Positions 1-64,000 of a stretch of 64,000 bases of DNA are shown piece by piece. This DNA comes from Gemmatimonas sp. (GTDB lineage Bacteria; Gemmatimonadota; Gemmatimonadetes; Gemmatimonadales; Gemmatimonadaceae). Each line of letters opens with the position of its first letter. Positions within the stretch are counted from its first letter, which is position 1. Below the pieces are notes generated by a model. It had not been told where the DNA came from, did not search any database, and worked only from the letters and a program-made list of their open reading frames with translations. The DNA is taken from assembly GCA_965279375.1 (NCBI GenBank), contig OZ257156.1, forward strand, positions 2,752,001 to 2,816,000, written 5' to 3'. The position numbers were made by a program, and so were the translations under genes.

Positions 1-1487
1 GTGCGCTCCTTGCGCGGGGCACGCTCGCCACCGCGTTCGTCGATGCGCGCGCTCAGACGGCGGCCGCGCAACGTGGAATCGGAAAGCGCCGCCACAACCT
101 TCGCCGCGTCTTCTGCGGCGAGTTCGACGATGCTGTGCGACTCGAACAGCTCCACCGTTCCGATCCGTTCGCCGGGGATGCCGGCTTCGTTGGCAACCGC
201 GCCGACGATGTCACCGACGCGCACCATGTCGCGCTTGCCGACGGCGAGAAATACGCGCGCCTGACCGGGACTGCCGACGTTACCCGACACCACCGCCAGT
301 CCACCGCGCGACGGTGCGGCCGGCGCGACGCGCGCCGATGCGTTGGCGACCTTGGCGCGGAGCGTTACCGCGTCGCGGCGGGCGCCTTCAAACAGACGCA
401 GCGCGGCGGCCGCGATCTCGAGAGCATCGTGCGTGTCGAGGAGCGGCGCGAGCAGCGCCATCTCGCTCGCCGAGGCACCGCCGGCGTTGGCCAGCGTCGC
501 ACGCAATGCGGTGCGCAACGCGCGCGTGCGGCTTTCGGCGGCTTCTTTGCGGACCGGCGGCGTCCAGACTTCGGCGAGGCCGTTGGTCAGGCGACGGAAT
601 GCCGGCAACTCGTCGGGGAGGAGCAGCGCGACCGCGTCCACCGGACGCGTGGCGATCGCTTCGGCGAGCGCTTCGGCCGTCGCTGGCGTCTCCCACAGTA
701 CGACGAGCGAGACGTGCTGCGACGTCGGCTGCTTGACCACCTGCACCGCGTGTCCATCGACCGTGAGGCCAAGGCGCTCGAGCGACTGCTGGGCATCGCG
801 CATGCCGTGGTCCGTTGCGGCCACGACCACGAGCGACGGCGGGTCGGTGGCATCGAGCACAGCGCGCAGCGTGTCGGCGCGGCCGGCTGCGGTGGTGATG
901 GCGTAGCTCGGCGTCATTGCGAGCGGCGTGTCGCTGGCCAGCGAGAGCGAGAGACGGCGGGCGCGGCGGAGATACGCTTCGAGAAACGCCTCGGTTTCCG
1001 GCGTGTCTTCTTCGATGGTGACGACGCGCTGCAGTTCGTCCGGCGCATCGCCGAGCAGGGCGCGAATGGATTCTTCGCCGCCGTCGCGCAGGATGTCATC
1101 GAGGCCGATGACGATGGCAGCGCGGAGCGATTCGAGACTGAACGCGGATGCGCGGCGCAGCTCGAGGAGGTCGGAGGCGGTGCCGACGATCACGGCGACC
1201 GGGCCCGAGGCGATCACGCGCTTGGCGCGGGCCACGGCGCTGACGGGCACGACACGCAGGGTGTCGTTGGCCAGGAGCAGGCGGGCCTGCTCGGCGGCGC
1301 TGAGCGCCTGTTCGATGGAGGGGGTGACGACGATGCACGCTGGCGCGGTGCCGTCCTGTTCACGACTGCGCTCCAACCCCGAGCGCATGGCGGCGGACAT
1401 CGTCCGCACATCGGCTGGACCTTGCAGCACCACATGCTGGCTGCGCGTTGCCCCGGCCCCCGGGGTCTCCCGTTCTTGCTCGCCCAC
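1..1487 (-). CDS. DEAD-box helicase-derived protein with degenerate catalytic motifs and C-terminal DbpA-type RNA-binding domain (runs off left edge)
   Basis: Not in the ORF track because it has no stop in the window. Manual translation from GTG 1487 (GGAG SD upstream) gives IVVTPSIEQA, IVGTASDLLEL, IVIGLDDIL and RVFLAVGKRDMVRVGDIVGAVANEAGIPGERIGTVELFESHSIVEL (DbpA domain-like). Confidence 0.8.
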   Translation of the reverse strand, partial: MGEQERETPGAGATRSQHVVLQGPADVRTMSAAMRSGLERSREQDGTAPACIVVTPSIEQALSAAEQARLLLANDTLRVVPVSAVARAKRVIASGPVAVIVGTASDLLELRRASAFSLESLRAAIVIGLDDILRDGGEESIRALLGDAPDELQRVVTIEEDTPETEAFLEAYLRRARRLSLSLASDTPLAMTPSYAITTAAGRADTLRAVLDATDPPSLVVVAATDHGMRDAQQSLERLGLTVDGHAVQVVKQPTSQHVSLVVLWETPATAEALAEAIATRPVDAVALLLPDELPAFRRLTNGLAEVWTPPVRKEAAESRTRALRTALRATLANAGGASASEMALLAPLLDTHDALEIAAAALRLFEGARRDAVTLRAKVANASARVAPAAPSRGGLAVVSGNVGSPGQARVFLAVGKRDMVRVGDIVGAVANEAGIPGERIGTVELFESHSIVELAAEDAAKVVAALSDSTLRGRRLSARIDERGGERAPRKER

Positions 1488-1663
1488 GTCCCGCTCCCTT
1501 TCAATTGTCTGTCAGCCTGACCGCCCAACGGCCAGTTCTCTGTCGCACCAGTGCGGTGCGTGGCGCACGCCTTTCGGCGCCGCTTATGTTGCGGGTGCCC
1601 AACACCCGCTGAGACAACCTAGTCGAGCCGGGCGCCGATCTCTACCTCACACCGAACGTGACC

Positions 1664-2863
1664 ATGCCGCTCGTCTTCCAGCCGTCGGACAACATCGCCC
1701 GCATGAAGGAGTCCGCGACGCTTGCCGTCGCGGCCAAGGCACGGGCGCTCAAGGCCGCGGGGAAGCCGATCATCGATCTGGGCGCGGGCGAGCCGGACTT
1801 CGACACGCCGCTGTTCATTCGCGAGGCGGCGGTGAAGGCGCTGGCCGAGGGTGCGACGCGCTATACGGCCACGGAAGGAATCCTGCCGCTGCGTGAGGCC
1901 ATCGCCGCCGACGCCAACCGCTCGCTGCACGCCGGGATGCCGGTCACGGCCGCCGAAGTGGTGGTGAGCAACGGCTCCAAGCAGTCGCTCTACAACGCCT
2001 GCGTGTGCTGCTTTGGCCCCGGTGACGAAGTGCTGGTGCCGACGCCGGCGTGGACGAGCTACTACGAGATGATCGAACTGGCGCGCGCGGTCTCGGTGCC
2101 GGTGTTTGGCGACGAAGCGAACTCGCTCAAGGTGACCGTGGCGCAGCTCGAGGCGGCCGCCACGCCGCGTACGCGCGGACTCATGATCTGCTCGCCCAGC
2201 AATCCCACCGGTGCCGTTTACACGAAGGATGAACTGACGGCGATTCTCGAACTCGCCGCCGAACACAACTGGTGGGTGATCTCCGACGAGATCTACCTGC
2301 GTATTGCCTACGATGCACCGGCGCATTCGGCGCTGTCGCTCGCTCCCTCGCGCGACAACCTCATCGTGATCAACGGCGTCGCCAAGGCGTATGCGATGAC
2401 CGGCTGGCGTATTGGCTGGACGATCGCACCTGTGGCCGTGAGCAAGGCGATGACGGCGTTCCAGTCGCATGCGACGTCGAATGCGGCGGCGGTATCGCAG
2501 TACGCGGCGCTCGCCGCGATCTCGCGCCGCGAAGAGGCGGATGCGGCGGTCAATCACATGGTCAGCGAATTCCATCGCCGCCGTGATGCGGTGCTCGATG
2601 CACTCAAGGCATTCCCGACGGTGCGCTACGTGCATCCGGCGGGCGCGTTCTACCTGTACGTGAACGTCGAGGGCTTCGAGGGTGCCGCCGACCCGGGTGC
2701 CGCGTTTGCGGCAGCGGTGCTCGAGCGCGAGAACGTGGCCGTGGTGCCGGGCGGCGCGTTCCTCACGCCCAACTGGATTCGCATGAGCTACGCCACCACG
2801 CAGGAGATCGCCGTCGAAGGGATCACGCGCATCGCGCGCTGTCTCACCGGCACTCGCGCCTGA
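1664..2863 (+). CDS. PLP-dependent aminotransferase class I/II (aspartate aminotransferase-like)
   Basis: LGAGEPDF, SPSNPTGAVY, ISDEIY, NGVAKAYAMTGWRIG (PLP Lys). Start ATG 1664 or GTG 1658. Confidence 0.93.
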   Translation: MPLVFQPSDNIARMKESATLAVAAKARALKAAGKPIIDLGAGEPDFDTPLFIREAAVKALAEGATRYTATEGILPLREAIAADANRSLHAGMPVTAAEVVVSNGSKQSLYNACVCCFGPGDEVLVPTPAWTSYYEMIELARAVSVPVFGDEANSLKVTVAQLEAAATPRTRGLMICSPSNPTGAVYTKDELTAILELAAEHNWWVISDEIYLRIAYDAPAHSALSLAPSRDNLIVINGVAKAYAMTGWRIGWTIAPVAVSKAMTAFQSHATSNAAAVSQYAALAAISRREEADAAVNHMVSEFHRRRDAVLDALKAFPTVRYVHPAGAFYLYVNVEGFEGAADPGAAFAAAVLERENVAVVPGGAFLTPNWIRMSYATTQEIAVEGITRIARCLTGTRA

Positions 2864-2924
2864 CGATCGTTAGCGTCTTGTCTTACTTCCCCTCACTCGA
2901 TCGCACGCGCGACGAGGAGTATCG

Positions 2925-3203
2925 ATGATCACGACGATCGTTCTCGTCGAAGTGCATCCCAAGCACATTCCCGCCTGCGCGACGGCGCTGGCCAGCATTC
3001 CGGGCGTCGCCGAGGTCTACTCGGTGTCCGGGAAGTGGGACCTGGTGGTCATCCTGCGGGTGCGCGATCTCGAGAGCATCGCCACGGTGGTGACGCAGGA
3101 GTTCGCGCATGTGCCGGGCATCGAGCGGACGGAGACGCTCACGGCGTTCCGCGCCTACGGCAAGCACGACCTCGAGCAGGCGTGGGACATCGGCATCGAG
3201 TGA
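2925..3203 (+). CDS. Stand-alone Lrp/AsnC ligand-binding domain protein (no HTH)
   Basis: 92 aa; IPGVAEVYSVSGKWDLVV and PGIERTETL patterns; GAGGAG SD. Confidence 0.85.
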   Translation: MITTIVLVEVHPKHIPACATALASIPGVAEVYSVSGKWDLVVILRVRDLESIATVVTQEFAHVPGIERTETLTAFRAYGKHDLEQAWDIGIE

Positions 3204-3213
3204 GGCGGTCGCG

Positions 3214-4194
3214 CTAGCCTTGGCAGCGCGTCCGGTTGTAGCGCGTCGTTTCCAGCCACACCTCGCCGTCGTACTTGAGCACCATCGTCAGCAACGGTGC
3301 GACCTTGCCGCGCGCGCCAAAAAGAATCTCGGGGCGCCCGTCACCGTCCACGTCCACGTGATCCAGGTAGGCGAGACGCGGCGTGGTCTTGGCGTTGCCC
3401 ACCGTCGCGTAGATCCAGGTGGTCCGATAGCCGAACATGGCATAATCGAGCACCATCGCCACGTTACGCGGGCGCTGACCGTCCAGCAGCGTGGTGTCGG
3501 GCAGCACCTCGGGGTCTTCGTAGACCACCACCAGCGTGGGGTGCTTGCCGAGTCCGTTGTTGACCTGCCGGACGGTGCGTGTGTAGTGCGAGAGTGCGGA
3601 GATGGGAATGCCGGCGCGCGGCGTGACCAGCGTGGAGAGATTCGCCAGTGCCGCGGACATCTGCGCCTCGTTGAAGAACTGCAACGGGGCTATGGCCGGG
3701 CGGGCGCTGGTCGTCAGGATGCGCACGCCCTCCGGCAGCTTTGCCAGTCCGCTCGGCACAATCACCTGACAGTTGGGAATCGAGTCGAGCGGCGGGCCGG
3801 ACTCGCCCCACATGCCGCGCGTCATCGTCACCGGCGGCAGGCTGCGCCCGTCCTTGACGGGGACCAGCGTGTTGGGATTGTGGAGGGCGAGCAAATCCAA
3901 TGCCTTCCAACCGCGATCGCCGAGTCGCAGCGGCGTGAAGCCCTTCGGCCCGATCGTTGCGAGCGGTACGATCTCGGCCCCCTTGTCCGTATCGATCACC
4001 CGGTAGAGCACTTGCGGGTCGCTGAAAATCTTGGCGCTGTCTGACCGCCAAACCGGATCGAACTCCTCCGTCTCGCCCAGCATGCGCTTCAGGCGCTGCT
4101 TCACCTTTCCGCACGACGTCGCGAATGGCAGTACTGCGACGAGGAGCAACGTGAGGGCACGCGCCGGACGGGGGACGAGGACAGCGAAACGCAT
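3214..4194 (-). CDS. Hypothetical exported protein/lipoprotein with a DxDGDG (FG-GAP/Ca-binding-like) motif
   Basis: Likely start ATG 4194; hydrophobic signal ending FATSC; DVDGDGRPEILF near the C-terminus. Confidence 0.65.
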   Translation of the reverse strand: MRFAVLVPRPARALTLLLVAVLPFATSCGKVKQRLKRMLGETEEFDPVWRSDSAKIFSDPQVLYRVIDTDKGAEIVPLATIGPKGFTPLRLGDRGWKALDLLALHNPNTLVPVKDGRSLPPVTMTRGMWGESGPPLDSIPNCQVIVPSGLAKLPEGVRILTTSARPAIAPLQFFNEAQMSAALANLSTLVTPRAGIPISALSHYTRTVRQVNNGLGKHPTLVVVYEDPEVLPDTTLLDGQRPRNVAMVLDYAMFGYRTTWIYATVGNAKTTPRLAYLDHVDVDGDGRPEILFGARGKVAPLLTMVLKYDGEVWLETTRYNRTRCQG

Positions 4195-4330
4195 TGAGGG
4201 GAAATCGGATTGAGACGGTGAACAGGAAGTCGTATGGCGAAGTCTAGCGACCACCGAGCGATCGTGCGTCCGTCGAGCGTGACGTGACGGCGACACGTGA
4301 CCGAGAGAGCACGCATTGTGAGCACGACGT

Positions 4331-5428
4331 GTGGTCGCTACCCTCCCGTTCGTGTTAGACGAGCGAGACGGTCCATTGGGTCACGAACGCGCCGACGCGA
4401 GCGCCGATAGCGCGCTGGCGCTGCCAGCGGTCCTGCGCGCGCTGCGGCCGATCGTTGGCGACGGGGCGGTGATGGCCGCGGGGAGCGCGCCGGCCCTCGA
4501 GCGGCTGTCTGTCTCCGCCGATCCGCCCAGTGTCTCCCGCTGCGACCCGCTGGAGCGGGATGGCGCGCGGGCTGTCTCGATGCAAGCGCCGACTGCCGTG
4601 CGGGCGTTTCTGGACGGCATCCAGCGCAGCCGCCTGGTTGGGCATGTGGGCGGCGCGCCGCTTGTCTTTGGCACAGTCGCCGCGGTGGTGCGCCAGCGCG
4701 AGAATCGTCGGCTCGTCACATGGCAGACCCCGCGTATCCGGCGCGCACTCTTCGCCTCGCGCGTGCAGCTGGGAGAAGCGGTCTGGTCGCGGCTCCGCCA
4801 GACCGCCATTCCGCTCGTGGACGTGACGGAGTCGACACCCGAGGACGCGGTGTCCCCGCATCCGATGGCGATTCGGGCGCGGGCGCTCGAACTGGTGGCG
4901 CTCGAACGCGAACAGGCCGAACGACAGCTCGCGGCGGCATGGTGTGCGTCCGAGCGCGACTGGCTGTGGGTGGACGGCGGCATCGCCGGCAATCTGGCCA
5001 TCGACGAGAACGCGACCGCGTTTGGCGTGGTGAAGTCGCACAACACGCTCTACGGTGATACGGCATCGGTGCGCGCCGTGCTTGCCCTGCGCACGGGGGA
5101 ACGCTCGCCGGCCTTTCTCGCGGGACATCGACCGCGTCGCGCCGTCGCCAGCTGGTACGTCCGGTTGCGCGATGCCTCCAACGGCGATCCGTTACACGGA
5201 CTCGTACGCGTGGAAGTGGCTCCGCCGGTCGCGTTGCTCGACAGTGTCGAGGGTAGCATCGCACGCCAACGGGCACTCGAGGAATTCTCGGCGCACGTTG
5301 ATCAACTCTCGTCGTGGATTCTCGCGGAGCGCGCGCCGCTTGCACTCCCCGATCCCCGCTGGGACACGCTCACCTACGGCGTGTATGCCTGCGAGCAGTA
5401 CCTCAAGTCCATCATCGGTTCCTCGTGA
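4331..5428 (+). CDS. nurA: NurA-family nuclease
   Basis: FLDGIQRS, REQAERQL, WVDGGI, GVVKSH, ASWYVRLR, GLVRVEV and DPRW...CEQYLK fit bacterial NurA; directly upstream of a HerA. Start uncertain. Confidence 0.78.
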   Translation: MVATLPFVLDERDGPLGHERADASADSALALPAVLRALRPIVGDGAVMAAGSAPALERLSVSADPPSVSRCDPLERDGARAVSMQAPTAVRAFLDGIQRSRLVGHVGGAPLVFGTVAAVVRQRENRRLVTWQTPRIRRALFASRVQLGEAVWSRLRQTAIPLVDVTESTPEDAVSPHPMAIRARALELVALEREQAERQLAAAWCASERDWLWVDGGIAGNLAIDENATAFGVVKSHNTLYGDTASVRAVLALRTGERSPAFLAGHRPRRAVASWYVRLRDASNGDPLHGLVRVEVAPPVALLDSVEGSIARQRALEEFSAHVDQLSSWILAERAPLALPDPRWDTLTYGVYACEQYLKSIIGSS

Positions 5429-5461
5429 TGTTTTCAAGTTGTTCCTGACCAGCTGCCCGCC

Positions 5462-7453
5462 GTGAACACGCCCACACCACCAGACGTCACCAACGCCACG
5501 CGCCTTCCACTCGGCCGCGTCGTCGCGACCGAGCGCAAGCCGAACACGCCGCACGAGTTCCACTTCTGGACCGCGATCGATGCGCCGGTTGGCATCGGCA
5601 CGATCGTGTGCGTGGAGGGGCCAGTGCCGGTGGGCGCGGTGATTCCGCGCGTCTACGGCGTGGTGATGGAAGGCTTCAGCTACTCGGATCTGCAGTCGCC
5701 GCTGCACGACGTACTGGGACACGATGGGCAGCCGAGCGGAAGCGCGTTTGCCGCGACGGACCGAACGGAGATTCGGCTGTACACCGCGCAGGTCCTGCGG
5801 CATGTGCCTGAGGAACCGCTGCAGCCGGTTCCACTAGGCGCTGTGTATCTCGCGGATGATGCCGACGTGGCCGTGGCGCTGCGCATGGACAGCTACATCA
5901 CCAACGAGCCAACGACTGGCATCCCCATCGGAGTGTATCGCGCGGGCGGCATGCGCTCACCGATTTTCGTCGACGCGGATTTTCTCGTTGGGCCCGAGGC
6001 CGCGCATCTGAACATCTCCGGTGTGTCGGGGCTCGCCACGAAGACGAGCGCAATCGAGTGGATCCTGCAGAGCATCTTTGCGCACTTCCCCGCGCATCGT
6101 GGCACCGTTGCCGCACTCTGCTTCAACGTGAAGGGTCCGGACCTCTGCTTTCTCGACCAGCCGGGACAGCTGCAGGACGCCGATCGCGAGCTGTACGAAC
6201 TGCTCGACGTGCCCGCGATACCGTTTCAGGATGTGCAGTACTTCGCCCCGTACACGGCGCGTGGCCTCGCGCTCAACACGCTGCGCACGCACCCGGATCT
6301 CGTGGACAGCGTGTCGCCACTGACGTGGGGGCTGAACGAAGTGCTGCAGTTCGCGGAAGTGCTGCTCAACAAGGACGACGTGGACGCCAAGGCCGACGCC
6401 TTGATCGACTTCATTCGCGAACGTGTGGTCGGCAAGGACCTCGAAGAAGCGGGCTTCGCGCGTGTGCATCGCGTGCAGTCGTTCGCCGATCTCGACGCAT
6501 GGTTCCGCGAAGTGCTGCGCAAAGTGGAAGACTCCAACGGCGACACGTGGCGTACGCATCACGCGGCGACGATTCGCAAGGTCCGCAATCGCCTCAGCAA
6601 TCTCTCCACGCGCTGCGCCGGTCTCGTCACCGACGACGGCGTGGTGTCGGATCTGCCGTTCGGCGCGTTCACCGATCGTACGGTGTATGTGGTGGACGTC
6701 GCGAACGTCGAGGAGAGCGCGCAGGATCTCGTCTTCGCGCGCACCGTCTCCAAGCTGCGCGAACATCTCGAGCGACGAGATCTTGGCGTCGATCATGTGA
6801 TCGTCTTCGTGGATGAGCTCAACAAGTACGCGCCGGGCGACGGACCCGACACGTACGTGCGCAAGATGCTGCTCGACATCGCCGAACGCGGTCGGTATCT
6901 GGGGCTCGTCCTTTTTGGCGCACAGCAGTTCCGTTCGCAGGTGCATCGTCGCGTGGTGGGCAATGCGGGCACCACGCTCTATGGCCGCATGGACGGTGAC
7001 GAACTGGCGTCCCCCGGGTATCAGGTGCTGAGTCCTGCCGTGAAGGCACGACTCGCCACGCTCGAGAAGGGACAACTGATGGTGCGTCATCCGCATTTCG
7101 CGCAGCCGGTGTTCGTGCGATTCCCTCGTCCCGCTGTGATGAGTGGTCGCGAAGGTGTGGAGCGATTCCCGCAGGCACCTGAGCCATCTGTGGCACATGC
7201 GGTCACGCGGGACCTTCGGCGACTCGATGGTGGTATCGAACTGGGTTGGGTGCAGCAAACCATTCTGCTGTACGAAGAGAGCGAGGTGTTGGCCGCGCGG
7301 AACGCCGTCATGCGGCGACGTCCCGAGGACGTGAAGGCGACGTTCGCTCGTGAACTGCAGCGGCGTGCGAGACCAGGTGCGGTAGACGCGGAAGCCATCG
7401 CGCCCCGACCGAGGACGCTGCGCGCATTCTCCCCGGAGGAGTACGGTGGCTAG
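5462..7453 (+). CDS. herA: HerA-family ATPase/DNA translocase with N-terminal HAS-barrel-like domain
   Basis: Variant Walker A HLNISGVSGLATKTS, FNVKGPDL, Walker B VFVDELNKYAP, IAERGRYLGLVLFGAQQ. Confidence 0.85.
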   Translation: MNTPTPPDVTNATRLPLGRVVATERKPNTPHEFHFWTAIDAPVGIGTIVCVEGPVPVGAVIPRVYGVVMEGFSYSDLQSPLHDVLGHDGQPSGSAFAATDRTEIRLYTAQVLRHVPEEPLQPVPLGAVYLADDADVAVALRMDSYITNEPTTGIPIGVYRAGGMRSPIFVDADFLVGPEAAHLNISGVSGLATKTSAIEWILQSIFAHFPAHRGTVAALCFNVKGPDLCFLDQPGQLQDADRELYELLDVPAIPFQDVQYFAPYTARGLALNTLRTHPDLVDSVSPLTWGLNEVLQFAEVLLNKDDVDAKADALIDFIRERVVGKDLEEAGFARVHRVQSFADLDAWFREVLRKVEDSNGDTWRTHHAATIRKVRNRLSNLSTRCAGLVTDDGVVSDLPFGAFTDRTVYVVDVANVEESAQDLVFARTVSKLREHLERRDLGVDHVIVFVDELNKYAPGDGPDTYVRKMLLDIAERGRYLGLVLFGAQQFRSQVHRRVVGNAGTTLYGRMDGDELASPGYQVLSPAVKARLATLEKGQLMVRHPHFAQPVFVRFPRPAVMSGREGVERFPQAPEPSVAHAVTRDLRRLDGGIELGWVQQTILLYEESEVLAARNAVMRRRPEDVKATFARELQRRARPGAVDAEAIAPRPRTLRAFSPEEYGG

Positions 7454-7471
7454 GGGTCAGGTAGTCGAGCG

Positions 7472-8362
7472 GTGAATACAGCAGGCAAGCGGGCCCTCGT
7501 CCTCGCGGCGATGCTTGGCATGCAAGGCATGCCGGTGGCAGCGCTCGATGCCCAGAGTGCGCGTGGCGCCGAGTCGGTGCAGTTGGTCGTGCGTCCACAC
7601 GTTGGTGATACGCTCTGGCTGCTGATGGAGCAGAGCATCGAAGTGCGCGCGAGTGCCGCCGTGGCGGGCCCGAGGCGCACACGCCCGTTCGAGCGGCCAG
7701 CGCGGATGCAACTGTTTGCACATACCACGGTGGAATCGGGCGACCTTGCCGCGACCACGATGATCGCGACGACCGACTCGATGCTGCTCACCTCCGCAAC
7801 GAGTTCGGCGGTGAGTGCGCCGACGGGCGCATCCGCGAACGACGAACCGACTGCACGACGCATGTTCTCTGCGGCCGATGGTCGGCAACTGCGTGTGCGC
7901 GTCGCGCCGGACGGTGCCATGCGCATCAACGATCCGCCGCCGTCGGCGATCGACCTTGGTTCCACGCTGTCGGCGATGCCGGGCATGCTCCCCGATCGTC
8001 CCGTGCGCGTCGGCGATCAGTGGGACCGTGATATCCCGCTCCCTTCGGTCCCCATCAACGGTTTCCGCGCCGACGGCGTGCTACGCACCCGTTTCAGATT
8101 GGACTCGCTTACTCGGCGAGGCCGACAGGCGTGGATCTCAATGGAGGGCACGCTGCAGCGCAGCGGCGGTACTCGCGAACTTCCGGTGGGCACGCGTGCG
8201 GTCTCGGAAGGATCGGTGCGCGGCACGCTCGTCGTCGATCGCGATCGGGGGTGGATCGTGGATGCGCGCACCGTCATCGATGTGCAGGTGGAGCCGACGA
8301 TCGGTGCGGCCGGCGCCACGCCGTTCGATTTGCGGATTCTCCAGCGCGTCCGCGCGCGCTAG
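7472..8362 (+). CDS. Hypothetical secreted beta-rich protein (DUF6263-like)
   Basis: Signal-like N-terminus (LVLAAMLG...ALDAQ); LPDRPVRVGDQW motif; GTLVVDRDRGWI. Confidence 0.6.
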   Translation: MNTAGKRALVLAAMLGMQGMPVAALDAQSARGAESVQLVVRPHVGDTLWLLMEQSIEVRASAAVAGPRRTRPFERPARMQLFAHTTVESGDLAATTMIATTDSMLLTSATSSAVSAPTGASANDEPTARRMFSAADGRQLRVRVAPDGAMRINDPPPSAIDLGSTLSAMPGMLPDRPVRVGDQWDRDIPLPSVPINGFRADGVLRTRFRLDSLTRRGRQAWISMEGTLQRSGGTRELPVGTRAVSEGSVRGTLVVDRDRGWIVDARTVIDVQVEPTIGAAGATPFDLRILQRVRAR

Positions 8363-8436
8363 CACGCATCCCGCGCGACGAAGACGCGCGCTCCTCCGCG
8401 CTCCCGGGGGCATGGACGAGGGCGCTAGCTTGAGGG

Positions 8437-9639
8437 ATGCGACTCGTCCACCTCTCCGACCTGCACCTGGGCTTCCGGCAGTATCAGCGGCTGACGCCGG
8501 GTGGCATCAATCAGCGTGAGGCAGATGTGGGCGACACGTTCCAGCGTGCGATCAAGCAGATCGCCGAGCTGGCGCCCGACGTGATCGTTGTAGGCGGTGA
8601 CGTCTTTCACACGGTACGTCCCTCCAATCCGGCCATCCTGCGCGCGTTTCGCGTCTTCGCGGCGCTACGCGACCAGCTTCCCGACACGCCGGTCATCATG
8701 GTCGCCGGCAATCACGACGCCCCACGCACCACGGAAACCGGCTGTATCCTGCGTCTCTTCCGCGAGCTGGGTGTGTACGTGGCCGATGCCAAGGCCGAGC
8801 TGTTCACCTTTCCCTCGCGCTCGCTGGCCATCCTCGCTGTGCCCGACGTGCCGGGGATGGATCGGCCGCCGCTGCTCCCGCCCGAGGGGTTCGAGCACCG
8901 CGTGTTGCTGCTGCACGGCGAGGTCGCCGGCATGCTCCCCGCGCACGCCGCGCCCGCCGATCGTGCGGCCATCGAAATCCGCACCGAGGAGCTGCACGCC
9001 GAACAGTGGAGCTACATCGCACTGGGCCACTACCACGTCTATCGCGAAGTGGCGACGCGCGCGTACTACAGCGGGTCGCTCGACTACACGAGTTCCAACC
9101 CGTGGGGCGAGCTTCGAGAAGAGCGTGAGAATCGCGTCCCGGGCAAAGGGTTCATCGAGCACGATCTGCGCACGGGCGCGCATCGGTTTCATCCCGTTGC
9201 TCCATCTCGACCGCTGCTCGACCTCGAACCGATCGACGCCGACGGCATGGGCGCCGCAGAGGTGGATGCGGCACTCAGCGCGCGCATCGAGAGTGTCGCC
9301 GGCGGCATCGACGATCACGTGGTGCGAGCCGTGGTGCGCAACATTCCGCGCCACATCGTGCGCGATCTCGACCACGTCGCGCTGCGCGAGTATCGCAAGC
9401 GCGCGATGCACTTCCACCTCGACACGCGCCGCCCCGAACCCGTGCGCCGCAAAGGGGGCGGGGAAGGAGCACCGGGACGCAGGGCAACGCTACCGGAACT
9501 CGTTGCTGATCGACTGCAGGAGCGCGTGCTGCCACCAGAAGTCGATCGCGACACGCTGGTGACGCTGGGGCTCCGCTACTTGCAGCAAGCCGAGGAAGCC
9601 GCCGTGGCTGCGCTCCCCGTGACGGACGGCGTGCAATGA
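8437..9639 (+). CDS. sbcD: SbcD/Mre11-family metallophosphoesterase nuclease
   Basis: HLSDLHLG, GGDVFH, AGNHD, LLHG, YIALGHYH, YSGS. Confidence 0.92.
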   Translation: MRLVHLSDLHLGFRQYQRLTPGGINQREADVGDTFQRAIKQIAELAPDVIVVGGDVFHTVRPSNPAILRAFRVFAALRDQLPDTPVIMVAGNHDAPRTTETGCILRLFRELGVYVADAKAELFTFPSRSLAILAVPDVPGMDRPPLLPPEGFEHRVLLLHGEVAGMLPAHAAPADRAAIEIRTEELHAEQWSYIALGHYHVYREVATRAYYSGSLDYTSSNPWGELREERENRVPGKGFIEHDLRTGAHRFHPVAPSRPLLDLEPIDADGMGAAEVDAALSARIESVAGGIDDHVVRAVVRNIPRHIVRDLDHVALREYRKRAMHFHLDTRRPEPVRRKGGGEGAPGRRATLPELVADRLQERVLPPEVDRDTLVTLGLRYLQQAEEAAVAALPVTDGVQ

Positions 9640-9676
9640 GTCGCGCTCGTACCGGTGGGCTGCGTGCGAAGCGGGA

Positions 9677-12097
9677 GTGCGCGTGCGACTGATCTCGCTC
9701 CGCCTACAGAACTTCCGTCAGCATGCTGATACGCGTCTGACGTTCGATCGCGGTCTGACGGGCATCATCGGCCCCAATGGATCCGGCAAGTCCACTCTTC
9801 TCGAAGCGATCGCGTGGGCGCTCTACGGCAACGCGGCTGCGCGCGGCACCCGCGATTCGATTCGCTTCTCGCGCGCCGCTGCACGCGCTTCTGTGCGCGT
9901 GGAACTGGAGTTCGAGCTGGCGGGACATCGCTATCGCGTCGTGCGCGGACTCACCAGCGCCGAGTGCTTCCTCGACGGTGGCGAGACGCCGATCGCGAAT
10001 ACGATCTCGGGTGTCAGCGAACTGTTGCAACGCCGGCTCGGCATGTCGCGCGCCGAGTTCTTTCACACCTACTTCACTGGCCAGAAAGAACTCGATGTCA
10101 TGGCCGCGCTTGGGCCCGCCGAGCGCGCGCGCTTTCTCTCGCGCGTACTGGGCTACGATCGCATTACAACCGCGCAGGAGCTCGTGCGCGAACGGCGGCG
10201 TGCGCTCACCGCCGAGCTGAATGGACTCAAGCAGGCGATGCCGGACCGCGAGACGGTGCATCGCAACGTCGCCGACGCCGAGACGCGCCTACGCGCCGCA
10301 CAAGCGCGTTTGCGCGATGCGCAGTTGCAGTACACGGCTGCCACGCAGTCGCTCGCAGCTGTCTCTCCACGTTGGACGGTGGCGCAGTCGGAGCGGGAAC
10401 GCGCGCAGCAGCTCTTGGCCGAGCGGCGCCTCGCCGAGAACGACGTCAGTTCGTTCACGCGCGATCTGGAGCGGTTGGCGCAGGAGACATCGGCGATAGA
10501 GTCGGCGCAGCAGGAGCTGGCGCCGTTGCTCGTGACGCTGGCGCCGTTGGCGACGATGCAGGCGGAGCTGCTCGAGTTCGATCGGCTGGCCGCTGCAGAC
10601 TCCACTCGGCAAACGCTCGTGGAACGCGCGCGCGCACTCAACGAGGAAGACGCGCGCTACGCGGAGCGCATGACCAAGCTGGAAACGGCCCCGGCACTCG
10701 AAGTCGAGACGCAGAAGCAGCTGACCACCGCGCGGGCGCAGCTTGTCGCGGTGGAGCAATCGCTGGAGACGGAGCGGACTGCGTGGGTGCGCGACAAGCA
10801 GGAGGCCGAGACTCGGTTGGAGTCGTTGCGCACGCAGTACACCGAGCTGACCGAGCAGCGCGACACGCTCGAGGGGTTGGGGGAGGAGAGTCCGTGCCCC
10901 ACCTGCGGGCGTCCACTCGGTGCCTCGTATCGCAGCGTGCTTGAACTGCTCACGGAGCAGGTCGAAGTGGTCCGCACCGATGGCAACTACTATCGGCAGC
11001 GCGTGGAGCAGCTGAGGCGCACACCAGAGGTTGTGGAAACGCTCGACGAGCAGCGCAAGGCGGCGCAGCAGGACGTGTCCAGCAGCGAGCGACGGTTAGG
11101 GAAGATTCAGGACGCGGTCAAGGAGCTCGCCGAACTGGGCAAGCAGCGAGCGGATCGCGCCAAGCTCCTCGAAGAAGCGCGCGCGACCGTGGCAGCCTTG
11201 CCGACCGGGTACGATGCCGCACGCCACGCGACGCATCGGGTGGATGTGGCGCGCCTGAGCGAAGTCAGCACGCGCGCCGCCCGTCTCTCGGGACTGGTGG
11301 AGCGAGCGGGCACCACGCAGATCGAGCGTGAGCGCGTGCGCGCGCTACGCGACAGCGCGATGACCAAGGTGCAGACGCTCGAAGAGCAGGCCGGATCCCT
11401 GCCGCAGGGCGACACCGACTACCTCGCGATTCGTGATGCGTTCGAGCAGGCCGAGCTTCAGGCGCGGCGCGCGGAGCTGGAGTCGGTGAGCGCGACGGCG
11501 GAAGTCACGCGCACAAGCAGCGAAGTCGAGAACGCCCAACGGGTGCGTGTGGAGCTGATGCGATTGGAAGAGTCGCAACAGCGACTCGAGTCGGAACGCC
11601 GGCTACACGATGAGCTCGATCGCGCGTTCACCGACCTGCGCACCGACCTCAACTTCCAGCTGCGTCCGGAGCTGGCCGAAATCGCCAGTGGGTTCCTCGA
11701 CTCCCTGACTGACGGGCGATACAACGCCCTCGAGTTCGATGAGGACTACAACCTGCTGGTGCTGGAGGAGGGCGTGCCCAAGCCCGTCATCTCCGGTGGT
11801 GAAGAAGATCTGTGCAATCTCGTGTTGCGTCTGGCCATTTCCCAGATGATCGCCGAGCGCGCGGGACAGGCCTTCTCGCTGCTGATTCTGGATGAAGTCT
11901 TCGGTTCGCTGGATGATACTCGGCGCGGCAACGTGATCGACCTGCTGCGTCGCCTGAACGATCGCTTCGAACAGGTGATCGTGATTACACATATCGAGCA
12001 GGTGCGGGAGGGACTGGATCGGGTGCTCGTGGTGCGCTTCGACGAGGAACGCGGCACGAGCGTCGTGACCGCGGGGACGGAGGCGCTGGTCGAGTAG
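9677..12097 (+). CDS. sbcC: SbcC/Rad50-family SMC-like ATPase
   Basis: Walker A GPNGSGKST, long coiled coil, zinc hook CPTCG, signature ISGGEE, Walker B LILDEVFGSLD, VITH. Start may be GTG 9683. Confidence 0.92.
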   Translation: MRVRLISLRLQNFRQHADTRLTFDRGLTGIIGPNGSGKSTLLEAIAWALYGNAAARGTRDSIRFSRAAARASVRVELEFELAGHRYRVVRGLTSAECFLDGGETPIANTISGVSELLQRRLGMSRAEFFHTYFTGQKELDVMAALGPAERARFLSRVLGYDRITTAQELVRERRRALTAELNGLKQAMPDRETVHRNVADAETRLRAAQARLRDAQLQYTAATQSLAAVSPRWTVAQSERERAQQLLAERRLAENDVSSFTRDLERLAQETSAIESAQQELAPLLVTLAPLATMQAELLEFDRLAAADSTRQTLVERARALNEEDARYAERMTKLETAPALEVETQKQLTTARAQLVAVEQSLETERTAWVRDKQEAETRLESLRTQYTELTEQRDTLEGLGEESPCPTCGRPLGASYRSVLELLTEQVEVVRTDGNYYRQRVEQLRRTPEVVETLDEQRKAAQQDVSSSERRLGKIQDAVKELAELGKQRADRAKLLEEARATVAALPTGYDAARHATHRVDVARLSEVSTRAARLSGLVERAGTTQIERERVRALRDSAMTKVQTLEEQAGSLPQGDTDYLAIRDAFEQAELQARRAELESVSATAEVTRTSSEVENAQRVRVELMRLEESQQRLESERRLHDELDRAFTDLRTDLNFQLRPELAEIASGFLDSLTDGRYNALEFDEDYNLLVLEEGVPKPVISGGEEDLCNLVLRLAISQMIAERAGQAFSLLILDEVFGSLDDTRRGNVIDLLRRLNDRFEQVIVITHIEQVREGLDRVLVVRFDEERGTSVVTAGTEALVE

Positions 12098-12167
12098 TCG
12101 CTTCTCCAGCACGTCAATACGTCTACTCGTTCATCACGCGGAAGCGCCGCCGCAGCACGGTAGTACG

Positions 12168-13055
12168 CTACGATTGCTTCCCGGTCTCGCTGGTCGGCGC
12201 TTCGTAGCGCGCGACGCCAAGACGCCCCTGTTTGGCGACGTACATCGCGGAATCGGCGAGCTTGCACAACGTTTCGGCCGTGGTGCCGTCGTCAGGGAAG
12301 ACGGCGACGCCTACGCTCGCGCCAACGGACACGCGGAGTTCGTCGATCTCGCACGGCTGGGCGACGTGATCCACGAGCGCGGTGGCGAACTGGATCGCGG
12401 CCGCATCATGCTGCAGCTCGAGCATGAGAATCAGGAACTCGTCGCCACCCCGTCGCCCGACGCTGTCGCCGCCACGCACAAAGCTGCTCAGCCGCTGCGC
12501 GACTACTTGCAGTACGCGATCACCGATGTCGTGGCCATGCGTATCGTTGATCAGCTTGAACCCGTCCAGGTCGAGAAAGAGGACGGCTAGCCGCCATTCA
12601 TGACGTCGCGCCTGCTCCAGCGCCGTTTCCAGACGATCGGCAAACAGCGTGGCGTTTGGGAGCTCCGTGACGGCGTCGTGCAGCGCGCGATGTCGCGCCG
12701 CCTCCTCGGAGGCTCTGCTTTCCAGCAGCGCCGAATCGCTCTCTGATACGCGGAGCTCGAGGGCGTCGCGCTCGGCGACTTCCTCCACCAGCGCTTCCTT
12801 GACCGCGACGAGTTCCTGCGCCGCTTGCTGCACCTTGGTCTCGACAACGACACTCTGCAGGAGCGCCTGCTCCACCTCGATCGATGGCGGATTGGCCGCA
12901 ACGTCGTTGGAGAGAGCAGCGTTCACACGCGCGAGATCCTGCGCCGCTTCCTCGACCTTTTCTTTGACTTGCTCGCTCCGGTCGATGGCGCGATGCAGCG
13001 GCGGCGTGTGAGGGGGCAGCGGCGTGGGAGGGGGCGTACGGTGGCTTCGTGACAT
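12168..13055 (-). CDS. Diguanylate cyclase (GGDEF) with N-terminal coiled coil
   Basis: HDAVTELPN, FLDLDGFKLINDTHGHDIGD, RGGD I-site followed by GGDEF, ADSAMY. ATG 13055 has an AGGAG upstream. Confidence 0.9.
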   Translation of the reverse strand: MSRSHRTPPPTPLPPHTPPLHRAIDRSEQVKEKVEEAAQDLARVNAALSNDVAANPPSIEVEQALLQSVVVETKVQQAAQELVAVKEALVEEVAERDALELRVSESDSALLESRASEEAARHRALHDAVTELPNATLFADRLETALEQARRHEWRLAVLFLDLDGFKLINDTHGHDIGDRVLQVVAQRLSSFVRGGDSVGRRGGDEFLILMLELQHDAAAIQFATALVDHVAQPCEIDELRVSVGASVGVAVFPDDGTTAETLCKLADSAMYVAKQGRLGVARYEAPTSETGKQS

Positions 13056-13332
13056 CGCGCCTGCGCTCCTGCAGAGGTCGTCCAGCGATCGTTCAAAGCG
13101 GTCAAGAGGTCGTCGGTCGATCATCGGCCACGAAGACCCCGAGTCGGACCGTCTCGCCGCCCGTTTCCTGCGGCGGCTCCTGCACGACACCTCAGGGAAG
13201 GTAGCCTCGCGCGCATGCGGACATCGCATGCTGACATCGCATGCGGACACGCTGGCAGGCGATATTTCCGACTCGAGCGGGCTCGCGGCAAACTGGTGCG
13301 TGAGTCTTGCGAATACCGTCGCCTCGTTTGCC

Positions 13333-14274
13333 ATGACGCCAACTCGCCTTCAACGATCGCTTCGCGCGTGCGCCGCGATGTCCGCGCTGCTTGCGGTGAC
13401 AGGCACTGCCCAATCCGCAGGAGCGCAGCCCAACGTCATTCCGCATCGTGTGTGGGAGGCAACGCCACCGCTCGGCTATGCGGCCGACGCCACACGACGA
13501 AACAAGCGTGCAGGCGACTCGCTTGCCTTTCGTGAATTGATCGTGTCGGTGCTCGCCACGCGAGTGGATTCGAGCGGGCCCAAGCCGGTCGATGTGGCAC
13601 AACTGCGTCTCACACTGGGCAACGCATCCGAGACGCGGAATGCACGCGAAGGATCGGCGTTCAATTGGCGCGGATACCACGTGGCCGTCGTGGCAGTGTA
13701 CGGCCCTGGTGAACTCGGCGCGGGGCTCGCGGCTCTGGAGGTCGCGACGATCGCCTCGCTGCCACCAGCGATTGCCTCGTCGGACAGTGCCGGGGGCGCC
13801 GCCATGCGACTGCGCATTCCGCATCGCATCTCGTACGTCACGCTGCATCACACCGGCGATGCGCGGCCGCTTCTGCCCACCGACGACCCCGCGGCGAAGT
13901 TGCGCGCGTTGCAGACGTGGGGCGCTCGCGATCGAAACTGGTGGGATGTGCCGTATCACTTTCTGCTCGACCTCGATGGCCGCGCGTTCGAAGGCCGTGA
14001 CTGGCATTTCATGGGCGAGACCAATACCGCGTACGATCCAGGCGGCCACTTTCTCATCAGCGTTATTGGCAACTACGACCTGCAGGAACCCACAGCGGCA
14101 CAGCTCAACGCGATTGCCGATCTGATGGCGTGGGCCGTTCGAGAGTTCGACGTGCCATTGGGGCGCATTGGCGGCCACTACAACTACGCCGACTCCGGAT
14201 GCCCGGGGAAGGCGCTGCGGCGCTATCTCGAGGACGGCACCTTCCGGCGCATGGTCGCGGATCGGCTGCGCTAG
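13333..14274 (+). CDS. Secreted N-acetylmuramoyl-L-alanine amidase (Amidase_2/PGRP-like)
   Basis: Signal peptide; TLHHTG, WWDVPYHFL, FEGR, GGH...SGCPG Zn ligands. Confidence 0.82.
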   Translation: MTPTRLQRSLRACAAMSALLAVTGTAQSAGAQPNVIPHRVWEATPPLGYAADATRRNKRAGDSLAFRELIVSVLATRVDSSGPKPVDVAQLRLTLGNASETRNAREGSAFNWRGYHVAVVAVYGPGELGAGLAALEVATIASLPPAIASSDSAGGAAMRLRIPHRISYVTLHHTGDARPLLPTDDPAAKLRALQTWGARDRNWWDVPYHFLLDLDGRAFEGRDWHFMGETNTAYDPGGHFLISVIGNYDLQEPTAAQLNAIADLMAWAVREFDVPLGRIGGHYNYADSGCPGKALRRYLEDGTFRRMVADRLR

Positions 14275-14457
14275 CCGAGGTGGGGCCGCCACAGCGGAAT
14301 CGCAACAGCGCCCTCGGGGAATCGCGGGTGTTCCGCCGAAGTGGCATCGGGTTCCTCGACGCCCCACGCGACTTGCGCTACAATGACTTCAGTTGGCCAC
14401 GCGGCATTGCCCATCGACGCACGGTGCCGCACGAACGAGCGCTCCGAACCGGTTCAC

Positions 14458-15435
14458 GTGACAGCCACTCCACGCAGCTGGCGCAGTACCCGTCCCGTCG
14501 AGGGGCCCTTCGTTGCCTCCGTGCAGGACATCGACGGACTCAACGATGTCTTCTCCGACGCGTTCACCGAGCGCTACCGGCGCGACGGACTCACTGGCGT
14601 GCGCGTTCCGCCGCTCAATCCGTCCATCTGGCGCTACGCCATTGAAGATGCGGGCGATGGCGCGCTCTGCTGGCGCGACGAGCGCGGACGGATTGCGGCC
14701 TTCAACATCGTGCACCATTCAGGAACCGAAGGCTGGATGGGTCCGCTCTGTGTGCGTCCGGATCAGCAGGGCGCCGGACTCGGCAAGATCATCGTGCAGA
14801 GCGGCATGAACTGGCTGCGGAAGAACGAGGCCAAGGTCATTGGGTTGGAAACGATGCCGCGGACGATGGACAACATCGGCTTCTACTCGAATCTTGGCTT
14901 CGTCCCCGGCTATCTGACCGTCACGCTGACGCTCGATGCGGTTGCCGGTGATCGCGCGCCCACGTTGCTCTCGCGCTTCAACGCGGCGGACAAGAGTCTC
15001 GTGTTCGAGCGCTGTCGCGAGCTGACGCAGAGCGTGATGCCGGGCTACGACTTCACGCGCGAGCTCGAACTTACCGATCGTCTTGAACTCGGCGACACGC
15101 TGCTGCTGGGGACGCCGGACGCGTTGCGCGGATTTGCACTCTGTCACACCGCACCGCTGGTGGAAGGTCGCGCCCGTGACGAACTGCGTGTGCTCAAGCT
15201 CGTGCTCTCCAAGCGCACCGATTTGCCGCAGATGCTGGGCGCGCTCACCGATCTGGCGCGGCGCAGCGGTGCGCGACGGCTCGCGGTGCGACTACAGGGA
15301 GACTATCCCGACGCGTATCGCACCTTCGTGGCGCTCGGCGCGCGGGTGCGCTGGACCGATCTGCGCATGAGTGCCACCGGGTGGAGCGAAGTTGCGCCGA
15401 CCGACGGGATGGTGCTGTCGAACTGGGAGATTTGA
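14458..15435 (+). CDS. GNAT-family N-acetyltransferase (probably two domains)
   Basis: GPLCVRPDQQGAGLGK acetyl-CoA motif, NIGFYSNLGF. Start uncertain (14341-14458). Confidence 0.8.
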   Translation: MTATPRSWRSTRPVEGPFVASVQDIDGLNDVFSDAFTERYRRDGLTGVRVPPLNPSIWRYAIEDAGDGALCWRDERGRIAAFNIVHHSGTEGWMGPLCVRPDQQGAGLGKIIVQSGMNWLRKNEAKVIGLETMPRTMDNIGFYSNLGFVPGYLTVTLTLDAVAGDRAPTLLSRFNAADKSLVFERCRELTQSVMPGYDFTRELELTDRLELGDTLLLGTPDALRGFALCHTAPLVEGRARDELRVLKLVLSKRTDLPQMLGALTDLARRSGARRLAVRLQGDYPDAYRTFVALGARVRWTDLRMSATGWSEVAPTDGMVLSNWEI

Positions 15436-15476
15436 CGCGCGATCCGGCACGAGTCGGAGAGCGCGCGACGAGTCGA

Positions 15477-15668
15477 TCAGCGCTTCGGCGACGTCTGGCT
15501 GCCCGACGCGGTGGACTGTGCACGTGTCCCGCGGATCACGATGCGCCAGATCAGCAGAAACACGCCGGCAGTGAGTAGCAAATGCACGAAGCCGGGCGCC
15601 TCTGTGGTCATCGTGATTCCAGCCCAGGCTGCAAGCATCACAACCGCAACAATTGTTAACGGATCCAT
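15477..15668 (-). CDS. Small two-TM membrane protein (lmo0937/DUF5670-like)
   Basis: 63 aa; two hydrophobic helices separated by PGFVHLLL. Confidence 0.6.
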   Translation of the reverse strand: MDPLTIVAVVMLAAWAGITMTTEAPGFVHLLLTAGVFLLIWRIVIRGTRAQSTASGSQTSPKR

Positions 15669-15682
15669 AGGTCTTGGTCGGA

Positions 15683-15712
15683 TTGCGCGCCGCGCGGCGC
15701 AGGTGATACCTT
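15683..15712 (+). promoter_or_regulatory. Putative sigma70 promoter of the 6S-like RNA
   Basis: TTGCGC (15683-88), 18-nt spacer, TACCTT (15707-12) with extended -10 TG. Confidence 0.5.
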
Positions 15713-15718
15713 CGTGGA

Positions 15719-15880
15719 AGCTCGGGTACGGAGAGATTTACTTCTTGAGCCGATAAGTCCATAGAGAAGGCGCGACAAACTGTGTAAACGTCACGCCCCA
15801 GTGCGGGGAAGGCGGAAGCGTGGTGAGTGCCTTATTTGTATTCTTTGGGCTTCAAGATCACCTCTCCCTGCCCGTATTTT
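15719..15880 (+). ncRNA. ssrS: 6S RNA-like ncRNA
   Basis: Rod formed by CGGGUA/UGCCCG, GGAGAG/CUCUCC, UCUUGA/UCAAGA and GCC/GGC, then an AU-rich central bubble and AGGCGC/GUGCCU. UUGAGCCGAUA and GGGCUUCAAG resemble the 6S segments flanking the bubble. Confidence 0.75.
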
Positions 15881-15882
15881 TC

Positions 15883-15910
15883 CGAAAACCCCGCTCTGGC
15901 GGGGTTTTCG
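15883..15910. terminator. Intrinsic terminator-like hairpin, potentially bidirectional
   Basis: CGAAAACCCCGC-TCTG-GCGGGGTTTTCG, a perfect 12-bp inverted repeat. Confidence 0.8.
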
Positions 15911-16049
15911 CGTTCGTGGCGACGCCTCGCAATCGTGGGAACGTGCCCGTTGAACGAGGGGTTTAGATCGGACGGGTGTTGCCGGCAGCCCGTGTAGTAC
16001 GCGACTCGAGTGGTCGCCATCCTTCCTGATGTCCCGGCTGAGGAGTCTC

Positions 16050-16463
16050 ATGGCTATCGTGACGGTCACGCGTCTGTTGCGCTTCAATGCAGCGCATCGC
16101 GTGCACAACCCCGCCCTCTCCGATGAGGAGAACACCCGCCTGTTCGGCAAGTGCAACAACCCGAACTGGCACGGGCACAATTACACGCTCGAAGTCTCTG
16201 TGCGTGGTCCGGTGGATGAACGCACGGGATACGTCATCGATCTGGGCGCGCTGCGCGACATCGTCGAGCGCGACGTCATCGAGCAGACGGATCATCGCAA
16301 CTTCAACATCGATGTCGGCTACATGCACGGGATCATTCCGACGACCGAGAACGTTGTTGTAGCCATGTGGCGCGTTTTGGCGCCCGTCGTCGCGCCCGGC
16401 CAGCTCGTTCGACTGCGCCTGTGGGAAACGGAAAACAACTACGTGGACTATGAAGGGGAATAG
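16050..16463 (+). CDS. 6-pyruvoyl-tetrahydropterin synthase family (PTPS-II-like, C-x5-HGH)
   Basis: [54 protein letters not shown]. Confidence 0.92.
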
Positions 16464-17103
16464 GATCGTGCTGCGTGCACCGACCGCACCCATGGTCGGA
16501 GAGGATTCCGACGATATGATCGCCAATGGCGATCGCATGGTGGACTTCGAAAACGTCATCCGTCGCCAGTTGGAATTGCTTGGCGAGGATCCGGAGCGCG
16601 AGGGACTGCTCAAGACGCCGAGCCGCGTGGCCAAGGCGCTGTCCTGGCTCACGCGCGGCTATGAGCTGGACCCCAAGGAAGTCATCGGGGACGCGCTCTT
16701 CGCCGAGGCGCACGAAAACATGGTGATGGTCCGCGACATCGAGATGTACTCGATGTGCGAGCATCACATGTTGCCGTTCTTCGGGAAGGTGCACATCGCC
16801 TACATCCCCAACGGCAAGATCGTCGGCCTCTCCAAGCTGCCGCGCGTCGTGGAAGTCTTCGCGCGTCGCCTGCAGGTGCAGGAGCGACTCGGCGAACAGA
16901 TTGCCAACGCGCTCGACGAAGTGCTGCAGCCCAAGGGTGTCGGTGTGGTCATCGAAGCCGTACACTTGTGCATGATGATGCGCGGCGTGGAGAAGCAGAG
17001 TTCGCGCACCATCACGTCGTCGCTGCGCGGTCAGTTCCGCGACGACGCCAAGACGCGCAGTGAGTTCCTGCGTCTCGCACATGGGCGGGGCGATCAGTAC
17101 TGA
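16450..17103 (+). CDS. folE: GTP cyclohydrolase I
   Basis: [43 protein letters not shown]. Confidence 0.96.
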
Positions 17104-17125
17104 GTAACCGCATAGCGAGGGTGCG

Positions 17126-17842
17126 ATGAATCTGGTGGGCCGCAGCGCTGTCATTTCCGGCGCCTCCCGTGGCATTGGCCGGGCCATCGCACAATCTCTC
17201 GCCTCAGACGGCGCCCGCGTTTATCTGCTCGCGCGCGGCGTGCCCGATCTGCGTGAAGCAGCGGCCGCGATTGGTCCGCTCGCCGTGCCCATCGTCTGCG
17301 ACGTAGCCGACACCGTCTCCGTGGGCGCCGCCGTCGCCGCGATCGCCGACAGCACGTTGCACGGCGCTCCGGACATCCTCGTCAACAACGCGGGGATGTT
17401 TCCGCTCGCTCCGCTCGATGTGCTCGACGCCGAGACCTTCGCTCGCACGGTGGACGTGAATCTGGTCGCGCCGTTTCGACTGCTGCGCGCACTGATCCCG
17501 GCGATGCGCGCGCGCGGCAGCGGTCACATCGTCACCATCGGCTCCGTCGCTGATCGCAGCATCTTCCCCGGCAACGGTGCCTACTCGGCGAGCAAATTCG
17601 GGCAGCGTGCGATGCACGAAGTGCTGCGCACCGAACTGCAGGGCTCAGGCATCCGCAGCACGATCATATCGCCGGCCGCGACTGACACGCCCATCTGGGA
17701 TCCCATCGATCCCGACAACCAGCCAGGATTTCCGTCGCGCGCCAGCATGCTGCGCCCCGCGGATGTCGCCGACGCCGTACGCTGGGCCGTCACCAGACCC
17801 GCGCACGTCAACATCGACGAGCTGCGTCTCTCCAGCAGCTGA
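17126..17842 (+). CDS. Short-chain dehydrogenase/reductase (SDR)
   Basis: SGASRGIG, LVNNAG, YSASK. Confidence 0.92.
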   Translation: MNLVGRSAVISGASRGIGRAIAQSLASDGARVYLLARGVPDLREAAAAIGPLAVPIVCDVADTVSVGAAVAAIADSTLHGAPDILVNNAGMFPLAPLDVLDAETFARTVDVNLVAPFRLLRALIPAMRARGSGHIVTIGSVADRSIFPGNGAYSASKFGQRAMHEVLRTELQGSGIRSTIISPAATDTPIWDPIDPDNQPGFPSRASMLRPADVADAVRWAVTRPAHVNIDELRLSSS

Positions 17843-17846
17843 TCGC

Positions 17847-18518
17847 GTGCGCGTAGACGTCATCGAACTGCTGCGCTGCCCGCGTCCCCATGCGCAGTCG
17901 CCACTGATCACCGTCGCTGATCGGCGCGATGGCGACAACCTGCTCGATGGCACACTCGGCTGCGTCGTGTGCGGCGCTGAGTACGCGCTCAGGGACGGCG
18001 TGGCGCATCTGGGTGGCGAGGTCTCACCCGAGGTCTTGGTTGACGCTGATATGGCCGCGTCGGTGTCACCGCCCGATCCACTGCGCGTTGCCGCGCTGCT
18101 CGGCCTCAGCGATGTCACCACGCGTGGTGTGCTCTGTGGTGCGCTGGCGAGCGCGTGCGGGCCGATCGAGGAGCTGACAGGCGCGCGGTGCCTGGCGGTC
18201 AACCCTCTCGTCGCATCGAACCAATCGCCGGACGCATTGGCTGCGAACGGTGTGCCCGCGACCGATACGATCCTGCTCGACGGGTATGGCCTGCTCCCAC
18301 TGCCCAACGGATCGCTGCAGGGGCTGGCGGTCGATGTCGTGCATCATGCGCTTCTCGCGGACGCGACGCGAGCGGTACGGCGCGGCGGGCGCGTCGTTGG
18401 GCCGGTCTCGGTAGCCGTGCCCGCAGGCTGCCGCGAGTTGGCCCGGGACGACGCGGAGTGGGTCGCCGAGGTTGAGACGACGTCAAGCGAGCCCGTGCGA
18501 ATTTCTCGCGCGCGCTGA
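17847..18518 (+). CDS. Hypothetical protein: Trm112-like N-terminus plus methyltransferase-like remnant
   Basis: ELLRCP...GTLGCVVCGAEYALRDGVAHL; C-terminal LPLPNGSL...TRAVRRGGRVV. Confidence 0.6.
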   Translation: MRVDVIELLRCPRPHAQSPLITVADRRDGDNLLDGTLGCVVCGAEYALRDGVAHLGGEVSPEVLVDADMAASVSPPDPLRVAALLGLSDVTTRGVLCGALASACGPIEELTGARCLAVNPLVASNQSPDALAANGVPATDTILLDGYGLLPLPNGSLQGLAVDVVHHALLADATRAVRRGGRVVGPVSVAVPAGCRELARDDAEWVAEVETTSSEPVRISRAR

Positions 18519-18660
18519 ACGCGCTCGCTGGGACGCATCGTTTGGCGGTTACGCCGTGGTCGATTGGCGTGCATTGTGGTGGTGCGTTCAGTATTGCCCT
18601 CCCGGCGCCAGCGCGTGGGCTGGTGCGCACTCCTTTCCCGCAAGCGAGTCTCGGAAAACC

Positions 18661-19371
18661 ATGACACACACGAACTCCCGTACGACGACACCGTCGGCGA
18701 CGCACGCGACGCGTCCTCGATTCTCCTCGTGGCGCATCGCTGCGGGTGCCGTTGCGCTGATCGTCTCCGTCGGAGGCGAAGCGCAAGCGCAGTCGCGGCC
18801 TATGAGCTTCTTCATCACGAGCGTCGGTCTCGGCGACGGCGCCAATCTTGGCGGACTCGCTGGCGCGGACAAGCACTGTCAGTCGCTCGCGGCGGCGGCT
18901 GGCAGCACCGGCAAGACGTGGCACGCTTACCTGAGTCAGACGGCGAGCGGCGGTCAGAAGGCGGTGAACGCGCGCGATCGCATCGGACCGGGGCCGTGGG
19001 CCAACGCGAAGGGCGTCGTGGTGGCTACGAGCGTGGACGACCTGCACAGCGACAACAACAAGCTCGGCAAGGAGGGAAGCCTGACCGAGAAGGGCGCGAT
19101 GGTGAACGGGCGCGGCGATACGCCCAACACGCACGACATTCTCACTGGCGCGCAGCTCGACGGTAGAGTTTCGTCGGACACGACGGACACCACGTGCAAG
19201 AACTGGACGAGCAACGCCGTCGGCGCAGCATCGGTGGGTCATCATGACCGCCAAGGCGGCGGCACCAACCCGACGTCGTGGAACAACGCGCATCCATCGC
19301 GCGGCTGCAGCCAGGAGAATCTGCGCGGCTCCGGCGGCGCAGGGCTGTTCTACTGCTTCGCGATCAACTGA
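18661..19371 (+). CDS. Secreted endostatin-like/lectin-fold protein
   Basis: Signal peptide (AQAQ); FFITS...ANLGGLAGADKHCQSLA, HDILTG, CKNWTS, GLFYCFA. Confidence 0.8.
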   Translation: MTHTNSRTTTPSATHATRPRFSSWRIAAGAVALIVSVGGEAQAQSRPMSFFITSVGLGDGANLGGLAGADKHCQSLAAAAGSTGKTWHAYLSQTASGGQKAVNARDRIGPGPWANAKGVVVATSVDDLHSDNNKLGKEGSLTEKGAMVNGRGDTPNTHDILTGAQLDGRVSSDTTDTTCKNWTSNAVGAASVGHHDRQGGGTNPTSWNNAHPSRGCSQENLRGSGGAGLFYCFAIN

Positions 19372-19380
19372 GAAGCGAAA

Positions 19381-19403
19381 GGGCGCCCGAACCTCGGGAG
19401 CCC
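19381..19403. terminator. Hairpin between convergent genes
   Basis: GGGCGCCCGA-ACC-TCGGGAGCCC with one mismatch; A-run on the left side. Confidence 0.5.
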
Positions 19404-19430
19404 TAACCATCGCTGACTGTGAGCGGGGGG

Positions 19431-21323
19431 CTACTCGCCCCCCGACTCCACATACAGCGCATCAATCATCGGCTTGTACTGCGTGTCCACCACGCGCCGC
19501 TTCACCTTGAGCGTAGGCGTCAGCTCGCCGCGCTCCACCGTAAAGTCGTGCTCCAGCAGCGCGACCTTCTTGGGCGTCTCGAAGTGCGCCAGCCCCGTGA
19601 GTTGCTTGGCCACTTCCTTCTCCATCTTCGCGTGAATCGTCGGCATCTTGAGTAACTCGGCGCGCGACGTCCACACGATCCCCTGGCGACCGGCCCACGC
19701 CTCGAGCTGATCCCAGTTCGGCACGACGAGCACCACCGGGAACTTGCGCTTGTCGCCGATCATCACCGCCTGCGAGACGTACTTGTTCGTCTTGAGCAGA
19801 TTCTCGATTGGCTGCGGTGCGATGTTCTTGCCGCCGGCGGTGACGATGATGTCCTTCTTGCGATCGGTGATCGCGAGGAATCCGTCACGCAACTCACCGA
19901 TGTCGCCTGTGTGGAACCATCCGTCCTGATCGATGGCGTCCTTGGTGGCGTCAGGGTTGTTGTAGTAGCCCTTCATGATGTGCGGCCCGCGTGACAGGAT
20001 CTCTCCGTCTGCCGCGATCATCACTTCCACACCCGCGATCGGCTTGCCGACGGTGCCGATGCGGAAGTGTACCTGATTGTTGGCCGCAATCACCGGCGAT
20101 GTTTCCGTCAGGCCGTAGCCTTCGAGAATGACGAGCCCCGCCGCATAGAAGAACTTCGCAATGTCCTGCGACAGCGGCGCGCCGCCGGAGACGAAGAAGC
20201 GCAGGTTGCCACCTACACGTGCCTGCAGCTTGGAGAAGACGAGCTTGTTGGCGAGGCTGTACTGCATCGCCAGCAAGCCGCCGGGTTCGCGTCCCGCAAA
20301 TTTCTCTTCAGCCCAGCGTTCGCCAACGTTCTTGGCCCAGAAGAAGATCTGCTTCTTGACCGCGCCGCTGCTGACGGCGTTCTCCACCACGCGGGCATAG
20401 ATCTTTTCGTACAGTCGCGGCACCGACATCATCAGCGACGGCTTCACCTCCGACATGTTCATCGGCACCGTGTCGATCGACTCGGCGTACGAGATCTTCA
20501 CGCCATTGGCGAACAGGTAGTAGTCACCGGTGCGCTCGAAGATGTGGCTCAGCGGCAGGAAGCTGAGCGCGCTGTCTTTCGACGTCACTGGCATCGATGC
20601 GACGGTCGCAACCACGTTCGAGTGCAGGTTGTCCTGCGTGAGCATCACGCCCTTGGGATTGCCTGTGGTGCCCGACGTGTAGATCAGCGTGATCAACTGG
20701 TCCGGGCTCACGGCAAGCGCGTCGCGCTTGAACTGTTCGGCGCGCGACGGCGAATCATCCTGCGCGCCCATCGCTTCCAGTTCCGCGAGAGTCAGATCGC
20801 AGCCGTCGCCCTTGGTCGCGGCGAGCCCGATGATCCACTGCAGCCCCGGCGCTTCCGCGCGGACCGACGCGATCTTCTTCGCCTGATCGGCGGTGGACAC
20901 GAAAATCGCGCGCGCGCCGCAGTCGTTGAGGAGATACGGAATCTGCGCTGCGGGCAGCGTCGGATAGACGGGGACGTCCGTGACGGAGGAGCAGAGGCAC
21001 GCATAGTCGGCAATCACCCACTCGGGGCGATTCTCCGACAGAATCGCGACGCGATCGTGCGCGACGATGCCGAGCCGAGCGAGTCCGAGCGCCGTGCGAC
21101 GCACGCGCTCCAGCACGGTGCGGTGCGAGATCGGCTCCCAGACGCCGCGCACCTTGGAGACCAGTGCATCGGGCCGGTCGTAGCGCTCGATCGCGTCGAA
21201 GAAGAGCCGGTTGATCGTGCCAGGCGCAGGGCGAGGACCGCCGCTGACGTAGCGTGCAGGAGAGGGAACGGCGCCCATGGTCAGGTTGAGCGGGGGAATG
21301 GCGGGAACCGCGACCGAAGTCAT
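19431..21323 (-). CDS. Long-chain fatty acid-CoA ligase (AMP-binding)
   Basis: IYTSGTTGNPKG, EGYGLTE, WFHTGDIG, DRKKD, LTPTLKVKR. ATG 21323 has a GGAGG SD. Confidence 0.93.
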   Translation of the reverse strand: MTSVAVPAIPPLNLTMGAVPSPARYVSGGPRPAPGTINRLFFDAIERYDRPDALVSKVRGVWEPISHRTVLERVRRTALGLARLGIVAHDRVAILSENRPEWVIADYACLCSSVTDVPVYPTLPAAQIPYLLNDCGARAIFVSTADQAKKIASVRAEAPGLQWIIGLAATKGDGCDLTLAELEAMGAQDDSPSRAEQFKRDALAVSPDQLITLIYTSGTTGNPKGVMLTQDNLHSNVVATVASMPVTSKDSALSFLPLSHIFERTGDYYLFANGVKISYAESIDTVPMNMSEVKPSLMMSVPRLYEKIYARVVENAVSSGAVKKQIFFWAKNVGERWAEEKFAGREPGGLLAMQYSLANKLVFSKLQARVGGNLRFFVSGGAPLSQDIAKFFYAAGLVILEGYGLTETSPVIAANNQVHFRIGTVGKPIAGVEVMIAADGEILSRGPHIMKGYYNNPDATKDAIDQDGWFHTGDIGELRDGFLAITDRKKDIIVTAGGKNIAPQPIENLLKTNKYVSQAVMIGDKRKFPVVLVVPNWDQLEAWAGRQGIVWTSRAELLKMPTIHAKMEKEVAKQLTGLAHFETPKKVALLEHDFTVERGELTPTLKVKRRVVDTQYKPMIDALYVESGGE

Positions 21324-21483
21324 CGCTGCCTCCGAGGAGGGCGGAAGGACACACTGGCGGGGCAGAGGGCTCATCGGCGACAATAGGTCGTACGCGGCCC
21401 GGGAGGGATACCGGAAACTGCTGCCACGAGCGGCCGGGCGGGAGTGCCAGCCCCGGCACGCGCGCGAGGAGGCGGCTGGGGGC

Positions 21484-22344
21484 CTAGCTGCCGCGACGCA
21501 CGGGGAGCGCCAGGCGGATCGGTGACCCCTTGAGCGGGACCCCTTTGTACGACACGATCGCGCGAACCACCACGGTATCCGTCGTGATCCCTGCCGACGG
21601 GAATCGCTGTGCCCGCACCCGCACTTTTCGACCAGCGGTACCGCTCGCGTCCGTGGTGTCGAACACCGACGCGCGCCCCTGATCGTCCACGAGGTACGCG
21701 GCGAACGAGGTGTCGTTGGTGGGGTTGGCCGGTGAGATGATCTCGAAGCGGACCGGCCACGCGTTGACGCCCTCGTACGCCGTCGTCACGCTGTCGCGAT
21801 GGCGCACCGTGACGTTGAGCAGCGGCGACGCATTCGAATTCGCCTGAATACGACCGGTATCCGGCAACGTGGTCGTGAAGAGGGAGATGGTGCCCTGTCC
21901 ACTGCGGTCCACCGAGTCGGGCCGCGTCGTCACCGCGAGGGTGCGCAGCACCTGCAGCGACGCGCCGACGCGCGCTGCGAGTCGGCCGTCGGTGGTGGCC
22001 GCGCGAACGGCCCGCACGATTCCAGTCATCGTGTCCACCACCAGCGCACTGTCTCGGCGGAAGTCCGCAGAGAGGTAGCGAATCGGTGCATCGGGAATGA
22101 TGTCGCCTCGACCGTTGCGCACGATCGCGCGGATCGGGGTGACGACGCCGGCCACGTTGCGCAGCGTGTCGCCGAGCACCACCGAAGGCGAGGGATAGGG
22201 CGACAGCTCGATCGCTGCAGCCTCATCCGGTCCGGTGCTCACGTCGGCACAGGCGGCGATTACGGTCGTCACGGCGACGCCTGCCAGCAGGAGCACGCGC
22301 ACACCGCGGGGCGTCACCCGTCTCGTCGTCCGTCCCGTCATCAT
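21484..22344 (-). CDS. Hypothetical lipoprotein, beta-rich (possibly Ig-like)
   Basis: Lipobox IAAC after a hydrophobic stretch. Confidence 0.65.
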   Translation of the reverse strand: MMTGRTTRRVTPRGVRVLLLAGVAVTTVIAACADVSTGPDEAAAIELSPYPSPSVVLGDTLRNVAGVVTPIRAIVRNGRGDIIPDAPIRYLSADFRRDSALVVDTMTGIVRAVRAATTDGRLAARVGASLQVLRTLAVTTRPDSVDRSGQGTISLFTTTLPDTGRIQANSNASPLLNVTVRHRDSVTTAYEGVNAWPVRFEIISPANPTNDTSFAAYLVDDQGRASVFDTTDASGTAGRKVRVRAQRFPSAGITTDTVVVRAIVSYKGVPLKGSPIRLALPVRRGS

Positions 22345-22434
22345 CGCAGCGTCCGTAGCATCCGCGTAACCCCGAGCGTCGTCACGGCGTGCACTACCCC
22401 GCGCACGATGCGTCGATCCCCGGCGACGGCTCGA

Positions 22435-23202
22435 TCACGCGAACCGCTCGGCCAGACGCATCGCCAGGTTCACGTACGCTTGGCTCGCGGGGTCGGCCGG
22501 GTTGCGCAGGACGACAGGCTGTCCGGCGGCGAACGCGTCGGCAGTGGCAGGCGTACGCGGCACCGGCACATCGAAGACGAGATGCTTGGGGAGATGCTCG
22601 CGCACGTAGTGCACCACGCGCTCCGTGGCCGGGTTGCCTGCCTCGTACATCGTCAGCAGGATCCCTTCGAGCGTCAGCTCCTCGTTCTCGGCGATCATGT
22701 CCTGAATCGCGCGCAGAATCTGCGGCGTGGTCTGCAGCGCCAGCGGCTCGCACTGCAGTGGCACCACGACGTGCTGGCTGGCCGCGAGAACACGGCGCGT
22801 GATCGCGCCGAGCCCGGGGGGCGTGTCGACGACCACAACGTGGCAGCGTTCGCGTGCGGTCTGCAGCAGGTCATGCAGCACCGTGCTTTCGCCGATGCGG
22901 CGCTGAAAGCCCGAGTGGTCGGCCTGTTCGCTGACACTGCCCGCGAGGATGACGCGAAGCCACGGCAACGCCGTCGGGAGGATGACTTCGCGCAGTGTAC
23001 GCTCACCGCGCAGATAGTCGTCGAATCCGACCGTCGGATGGCCGCGACGCAGCCCCACGCCGTAGCGCACCGCACCCTGCGGATCGGCGTCCACCAGCAG
23101 CGTCTTTAGGCCGCGTCGCGCAAAGGCGGCCGCCAGGTTCACTGCCGTCGTGGTCTTGCCGACTCCGCCCTTCTGACTGACGATAGAAAGCACGCGTCCC
23201 AC
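22435..23202 (-). CDS. ParA/Soj-family ATPase (orphan)
   Basis: [37 protein letters not shown] 23202 lies 1 nt after the TPR gene stop. Confidence 0.9.
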
Positions 23203-23203
23203 G

Positions 23204-23707
23204 TCAGCCCTCAGCGTCATTCGAACCGTGATCCGCCGCGCCGTCCGAGCCATCGTCGTGCGCGGCGGAATCCGCCGACTCGTGCGACATGCCGCGCAAG
23301 CGATCGAGCGTGCGTTCCGCGTGTGCGCGGAATCGCTGCGATGCCTCGTCCGAACCAGTGCTGTTGCGCAGAAATGCCTCGAGGTGCATGCCGGCATGCG
23401 CCGTGTCGCTGCGCTTGAGCAGCAGGAACGCCAGTCCGTAATGCGCACCGGCGAGATCGGGATCGATCTGCAATGCGCGACGATACGCGCGAATCGCTTC
23501 CTCGGGTTGCCCCGTCTTCGAGAACGCGATCGCGATGTTCTGCAGCACGCGCAAATCGTCGGGGTGCTCTCTGAGCGCGAGACGATAACTCGTCAACGCG
23601 TTCGGAAAGTCTCCGCGCGACTCGAGGTCGAGAGCTTCAGCGAGGAAGTCCGTAGGGCGCGAACCGCGCCCGGACGTACCGCCCACAAGGCGGCGCCACC
23701 AAGTCAT
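23204..23707 (-). CDS. Tetratricopeptide repeat protein
   Basis: [36 protein letters not shown]. Confidence 0.85.
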
Positions 23708-23919
23708 GCGCTCGCGGTGGATCGGAGAGGGAGAAAGTGTACGACAAGCGGATCGCGCTAACCTATCGGTCCGTCACGTTCACAACAAGTCGGAATCGAC
23801 ACCCCAACGTGGCGCAGCTGACACATGCGGCACGCATCATCGGTCTGCACGCCGCGAATGCGCGCTGGTCTCCGCAGTGGCTTCGCGCTACACTGCCAGT
23901 ACCCTCACTGGAGCTGACC

Positions 23920-24450
23920 ATGGCATCGCGACTGCCCTACGCACCCGATCTCTCCAAAGGCGTCCTCGTCGTCGACTGGCCGCTCTTCGGCGAGCTATCC
24001 CGCGCGTTGGCCCTCAAGGTCGCGCGCGCCTGGACTCCGGAAGTCGTGGTCGGAATTGCCACGGCAGGCGTCGTTCCCGGTGCAGCGGTCGCCGCCATTC
24101 TCGATCTGCCATTCCACTCCATCCTCGTCTCGCGCCGCTATAGCGCCGAGCGGGTCCGTGCGACGCCGGCCGTCTTTGGGGCCGCGCCGACGGAGGTCAG
24201 AGGCAAGCGCGCGCTCATCGTCGATGAGACTTGTGGCTCAGGCGATACGCTGCGTCTCGCGGTCGGCGCGCTGATCAACGCGGGCGCCAAGGAAGTGCTG
24301 ACGGCGGTGTCCTTCAAGACGGGGACGTTCGAGCCGGACTTTCATGCCCTCGCCACCGAAGCCAACATCGTCCTGCCGTGGGACCGCGAGATCCTCGTCG
24401 GTGACGAGCTCCGCCCCAATCCCAAATACGCCGGGATGCTGGCCGACTAG
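23920..24450 (+). CDS. Type I phosphoribosyltransferase family protein
   Basis: VVGIATAG, ALIVDETCGSGDTL PRPP loop, IVLPWD; GGAG SD. Confidence 0.85.
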   Translation: MASRLPYAPDLSKGVLVVDWPLFGELSRALALKVARAWTPEVVVGIATAGVVPGAAVAAILDLPFHSILVSRRYSAERVRATPAVFGAAPTEVRGKRALIVDETCGSGDTLRLAVGALINAGAKEVLTAVSFKTGTFEPDFHALATEANIVLPWDREILVGDELRPNPKYAGMLAD

Positions 24451-24459
24451 CGAGCGCGC

Positions 24460-25005
24460 TCAGGCGCTCGCGGCGGCGGCTTCGTAGGAGATACCGCGGC
24501 CCATCGCTTCGTGCACGTACCCCAGCACGTCGCCCGACCCCAGCAGGAACCGGCAGCGCGACTCGCCCTGCGCCCGGCACTCCACTTCCAGCACGGCGAT
24601 CGGCGCTTCGGCCAGACGCCCAAAGAAGCCCGAGAAGAGACCGGTGGAGACCAGGCAGCCCACGCTGCCGCCGTCCGCCTCGCTCCACTGGTCCGCGTCG
24701 ATCGCGATCACGGCGTCGCTGAGCTGCGTGAGGTAGATCTCCCCCCACCCCGAGACGGCGAAGAATTCCCGGACCAGCGCGGAGAATCGCGAGTCTTCCA
24801 GCGACTCCGGACCGTACTCGCCGCGGAACGACAGCCATGTGGCAAAGCTGTCGTACAGCGCCGAGCCGGCGTGGTAGCCCGCGTCGCGGATCGCTTCGGC
24901 ACCAGCGGGCGCAGACGGGTCCACGGCCATGCCATGCAGGGCCGTCAGGAACTCGACCGGCATCGCAACCGTGCGCGTCGTCAGGAAAGGCAGCATTGAG
25001 CTCAT
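24460..25005 (-). CDS. V4R-domain protein
   Basis: SGWG, GCLVSTGLFSGFF, VLEVECRAQGESRCRF. Confidence 0.82.
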   Translation of the reverse strand: MSSMLPFLTTRTVAMPVEFLTALHGMAVDPSAPAGAEAIRDAGYHAGSALYDSFATWLSFRGEYGPESLEDSRFSALVREFFAVSGWGEIYLTQLSDAVIAIDADQWSEADGGSVGCLVSTGLFSGFFGRLAEAPIAVLEVECRAQGESRCRFLLGSGDVLGYVHEAMGRGISYEAAAASA

Positions 25006-25041
25006 GTGTGATTCAGACGCTCGCCTAGTGGGCGCGTCACG

Positions 25042-27416
<2,375 letters not shown>

Positions 27417-27430
27417 CTGACCACGAGTGC

Positions 27431-27464
27431 TCGCAACACGCGCCACTGCGTGCGCGTGTTGCGA
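27431..27464. terminator. Perfect 13-bp hairpin after the YtxH gene
   Basis: TCGCAACACGCGC / GCGCGTGTTGCGA; no clear U-tract. Confidence 0.5.
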
Positions 27465-27565
27465 TGAACTCTCTGCACTGAACGAGAAGCGCGTCGAAAC
27501 GCGTAAGTTGCAGCCGTTGTGTTCGCCAAGCGAAGCAACTTCGCGCGTGGTATGTTGGCTGCACT

Positions 27566-28897
27566 ATGCTGGCACGCACTCTGATTGAACGAAAGCGCGA
27601 CAACGGGCGCATCACTGCGTCCGAATGGCGCACGCTGATGAAGCAATACGCCGCCGACGAGGTGCCGGACTATCAGATGTCCGCGCTCGCGATGGCGATC
27701 TATTTCAACGGACTCGATCGCGACGAGATCGGCGCGCTCACCGACGCCATGCTGCACAGTGGTGCGGCGCTCGATCTGTCGCACATGCGCATGGCGCGCG
27801 TGGACAAGCACTCCACCGGCGGTGTCGGCGACAAGGTGTCGCTCGTTCTTGCACCGCTCGTCGCTTCGCTTGGCGTGGCCGTCCCCATGATGTCTGGCCG
27901 CGGGCTCGGCCACACCGGTGGCACGCTCGACAAGCTCGAGTCCATTCCGGGCTTTCGTACCAAGCTCACACTCGCCGCGGCCACCAAGCTGCTCGACACG
28001 ATCGGCTGCGCGCTCATCGGGCAGTCGCAGGAGATCGCGCCCGCCGATCGACGCCTCTATGCGCTCCGTGATGCGACTGCCACCGTTGAGAGCATTCCGC
28101 TCATCAGCGCGAGCATCATGTCCAAGAAGCTCGCCGAGGGTCTCACAGGCCTCGTGCTCGATGTGAAGCGCGGCTCCGGCGCCTTTCTCCCCGAGCTCGA
28201 CCGCGACCTCGAGCTCGCGCGCACCATGATCGACATTGGCGCCGACCACGGCTGCCCGGTGATCGCGCTGATCACAGCGATGGATCGGCCGCTCGGCCGC
28301 GCCTGCGGCAATGCGCTCGAGGTGGAAGAGTCCATCATGGCGCTCCGCGGTGAGGGCCCGCCCGACCTGATGGCGGTCACCTACGCGCTGGGCGCGGAGA
28401 TGCTGGTGCTCGGCGGGGCCGCGCACGATCGCGACGATGCACGGCGACGCATGGAAGTCGCCATCTCGAGCGGCAAGGCGGCCCGCAAGTTCCAGGAGGT
28501 CATCAAGGCGCAGGGGGGAAACCCTGCCGTTGTGGACGATCCGTCGCTGCTGCCACAGGCCGACGAGTGCGAGCTGTTCTTCGCGCCCAAGGATGGCGTC
28601 ATCGCCCAAGTCGAGCCGCGCGCCATCGGACGCGGCATCACCGCGCTCGGCGGCGGGCGCACCAAAGTCTCGGACACCATCGATCCAACAGTGGGCTTCG
28701 TGATCACCGCTCGCCCCGGGGACATCGTCCGCGCCGGCGAGCCGCTGGCCACCGTCTTTGCCAACGACCGGCGGGGTGTCGACCAGGGGCTGGCAGTGCT
28801 GCGAGCCGCCATTCGTATCGCTGAGGAGGCCGAGCCGCCGCTGCCATTGATCTCGCACCGCGTGACCGAGGCCGGCGTCGAGTTGTACGAGCTCTAG
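27566..28897 (+). CDS. deoA: Thymidine/pyrimidine-nucleoside phosphorylase
   Basis: DKHSTGGVGDK, SGRGLGHTGGTLDKLESIPG, SIMSKK, GNALEV. Confidence 0.93.
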   Translation: MLARTLIERKRDNGRITASEWRTLMKQYAADEVPDYQMSALAMAIYFNGLDRDEIGALTDAMLHSGAALDLSHMRMARVDKHSTGGVGDKVSLVLAPLVASLGVAVPMMSGRGLGHTGGTLDKLESIPGFRTKLTLAAATKLLDTIGCALIGQSQEIAPADRRLYALRDATATVESIPLISASIMSKKLAEGLTGLVLDVKRGSGAFLPELDRDLELARTMIDIGADHGCPVIALITAMDRPLGRACGNALEVEESIMALRGEGPPDLMAVTYALGAEMLVLGGAAHDRDDARRRMEVAISSGKAARKFQEVIKAQGGNPAVVDDPSLLPQADECELFFAPKDGVIAQVEPRAIGRGITALGGGRTKVSDTIDPTVGFVITARPGDIVRAGEPLATVFANDRRGVDQGLAVLRAAIRIAEEAEPPLPLISHRVTEAGVELYEL

Positions 28898-29085
28898 ACC
28901 GGACGTCGCGCGTCGGCGAGGCTACTGGGCGACGGCGGCGCGCGGGGGGTAGCTCGGCCTCGGGAACTCTGGGTCGGGCACTCCCCGTTGGCTTGCCAGT
29001 GGGATATTTTGCCTCTCGTCTCGTGGGCCAGTCAGTACCGGTCCCGCACTTCCACCGCGTCCAGCGCCTCCCGGTCGACCGCCCG

Positions 29086-29331
29086 ATGATCTCTCCCGGA
29101 ATGAATCGCCTGCTCAGCCTCGTCTTTGCCGCTGCGGTCCTGCCGCTGCTCGGACTCTACGGCATCCTGATCAAGGCCGCGCTCCCGACGCCGACTGGCG
29201 GCATGGAAACCACCGTTGCGACCGTCTGCGTCATTGCCTTCACTGTGATCTTCGCGGCGCTCATCACGGTCTCGCTCAACTTCTCTCGCCAGCTGTCGCG
29301 CCAGGCGAAGGGCGATCTGACGACTCCGTAG
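29086..29331 (+). CDS. Small two-TM membrane protein
   Basis: Two hydrophobic helices; GC-biased third codon positions; followed by a terminator. Confidence 0.6.
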   Translation: MISPGMNRLLSLVFAAAVLPLLGLYGILIKAALPTPTGGMETTVATVCVIAFTVIFAALITVSLNFSRQLSRQAKGDLTTP

Positions 29332-29379
29332 TTCGCGGTGGTCGCGCGTCCACCGGGCGCTGCGATGAAGCGTTACGCC

Positions 29380-29412
29380 AGCGCGGTGACCTCACGGTCA
29401 CCGCGCTTTTTT
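29380..29412 (+). terminator. Rho-independent terminator
   Basis: GCGCGGTGACC-TCAC-GGTCACCGCGC followed by TTTTTT. Confidence 0.85.
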
Positions 29413-29556
29413 CTTCAGCCAACGAACAATTGCAGTCGTCTTGGGACGGATGGGGTTCGCGTCAACTCGTGTGTAGTTGAAGCAGGTGCAAAACCAACCT
29501 GTCTGGGTCCGACTACTCGCGACGCCGACGCCCGACCCGCAAAAGGAATGGCCGAC

Positions 29557-31338
29557 ATGAGTACGAACTCACGAATAGAGCATGCCGGTCGCGCACGGAT
29601 GTGCGCGCGCACTGCGGCGGTCCTCGCGCTCGTCGTCCTCGCGCTCTCGGCGTGTTCGTCCACCGACTCCTCGAGCACCTCGGACTTGGTGGTCGACCCG
29701 AACCCGCCGGTCTCCGAGCCGGTGTCGGTTGTCGTGCCCAACGGCGGACAGCAAGCCACTGTGGGTGTTCCGTTCAGCTACGATGCCACGCAGAATGGCG
29801 CGGCGTTCAAGGACCCGCGCGGCGGTGGTCTCGTGTACGCAGTCAGCTTCGCGCCCACAGCCAACGGGCTCAATGCCACTGCCGGGCGAATCAGCGGTGT
29901 GCCGAATGCTGCGGGCGTCGTCACCGCCACGATCGCAGCCACCGACATTCTCGGACGCACGGCGACCAACAGCTTTGCCATCACAGTAGCCGCTGCGCCC
30001 GTTGCGGCGCCGGTGGCGCTGGTCTCCGCGAATGCGCCGCAGGGCGCCACGGTGGGCGCGTCGTTCAGCTACGACGCCACCAAAGCAGGTGCAGCGTTCA
30101 ACGGCACGGGGCTCAGCTACGCGGTCGCATTCACGCCGAGTGCCAACGGGCTGTCGGCAGCGAATGGACGCATTGTCGGCGCACCAACGGCCGCCGGCAC
30201 GATCACGGTGACAATCGTTGCGACTGATGCGGCGGGCAACGTCGCGACGAACGCATTTCCCATCGTGGCGTTCAGCAACGATCTCGTGGCACCGGTGCTA
30301 CCCGCCGCGCTCTTGGCCTACTCCGACGCACGCGCGCCGTTGCCGCGGCACTACACACAGGCCGCACCCAACGCCGGAAGTCCGGCGGGCGCCGACAATA
30401 CGCCGGCGAACAACATCACTTCCGATGCGGGTGCGACGCTCGGGCGCGTGCTGTTCTACGATCGTCGCTTGTCGGTGAACGATCGTGTTTCGTGCGCGTC
30501 GTGCCATCAGCAGCAGTTTGCATTCTCCGACACCGCGCGACTGAGCCGCGGTTTTGCCGGCGCGTCCACGGGGCGGCACAGCATGGGGCTCGCGAACGCG
30601 CGCTTCTACAATCGCGGACGCTTCTTCTGGGATGAGCGCGCGGCCAGCCTCGAGGCGCAGGTGCTGCTGCCAATTCAGGACGCCGCCGAGATGGGTATGA
30701 CGCTCGACCTCGCGCGCACCAAGCTCTCGCTCACGTCATACTACGGCCCGCTCTTCACGGCGGCCTTCGGCACACCCGAGGTCACCGCTGACCGCGTGTC
30801 ACTCGCACTGGCGCAGTTCGTCCGATCGATGGTGTCCACCACCTCAAAATTCGATCAGGCCTTCGGCCCCAACGGCGTTCCCGACTTCGCGGGCACCTTC
30901 ACGGCGCAGGAGCTGGCGGGGCAGACGCTCTACAACGGTCGTGCCGGTTGCGCACGCTGCCACGGCACCAACGCGCACATCAGCGACGACATTCACAACA
31001 CCGGGCTCGACGCCACCATCACCGATGTCGGCGCAGGCGGCGGTCGCTTCAAGGCGCCGTCGCTGCGCAACGTGGCGGTGCGTGCGCCGTACATGCACGA
31101 CGGCCGCTTCAGCACACTGGCGCAGGTGATCGAGTTCTACAACTCCGGCGTGCAGCCCAACCCCAATCTTGACGGTCGTCTGCAGGCGGGCGGTGGTGGT
31201 CGCGGCGGCGGAGCGCCGGCGCCGCTGCGTCTCAACCTGACGCAGGCAGAGAAGGACGCGCTCGTGGCGTTCCTGGGCACCTTCACCGATCAGCAGTTTC
31301 TCACCGATCCTCGATTGGCGAACCCGTTTCTTCGCTGA
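29557..31338 (+). CDS. Di-heme cytochrome c peroxidase/MauG-family lipoprotein with two Ig-like (He_PIG) repeats
   Basis: Lipobox LSAC; two repeats of ATVG.FSYDAT...GRI.G.P; LGRVLFYDRRLS, CASCH, FFWDERA, CARCH, FKAPSLRNV, PYMHDG. Confidence 0.87.
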   Translation: MSTNSRIEHAGRARMCARTAAVLALVVLALSACSSTDSSSTSDLVVDPNPPVSEPVSVVVPNGGQQATVGVPFSYDATQNGAAFKDPRGGGLVYAVSFAPTANGLNATAGRISGVPNAAGVVTATIAATDILGRTATNSFAITVAAAPVAAPVALVSANAPQGATVGASFSYDATKAGAAFNGTGLSYAVAFTPSANGLSAANGRIVGAPTAAGTITVTIVATDAAGNVATNAFPIVAFSNDLVAPVLPAALLAYSDARAPLPRHYTQAAPNAGSPAGADNTPANNITSDAGATLGRVLFYDRRLSVNDRVSCASCHQQQFAFSDTARLSRGFAGASTGRHSMGLANARFYNRGRFFWDERAASLEAQVLLPIQDAAEMGMTLDLARTKLSLTSYYGPLFTAAFGTPEVTADRVSLALAQFVRSMVSTTSKFDQAFGPNGVPDFAGTFTAQELAGQTLYNGRAGCARCHGTNAHISDDIHNTGLDATITDVGAGGGRFKAPSLRNVAVRAPYMHDGRFSTLAQVIEFYNSGVQPNPNLDGRLQAGGGGRGGGAPAPLRLNLTQAEKDALVAFLGTFTDQQFLTDPRLANPFLR

Positions 31339-31490
31339 TCGCTCGGCGCTGATCGCCCGGCGCTGCGCGCGCGTCATGGCGAGGGGGAGGTTTCTGCGGC
31401 ATACTCTGCAACTGTTCGTCGTGCCGCATCGGAGGACATCCGAGCGCCCACAACGACGAGTGTGTTCGATCCCTTCCCGCGCGCGCCTGT

Positions 31491-32366
31491 ATGGACCGTC
31501 GTCACTTCATCGCTGCGTCGCTCGCGTTGGCCGCAATGCCGCGCGTGCTTCGTGCCAGCACACCGAACATCGGCTGCGCCGCCATCACCTGGGGCGGGAA
31601 CGATCGCGTCGCCATCGACGACATTGCCGCCGCGGGGTACCGCGGAATTCAGCTGCGCGCTTCTGCGGTGACCACGTGGGGCAATCGTCCCGCCGAGCTC
31701 AGGGCACTACTGGCCGAACGCCACCTGAGCTTCGTCGCACTCTCGAGCGGCGTACTCGATCTGGATCCTGCAACGCACACCGGGAATCTGGCGCTCCATC
31801 TTCGCAACGCCGCGTTCGCGCGTGATGCTGGCTGCCTCTACCTGCAGGTGGTCGACCAGCGTCCGCGTGATCGCAGTGCGACCCTTGCCGACTATCGCCG
31901 TATGGGTGGATTGCTCACGGAACTCGGCAAGCGCACTGCGGACATGGGAGTCGCGCTTGGCTATCACAACCACATGGGCAACCTCGGGCAGGCGCCCGAC
32001 GAGGTTGCGCGTGTGCTCGACGCGGCAGACAGTCGCTACGTGAAGCTCGAACTCGACATCGCGCATTGGGCTGCCGCCGGCGGTGATCCCGTGCAGGCCG
32101 TTCGTAGCTACGCCGATCGCCTGCTCTTTCTGCATCTGAAAGACCTGCAGCGACCAGCGCCCGGACGCGGGCCCGCGTCGTACCGTTTCGTCGAACTCGG
32201 CACCGGCGAGGTGGATGTCGCGGGAGTGCTCGATGCCTTGCGCACGTTGAACTTTGGTGGCTGGGCCATCGTCGAACTGGACGATGTCACGTCGCCCGGC
32301 CGCTCGGCGAAACAGTCAGCGGAGCTCTCCAAGGCGTATCTCGCCGCACATGGTCTGACGCTGTGA
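31491..32366 (+). CDS. Xylose-isomerase-like TIM-barrel protein (IolE/sugar phosphate isomerase family), Tat signal
   Basis: MDRRHFI twin-arginine signal; YHNH, ELDIAH, HLKD, ELGTGEVD, IVELD. Confidence 0.85.
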   Translation: MDRRHFIAASLALAAMPRVLRASTPNIGCAAITWGGNDRVAIDDIAAAGYRGIQLRASAVTTWGNRPAELRALLAERHLSFVALSSGVLDLDPATHTGNLALHLRNAAFARDAGCLYLQVVDQRPRDRSATLADYRRMGGLLTELGKRTADMGVALGYHNHMGNLGQAPDEVARVLDAADSRYVKLELDIAHWAAAGGDPVQAVRSYADRLLFLHLKDLQRPAPGRGPASYRFVELGTGEVDVAGVLDALRTLNFGGWAIVELDDVTSPGRSAKQSAELSKAYLAAHGLTL

Positions 32367-32397
32367 TCGTGTCTGCGAATCACTCAGGAACAGCGCC

Positions 32398-32994
32398 ATG
32401 ATCAATCGGCGTGAACTGCTCGAGTGGCTGCTGGCCACCTCTGGCCTTGCGGCTCTCGGCAGGATTCCCCTCGCGGAGCTGGAGGCGATCGGTCGTGCTG
32501 TCCATGGCGACGCGCATGAGCCGTCGCACACCCGGAGTGCGCAGATACAGTATCGGTCGCTTGACGTGGCGACGGCTGCTGCCGTGCGCGCAGCAGCAGA
32601 GCTGATCATTCCGCGCACCGATACACCCGGCGCAACGGATGCGCGCGTCACCGAATTCATCGACGGCATGTTGACGGATTGGTACGATGCGGACGATCGC
32701 ACGCGATTCGTCGACGGCATTCGTGCGCTGGACGTCGAGGCCAAGTCGCGATCTGGTCGCACGTTCGCGCAGTGCAGCGCGCGTGATCAGCTTGCGCTCC
32801 TGGAAGAGGCCGAGGCACGCGTGGTCGCGCTGCGAAGTACCGATGCACGAACAGCCAACGCGAGTTGGTTCGCCATGCTCAAGTATCTCACGGTGTACGG
32901 CTACTGCACCTCCGAGCCGGGGATGCGACAGCATCTGCGTACGTGGCCGCTGCCAATGACCTACGACCCGGCGGCACGGGTGCCTGCGCGATGA
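32398..32994 (+). CDS. Gluconate 2-dehydrogenase subunit 3 family (Tat escort subunit)
   Basis: MINRRELL, IIPRTDTPGA, FIDGML, GYCTSEPG. Confidence 0.88.
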   Translation: MINRRELLEWLLATSGLAALGRIPLAELEAIGRAVHGDAHEPSHTRSAQIQYRSLDVATAAAVRAAAELIIPRTDTPGATDARVTEFIDGMLTDWYDADDRTRFVDGIRALDVEAKSRSGRTFAQCSARDQLALLEEAEARVVALRSTDARTANASWFAMLKYLTVYGYCTSEPGMRQHLRTWPLPMTYDPAARVPAR

Positions 32995-33037
32995 TACCTC
33001 GCATTCAGCTGCGCATGCACCACGGGGCCTGCACGCC

Positions 33038-34735
33038 ATGAGCACACAGCGTACCGACTACGACGCGATCGTTATCGGCTCCGGTCTCACGGGTGGCTGG
33101 GCTGCCAAGGAGCTGACGGAGGCCGGACTGCACACTCTCGTGCTCGAGGCCGGGCGTCCGGTCGATCCGGTGCGCGATGCCATGGAGCACGTCGCACCAT
33201 TCGAGATGCGTTTTCGTGGCCTCGGCGATCGCCGCGCGACGGAAGCGAGACAATCGGTGCAGCGGCACTCCGTTTCCTTCGATGAGATCAGCCAGCGCTT
33301 CTGGACGGACGACGTCGACAATCCGTATTCCACGCCGAGCGATCAGCCGTTCGATTGGTTGCGCGCGCGTCAGGTCGGGGGAAAGTCGATCATCTGGGGA
33401 CGTCAGGTCTATCGCATGAGCGATCTCGACTTCGAGGCGAACGCGCGTGATGGCATCGCGGTGGATTGGCCGATCCGCTACGCCGACATCGCTCCGTGGT
33501 ACGATCGTGTCGAGCGTTTCATCGGTGTATCCGGGCAGCGCGAGGGGCTCGCGCATCTCCTCGACGGCCCGTTCACGCCGCCGATGGCGATGAACGTCGT
33601 GGAGCGTCATGTGAAGTCGCGCATCGCCGCATCGTTTGGCGGTGAGCGTATGATGACCATCGGTCGCGTCGCGGTGCTCACGGAGCCGCGGCCGGATCGC
33701 TCGCCGTGTCACTACTGCGGGCCGTGTCAACGCGGCTGCTCCACCAAGTCGTACTTCAGCAGCATCAACGTCACGTTGCCTGTGGCGGCGGCCACGGGCC
33801 GCATGACACTGCGTCCGTACAGCGTGGTGCGCGCGCTCGACTACGACCGGCAACGTCGTCGCGTCTCCGAAGTGCACGTCATCGATGCACAGACCGGCGC
33901 CGAGCATCGCTTCACCGCGCGCATCGTGTTCCTCTGCGCGTCGTCCATCGAGAGCGCGCGTGTGCTGCTCAACTCCGCTACGACGGACTTCGACACGGGA
34001 CTCGCGAACTCGAGCGACCAGGTCGGTCGTAATATCATGGACCACATCAAGCAGGCCGGTGCGAGCGGGCGCTTTGATCAGTGGACGGACCAACAGATAC
34101 TCGGCTCACGGCCCAACGGCATCTACGTGCCGCGCTTTCGCAACGTCACATCCAAGCACGCGGACTTCATTCGTGGATACGGTTTCCAAGGCGGCGCCGG
34201 GCGCGGAAGTTTGTGGGGCTCACACGTGCGCACTCCGGGCTTCGGGGCGTCGTTCAAGGCGAGGCTTACCGACATCGGTCCGTGGTCCATGTCCTTCGCC
34301 GGATTCGGCGAAACGCTCCCCAACCCGAACAATCGCGCCGTGCTGCATCCCACACTCAAGGACAAGTGGGGAATTCCGTCGCTGCACATCACCGCGTCGT
34401 GGGGACCCAACGAGCTGGCCATCCATCGCGAGATGAGTATCACCGCCGCCGAAATGCTGGACGCGGCCGGCGCGCAGAACGTGCAGCCCAATCGCGCCGG
34501 TCCCAGCACCTTCGGCAACGCCAACCACGAGATGGGGACCGCGCGCATGGGGCGCGATCCCAAGACATCTGTGCTCAACGGCTTCAATCAATCGTGGGAT
34601 GTGCCCAACCTGTTCGTCACCGATGGCGCGGCCATGACGTCGAGCGGCTGTCAGAATCCGTCGCTGACGTACATGGCGCTCACGGCGCGCGCCTGCGCGT
34701 ACGCGGTGGACGAACTGAAGAAGCGGAACCTCTAG
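33038..34735 (+). CDS. GMC-family FAD oxidoreductase (glycoside 3-dehydrogenase-like catalytic subunit)
   Basis: IGSGLTGGWAAKEL, CHYCGPCQRGC Fe-S motif, HEMGTARMG, QNPSLTYMALT. Confidence 0.92.
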   Translation: MSTQRTDYDAIVIGSGLTGGWAAKELTEAGLHTLVLEAGRPVDPVRDAMEHVAPFEMRFRGLGDRRATEARQSVQRHSVSFDEISQRFWTDDVDNPYSTPSDQPFDWLRARQVGGKSIIWGRQVYRMSDLDFEANARDGIAVDWPIRYADIAPWYDRVERFIGVSGQREGLAHLLDGPFTPPMAMNVVERHVKSRIAASFGGERMMTIGRVAVLTEPRPDRSPCHYCGPCQRGCSTKSYFSSINVTLPVAAATGRMTLRPYSVVRALDYDRQRRRVSEVHVIDAQTGAEHRFTARIVFLCASSIESARVLLNSATTDFDTGLANSSDQVGRNIMDHIKQAGASGRFDQWTDQQILGSRPNGIYVPRFRNVTSKHADFIRGYGFQGGAGRGSLWGSHVRTPGFGASFKARLTDIGPWSMSFAGFGETLPNPNNRAVLHPTLKDKWGIPSLHITASWGPNELAIHREMSITAAEMLDAAGAQNVQPNRAGPSTFGNANHEMGTARMGRDPKTSVLNGFNQSWDVPNLFVTDGAAMTSSGCQNPSLTYMALTARACAYAVDELKKRNL

Positions 34736-34820
34736 CACCGTTCGCGCCGCGCTGGCGTGGACCTGCGCTGTAACGCTTGCGGTGGATGCAACCTGTTGTG
34801 ATCTTGCGGCACGGCATCAC

Positions 34821-34932
34821 GGGATGCCTCCGGTCCGCGGAAAGGGCAGCGCCCACCCCTGCAGTTGCACGATTGCCCACGCCCTCTTCGGGCCGATGGT
34901 GCGGACGCCGGCCACAACGAAGGAGGCGTCCC
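34821..34932 (+). promoter_or_regulatory. Candidate structured 5' leader RNA sequestering the SD of the ankyrin gene
   Basis: GGGAUGCCUCC (34821-31) pairs with GGAGGCGUCCC (34922-32); nested stems GUCCGCG/UGCGGAC, GGGCAG/UUGCCC and GCCC/GGGC. Confidence 0.65.
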
Positions 34933-36468
34933 ATGGCATCACCGTTCAAGCGTGCGCTCCCCGCGCGCGTCAATCTCGAGCAGCAGAAGTCGCAGGCGAA
35001 AGAGCTTCTCCGTGCCTTCGCCGCTGCCGACCCCGAAGCCGTCGCGCGTGTACGCGCCGCGCTCCCCGACAAGTCGCGTATCGTGCTGGCGGATGCGCAA
35101 TTCACACTGGCCCGCGAGTACGGCTTCGAAAGCTGGAATGCGCTCAAGCAGCACATCGACGATCGCATGGCGGCCGCGCGTGCACCACACGAGCAGTTGC
35201 ATCACGCGATGCAGCGCCGCGACGCAGTGATGGCACGGCAGCTTCTCGCGCAGCACGCGGAGTTCCGACCGCTCATCAACGCGCCGATGTTTGCCTACAA
35301 CGCACCAGCGCTCGTTTCCTTCGCCGATGATGCCGCGATGGTGGACGTCCTGCTCGAGTTCGGGGCCGACCCCAACAAGAAGAGCGACTGGTGGGCTGGT
35401 GGTTTTCATCCGTTGCACGTGGCTACCGGAGCAGCGGCCGAGCGATTGCTCGCGGCTGGCGCGGTTCCTGACGCATGCGCCGCCGCGCATCTCGACCGAC
35501 CCGACCTGCTGCTGCGACTCATCGAGTCGAACCCACGCTGTGTCGCCGAACGCGGCGGCGACGGACAGACACCGCTGCACCTCGCGCGCTCTCAGCGCGT
35601 CGTTGACATCCTGCTCGATGCGGGCGCTGACATCGACGCGCGCGATGTCGATCATCGCGCGACACCCGCCGAGTGGATGCTCGATCGCAGTCGTGGCGGA
35701 GGGCGCTATGAGTTGGCGCGCTATCTGGTCGAGCGGGGCGCCAGCGCAGACATCTTTCTTGCGGCGGCACTTGGTCGCACCGTTGACGTACGCGCGATGC
35801 TCGAGCGCGATCCTGCGTTGCTCGAACTGCAAACCGGTCGCGGACGCTACGCCGAAGCGAAGCCAAGCAGCTTTCACATCTACTTCTGGACGATCGGCAG
35901 CTATCGTGGCCCGCTCGAAGTTGCCGCGCAGTTCGGTCACGAGGATACGCTCGCGGTCATGCTGCCGATGGCGACGCCGGTGCAACGATTGCGCCTCGCC
36001 TGCAGACGCGCCGATAGCGACGCGGCGCAAGCGTTGTTGCGCGACTATCCCGCGCTCGTGCAATCGCTGGCGACAGTCGATCAGCGCGCCATCACCGACG
36101 CGGCCTGGAATGGCGACGCACCCGCAGTCGCCTTGATGATGTCGCTGGGCTTCGATCCAGCCACCACCGGCCAGGACGCGGGCACTGCGCTGCACTGCGC
36201 CGCATGGCAGGGCAGTGCGGCCTGTGTGGCGGCGATTCTCAGCCACGAATCCGGGCGCGCCATCGTCAACGCGACCGAGGTGCATCACGGCAGCACTCCA
36301 CTAGGCTGGTGCTGCCATGGCTCGCTCAATGGACCGCGCGCCGGCGACTTCGAACAGGTGGCGCGCTTGCTGCTCGAAGCAGGCGCCACGCCCTACGCGT
36401 TCGACGCATCGGAGGCAGTCGAAGCGGTGCTCGCCGACTGGATGCAGGGAGACTCGCCCGTCGCGTAG
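34933..36468 (+). CDS. Ankyrin-repeat protein with N-terminal helical domain
   Basis: GQTPLHLA, GTALHCAAWQG, GSTPLGWC, LLEFGADPN; N-terminal LPARVNLEQQKSQAKELL...AQFTLAREYGFESW; AGGAGG SD. Confidence 0.88.
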   Translation: MASPFKRALPARVNLEQQKSQAKELLRAFAAADPEAVARVRAALPDKSRIVLADAQFTLAREYGFESWNALKQHIDDRMAAARAPHEQLHHAMQRRDAVMARQLLAQHAEFRPLINAPMFAYNAPALVSFADDAAMVDVLLEFGADPNKKSDWWAGGFHPLHVATGAAAERLLAAGAVPDACAAAHLDRPDLLLRLIESNPRCVAERGGDGQTPLHLARSQRVVDILLDAGADIDARDVDHRATPAEWMLDRSRGGGRYELARYLVERGASADIFLAAALGRTVDVRAMLERDPALLELQTGRGRYAEAKPSSFHIYFWTIGSYRGPLEVAAQFGHEDTLAVMLPMATPVQRLRLACRRADSDAAQALLRDYPALVQSLATVDQRAITDAAWNGDAPAVALMMSLGFDPATTGQDAGTALHCAAWQGSAACVAAILSHESGRAIVNATEVHHGSTPLGWCCHGSLNGPRAGDFEQVARLLLEAGATPYAFDASEAVEAVLADWMQGDSPVA

Positions 36469-36510
36469 ACGAGCGAGTTTCAATCGAACGTTAGACGCTC
36501 CGCCGCCTGA

Positions 36511-37551
36511 TCAGCCGAGCAGCGTGCGGAGCGTCTTGTAGCTGGTGTCGATGCTCTTGAGCGAACCACCCGGCCAGCCGCCGGCGCCGTCCTGCTCCAC
36601 AAAGAAGTACTCGACGCCCGCGTCCCGCCACGCGGCGAAGATTGGCTTGAAGTCGACGTCGCCGCTGCCCACAGGGCAGGGGCGACCCGGCTGCGGCGCC
36701 GGCGGTCCACCGGCGCGACCGCCGGCGGGCGCGGCGGGGCGCGGCGTCTGCGTCCCTGATGCCAGGTTCTGCAGCGACTGTGTCTCCCGCGCCTGCGCCG
36801 CGGCAAGGCTCTCGAAGTCCTTCACATGCCACATGCGGAAGCGACCCGGATAGCGCTTGAACCACGCGGCCGGATCCTGACTCGCCACGCGCGCCCAACC
36901 CAAATCCATCTGGAACGTGAAGAGCGATGGGTCAGTCTCCGTCACGAACACGTCCATGCCCGTCTTGCCGCCACCCACGTTCACGAACTCGGCGGAGTGG
37001 CTGTGAAAGGCGAGCTTGAGACCGCGGCTCTTGAGCTTGGCGCCAATCGTGTTGCACTCGTCGGCGATGCGCTTCCACGCGTCCACGGTATTCATCGGCG
37101 TCTCGGTGCGGCCGAGCGAAGGGATCGTGATGTACTCGTGGCCGATCGTCTGCGCGATCTGGATCTGTGCCTCGAGATCCTTGCGCAACAGATCCATGCC
37201 GATGTGCGAGCTCGGCGACTTGAGCTTGAGTCGATCGAGCAGTGCGCGCACCTGCGCCGGTGTCTTGTTGTAGTAGCCGGCAAACTCCAACTGCTTGTAG
37301 CCGATCTGTGCGACTTTCTCGATCGTGCCCTCGAAGTCGGTTCGCATTTGATCGGCAACCGTATAGAGCTGCACGCCGATGCCGTCGATCGACGGCTTGG
37401 TTGCGGCGCTGAGCGCGCGCGAGCCGCCAGCGGCACCCACGGACGCGCGTGAGCAGTTCGCCAGCACGCTCCCGGTAACAGTCAGCGCAGCGACATCGCG
37501 AAGAAATACGCGGCGCGTGAGCGCGTGTCCGGGGATGGATCGGTCCGTCAT
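36511..37551 (-). CDS. Xylose-isomerase-like TIM-barrel protein, Tat signal
   Basis: LTRRVFL, GVQLYTV, AFHSH, QMDLGW, WHVKD, FVEQD. Confidence 0.86.
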   Translation of the reverse strand: MTDRSIPGHALTRRVFLRDVAALTVTGSVLANCSRASVGAAGGSRALSAATKPSIDGIGVQLYTVADQMRTDFEGTIEKVAQIGYKQLEFAGYYNKTPAQVRALLDRLKLKSPSSHIGMDLLRKDLEAQIQIAQTIGHEYITIPSLGRTETPMNTVDAWKRIADECNTIGAKLKSRGLKLAFHSHSAEFVNVGGGKTGMDVFVTETDPSLFTFQMDLGWARVASQDPAAWFKRYPGRFRMWHVKDFESLAAAQARETQSLQNLASGTQTPRPAAPAGGRAGGPPAPQPGRPCPVGSGDVDFKPIFAAWRDAGVEYFFVEQDGAGGWPGGSLKSIDTSYKTLRTLLG

Positions 37552-37671
37552 GGGGAGAGGTCCTATCTGATGCCGGTGGGATGAGTCACGGGGAGGTAGA
37601 GGAAGATAGCGTTCCGATCGCCAATAGCGCGCGTGACCGCACCTGAGACGGCGTCGGTTCTCCACCGGCGT

Positions 37672-37697
37672 GAACCTTTTGCGGTTAGCTGCGACTC
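37672..37697 (+). promoter_or_regulatory. Putative ECF-sigma promoter (possibly autoregulatory)
   Basis: GAACC-N16-GACTC upstream of the ECF sigma gene. Confidence 0.5.
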
Positions 37698-37732
37698 CAT
37701 ATTCGGGAGCAACATCGTCCAGCGAGGATTCA

Positions 37733-38332
37733 GTGTACCAAGGGAGTGACGACGAACAGCGGCACGACGGCTTGAGCGAGCATGCGCGTCTAGCAGACGA
37801 GCTGCTGGCCGTTCGCTGCCTGCTCGGCGAGCGTCAGGCCATCGATACGCTGGTCGCGCGATGGCATGAACCGCTGTGGTCGTATCTGCGGAGCATCCTC
37901 GGCGACGACGACTTGGCTGCGGACGCCATGCAGGCCGGCTGGCTGCGAATCCTGCGGGCACTTCCTTCGCTGCGAGACCCTGCGCGTCTGCGGCCGTGGT
38001 TGTTCGGCATCATCCGCCGAACGGCGATGGACCGGCTTCGCGCCCGGTACGCCGAGCTCCCGCACGTTGTCGACGCGGCGGACGTCGCTGACACCATCTC
38101 GAATGACACGCAGGATGACGAGTCGCGGGATGATGACTTGGCCGCCATGCACCACGAACTCGCGCAGCTCCCCGCGCTCGAACGCGAAGTGCTCGTGCTG
38201 TTCTACCTGAAGGAACTGTCGCTGGCGCAAATCGCCGACGTGCTCGCCGTGCCGGTGGGAACGGTCAAGTCACGACTGTGGCGCGCGCGGACCTTGTTAC
38301 GGCAGCGACTCGAACACTCACGCGCCTCCTGA
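37733..38332 (+). CDS. RNA polymerase ECF-type sigma-70 factor
   Basis: Region 2 (ADAMQAGW...WLFGIIRR) and region 4 (LSLAQIADVLAVPVGTVKSRL). Start GTG 37733 or 37670. Confidence 0.9.
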   Translation: MYQGSDDEQRHDGLSEHARLADELLAVRCLLGERQAIDTLVARWHEPLWSYLRSILGDDDLAADAMQAGWLRILRALPSLRDPARLRPWLFGIIRRTAMDRLRARYAELPHVVDAADVADTISNDTQDDESRDDDLAAMHHELAQLPALEREVLVLFYLKELSLAQIADVLAVPVGTVKSRLWRARTLLRQRLEHSRAS

Positions 38333-38347
38333 GCGCGCGCCACGCAT

Positions 38348-38896
38348 ATGACCAACACCGAGGATACGAGGTATCCCATGTCCGACCGAACACCGGCGTC
38401 AACGCCAGCTCCATCGATTGCCGCGTTGCAGGTGACGCTCGCCAACGAAGTCACGCTGCCATCGCGTGTAGCGCATGTCGCGCTGCTGCTCGTCTCTGTG
38501 TGCATGGCCACGGTGATGGGCGCGTTGCTGGTGACGGAGGTGGGGCTCCCAGCGCGCACGCAGATCGCACTCGTGGTGATGTTCTTCATCGCGTGCTGCT
38601 GGACGGGGTACGCGTGGTGGGTGCTCGCGCGGCGTCGCGTGCTCTACGCACGCCATCGCGTCGTCGCGGGCGGAATGGCACTCGCGTTCAGTCTCGTCTT
38701 CACCGGCGGATGCGCGCTGCTCGGCATCTCGGGGCAGGGTGGAAAGTGGTGGCCTGCGGCGATCGCGACGGGAAGCACGCTGTTCGTTGTCGCAAGCTTC
38801 GGCTTCGTGAAGGCGCAGCGTTCCGTGCGCGCACTCGACCGTCGTCGTCTTGAGCTGGAACGTGCGCTCGGCTCGACCGCTGAGGTCGCACGATGA
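38348..38896 (+). CDS. Four-TM membrane protein, candidate anti-sigma factor
   Basis: Four hydrophobic segments; directly downstream of the ECF sigma. Confidence 0.65.
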   Translation: MTNTEDTRYPMSDRTPASTPAPSIAALQVTLANEVTLPSRVAHVALLLVSVCMATVMGALLVTEVGLPARTQIALVVMFFIACCWTGYAWWVLARRRVLYARHRVVAGGMALAFSLVFTGGCALLGISGQGGKWWPAAIATGSTLFVVASFGFVKAQRSVRALDRRRLELERALGSTAEVAR

Positions 38897-40251
38897 GGTC
38901 CGCGACGCGATCGACTCGACCCGGCATTCTGCTGGTCGCGCTCTCGCTCGTATACACCGCGACTGCGCGCGCGCAATCAGCAGTCATCACGCCGGGACGC
39001 TTCGCGCTGGGTGCGGATACCGTCCCGGTAGACGAGGGGCGATTCACGGTGCCGGCCAATCGTTCTGCGCGGGGCGGCGCGACGCTCACGCTGCGTTTCG
39101 TACGCTTTCCGACGACGTCCCGCACACCGCGCGCGCCGATCGTCTTCCTGGCCGGCGGTCCCGGTGACGCGGCCACGCGTGCCTTTCGCGGCATGCCGAT
39201 AGCGTTCCTGAACGAGCTCCGCGCCATCGCCGACGTCATCGCGTTCGATCAGCGGGGCACCGGCGGCTCCGAGCCCATCGATCCCCTCTGTCCTCCCGGA
39301 ACCGCGTATCCGCTTGGCGAAGTCGGCGATCCGTCACGCATGCTCGAACAGCTCCGCGCGCGCGTCAGCGCATGTATCGCTGCAGCCTCGTCACATGGGG
39401 GCGATGTGGCTGGCCTCACCACCGCCGAAAGCGCCGACGACCTCGAAGCGTTGCGCGTGTTCATCGGCGCGACGCAGCTCAACCTGCTTGCGGGAAGCTA
39501 CGGCACGCATCTCGCCCTGAGTACAGTGCGTCGTCATCCGCAATTGGTGCAACGCATGGTGCTGGCCGGCGTGGAGGGCCCGGACGACACGTTCAAGGAT
39601 CCTGCTCGTGTCGATGCCGTGCTTGCGCGGATCGCGGTGGCGCGGCGACCAACGCTGATGGACGATCTGCGCACGTTGACGACGCGGCTTTCGTCCAACG
39701 AAGTGAAAGTGAGCGCGCCCAACGGCGTGGTGATCGCTCTCGGCACATGGGATCTGCAGCGTTGGGTGGCGGAGTCGGTGGATCTCGTGCCCAAGATCGA
39801 CGCGATGGTCGCGGCCATTCCGGCCATGCTCGACAATGACTACCGCGTTCTGGCGCGGTGGGTAGCAGGCTATCGCAGTCCGCGAACGCTCAACCTGATG
39901 AACCTCGCGATGGACTGCGCCTCGTACGCCTCGCCTGAGCGACTGGCGCAGATCACCGCCGCCGCACCGACTGCGACCACAGGGAACGCGATCAACTTTC
40001 CGTTGCCGCAAATTTGCGACGTACCCGGCCTACCACGCCTGCCGGAGACGTTTCGCGACCCGCTCACCTCGAACGTTCACGCGCTGCTGATCTCCGGCAC
40101 GTTCGACGGACGTACGCCTGTGAGCAACGCAGAAGCCATCGCTCGCGGCATGCCGAATGCCCGCACGCTGGTGATCGAAGGCGCGTCGCACGGACTCTTT
40201 CGCGAACGGGAGGCCCTGAGCGCGATGGTGAGCTTCCTGCAGGGCAAATAG
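38893..40251 (+). CDS. Secreted alpha/beta hydrolase (TAP-like peptidase family)
   Basis: FLAGGPG, FDQRGTG, GSYGT nucleophile elbow, GTFDGRTP, GASH; ATGA overlap with the upstream gene. Confidence 0.88.
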   Translation: MRSATRSTRPGILLVALSLVYTATARAQSAVITPGRFALGADTVPVDEGRFTVPANRSARGGATLTLRFVRFPTTSRTPRAPIVFLAGGPGDAATRAFRGMPIAFLNELRAIADVIAFDQRGTGGSEPIDPLCPPGTAYPLGEVGDPSRMLEQLRARVSACIAAASSHGGDVAGLTTAESADDLEALRVFIGATQLNLLAGSYGTHLALSTVRRHPQLVQRMVLAGVEGPDDTFKDPARVDAVLARIAVARRPTLMDDLRTLTTRLSSNEVKVSAPNGVVIALGTWDLQRWVAESVDLVPKIDAMVAAIPAMLDNDYRVLARWVAGYRSPRTLNLMNLAMDCASYASPERLAQITAAAPTATTGNAINFPLPQICDVPGLPRLPETFRDPLTSNVHALLISGTFDGRTPVSNAEAIARGMPNARTLVIEGASHGLFREREALSAMVSFLQGK

Positions 40252-40295
40252 TTGCGCTGACGCACGCGTGTGGGAGCGCACTTCCGGTGCGGCCG

Positions 40296-41462
40296 TCAGG
40301 GCTTTCGCGAGCGCGCCGGCGGTTCGAACAGTCGCTTCTCCGGCGCCTCGTTGACCCGCCGAGGCTCGGGCGGTGGTGTCGCGCCTTTCGCCGCCATCGG
40401 CGTCAGCCACGACGACAACCACCAGCGATACTTCTCGTCCTGATGCAACGCCAGAAAGCGTGGACCCGAGCCGGACATCGCCGAGGCGGTGAACGGCAGC
40501 ATCGCGCTCTGGATATACTCGCCGCGCTCGTTGTAGTAGTCGAGTATGCGCCCCTGTCGCTCGGATTCTAGGCCAAGCAACACCACATAGCCGCCATCCA
40601 CGACGGCAGCGTCCACGATGTAGGGCTGCTGTAGGCGTGTGCTGTCCGGCGCACCGCTGTTGCCATTGCCGTCGATCGCGACCGGTGCCGACGTTCCCGG
40701 CGGTCTGATCGATGACAGCCTCGGCGTGATGCCCACCCCCTCCTCGGTCCACGAGCGTACAACCAGCACCTCGCGATCGACGATGAGCAGGCACCGCCGC
40801 GAATCACCGTTGCCGAAGCGCAGACGCGTCTCCGGCGTGCCAACGATTCGATGCCGGCCGATCAGCGAATCTTCCTTCGCGATCGCGGTCAGCGTGAACG
40901 CCTCAAGCGAGCGACGCGCGCCCAGCTCGCGCACATGCAGCAGCGTCGCGGGTGATACCGTGCATAGACGACCGCTGCCGCCGCGCAGCATTGGCAAGTC
41001 GCGACGGAACATGAACCCACCGATCGTCTCTCGGATCAACTTGCTGCTGGCACTGTCGATGACGTCGTACTGCCCTTCGTCCGTGATACGCGACAGCTCT
41101 GTCGCGGCAACGATGTCACGCGGCACCTGCGCGTTGAGCACCGAATCGACCCGCACCGGTCGCGCTGCAAGCAGCATGCCTTTCCCGCGCAGCTCGAAGA
41201 GTGAAATGCGCTTGGGGTAATCCTGCAACAGAGCGACGGTGGCGCTGCCGGCGCGGAACACACGCGGGACCATCGTGCTGTCCGTGTGTTCCGTGATGTC
41301 TGTCCGCCATTCCTCGCGCTTGGCTGGATAGATCGTGCGTGCCTTGAGCGCGGCCTGCAGCGCAGGCGGCGCATCATTGGTGGCATTGACGGTGCCATCA
41401 CACGCAAGTACGGCGGCACTGAAGACCAGCGCCGCCGTCAGACGCACCACTACGCCTTGCAC
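40296..41462 (-). CDS. Hypothetical lipoprotein, possible beta-propeller
   Basis: Lipobox VLAC; C-terminal RILDYYNERGEYIQSAMLP blade-like motif. Confidence 0.65.
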   Translation of the reverse strand: MQGVVVRLTAALVFSAAVLACDGTVNATNDAPPALQAALKARTIYPAKREEWRTDITEHTDSTMVPRVFRAGSATVALLQDYPKRISLFELRGKGMLLAARPVRVDSVLNAQVPRDIVAATELSRITDEGQYDVIDSASSKLIRETIGGFMFRRDLPMLRGGSGRLCTVSPATLLHVRELGARRSLEAFTLTAIAKEDSLIGRHRIVGTPETRLRFGNGDSRRCLLIVDREVLVVRSWTEEGVGITPRLSSIRPPGTSAPVAIDGNGNSGAPDSTRLQQPYIVDAAVVDGGYVVLLGLESERQGRILDYYNERGEYIQSAMLPFTASAMSGSGPRFLALHQDEKYRWWLSSWLTPMAAKGATPPPEPRRVNEAPEKRLFEPPARSRKP

Positions 41463-41680
41463 ACGTTCCAGCGTACGACCGTTTCATCGTTGCAGCGATA
41501 GGTGCAGAAGCCGCACGTATTGCCGCTGATGTTGGTGCAGGCGCCATAGCCCGGGACGCGGGCGAAGCGTGGGCACCCGCGAATCTGCGATTGAGATGAC
41601 GCTGGTGCGAACAACGCCACCGCCAACGCGGCGGTGAGTCGGACGCGAGGGCTGAGAAGCAATCCGCGCAGCTTTTGCAT
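41450..41680 (-). CDS. Small secreted cysteine-rich peptide (6 Cys)
   Basis: GAGGGA SD; signal peptide; mature region C-x11-C-x7-C-x2-C-x3-C-x10-C. Confidence 0.7.
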   Translation of the reverse strand: MQKLRGLLLSPRVRLTAALAVALFAPASSQSQIRGCPRFARVPGYGACTNISGNTCGFCTYRCNDETVVRWNVCKA

Positions 41681-41711
41681 CGTTCAAATCCCTCGCGTCA
41701 GTTGACCAGAA

Positions 41712-43795
<2,084 letters not shown>

Positions 43796-43800
43796 CTTGC

Positions 43801-44130
43801 CTATCCGCGCAGAGTCCAACGCAGTTTGGTGACCGGGGGGCGGGAGGTGTCGCGGTTGAGCGACTTGAGCAGCTCCGGCTCCAACAGTGACAGCTCGTTC
43901 ATCCACGCATTCGTTCGTACCATCACCACCAGCGTGCCGTCCTGCTGCAGGTGCATCGGCTCCGTCACCGCCGCGATCTGTGGGCCCACCAGATGCGGCC
44001 ACTCCGGAATGACCGACGCCTGCGCCACGCGGTCGGTCAGCCCCGCCTTCTTGAGGACGGCCGCCAGTACGTCACTCACCGGTGCGAGCGGTCGCTTGCG
44101 ATCCTCGGGCCCGCCGTAGTCGCGCGTCAT
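43801..44130 (-). CDS. DUF721/DciA-family protein
   Basis: WPHLVGPQIAAVTEP, AWMNELS; recF-DUF721-gyrB synteny. Confidence 0.88.
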   Translation of the reverse strand: MTRDYGGPEDRKRPLAPVSDVLAAVLKKAGLTDRVAQASVIPEWPHLVGPQIAAVTEPMHLQQDGTLVVMVRTNAWMNELSLLEPELLKSLNRDTSRPPVTKLRWTLRG

Positions 44131-45269
44131 GCAGCTCCCGAGAGTGTGCCATCGTGCATGGTGCGACGCTCCAGACGGGTGAAGGCGCTGGGGATGTCTT
44201 CCAGACGCGGGACCGCGAGCAGCACCTGCCCGATGCCAGTCTCCTCCAGCAGCGCCAGTACGCGCGCCGCACGTCCCGTGTCGAGCTCCGCGAACGGATC
44301 ATCGAGCAGCAGCAACGGCGTCGCGCCGATGGCGTCACGTAGCGTGGCCAGCTCCAGCAACCGAAGCGCGATCGCCGCGCTCCGCTGCTGTCCCGCCGAA
44401 CCGAATGTGCGCAGCTCGCGACCGCCGAGCAGCAACTGCAACTCGTCGCGGTGCGGACCGACCAGCGTCAGGCCACGACGAAGCTCCTGCGCCCGCTGCT
44501 GCGCGAGCGCGTCAACCAACGCCTGCGCCTGCGCCGTGGGATTCTCCAGCGCGGCGCTGTCCAACGACGCAACCCCCGCCACGTAGCGCATGCTCACTGG
44601 CTGCCGTTCGCCGATGGCCACCGCGATGCGCGTGAACGTGTCGCGATGCGCTCGCACGAAGGCGTGTCGCAGTGCAGCCACCACGCCGCCGTGCTCCGCC
44701 AATGCCGGCTCCCACACACTGACGCGTGCATCGTGCGCGCCGCCCGCACGCGCGCCCTCACGCTGCGCGGTACGCAGGACCGCGTTCCGTCGCAGCAGCG
44801 CCGCGCGATACTGCTGCAACGCCGTGAGATAGGTCGGCGACGAGATCGCGAGCGCGACGTCGAGAAAACGACGGCGCTCGCCCGGTCCGCCAGCCACCAA
44901 CGACACGTCGGCCGGTGAGAAACAGACAGACGGCAACGCGCCCAAGGCCGCCGTCAGCCGCGGCTGCTCCACCCCGTCCAGCGTCGCTCGCTTTCGCTTG
45001 GAGGCGCGATCGTACCCAACGGCCACAGAGCCGAAAGCCGACGGTGCCTCCAGCTCGGCGCGAATGTGAAACACGCTCGCGCCGAAGCGCACGACGTCCG
45101 CGTCGCGCGCGCCGCGAAGTGAACGAAGCAGCGACAAGTACGCGACCGCTTCGAGCAGGTTGGTCTTCCCGTGCCCGTTCTCTCCAATAATCGCGATGCC
45201 GCTCGGCGGCAGGGCGATATCGAGGTGTGCGAAGTTGCGAAAATCACGCGCAACGAGGCGCGCCAGCAT
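44127..45269 (-). CDS. recF: DNA replication and repair protein RecF
   Basis: FRNF, GENGHGKTNLLEA, GGPGERRRFLD, GPHRDEL, GSAGQQR, LLLDDPFAELD. Confidence 0.95.
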   Translation of the reverse strand: MLARLVARDFRNFAHLDIALPPSGIAIIGENGHGKTNLLEAVAYLSLLRSLRGARDADVVRFGASVFHIRAELEAPSAFGSVAVGYDRASKRKRATLDGVEQPRLTAALGALPSVCFSPADVSLVAGGPGERRRFLDVALAISSPTYLTALQQYRAALLRRNAVLRTAQREGARAGGAHDARVSVWEPALAEHGGVVAALRHAFVRAHRDTFTRIAVAIGERQPVSMRYVAGVASLDSAALENPTAQAQALVDALAQQRAQELRRGLTLVGPHRDELQLLLGGRELRTFGSAGQQRSAAIALRLLELATLRDAIGATPLLLLDDPFAELDTGRAARVLALLEETGIGQVLLAVPRLEDIPSAFTRLERRTMHDGTLSGAA

Positions 45270-45310
45270 GATGAAGGGCTCGGCGAGACGGGGCGCGTCG
45301 GCGTGTGTGC

Positions 45311-46090
45311 TCAGTGTCCGGTGAAGGCGGGCGGGCGCTTCTCGAGAAACGCCGCCGTGCCCTCGCGCATGTCGCTCGTGCTCGACAGCATGCCGAACTG
45401 GTCGGACTCGATCGCGCACCCCTCCTCCACGGAGAGCGATGCGCCGCGATTGACCGCCTCGACGCACGCAGCGAGCGCCAGCGGTGCATTGGCCAGCATC
45501 GCGCGCAACAGCGCAGTCGTCGTGTCGAGCAGGGCATCGGCGGGCACCACCTGATCGACCAGTCCCAGACGGTAGGCCTCGGCGGCACCGATCATCTCGC
45601 CGCTCAGCAGCAGGCGCAGCGCGGCACCGCGACCGATCAGACGCGGCAGTCGCTGCGTGCCTCCATATCCAGGAAGCAAGCCGAGCTTGACCTCGGGCTG
45701 ACCGAGCTTGGCGGACTCACTGGCGATGCGCACGTGGCAGGCCATCGCGAGCTCGCAGCCGCCGCCGAGCGCAAAGCCATTGATCATCGCAATCGTCGGC
45801 TTGGGCGAGGTCTCGAAGCGTCGGAAGATTTCCTGCCCCGCGCGCGCACGTCGCATTCCTTCCAGCGGCGTCTGCGTGCCAAGCTCCGAGATGTCGGCGC
45901 CGGCGACGAAGGCGCGGCCCGCGCCCGTCAGAATGACGCCGCCTACATCGTCGCGCGACCGCGCTTCGTCGATAGCCACGCCAAGTTCGGCAATCGTCGC
46001 GTCGTTGAGCGCGTTGAGCTTGTCGGGACGGTTGACCGTGATGGTGGCGATGCGGTCAGCGACGGTGAAGGTCAGGAACTGGTAGGACAT
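45311..46090 (-). CDS. Enoyl-CoA hydratase/isomerase family protein
   Basis: NRPDKLNAL, AFVAGADI, GFALGGGCELA, GQPEVKLG, PGYGGTQRL. Confidence 0.93.
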   Translation of the reverse strand: MSYQFLTFTVADRIATITVNRPDKLNALNDATIAELGVAIDEARSRDDVGGVILTGAGRAFVAGADISELGTQTPLEGMRRARAGQEIFRRFETSPKPTIAMINGFALGGGCELAMACHVRIASESAKLGQPEVKLGLLPGYGGTQRLPRLIGRGAALRLLLSGEMIGAAEAYRLGLVDQVVPADALLDTTTALLRAMLANAPLALAACVEAVNRGASLSVEEGCAIESDQFGMLSSTSDMREGTAAFLEKRPPAFTGH

Positions 46091-46224
46091 GCAGCTTCCG
46101 ATCGTAGCAGGAGTATTCAGGACACGTCGGGGGGAGACGGACGTGGACGACGCAGCGGAAATGTAACGCCTCTCGCCCTCCGATCTCGCTGGGCCGAAAT
46201 GCGCGTGCGGCGCTGCGCATCGTG

Positions 46225-46253
46225 CTGACAGGTCCGCCGTCGCAGGTTACGTT
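46225..46253 (+). promoter_or_regulatory. Putative sigma70 promoter for a leaderless mtnA transcript
   Basis: CTGACA-N17-TACGTT, ending 6 nt before GTG 46260. Confidence 0.5.
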
Positions 46254-46259
46254 GGGCTC

Positions 46260-47267
46260 GTGCTTCCTACTCCTGCTGTCGCATGGTCGGCGGACCGCCG
46301 ATCGCTCCGCATTCTCGACCAGCGGCTCTTGCCCAGTGCCGAGGTCGTGCGCGAGCTCCAGTCGCTCGATGACATCATCGAGGCTATCCGGACGCTGGCC
46401 GTGCGCGGTGCGCCGGCAATCGGTGTCGCGGCCGCCATTGGCTTGGTGGTGGCGCTCCAAACGGACGCTGCAGGCGACGCTGCGAGATGGCGCGCCAACT
46501 TGCCCTCGTTCGCTGAGCGGTTGATCGCGTCGCGCCCAACCGCCGTGAATCTCGCCTGGGCGGTGCAGCGACTCTTGGCGCGAGCGCAGCAGGTGTCGGA
46601 CGACACGCTGGCGGACGCGCTGTTCGCCGAGGCCGACGCGATTCTGCAGCAGGACATCGCGATGTGTCAGTCGATCGGCGCGCACGGTGCCTCGCTGGTG
46701 CTCGATGGCGCGCGCTTGCTCACGCACTGCAACGCCGGCGCGCTCGCGACCGCGGGCATCGGCACCGCGCTTGCGCCGATCTACGCGGCGCACGCCCTCG
46801 GCCGCAAAGTGCATGTCTACGCGGACGAAACGCGTCCGCTGCGGCAAGGCGCGCGGCTCACCGCATGGGAGCTGCAGCGCGCAGGCATCGAGGTGACGGT
46901 GCTGCCCGATGGGGCGGCCGCGTCGCTGTTGCGCTCCGGTGCTGTGGATCTCGTCATCGTCGGCGCCGATCGCATCGCTGCCAACGGGGACGTGGCCAAC
47001 AAGGTGGGTACGTACGGCGTGGCGCTCGCAGCTCAGGCGCATGCGGTGCCATTCTATGTGGCGGCACCATGGAGCACCATCGACGTCGCCACTGCCAACG
47101 GCGAGGCCATCGAAATCGAGCACCGTGCCGCTGCGGAACTCGGCGAGCTGCCCGCAGGCGTTGGCGCGTGGAATCCCGCGTTCGATGTGACGCCGCGCGC
47201 GCTCGTGACCGCGTATCTCACCGATCGCGGCATCGTGCAGCCACCGTTCGAGCGCATGGCCTCGTGA
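46260..47267 (+). CDS. mtnA: S-methyl-5-thioribose-1-phosphate isomerase
   Basis: LDQRLLP, VRGAPAIG, RPTAVNL, THCNAGALAT, ETRPLRQG, GADRI, NKVGTY, NPAFDVTP. Confidence 0.95.
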   Translation: MLPTPAVAWSADRRSLRILDQRLLPSAEVVRELQSLDDIIEAIRTLAVRGAPAIGVAAAIGLVVALQTDAAGDAARWRANLPSFAERLIASRPTAVNLAWAVQRLLARAQQVSDDTLADALFAEADAILQQDIAMCQSIGAHGASLVLDGARLLTHCNAGALATAGIGTALAPIYAAHALGRKVHVYADETRPLRQGARLTAWELQRAGIEVTVLPDGAAASLLRSGAVDLVIVGADRIAANGDVANKVGTYGVALAAQAHAVPFYVAAPWSTIDVATANGEAIEIEHRAAAELGELPAGVGAWNPAFDVTPRALVTAYLTDRGIVQPPFERMAS

Positions 47268-48751
47268 GCGCGGTCCTTTCTATCGATCAGGGCACGACGG
47301 GCACCACATGTCTCGTGGTGAACGCGGCTGGAGTCGTTACGGGGCGCGCGTATCGCGAGATCACGCAGCACTACCCGTCGCCGGGTTGGGTGGAGCACGA
47401 CGCGCACGAAATTCTCGAGCAAACGCTCGCGGCCGCGCGTGAAGCCGTCTCCGATGCCATCGCTCGCGGCGGCGAGATGCCTGTCGCGATCGGGATCACG
47501 AATCAGCGCGAAACGATCGTGCTCTGGGAGCGCGCGACGGGTCAGGCCGTGCACCGCGCGATCGTGTGGCAGGATCGACGAACGGCGGAGCGTTGTGCGC
47601 AACTCGCCGCCGACGCTGACGAAATTGCTGCGCGCACCGGTCTCGTCACCGACCCGTATTTCAGCGCCACGAAGCTCGAGTGGTTGCTCGCGCTGCCGGG
47701 TATGCGTGACCGAGCGGAGCGTGGTGAGTTGGCCGCCGGTACGATCGACAGCTGGTTGATCTGGCATCTCACGGGTGGCGCGGTGCATGCCACCGATCAC
47801 ACCAACGCGTCGCGCACGATGCTGTACGACATAGACGCGCGTGGCTGGAGCGAGGCTCTGCTTGCGAAGTTTGGCGTCCCGCGCGCCTTGCTCCCCGAAG
47901 TGCGCCCCTCGAGTGGCGCGTTCGGCACGGCGCTCGCCTCGCACGTGGGACTCGCCTTGCCCATCTGTGGCGTAGCCGGCGATCAGCAGGCCGCGCTCTT
48001 CGGGCAAGGTGGTTGGACCGAAGGCGGCGGCAAGAACACGTATGGCACCGGCGCGTTTCTGCTGCTCAACACCGGCACGCAGCGACCGTCCGGTGGGCGG
48101 GGACTGCTCACCACGATCGCCTGCGATGCAACAGGCGCACCGGTGTACGCGCTGGAAGCATCGATCTTCATCGCCGGCGCCGCGATCCAGTGGCTGCGGG
48201 ATGGATTGGGATTACTCGGTCGCGCCGGCGAAAGCGAGGCGATGGCTCGGTCCCTCTCTAGCAACGACGGCGTCTACTTCGTGCCCGCCCTGGTGGGCCT
48301 CGGCGCACCCGACTGGGAGCCGCACGCACGTGGCACGATCGTCGGGCTCACGCGCGGCACCACACCCGCGCACTTCGCCCGCGCGGCGTTGGAAGCGATG
48401 GCCTACGCCACCTACGACGTGCTGGGCGACATGCGCGCAAACGGGGGCGTCCCTTTCGATCGCCTGCGCGTGGACGGCGGCGCGACGACGAACGACTGGT
48501 TGATGCAGTTCCAGGCGGACGTGTTGGGTGTGCCCGTTGAACGACCGGACAACGTGGAGACGACCGCTCTGGGCGCTGCCGGACTCGCTGGCATTGCGAC
48601 GGGCGTTTGGTCTGACGCCGATGCCTTCCTCGCCTCCCGTCGCTTCACGCGCTTCGTACCGGGCGAGGGAATGGAAGCGGCGCAGCACGCGCATCGTGGC
48701 TGGCGCCGAGCCGTTCGCGCAACGCTCGCTTGGGCGCGCGATAACTCATGA
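47264..48751 (+). CDS. glpK: Glycerol kinase
   Basis: SIDQGTTG, GITNQRET, WQDRRT, DPYFSATK, GDQQAALFG, KNTYGTG. The GTG start overlaps the mtnA stop (GTGA). Confidence 0.95.
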   Translation: MSAVLSIDQGTTGTTCLVVNAAGVVTGRAYREITQHYPSPGWVEHDAHEILEQTLAAAREAVSDAIARGGEMPVAIGITNQRETIVLWERATGQAVHRAIVWQDRRTAERCAQLAADADEIAARTGLVTDPYFSATKLEWLLALPGMRDRAERGELAAGTIDSWLIWHLTGGAVHATDHTNASRTMLYDIDARGWSEALLAKFGVPRALLPEVRPSSGAFGTALASHVGLALPICGVAGDQQAALFGQGGWTEGGGKNTYGTGAFLLLNTGTQRPSGGRGLLTTIACDATGAPVYALEASIFIAGAAIQWLRDGLGLLGRAGESEAMARSLSSNDGVYFVPALVGLGAPDWEPHARGTIVGLTRGTTPAHFARAALEAMAYATYDVLGDMRANGGVPFDRLRVDGGATTNDWLMQFQADVLGVPVERPDNVETTALGAAGLAGIATGVWSDADAFLASRRFTRFVPGEGMEAAQHAHRGWRRAVRATLAWARDNS

Positions 48752-50772
48752 TCCTTGTAGGTGAACTGTCGCTCTGGGTAGCGCTGCTCATGGCTGCCTG
48801 GGCGACCACAGTGTCGTTTGCCGGTGGCCTACAACCGCGCGGGGATCTGATCCGGAGCGGTGAGCGTGCCCTGCTCGCCACGTTCGCGTTTGTCACGCTC
48901 GCGACGGTAGGTCTCTGGAGCGCGCTCTTCGCGCACGACTTCTCACTCACGTACGTCGCGTCGCACACCAGCCTCAACGTGCCGCGCGTCTACCAGTTCG
49001 CCGCGCTGTGGGCAGGGCAGGAGGGAACGCTGCTGTGCTCGGCGTTGCTGCTGTCAGCGTACAGCGCTGTCGCCGTCATCGCGAATCGACAGCGCGACCG
49101 GGCGATGATGCCGTGGGTCAACGGAACGCTCGCTGCGGTGTGCCTGCTGCTGCTTGGCGTCATCTGCTTTGTCGCGAATCCATACCAGCCGCTTGGACTG
49201 GCATTGCCCGACGGGAGTGGCCTGCATCCGCAATTGCAGACCGCCGCGATGGTGCTGCAACCACCGCTGCTCGCACTTGGTCTGGCCGCTGCGGTGGTCC
49301 CGTTTGCGCTGGTGTTCGGCGGAGTTCTCGCACGTCGCGCCGACGGGGAATGGCTTGACGCAGTCCGGCGCTGGATGCTCTGGTCGTGGATCTTCGTCTC
49401 CGCCGGACTGCTGTTGGGGATATGGTGGGCGCAGATGGAACCCGCCTGGGGCGGACTCTGGACGTGGGATGTCGTCGAGAATGCTTCGCTGTTGCCGTGG
49501 TTGACGAGCACCGTCGCGCTGCACACGCTCATCCTCCACGAAAAGCGGGGCCTGTATCGCCGGTGGACCGTGGTGCTGGTCATGCTGACACTGGCGTTTG
49601 CGCTGCTCGCCATGTTCCTCTCGCGCAGTGCGATGGTCAGTGCCGGCCCCGACGCGTCAGCTGCGACATCATCGCAGTCGCCGGTGCGATCGATGTTGCC
49701 TTCTACTATGGAATCGACGCTTGCGGCGTTGCTCGGGTTTGTAGCGCTCACCGTTGTGTGCACCGTCGCGCTGCTGCGTGCACGGCGCGAGGAGTTGCGC
49801 CCCGTCGTGCTCCTGGAAAGTGCGATGAGCCGAGAGGGCGCAATGCTCTTCGGGAACGTCGGAATGATGGCGATGTGCTGGGCGACCCTGTGCGGCACGC
49901 TCTTCCCGCTCGTCTCTGGCGCGACCGCGGCGCAAAGGTCGGCGATCGACGCTCCGCTCTTCAACGGCGTCAACGGCGCGCTGGGACTCGTTTTGCTGGC
50001 GCTGCTGGGTATCGGTCCCGTGCTGGGATGGAGGCGCGTTTCGCGCGATCAGCTGCTGCGTGCGCTTCGCTGGCCGGTGGCATTGGGCGTGCTCGTCGGT
50101 GTGGCCCTCCTGGCGCTTGGCATGCGGAACGTGTTCGCACTCGTGGCGTTTGCGCTCGCGGGCATCGCTGCGGGTGGAATCGGGCAGGAGATCGCAGTTG
50201 GCGTCGGTGCGCGCCGGCGTCTGTTTGGCGAGTCGCCGCTCGCCGCATGTGCGCAGCTTCTGCTGCAACAGCGCAGACGCTACGGTGGCTACGTTGCGCA
50301 CGCGGGCATCGTCGTGCTCAGCTGCGCGCTTGCTGCTCAACTCTTCGCGCGCGACATCACCGCTACGGTCAAGACTGGCGACACGATCTCCGCAACGGAC
50401 CCATACGGTCGCGCGTGGTCATTCTCCAGCTTGGGCGTCTCGCGCTTCGAGGAATTGAATCGGCGCGTGCTCGCGGTGAGCTTCACGGCAGTGCGCGACG
50501 GCAAGAAGATGGGCGTTCTGTCGAGTGAGTCGCGTCAGTACATCGACAGCGAAGGCGAGCCGACTTACGAACCCACGACCGAAGTCGGTTTGATTCGCTC
50601 ACAGGCGCAGGATGTCTCGCTCGTCTTCACTGGCGCACTCGATGACGAGTCCACCGTGGTCAGCATCCGATTCAATCCGCTCGTGTGGTGTCTGTGGCTG
50701 GGAGGCATCCTGCTGACTCTGGGAGGCGCGATCGCGATGTGGCCTTCCGCGCAGCGGGAGCAGCGCGCATGA
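48748..50772 (+). CDS. ccmF: CcmF/NrfE-family cytochrome c heme lyase homologue with degenerate motifs
   Basis: DFSLTYVA, WAGQEG, WGGLWTWDVVENASLLPWL, SRE, NPLVWCLWLGG; HPP replaced by QPP and no SVHAF motif. Confidence 0.8.
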   Translation: MILVGELSLWVALLMAAWATTVSFAGGLQPRGDLIRSGERALLATFAFVTLATVGLWSALFAHDFSLTYVASHTSLNVPRVYQFAALWAGQEGTLLCSALLLSAYSAVAVIANRQRDRAMMPWVNGTLAAVCLLLLGVICFVANPYQPLGLALPDGSGLHPQLQTAAMVLQPPLLALGLAAAVVPFALVFGGVLARRADGEWLDAVRRWMLWSWIFVSAGLLLGIWWAQMEPAWGGLWTWDVVENASLLPWLTSTVALHTLILHEKRGLYRRWTVVLVMLTLAFALLAMFLSRSAMVSAGPDASAATSSQSPVRSMLPSTMESTLAALLGFVALTVVCTVALLRARREELRPVVLLESAMSREGAMLFGNVGMMAMCWATLCGTLFPLVSGATAAQRSAIDAPLFNGVNGALGLVLLALLGIGPVLGWRRVSRDQLLRALRWPVALGVLVGVALLALGMRNVFALVAFALAGIAAGGIGQEIAVGVGARRRLFGESPLAACAQLLLQQRRRYGGYVAHAGIVVLSCALAAQLFARDITATVKTGDTISATDPYGRAWSFSSLGVSRFEELNRRVLAVSFTAVRDGKKMGVLSSESRQYIDSEGEPTYEPTTEVGLIRSQAQDVSLVFTGALDDESTVVSIRFNPLVWCLWLGGILLTLGGAIAMWPSAQREQRA

Positions 50773-51284
50773 TCGCGGCGCTGCCTGAGGGATCGACGCC
50801 GCTGGCGATCGGGACGCTGCTGGCACTGGCCGCGCTGTCTCTGGTGCTCTGGCCGCTGCTCGGCGACGATACCAGCGCGGGTAAGGCGATAGCTTCACCA
50901 AACCATGCGCGGCTGCGGCAGAAGGCTGCTCGCGATGCAGCCGAGCTGCATGAGATCGAATTCGACCGGGAGACGGGAAAGTTGTCTGAAAGCGACTACG
51001 CCGAGACCAAGCTGCGTCTCACACAGGGCGCGCACGGTGCCGCTGCTTCTCTGGGAACATCCGCCGGCGCGGATGACAACGACCCAGTGGAAGCGGCCAT
51101 CCGCCGCGCACGCGCGCGGCAGAAGTCGTGCGTGACCTGCGGCCCACGCACCGAGCCGGATGCCACCTATTGCTCCAACTGCGGCCGCTATCTGGCCGAC
51201 ACGTGCGGCAGTTGCCACGCGCCCGTGCGCGAGCCCGCGGCGGCCTACTGCTCCTCGTGCGGCGAATCGCTCTCCACGCTGTGA
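50769..51284 (+). CDS. Membrane-anchored CcmI-like N-terminus plus double zinc-ribbon protein
   Basis: TM helix, EIEFDRETGKLSESDY, four CxxC pairs; ATGA overlap with ccmF. Confidence 0.75.
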   Translation: MIAALPEGSTPLAIGTLLALAALSLVLWPLLGDDTSAGKAIASPNHARLRQKAARDAAELHEIEFDRETGKLSESDYAETKLRLTQGAHGAAASLGTSAGADDNDPVEAAIRRARARQKSCVTCGPRTEPDATYCSNCGRYLADTCGSCHAPVREPAAAYCSSCGESLSTL

Positions 51285-51316
51285 CGGAAATGCGGTGAGC
51301 GAGATGCAGCACCACG

Positions 51317-53011
51317 TTAACCGCGCTCGAGTCCGTCCAGTCGGCGGCGAGCGAGCATGAGCGGTACCACCGTGGCGGCGGTGCACAAGGCGAGCGCCAC
51401 GACGAAGGGCAGCACCATCGCGACGGGATCCTTGGCCCAGCCATAGTGCTCGGCCACGAGAAATCGGGCCGCCGGTCTCCCTGTGAGGTACGCGACCGCG
51501 CCGATGAGCGCGATGCCGCTCATCATGAACAGCAGGCCGCCGAATGAGGTGGGAATCTGCGCGGCGTTCTCGCTGTCGAATTGCGGGTAGAACGTCCCGT
51601 AGCTGAGCGCGAGAGCCGTGAGCGGAAAGACCATCGCGACGATCGCGGAGAGCGACACCACGTGCACGAAGAGGCGCACGCCGAGCATGGCGTTCGTGGC
51701 GCCGACGAGAATGAGCGCCAGCACCAGCAGCGGCACCGCGCCTACCCAGAACTTGGCCCACAGCAGGTCGCGCATGGAGAACGGACTGGAACGCAGCAGC
51801 CACAGCGCACGCCCTTCGAGGCTCACGCTCGGGAAGACGAAGCGGGCGGCGATGGACGCGAGCACGAATCCAGCGAGCGCGAGATTGAGAAACGGAATGA
51901 CGTTGCGTAGCACCGCCGTCATCCCTTCGCCCGAGAGCGGCAGATAGCGCACGTTGGCCACGTACACCACAAGCAGCACGGCGAGCATGACCAACTGCGA
52001 CCATTGCGTCGAGTCTCGAGCGAAGACGCGCAGCTCCTTGAGCACGAGTTGCTTGCGCGTCGGGCTCATGTTGGACAGCATGCGTTCCAGCCACGAGCGC
52101 GTTACACCCGGCTCACTCCGTCGATTCGCGCCTTCCTGGGCCTGACTGAATCCGCGGGCCCATCCACGGGCGTGGAGCGCTCCGCCAACGATCGTGAGCA
52201 CGGTTGCCGTGCCCCACAGGCGAGCCAGCGGATTCCACACGGGCTTCCCCTTGAGCCAGCCCATCACCGCTTCGCTCACCCATTCGCTTGGTAGCCACGG
52301 CGACGACGGCGCATCGAGTGCGGCGATGAACTGCATGAAGTTCTGAAAGCCTTCGGGGCGCGCCAGTTGCTCGGGACGCGCGGCGCGAAACAGTACCACT
52401 AACGCCGCGACGGCCAGCGCGGTGATGACGCTCAGCAGGTCCCGCGTGCGCCGCGCGGGAAAGATGTTCACCAGCACAAGCGTGATGGCGGATCCCGCTG
52501 CGGCGGGTATCGCGAGGAAGGGTACGAACACGAGGAGCGCGAAAGGCGCGAATCCGAAGCCGCTGCGGTACGCGGTTCCGTATGCCGCGACGAAGGGCAA
52601 CAGCAGGAGCGCAACCATCCAGCTCGAATACATCGCCGTTTCGAGCAGTCGCGCGCGATACAGAGCCCACGGCTTCACCGGTGCGGCCGCCAGCTGATCG
52701 AGATCGCGCGCAAGGAAAAAATTCGAGAGCGCGGCGATGGTATTGGACAACAACAGAATCGACGAGAACGACAACAGGATCATCGACAGGAGCTTGCCTG
52801 CCAGCAGATCGCCGATGTCCTCCGCGCTCCGGAAGTAGCGAAGCAGCTTGAGCCCGATGAAGAACACCGCCGCCCAGAACGCGGCGCCGAGCAGAAAGAC
52901 GACGATGGAGCGTCGCAGATCGCCGGCTTGATGTCGCTTCACGCGATGCCGCGCCATCTGCCACTTGGGTGCCAGCAGCGCGATGGGGCCAGCGAAGCGG
53001 ACCTCAAGCAT
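51317..53011 (-). CDS. Putative ABC transporter permease subunit
   Basis: More than 10 TM helices; KELRVFARD, SVSLEG...WLLRSSP; overlaps the ATPase gene. Confidence 0.85.
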   Translation of the reverse strand: MLEVRFAGPIALLAPKWQMARHRVKRHQAGDLRRSIVVFLLGAAFWAAVFFIGLKLLRYFRSAEDIGDLLAGKLLSMILLSFSSILLLSNTIAALSNFFLARDLDQLAAAPVKPWALYRARLLETAMYSSWMVALLLLPFVAAYGTAYRSGFGFAPFALLVFVPFLAIPAAAGSAITLVLVNIFPARRTRDLLSVITALAVAALVVLFRAARPEQLARPEGFQNFMQFIAALDAPSSPWLPSEWVSEAVMGWLKGKPVWNPLARLWGTATVLTIVGGALHARGWARGFSQAQEGANRRSEPGVTRSWLERMLSNMSPTRKQLVLKELRVFARDSTQWSQLVMLAVLLVVYVANVRYLPLSGEGMTAVLRNVIPFLNLALAGFVLASIAARFVFPSVSLEGRALWLLRSSPFSMRDLLWAKFWVGAVPLLVLALILVGATNAMLGVRLFVHVVSLSAIVAMVFPLTALALSYGTFYPQFDSENAAQIPTSFGGLLFMMSGIALIGAVAYLTGRPAARFLVAEHYGWAKDPVAMVLPFVVALALCTAATVVPLMLARRRLDGLERG

Positions 53012-53759
53012 CGAGCACGTCCACCAGTTCGCGCGCGACGTTGTCGCCTGTCAGTCGCAAGAAGATGTCTTCGAGCGCGTCGTCCTCACCCGTCGCGCCA
53101 CGCAGTTCGTGCATCGTGCCGCATGCTACCAGCTCTCCCCGCTGCATGATGCCGATCCGATCGCACATCCCTTCAGCGATCTCCAGCGTATGCGTCGACA
53201 TCATGACGGTGTGTCCGCGCCGCGTGTACTCGCGGAAGAGGTCTTTGAGAATCTTCGCCGACTTGGGGTCGAGCCCCACCATCGGTTCGTCCACCACGAT
53301 CACGGGCGGGCGATGCACGAAGGCGCTGGCGATGATCAGCTTCTGGCGCATGCCGTGGCTGTAGCTCTCCACCAGTTCGTCGCGCCATCCGTCCAAATCG
53401 AAGAGCGCGAGGAGCTCCATCCCACGGCGGTCCACATCGGCGCCATGCTCGCCGTACAGGCCAGCCGCAAAGCGCAGAAACTCCATCCCGGTCAGCTTCT
53501 CGTAGATGAACGGCCGGTCGGGGATGAAGCCCAGCGCACGCTTGGCCGACAGCGGGTCGGTCCGCAGGTCGTGGCCGGCGATCTTCACCGAGCCCGAGGT
53601 GGGCTGCAGGATTCCCGCGATCATACGCATCGTGGTCGTCTTTCCCGCGCCGTTGGGCCCGAGGAAACCGAACAGCTCGCCACCTGGGACGGTCAGGTCG
53701 AGGGAACGAACGGCCGTGAAGGAGCCGTATCGTTTGGAGAGAGAGGCGATCTCGATCAT
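53004..53759 (-). CDS. ABC transporter ATP-binding protein
   Basis: GPNGAGKTT, YSHGMRQK, VVDEPMVGLDP, STH. Confidence 0.93.
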   Translation of the reverse strand: MIEIASLSKRYGSFTAVRSLDLTVPGGELFGFLGPNGAGKTTTMRMIAGILQPTSGSVKIAGHDLRTDPLSAKRALGFIPDRPFIYEKLTGMEFLRFAAGLYGEHGADVDRRGMELLALFDLDGWRDELVESYSHGMRQKLIIASAFVHRPPVIVVDEPMVGLDPKSAKILKDLFREYTRRGHTVMMSTHTLEIAEGMCDRIGIMQRGELVACGTMHELRGATGEDDALEDIFLRLTGDNVARELVDVLDA

Positions 53760-53955
53760 CGTCGGCCGGCCGAAGGGCAGTGCAGCGTCGTTACACAGGC
53801 CAATAGCCTGCGGGCACGGGCGCGAGGTGCCGTGCAAGTCGAGACGATCCACCGCTGTACAGCCGTCACGCTTCCGGGCAATTCCTGCCCGGGGTGTGAC
53901 AGTTCGTTCCCGGTGGGGTTGAACAAATCCCGAAGGCCCCACAGCTTGCATCCCT

Positions 53956-56868
<2,913 letters not shown>

Positions 56869-56916
56869 TGCGATCGTAGGACGGGCGCGACGAGCGCCGA
56901 GCCTTAGATTTCCGCC

Positions 56917-57585
56917 ATGGTCTCCCTCCTCGATATCATCGGCCCCGTCATGGTTGGGCCGAGCTCCAGCCATACAGCTGGAGCATGCCGGCTTGGCTTG
57001 CTTGCGCGCTGCCTCGTGGGCGGCACGCCCGAGCGTGCAACGGTCGAACTGCATGGCTCCTTCGCGCGCACCGGCGAAGGGCACGGTACAGACAAGGCCA
57101 TCGTCGGTGGCCTGATGGGCTTTCGCCCCGACGATGAGCGGTTGCGCGTCGCGCTCGAAATCATGGAGAAGGAGGGACTCGACTACACCTTCGAGAAGAC
57201 CTCGCTCGGTGACGACATCCATCCCAACAGCGTGCGCATCACGCTCGAGCGTGGCGAACGTCGTTCGCAGATGGTTGGCGCCTCGCTTGGTGCGGGCCGC
57301 GTGCTCGTGTCGGAGATCGACGGCTACCCGGTGGAAATCTCGGGCAACCTGCACACGGTCGTACTCGTGGCGGGCGATGTGAAGGGTTCCATCGCGCGCA
57401 TCGCGGGCTTACTGGCCGACAACGATCTCAACATCGCGACGCTCAAGCTGTCGCGGAAAGAGCGTGGCGGCGACGCCTTCATGGTGATCGAAGTGGATGA
57501 ACAGCCTGGCGAACCGCTGCGCGATGCCATTCGTGCACTGCCGTGGGTCAAGTGGGCGTTCCGTCTCGACAAAGTGAGCGCCTGA
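56917..57585 (+). CDS. sdaAB: L-serine dehydratase, iron-sulfur-dependent, beta subunit
   Basis: DIIGPVMVGPSSSHTAGA, GHGTDKA, HPNS, C-terminal ACT domain. Confidence 0.93.
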   Translation: MVSLLDIIGPVMVGPSSSHTAGACRLGLLARCLVGGTPERATVELHGSFARTGEGHGTDKAIVGGLMGFRPDDERLRVALEIMEKEGLDYTFEKTSLGDDIHPNSVRITLERGERRSQMVGASLGAGRVLVSEIDGYPVEISGNLHTVVLVAGDVKGSIARIAGLLADNDLNIATLKLSRKERGGDAFMVIEVDEQPGEPLRDAIRALPWVKWAFRLDKVSA

Positions 57586-58466
57586 TGTACAAGAGCCTGG
57601 CCGAAGCCATCAAGGACGCCGAAGCGCGCGGCGTGGCGCTGTCTGTCGTGGCGCTCGAAACGGAAGCGCGCGATCAGGGTCGTCCCATCTCCGAGATCCG
57701 CGACGCGCTGCGTCGCGCGTTGGTCGTGATGCGAGAAGCCGTGGCGCGCGGGATGGTCGGCGACCTGTATTCCAGTTCCGGCCTCGTGGGCGGTGACGCG
57801 GCCAAGCTGCGCACCGGCCCCGATGGTCCGCTCGCCGGCACTCCGTTTCGCGATGTGCTCGCGCGCGCGCTCGCCGTGCAGGAAGTGAATGCAGCGATGG
57901 GCGTGATCGTGGCCGCACCGACCGCGGGTGGCGCAGGCGTGCTACCCGCGGTGCTGACTGGACTCGCCGCGGCCCGCGGTATCGACGACGAGGCGCTCAT
58001 CTCCGCGCTCGCCACAGCGGGACTCATCGGAGCGGTGGTGGCCGAGCGTGCCTCGCTCTCTGGCGCGGAAGGTGGCTGTCAGGCGGAAACCGGTGCCGCG
58101 GCGGGCATGGCAGCTGGTGCCGCTGTGGAAATGCTCGGCGGCTCGCCGCGGCAGGTTGGCCACGCGACCGCGCTCGCGCAGCAAGGGACACTCGGACTCG
58201 TCTGCGATCCTCTGGGCGGCCTCGTCGAGCTGCCCTGCGTGTTCCGCAACGCGACTGGCGCGGCCATTGCGCTGGCCGCGATCGAAATGGCCATGGCCGG
58301 CATCGAGTTCGCCATTCCGGCCGACGAAGTCATCGACACGATGGGCGAGATCGGTGAGGCGATGGACGTGCGCTATCGCGAAACCGCCGGCGGTGGATTG
58401 GCCGCGACGCCAACCGGAAGACGTCTCGCGCGCGAGCGTCTGTACGAGTTGAAGCGCAAGGAGTGA
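57585..58466 (+). CDS. sdaAA: L-serine dehydratase, iron-sulfur-dependent, alpha subunit
   Basis: AAPTAG, GAEGGCQAE, LGLVCDP, ELPCVFRN, RETAGGGLA; TGATG overlap. Confidence 0.93.
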   Translation: MYKSLAEAIKDAEARGVALSVVALETEARDQGRPISEIRDALRRALVVMREAVARGMVGDLYSSSGLVGGDAAKLRTGPDGPLAGTPFRDVLARALAVQEVNAAMGVIVAAPTAGGAGVLPAVLTGLAAARGIDDEALISALATAGLIGAVVAERASLSGAEGGCQAETGAAAGMAAGAAVEMLGGSPRQVGHATALAQQGTLGLVCDPLGGLVELPCVFRNATGAAIALAAIEMAMAGIEFAIPADEVIDTMGEIGEAMDVRYRETAGGGLAATPTGRRLARERLYELKRKE

Positions 58467-59407
58467 CTGCGCTCCGTTTGCGTGCACGCCACGTCGCGCG
58501 ATACGCCGCGCGCTGCGCCGCACTGCTGTCGTTGCTCGCCTGCGGAACGTCGAATGCGGGAGCTGATCTCGTCGTCGTCTCGCTGCGTGATCCTTCGGCA
58601 CTCGGCGCGCTCGGGGATCGTCAGCTGACCGAGGCATCAGGCGTCGTCCGCAGCGATCAGCATCCCGGCATCTTCTGGTCGCAGAACGACAGCGGCAACG
58701 ATGCGGTGCTCTTCGCCTACGACAGCGCAGGTGTCTCGCGCGGCGCAACTCGCGTTCTTGGCGCGATCAATCGTGACTGGGAGGCGCTGGCGAGTGGACC
58801 GTGCACCGAAGGCACGTGTCTCTACGTCGGTGATGTGGGAGACAATCGTGCGCGGCGTGACGACCTCGCCATCTGGCGCATCGTGGAGCCGGCCCCCGGC
58901 GACTCGCTGAGCGCCCGCGCGACGGCTCTGCGGTTGCGCTACAGCGATGGCCCGCGCGACGTGGAGGCGATGTGGGTTGGCCCCGACACAACGCTCTGGC
59001 TTCTCACCAAGCGGCCGATGTTCGCTCCGGGCGGCCAGCTGCGTCGCGCGCAGCTCTATCGTGTGTCGGCGAGCGCGTGGGCCGCCAGCGGCGTGCAGGT
59101 TGCAACGCTGACCGATTCGCTGCCCATCATCCCGCGCACCACCGACGACGGCAGTTGGATAACCGATGCAGCCCTGTCACCACCGGACAGCAGCGGGGCG
59201 CGTCGCGTCGCCATTCGCACCTATCAGTCCGTCTTCGTCTTTGCCGCGGATGCGCGCACCGGTCGGCCGGGAGCACTGCTGGCCACATGCAGCCTCGTCG
59301 CCCTCAACGAGCGTCACGGTGAGGGGCTGACGTGGCTCACCGACGGTCGACTGCTGTTCAACGCGGAAGGGCGCGGCGCCCGACTGCAGGCCGGACGCTG
59401 TCCCTGA
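58463..59407 (+). CDS. Hypothetical lipoprotein, beta-propeller-like
   Basis: Lipobox LLAC; EASG, NDSG, DWEAL, VGDVGDN, DVEAM, GEGL motifs. Confidence 0.7.
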   Translation: MTALRLRARHVARYAARCAALLSLLACGTSNAGADLVVVSLRDPSALGALGDRQLTEASGVVRSDQHPGIFWSQNDSGNDAVLFAYDSAGVSRGATRVLGAINRDWEALASGPCTEGTCLYVGDVGDNRARRDDLAIWRIVEPAPGDSLSARATALRLRYSDGPRDVEAMWVGPDTTLWLLTKRPMFAPGGQLRRAQLYRVSASAWAASGVQVATLTDSLPIIPRTTDDGSWITDAALSPPDSSGARRVAIRTYQSVFVFAADARTGRPGALLATCSLVALNERHGEGLTWLTDGRLLFNAEGRGARLQAGRCP

Positions 59408-59588
59408 GGCGCGGGAGCGCCCGCACTGTCACAGTGGCGGGCCTTGGCTGCGCGCTGTCCCCACGGCCCGTGGCCGAGCGGACCGCTCACGCGTAGCTTG
59501 TGGGAAGCAGGCGCCGTCTCGATCGGACGAAACGCATCCGATCGTCCCGCCGTACGGAGCTTCGACTGAACCCAACAGGAATCACACT

Positions 59589-59993
59589 ATGGTTACTCGT
59601 GAAGACGTCGAAGCCTTCCTCGATCGCCTCGGCACCGATGGCGCAACGCACTCCGAGGTCGAACCCGGCCTTTGGATCGTTCGCCCCAGTGGTCCCCTCG
59701 ATTTTGACGTGGTCATCACCCACAATCCGCCCGTGTTGCTGCTTCGGGTGAAAGTGATGCCCGTGCCGGCCGATGCCGCGGAGGTCGCAGCGCTCAGCCG
59801 CCGCCTCCTCGAGCTCAACGCCACCGATCTACTGCATGGCTCCTACGGCATCGATGCCGACGCCATCGTCCTCACCGAGGCGCTCGAGTTGGCGCATCTC
59901 GACTACGAGGAGTTCCTCGCTTCCTACGAAAGCCTGACGCTTTCGCTGACCACGCACATGCGCGAGTTGGCCGCCTTCCGAGAGGTTCGCTGA
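59589..59993 (+). CDS. CesT/YbjN-like (type III chaperone-fold) protein
   Basis: Acidic 134-aa protein; RRLLELNATDLLHGSYGI, LDYEEF; AGGA SD. Confidence 0.72.
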   Translation: MVTREDVEAFLDRLGTDGATHSEVEPGLWIVRPSGPLDFDVVITHNPPVLLLRVKVMPVPADAAEVAALSRRLLELNATDLLHGSYGIDADAIVLTEALELAHLDYEEFLASYESLTLSLTTHMRELAAFREVR

Positions 59994-59996
59994 ACC

Positions 59997-60854
59997 ATGG
60001 GCATCTTTGACCGTTTCTCGACGCTGATCAAGTCGAATCTCAACGACCTCATCTCCTCGGCGGAAAACCCCGAGAAGATGCTGAATCAGATCATCGTCGA
60101 CATGCGCAACCAGCTCGCCAAGGCCAAGCAGCAAGTGGCCGCGACGATCGCCGACGAAAAGCGCCTCAAGGATCAGGCGGACGCGGAGTTCAAGCTCGCC
60201 GACGATTGGGACAAGCGCGCGATGCTCGCCGTGCAGGAGGGGCGCGACGACCTCGCCAAGCAGGCACTGCTCCGCGGCCAGGAACATCTCGAGCACGGCC
60301 AGCAGCTCGCGATGACGTGGGAAACGCACAAGATGGAAGCGGAGAAGCTCAAGCAGTCGCTCCGTGACCTGAACGACAAGATCGAAGAAGCCAAGCGCAA
60401 GAAGAATCTGTTGCTCGCGCGGCAGCGTCGCGCCGAAGCGCAGGCGCGCATCTCGCAGACCATGTCCGGCCTCTCGGACAACTCGGCGTTCGATGCCTTC
60501 TCGCGCATGGAAGAGAAGATCACGACGAACGAACGGCAGCTTCAGGCCGCGCAGGAGATCGACGAGGAGTTCAGCGGCGATCGTCTCGCCGGCGAATTCA
60601 AGCAGCTCGAGCGCTCGGCGGGCGGCGCCAATGCCGACTCGCAGCTGTTGCAACTCAAGCAGCGCATGGGCATGTTGCCCGCGGCTGCTCCGGCAGCGTC
60701 GCGTCAGCTTGCCGCCGGTGCGGCGGCCGCCGAGGCGGCTCCTGCGGCCGCGCCGGCACAGCTCTCGGCCGGCGCGAAGGAAGAGGCCAAGACGGCCGAA
60801 GTCGATCTCATCGCCGAGATCGAAGGATTGCGCGAACCCAAGCCCCGATCGTAG
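59997..60854 (+). CDS. pspA: PspA/IM30 (Vipp1) family protein
   Basis: MGIFDRFSTLIKSNLN, AENPEKML.Q, GRDDLAKQAL, AFDAFSRMEEKI. Confidence 0.92.
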   Translation: MGIFDRFSTLIKSNLNDLISSAENPEKMLNQIIVDMRNQLAKAKQQVAATIADEKRLKDQADAEFKLADDWDKRAMLAVQEGRDDLAKQALLRGQEHLEHGQQLAMTWETHKMEAEKLKQSLRDLNDKIEEAKRKKNLLLARQRRAEAQARISQTMSGLSDNSAFDAFSRMEEKITTNERQLQAAQEIDEEFSGDRLAGEFKQLERSAGGANADSQLLQLKQRMGMLPAAAPAASRQLAAGAAAAEAAPAAAPAQLSAGAKEEAKTAEVDLIAEIEGLREPKPRS

Positions 60855-61909
60855 TGGCCCACGCACGTCGATTTCTGATCCTCGCCGAAGGCAACTTCGG
60901 CCCGCTGACATCGAAGACAGCCAACGCCTGCATTCGATATTCCGAGTCTGAAGTCGTCGTCGTGCTCGACAGCGTCTCTGCCGGCAAGACCGCGCAGGAT
61001 GTGTTGGGGTTCGGTGGCGCCATTCCGGTGGTGGCCACTTACGCCGAAGCGATGTCGCATCAGCCGAACGCGCTGCTGATCGGCATCGCACCGGCGGGCG
61101 GGCAGTTTCCGGCCGCGTGGCGCACCATAGTGTGCGACGCGCTGCGCGCTGGACTCGATCTCTGGAGCGGCTTGCACACCATGCTCGGTGACGACGCAGA
61201 GTTCGCGTCGCTTGCCGCGGCATCCGGCGCAACGATTCGCGATTTGCGTCGCGCGCCGGCCGATCTCGACGTGTCGTACGGCCGCGTGCGCGATGTGTCG
61301 TCCACCGTCATCCTGACCGTGGGCACCGATTGCAACATCGGCAAGATGACGACGCAGCTGCAGGTGCAGGATGCAGTCCGCGCGCTCGGACATCGTGTCA
61401 GCTTTGCCGCGACCGGACAAACGGGCATCCTCATCGAAGGACGTGGCATCGCTGTCGATGCCGTCGTCGCCGACTTCATCGCCGGTGCCGCCGAACGACT
61501 CACGATCGAGGCCGCGCAGGACGCCGACATCGTGCTCGTGGAAGGGCAGGGGTCGCTCATCCACCCCGCGTACTCGGGCGTCACGCTCGGACTCATTCAT
61601 GGCTCGCTGCCGCATGCGATGGTGTTGTGCGCGCAGCCGTCGCGAAAGACGGTGCACCGCAATCCGTGGGTGCCGATTCCGTCGCTGACGGAGATGGTGG
61701 CGTTGTACGAACAGTCCATCAAGCATCTGCGTCCGTCGCCGGTCATCGCCATCGCGCTGAACACGTTCGATCTCTCCGACGACGAAGCGCGCGCTGCGGT
61801 GGACGCGGTGCAGGCGGAGACCGGGCTTCCAGCAACCGATCCGGTGCGCTTCGATCCGGCGCCCATCGCACAGGCAATCAGCGCGTTCCACAACAGCCGC
61901 TCGCGATAG
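60854..61909 (+). CDS. DUF1611-domain protein (DgcN-like)
   Basis: KTANACIRY, GIAPAGG, SGLH, VGTDCNIGKMT, ATGQTGI, VEGQGSL.HP.YS. Confidence 0.88.
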   Translation: MAHARRFLILAEGNFGPLTSKTANACIRYSESEVVVVLDSVSAGKTAQDVLGFGGAIPVVATYAEAMSHQPNALLIGIAPAGGQFPAAWRTIVCDALRAGLDLWSGLHTMLGDDAEFASLAAASGATIRDLRRAPADLDVSYGRVRDVSSTVILTVGTDCNIGKMTTQLQVQDAVRALGHRVSFAATGQTGILIEGRGIAVDAVVADFIAGAAERLTIEAAQDADIVLVEGQGSLIHPAYSGVTLGLIHGSLPHAMVLCAQPSRKTVHRNPWVPIPSLTEMVALYEQSIKHLRPSPVIAIALNTFDLSDDEARAAVDAVQAETGLPATDPVRFDPAPIAQAISAFHNSRSR

Positions 61910-62061
61910 CAGCCGCCAGCGCGCTGCCGTGCATCGGTGTGCGTGATTTCGATGCGGTAGCGAATGAATCGGTAACGATATAGGCGCGCAGGACGGTCAT
62001 CGTACCGTCCATGCGCCATCATCCTCCCAACCAACGCCTCGGGCGGCATACTCGAGGCCAC

Positions 62062-62919
62062 GTGCTACTCTCCGTCCGCGATGCCCGGGCGGAGATCGCC
62101 GCCGGGCTAGGCAACGCGCTCTGTCTGGTACGCACGCTCGACGGCGTCTCGTGCGACGTGCACGCCGGGGAGCTGCTGTTGCTCGCCGGCCGACCAGGAA
62201 GCGGCGCCGCCGCGCTACTGCGCGTGCTGCATGGAGCGCCGATACGCGGACAGGTGTGGCGCGGAGTACGGTCTGGCGCGCAGGTACGTCGCGGTGTGGT
62301 CCCGCCGTTCGCGCGCGATGCGATCATCGCCGGATGGGACGCTGCGCACCTCGCATCACCCGCCGGCTCAGTCGCGCGCGCTCCCGCGGTCTACCTGCTC
62401 AGGGTGCGCGAGTCTGCACAACCGAGTGCGAGTGCGATGATCTCTGCGTCGCCGTCGGTCATCGACTCGTGGCGTCGCTGGGCCACGCATTTGCGCTGGA
62501 GCGGTGGCGCCGTTGTGCTTCAGGGAAGCTCGCCTCCTGACCCCGACGCGCGCGCGGAGACAAAAAAACAGCGCGCCTCGAATCGAAGCGCGCTGCCAGA
62601 GACGGGTCAGGTGCGAGAGGTGTCCCGCGCCGATGATTCAGCCATTCGTACGATCACGCTGTACGCAGGCCGGATCGTCAGCGCTGTCCCAGGCTCTCAC
62701 CAGACGTCGACGGACGGAACGTGCGGAGCTCCGTCGCATACGGCTTCTTGTCCATGCTCCACAGCGTCGCCTGAATCATGGCGTTCCGAATACGACGGAC
62801 GTTGCGCGCGGGGAGTGGGTTCTGACGAGCGCTCACGATCGCCGGCTCGGGGTGCGCCGCTTCCTTCGCATACACCTGGCTGTACTCGTACTTCTCGATG
62901 CCGTCCACCTTCTTCATGA
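62062..62919 (+). CDS. Degenerate ABC-ATPase-like protein or pseudogene
   Basis: LDGVSCDVHAGELLLLAGRPGSGAA (Walker A lacks Lys); TITLYAGRIV; no signature or Walker B; 3' end overlaps the convergent gene. Confidence 0.45.
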   Translation: MLLSVRDARAEIAAGLGNALCLVRTLDGVSCDVHAGELLLLAGRPGSGAAALLRVLHGAPIRGQVWRGVRSGAQVRRGVVPPFARDAIIAGWDAAHLASPAGSVARAPAVYLLRVRESAQPSASAMISASPSVIDSWRRWATHLRWSGGAVVLQGSSPPDPDARAETKKQRASNRSALPETGQVREVSRADDSAIRTITLYAGRIVSAVPGSHQTSTDGTCGAPSHTASCPCSTASPESWRSEYDGRCARGVGSDERSRSPARGAPLPSHTPGCTRTSRCRPPSS

Positions 62920-63250
62920 TGAACACTCGGCCCACGACCGGCTGCCCATTGATCAGCGTCTGACCCGTCGCCGGGTCAACTGGCCATGCGTCAGCAACCG
63001 GTACCGGCGCCGGGGCCGGAGCCATCACCGCAGCTGCGGGCACTGCGGGCGAGGCAGCAGCCATCGAGTCGATGGCGTCCACGATCGTCGGCAGGGTGTC
63101 GGTCTGAGCCGTAGTGGCGGCGGGCGGTGCCGCGGGAGGCTCTTGCGTGGACTGCGAACGCGCTGCCATCGCGATCACGGCGAGGGCGGCAACGCCGAGC
63201 GACAGGGCGGCGCGCGAGTACAACGGCGAACGATCGGAGCGAGGGCTCAT
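62678..63250 (-). CDS. Hypothetical secreted protein with Ala/Pro-rich linker
   Basis: Signal-like N-terminus, PAAPPA/APAPAP linker, WPVDPATGQTLING. Confidence 0.6.
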   Translation of the reverse strand: MSPRSDRSPLYSRAALSLGVAALAVIAMAARSQSTQEPPAAPPAATTAQTDTLPTIVDAIDSMAAASPAVPAAAVMAPAPAPVPVADAWPVDPATGQTLINGQPVVGRVFIMKKVDGIEKYEYSQVYAKEAAHPEPAIVSARQNPLPARNVRRIRNAMIQATLWSMDKKPYATELRTFRPSTSGESLGQR

Positions 63251-63431
63251 GGGCGATCCAGAAGTGTTGAAGGTGCCGAACGTCTGACAAACGACGGACC
63301 TGTCCAATAGGCAGCTTTTTGAACGAATTCGCAATACGTATTCCCCCCGCGATGCGCTCTCGACCTGATACATTCAAGCGGTCACGCCGCGTCTGAGTGC
63401 CCGGCGCCATCACCAGTCATCCTTCCCGCGT

Positions 63432-64000
63432 ATGCCCGAGTTTCGTCTGTACAATACGCTCACGCGTCGCGTCGAGCCGTTTGCGCCCGCCGATGGACAC
63501 ACCGTGCGCATGTACACTTGTGGACCGACGGTCTACAACCCGGCGCATCTGGGCAACTTCCGCACGTTCCTCTTCGAGGACTTGATGCGGCGCGCGTTTC
63601 GGCTCGCCGGCTGGCAGGTGGAGCAGGTGATGAATCTGACGGACGTGGACGACAAGATCATTCGGAAGGCGGCCGCGACGAACGTCAGCATCACCGCCGT
63701 CACCGAGCCGTTCACGGAGCTCTTTCATCGCGATCGGCGCTACCTGCGCATCGAAGACGCGGAGATCTATCCCAAGGCGACGGAGCACATTCCGGAGATG
63801 ATCGCGCTCGTCGAGCGGTTGATCGCCAACGGTGTGGCCTACGTGGCGGAGGATGGTTCGATCTACTTCGCGATCGATCGCTTTCCGACGTATGGCCAGC
63901 TCTCGCAGCTCGACAAGCGCGAGGTGCGTGCGGGCGCGCGCGTCGCGCAGGACGAGTACGCCAAGGAGAATGCGCAGGACTTCGCGCTCTGGAAGGCGGC
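63432..64000 (+). CDS. cysS: Cysteine--tRNA ligase (partial, runs off right edge)
   Basis: Manual translation: RLYNTLTR, MYTCGPTVY, AHLGNFR (HIGH-like), NLTDVDDKII, PKATEHI, DFALWK. Confidence 0.95.
   Translation, partial: MPEFRLYNTLTRRVEPFAPADGHTVRMYTCGPTVYNPAHLGNFRTFLFEDLMRRAFRLAGWQVEQVMNLTDVDDKIIRKAAATNVSITAVTEPFTELFHRDRRYLRIEDAEIYPKATEHIPEMIALVERLIANGVAYVAEDGSIYFAIDRFPTYGQLSQLDKREVRAGARVAQDEYAKENAQDFALWKA

Follow-up and report, generated by a model that had tools for sequence, protein, structure and literature searches.

A widespread folded leader RNA coupled to a small N-terminal domain ahead of an ankyrin protein gene of Gemmatimonas sp.

The 64,000-nucleotide stretch of Gemmatimonas sp. 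DNA analysed in this study (hereafter, the window) contains an ankyrin protein gene whose leader can hide its own Shine–Dalgarno (SD) sequence. A preliminary description, made from the letters of this stretch, proposed that the leader RNA and the N-terminal domain of the protein form a translational control cassette that acts by autoregulatory RNA binding or ligand sensing and sits inside a sugar-oxidation locus. The locus raises the question of whether the leader is a conserved folded RNA and, if so, what ties it to the protein that it precedes. The open reading frame, its ankyrin repeats, which begin at about residue 136, and its N-terminal module were all confirmed, and the next long ORF downstream of 34933–36468 lies on the opposite strand. 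The main elements are as follows.

34777–34805, forward strand: probable sigma-70-type promoter (-35 TTGCGG, 17 nt, -10 GATCTT), assigned from sequence and conserved position
34812–34935, forward strand: complete type I leader RNA, as far as the start codon; 96.5 bits with covariance model R1, whose training set includes this copy
34933–36468, forward strand: ankyrin protein gene, 511 aa, N-terminal domain followed by ankyrin repeats
34957–35163, forward strand: N-terminal four-helix domain (predicted), residues 9–77, candidate RNA-binding module; K19, K23, R39, Q56, R61 and W68 conserved

Folded alone, the region was no better than shuffled sequences (z -1.14; 28 of 200 shuffles as good). Because this stability is ordinary, the outer helix of the preliminary description depends on the window folded and Rfam offers no match, the case for the RNA rests on homologues. 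We collected 192 domain records, of which 171 passed a pairing-based parser; seven were dropped for length or a missing start, and removal of near-duplicates left 82 leaders, which were aligned on sequence alone (mean identity 52%). Because the parser required the kissing helix and gave credit for P1, P3 and pseudoknot 1, the paired percentages of these four elements are inflated (marked † below); the compensatory changes were not dictated by it. The elements of the resulting fold are listed below.

34813–34828, forward strand: P1 hairpin, 34814–17 with 34824–27, here extending to 34813–34828; 90% paired†, double changes in 3/4 pairs
34820–34859, forward strand: pseudoknot 1, P1 loop 34820–23 with 34856–59, one C-C mismatch in this copy; 95% paired†, double changes in 4/4 pairs
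34830–34840, forward strand: P2, a 2-bp helix closing the loop that carries the kissing strand, 34830–31 with 34839–40; 97.5% paired, double changes in both pairs
34833–34906, forward strand: pseudoknot 2, a loop-loop kiss, 34833–38 with 34901–06; 99% paired†, double changes in 5/6 pairs
34841–34855, forward strand: A-rich junction, P3 hairpin (34844–47 with 34851–54) and A34855
34881–34927, forward strand: P4, anti-SD 34881–90 with 34918–27, the latter containing the SD GGAGG (34922–26); its inner stem closes the kissing loop
34891–95 with 34909–13, forward strand: P4 inner stem, seen by covariation

Judged from covariation, the RNA folds into a double pseudoknot that includes a kissing loop, and the SD is paired within its 3' hairpin. 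P1 comes first, and its loop reaches forward to form pseudoknot 1; between the two strands of this pseudoknot lie the P2 hairpin, whose loop forms the kiss with that of the 3' hairpin, the A-rich junction and P3. A variable linker follows P3 and leads into the long P4 hairpin, which pairs the SD at its base. The top pairs by structure-blind mutual information were 34821–34858, 34820–34859, 34847–34851, 34846–34852 and 34845–34853, followed by 34823–34856, 34834–34905, 34816–34825 and 34894–34910. Pseudoknot 1 gave the two best structure-blind scores, and P2 surfaced by mutual information though the parser had no knowledge of it. The whole conserved fold was 88% paired and showed 286 double changes, compared with 92 for shuffled alignments; sliding the structure along the alignment gave 41–48% pairing. 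The anti-SD helix is poorly aligned by column (62–77%) and was therefore tested per sequence: cognate strands formed duplexes of -13.6 kcal/mol versus -10.0 kcal/mol for non-cognate ones, and none of 5000 permutations was as good. The SD 5-mer is predicted to be paired in 72 of the 82 leaders, and opening it would cost a median of 10.8 kcal/mol. Conserved unpaired bases number only three, all of them A, and A34843 is invariant across the aligned leaders. Searches for a switch helix formed by the junction purines or by P1 with the anti-SD found no cognate preference (2069 and 4529 of 5000 permutations as good in the two tests). At the gathering cut-off, Rfam 15 gave no match in the window, in 20 related loci or in six loci of type III (described below), and a permissive search of the leader had a best match of E 1.6, in line with the absence from Rfam 15 for which a check had been proposed. 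The leader is a real, widespread, uncatalogued folded RNA family and part of an RNA-domain cassette.

This fold differs from the nested one drawn in the preliminary description, which had an 11-bp outer helix, two inner helices and a small hairpin. The segments named there are correctly placed and complementary as written, and the covariation among 82 diverse copies bears out the expectation of a conserved leader. As a whole, however, the earlier structure is 64% paired across the 82 homologues, and only one of its four helices, GUCCGCG/UGCGGAC (34833–39/34900–06; 94% paired), is conserved. The outer helix (51–70%), GGGCAG/UUGCCC (43–53%) and the GCCC-UCUUC-GGGC hairpin (42%) are not. The SD is hidden, as had been proposed, but by the helix between 34881–34890 and 34918–34927. 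The outer helix occupies the following region.

34821–34932, forward strand: outer helix of the preliminary description (34821–31 with 34922–32), a competing fold, clade-restricted, in which the SD is hidden as well; present in the nested MFE of this copy

Its pair probability is about 0.92 in the nested MFE of 34811–34935 and 0.06 when the folded segment extends to 34960, and that of GGGCAG/UUGCCC is 0.01–0.05 in all five windows folded. Of 136 distinct leaders, 19 have an outer helix of at least 10 bp, and these are almost all closely related; tested per sequence, its 5' arm showed no significant cognate preference (799 of 5000 permutations did as well). The nested structure was accordingly rejected as the family fold, by covariation and by the cognate permutation test. 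In this copy its computed energy is -44.3 kcal/mol versus -35.2 kcal/mol for the conserved fold, the pseudoknots of which are not counted; by this modelling, the outer helix is a real competitor here, and both folds hide the SD.

The promoter proposed for the leader holds up in its position, which is conserved across homologues, but a scan at the consensus threshold returned no sites. A TTG-type -35 element lies 30–44 nt 5' of the first helix in 61 of 81 homologues versus 5 of 72 in a control window, and an xAxxxT hexamer is found in 48 of the 61 leaders having the -35-like element. Transcription would then start near 34811–34813, at P1. Given this spacing of the -35-like element before P1, the RNA (median leader length 123 nt, 82 homologues) is probably the whole 5' UTR. 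None of the 82 leaders contains an upstream ORF with an SD and an upstream AUG, and a terminator-like U6 run is present in four and absent in 78.

The family is broadly distributed. The first 80 residues as query retrieved 15 loci in genome contigs, 14 of them true, from Gemmatimonadota, Acidobacteria, Verrucomicrobia, Latescibacterota and Rhizobium; a metagenome profile search matched 595 of 599 candidates, of which 80 were kept. The domain occurs in at least 9,173 protein clusters at 50% identity and was matched in 41/151, 14/101, 17/301 and 6/151 genomes of four phyla. Azospirillum, Nonomuraea, Variovorax, Ancylobacter, Burkholderia, Methylosinus and Vibrio are also among the named carriers. 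A leader motif of the same kind precedes most of these domain genes. Model R1, run over 34 sources, 33 of which were not training rows though some were close kin, gave 21 matches at E <0.001, three weak ones and none at 10 loci.

The preliminary description had joined the leader to the N-terminal domain, and whole genomes of the same phylum agree: R1 found 67 places in 40 of 150 genomes, the RNA was followed by the domain in 62 of the 67, and 62 of 68 domain genes were preceded by the RNA, counts in which many loci are training sequences or their kin and one of the six misses was tested only through its locus. Of the five other RNA matches, two run off a contig end after the first residues of the domain, which carry its signature, and three are partial RNAs. 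The RNA is thus confined almost wholly to genes of its putative binder (62/67); any cis element passed on together with a gene's 5' end would, however, show such linkage. In its own genome the present gene has two paralogues, and the RNA stands before two of the three genes. The second full leader copy (774711–774835, reverse strand; L016/L195) precedes a paralogous ankyrin gene, and the third paralogue (4880796–4881014, reverse strand; L017) has a worn domain without K23 and R61 and no leader. Broken cassettes (L011:2940–3110, L225, L226, L227 and L228) consist of half leaders or of the first helix of the domain running into an unrelated gene, which in L011 is a peptidase-like ORF. The cassette seems to recombine and decay often.

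Viral contigs were also searched. Protein patterns found no relative there; two type I leader patterns gave zero and three matches, one of the three being followed by the domain and one being a partial leader near a contig end, and one of 31 matches to type II patterns was a true cassette. A phage record marked UNVERIFIED (OQ572412.1, L164) carries a leader, the domain and a following part that belongs to the DUF1835 cluster, and may be host DNA; its pseudoknot 1 has a reversed base composition, a clean compensatory case. Several BFVD phage proteins of 47–73 aa are similar to the domain on its own (E 0.02–0.8, TM about 0.6–0.7), among them the 65-aa A0A481W6J4 of Pseudomonas phage Lana, and are possible trans-acting copies.

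The proposed connection with sugar oxidation was not borne out by the neighbourhood. The flanks compared were 1.5–3 kb long, less where a contig ended. Of five neighbours tested, four were found in none of 191 related loci, and three near-identical loci hold a 51-residue GMC fragment. In the nearest relatives (L001, L018 and L019), the GMC oxidoreductase homology ends shortly 5' of the cassette promoter, leaving the 51-residue match. Elsewhere in the window, an ECF sigma factor, a membrane protein without a Pfam match and an alpha/beta hydrolase lie in a row at 37670–40251 and are not linked to the cassette, and a di-haem cytochrome c peroxidase domain follows Ig-like repeats at 29338–31338. 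PADLOC 2.0 anti-phage profiles gave no specific match for the domain, and the whole protein had only generic matches in its ankyrin region.

The domain model consists of four predicted helices (pLDDT 80), and that of type II of three. Residues of helix 1 differ between copies next to the RNA and other copies. K23 is kept in 77 of 82 first copies, which stand next to the RNA, in one of 14 internal copies and in three of seven RNA-less genes; a basic residue at position 19 is found in 78 of 82, 0 of 14 and two of seven, respectively, and W68 is retained in all three groups. Because some internal copies cannot be aligned over helix 1, this contrast at K19 and K23 partly reflects loss of the whole helix. 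The domain is mildly basic: it carries a net positive charge in 64 of 82 proteins, and the region after it in 11 of 79. Comparison with solved structures gave no relative close enough to indicate RNA binding: the best PDB match by sequence had an E of 0.03, the best Foldseek match of the model an E of 4.0, and VIA-align with two domain models reached best Z scores of 4.0 and 5.1. The entry at or tied for the top with both models was PDB 3fyb (DUF1244; Z 4.0 and 5.1, the latter with an rmsd of 3.0 over 54 aligned residues), a resemblance too weak for an assignment. The ESM Atlas returned unnamed clusters only, below 0.9.

Profile comparison placed the domain in a wider group. HHalign matched it to the N-terminus of Pfam Glyoxalase_8 (PF20066; 97.5%, E 6.8e-12) and to that of NCBIfam PRK05973 (94.2%, E 1.1e-7), and by this sequence comparison the domain is a remote relative of both. 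It is not a member of Glyoxalase_8 by Pfam's own cut-off (18.7 bits, below 23.7); Pfam covers the domain only in part and under a misleading name. Glyoxalase_8 (type II) shares the homologous helical domain and a leader of the same topology, while the ankyrin-type domain has one helix more. Leaders of this topology and another sequence stand at 34 of 37 Glyoxalase_8 loci; in blind covariation the highest ranks again go to pseudoknot 1, the kiss and P1, and pairing over the fold reaches 88.5% with a covariation of 0.49 versus 0.19, the structure being derived from the same alignment. The type I topology also accommodates all six PRK05973 loci (type III), although their kissing sequence is entirely different (93.5% paired, five pairs with double changes), a weaker result because these loci are close kin, the kiss is invariant among them and the structure was drawn by eye. 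The kissing sequence changes wholesale between the three subfamilies. Model R1 detected none of the Glyoxalase_8 leaders (best E 1.8), and the sister RNAs escape it.

The part of the protein that follows the domain is highly variable. The 82 genes fall into 27 C-terminal clusters, which indicates that the RNA follows the domain and not the C-terminal part. Type I partners are mostly ankyrin repeats and also include LRR, Clp_N, DUF1835, AhpC/TSA and VOC; 69 scanned among the 150 top representatives added the ClpX zinc finger and FliM, the latter with the domain fused ahead of it (P0021, P0029). Partners of the Glyoxalase_8 type include VOC, the ClpX zinc finger and the Lon N-domain, and in one locus (L248) a Glyoxalase_8-like domain stands ahead of HEPN_RES_NTD1 with a divergent leader.

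As to the choice between autoregulation and ligand sensing, the indirect evidence favours binding by the domain, and the domain probably binds the leader RNA. With limited conviction, we lean towards autogenous translational repression that is released when the variable C-terminal part binds a ligand. The promoter, leader RNA and N-terminal domain would then make up a portable, self-limiting cassette. A transcript starting at P1 would fold into the compact double pseudoknot, the 3' hairpin of which, judged from covariation, pairs the SD. The first helical domain may bind this fold through the basic residues of helix 1 and keep the leader shut, so that the protein would repress its own translation. 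The C-terminal part is exchangeable and in most cases a binding module, in this copy the ankyrin repeats; a ligand, probably a protein or a toxic compound, could occupy it, titrate or release the repressor and thereby raise synthesis of the protein. This sensor-sponge step, suggested by analogy with ClpC2, is the weakest of the series. Some partners, such as AhpC/TSA, a DnaB-like ATPase and DUF1835, are enzymes or unassigned and are not obvious sponges. Further observations speak against the model: opening the leader is predicted to cost about 11 kcal/mol, so that it may need no protein to stay shut; the retention of K23 in three of seven RNA-less genes weakens the argument from K19 and K23; and in this copy the nested energy, with pseudoknots left out of the count, favours the earlier fold.

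The same features can be read in other ways. The RNA may be a protein-independent sensor, namely a riboswitch that responds to a small molecule or an ion, or a switch driven by physical stress, to which the domain is linked by a shared stress or by block inheritance. Its compact multi-pseudoknot fold at the promoter, which pairs the SD as in translational riboswitches, its near-invariant kissing helix and the invariant A would suit such a role. However, riboswitches usually sit before unrelated genes of one pathway, and the genes regulated here have the domain in common, not a pathway. The kissing sequence, moreover, swaps wholesale between subfamilies. The scarcity of conserved unpaired bases and the failure to find a switch helix weaken the case further, so that a protein-bound shape fits better than a two-state aptamer, although a ligand pocket may be made of paired bases and breathing-type switches need no such helix. 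We consider a protein-independent sensor unlikely.

The co-occurrence and residue data that speak for repression serve equally well a domain that binds the RNA mainly to open the leader, in positive feedback, or to form a lasting ribonucleoprotein, such as an mRNA or processed leader tethered to the protein or to another machine. A leader predicted to be shut by some 11 kcal/mol needs an opener and not a lock, which keeps activation or a lasting ribonucleoprotein in play, and the fold is more elaborate than repression requires. On the other hand, known autogenous leaders are mostly repressive, the lack of a terminator-like U run in 78 of 82 leaders gives no sign of a free small RNA, and the conserved SD helix points to translation control; we regard this reading as quite improbable. 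The fold might also be a constitutive brake that keeps a costly or harmful protein scarce and protects the mRNA 5' end, with no regulation at all. The paired SD, the lack of a detectable switch helix and the existence of decayed or truncated copies are consistent with such a brake, for which a single hairpin would suffice; it does not explain why two pseudoknots persist in three subfamilies and several phyla, nor why the RNA is so closely tied to the domain, and we judge it very unlikely.

A broader reading is possible but on balance doubtful. The ancient RNA–protein pair, present in thousands of clusters and three subfamilies, may be a plug-in one-component translational sensor that switches on decoys under attack. 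The fused parts would be decoy copies of targets in essential machines (Clp N-domain, ClpX zinc finger, Lon N-domain, DnaB-like ATPase and FliM) or else ankyrin and LRR binders, and the attack would come from antibiotics, toxins or phage proteins. The small phage proteins consisting of the domain alone might jam the sensor. The list of fused partners would point to natural compounds or proteins by which Clp, Lon and other machines of soil bacteria are attacked. The leader is in any case a new class of structured bacterial RNA, and it gives a widespread domain a testable job. If the domain binds RNA, three sequence-divergent pairs of one topology would provide ready material for work on co-evolution and perhaps on orthogonal translational switches.

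How does this cassette compare with known systems? A full-text literature search, with subscription papers and bioRxiv supplements outside its scope, returned no description of this RNA. The terms ankyrin, glyoxalase and DUF1835 are absent from the main text of PMC11109978, the supplements of which, like those of PMC5737381, may list the motif; term searches of the main text and one supplement of PMC8632094 and of 11 supplements of PMC6429828 likewise gave no hits. The helix order of the leader seems to differ from that of HDV-like and pistol ribozymes, and Rfam had no match. Cobalamin-II, SAM-II and preQ1-II/III are translational riboswitches with a pseudoknot or kissing loop at the SD. The leader shares with them a kissing loop onto an SD-bearing hairpin; unlike them, it has no Rfam match, few conserved unpaired bases and no common downstream pathway.

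TipA/AlbA proteins are drug sponges. In mycobacteria, the detached Clp N-domain protein ClpC2 keeps its own promoter repressed, and binding of cyclomarin ends the repression (PMC10030653). The present family likewise includes detached substrate-binding parts of Clp machines, or drug-binding folds, as possible self-regulated sponges: the detached Clp_N, ClpX zinc finger and Lon N-domain partners recall ClpC2, and VOC and a bleomycin-binding-like fold also occur as partners. Unlike ClpC2, which binds DNA to repress transcription (PMC10030653), the cassette would exert control on the mRNA, and this copy has ankyrin repeats with no known ligand.

The operators of rpsO/S15 and of T4 gene 32 are autogenous operator pseudoknots. 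Like them, the cassette places a structured 5' leader across a ribosome-binding site, with the product of the same gene as the probable binder of that leader, and a conserved structure over the gene's own ribosome-binding site was indeed found; a 'protein binding candidate' class of such autogenous translational operators is defined in PMC11109978. Autogenous operators serve one gene family, whereas this cassette is joined to a wide variety of unrelated C-terminal parts and has a fold absent from Rfam. ANTAR and BglG/LicT (CAT) proteins join a small RNA-binding domain to variable sensor domains and have a cognate leader RNA. The combination of a small candidate RNA-binding domain, variable partners and a cognate leader is shared with them, but the RNA is a double pseudoknot instead of twin hairpins or a terminator overlap, and it stands almost only before the domain's own gene and not before separate target operons; neither ANTAR nor CAT_RBD was among the 23 Pfam families matched by 83 domain sequences at E 0.1. 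The cassette thus belongs to no tested family, and its logic resembles that of autogenous operators and ANTAR-type regulators.
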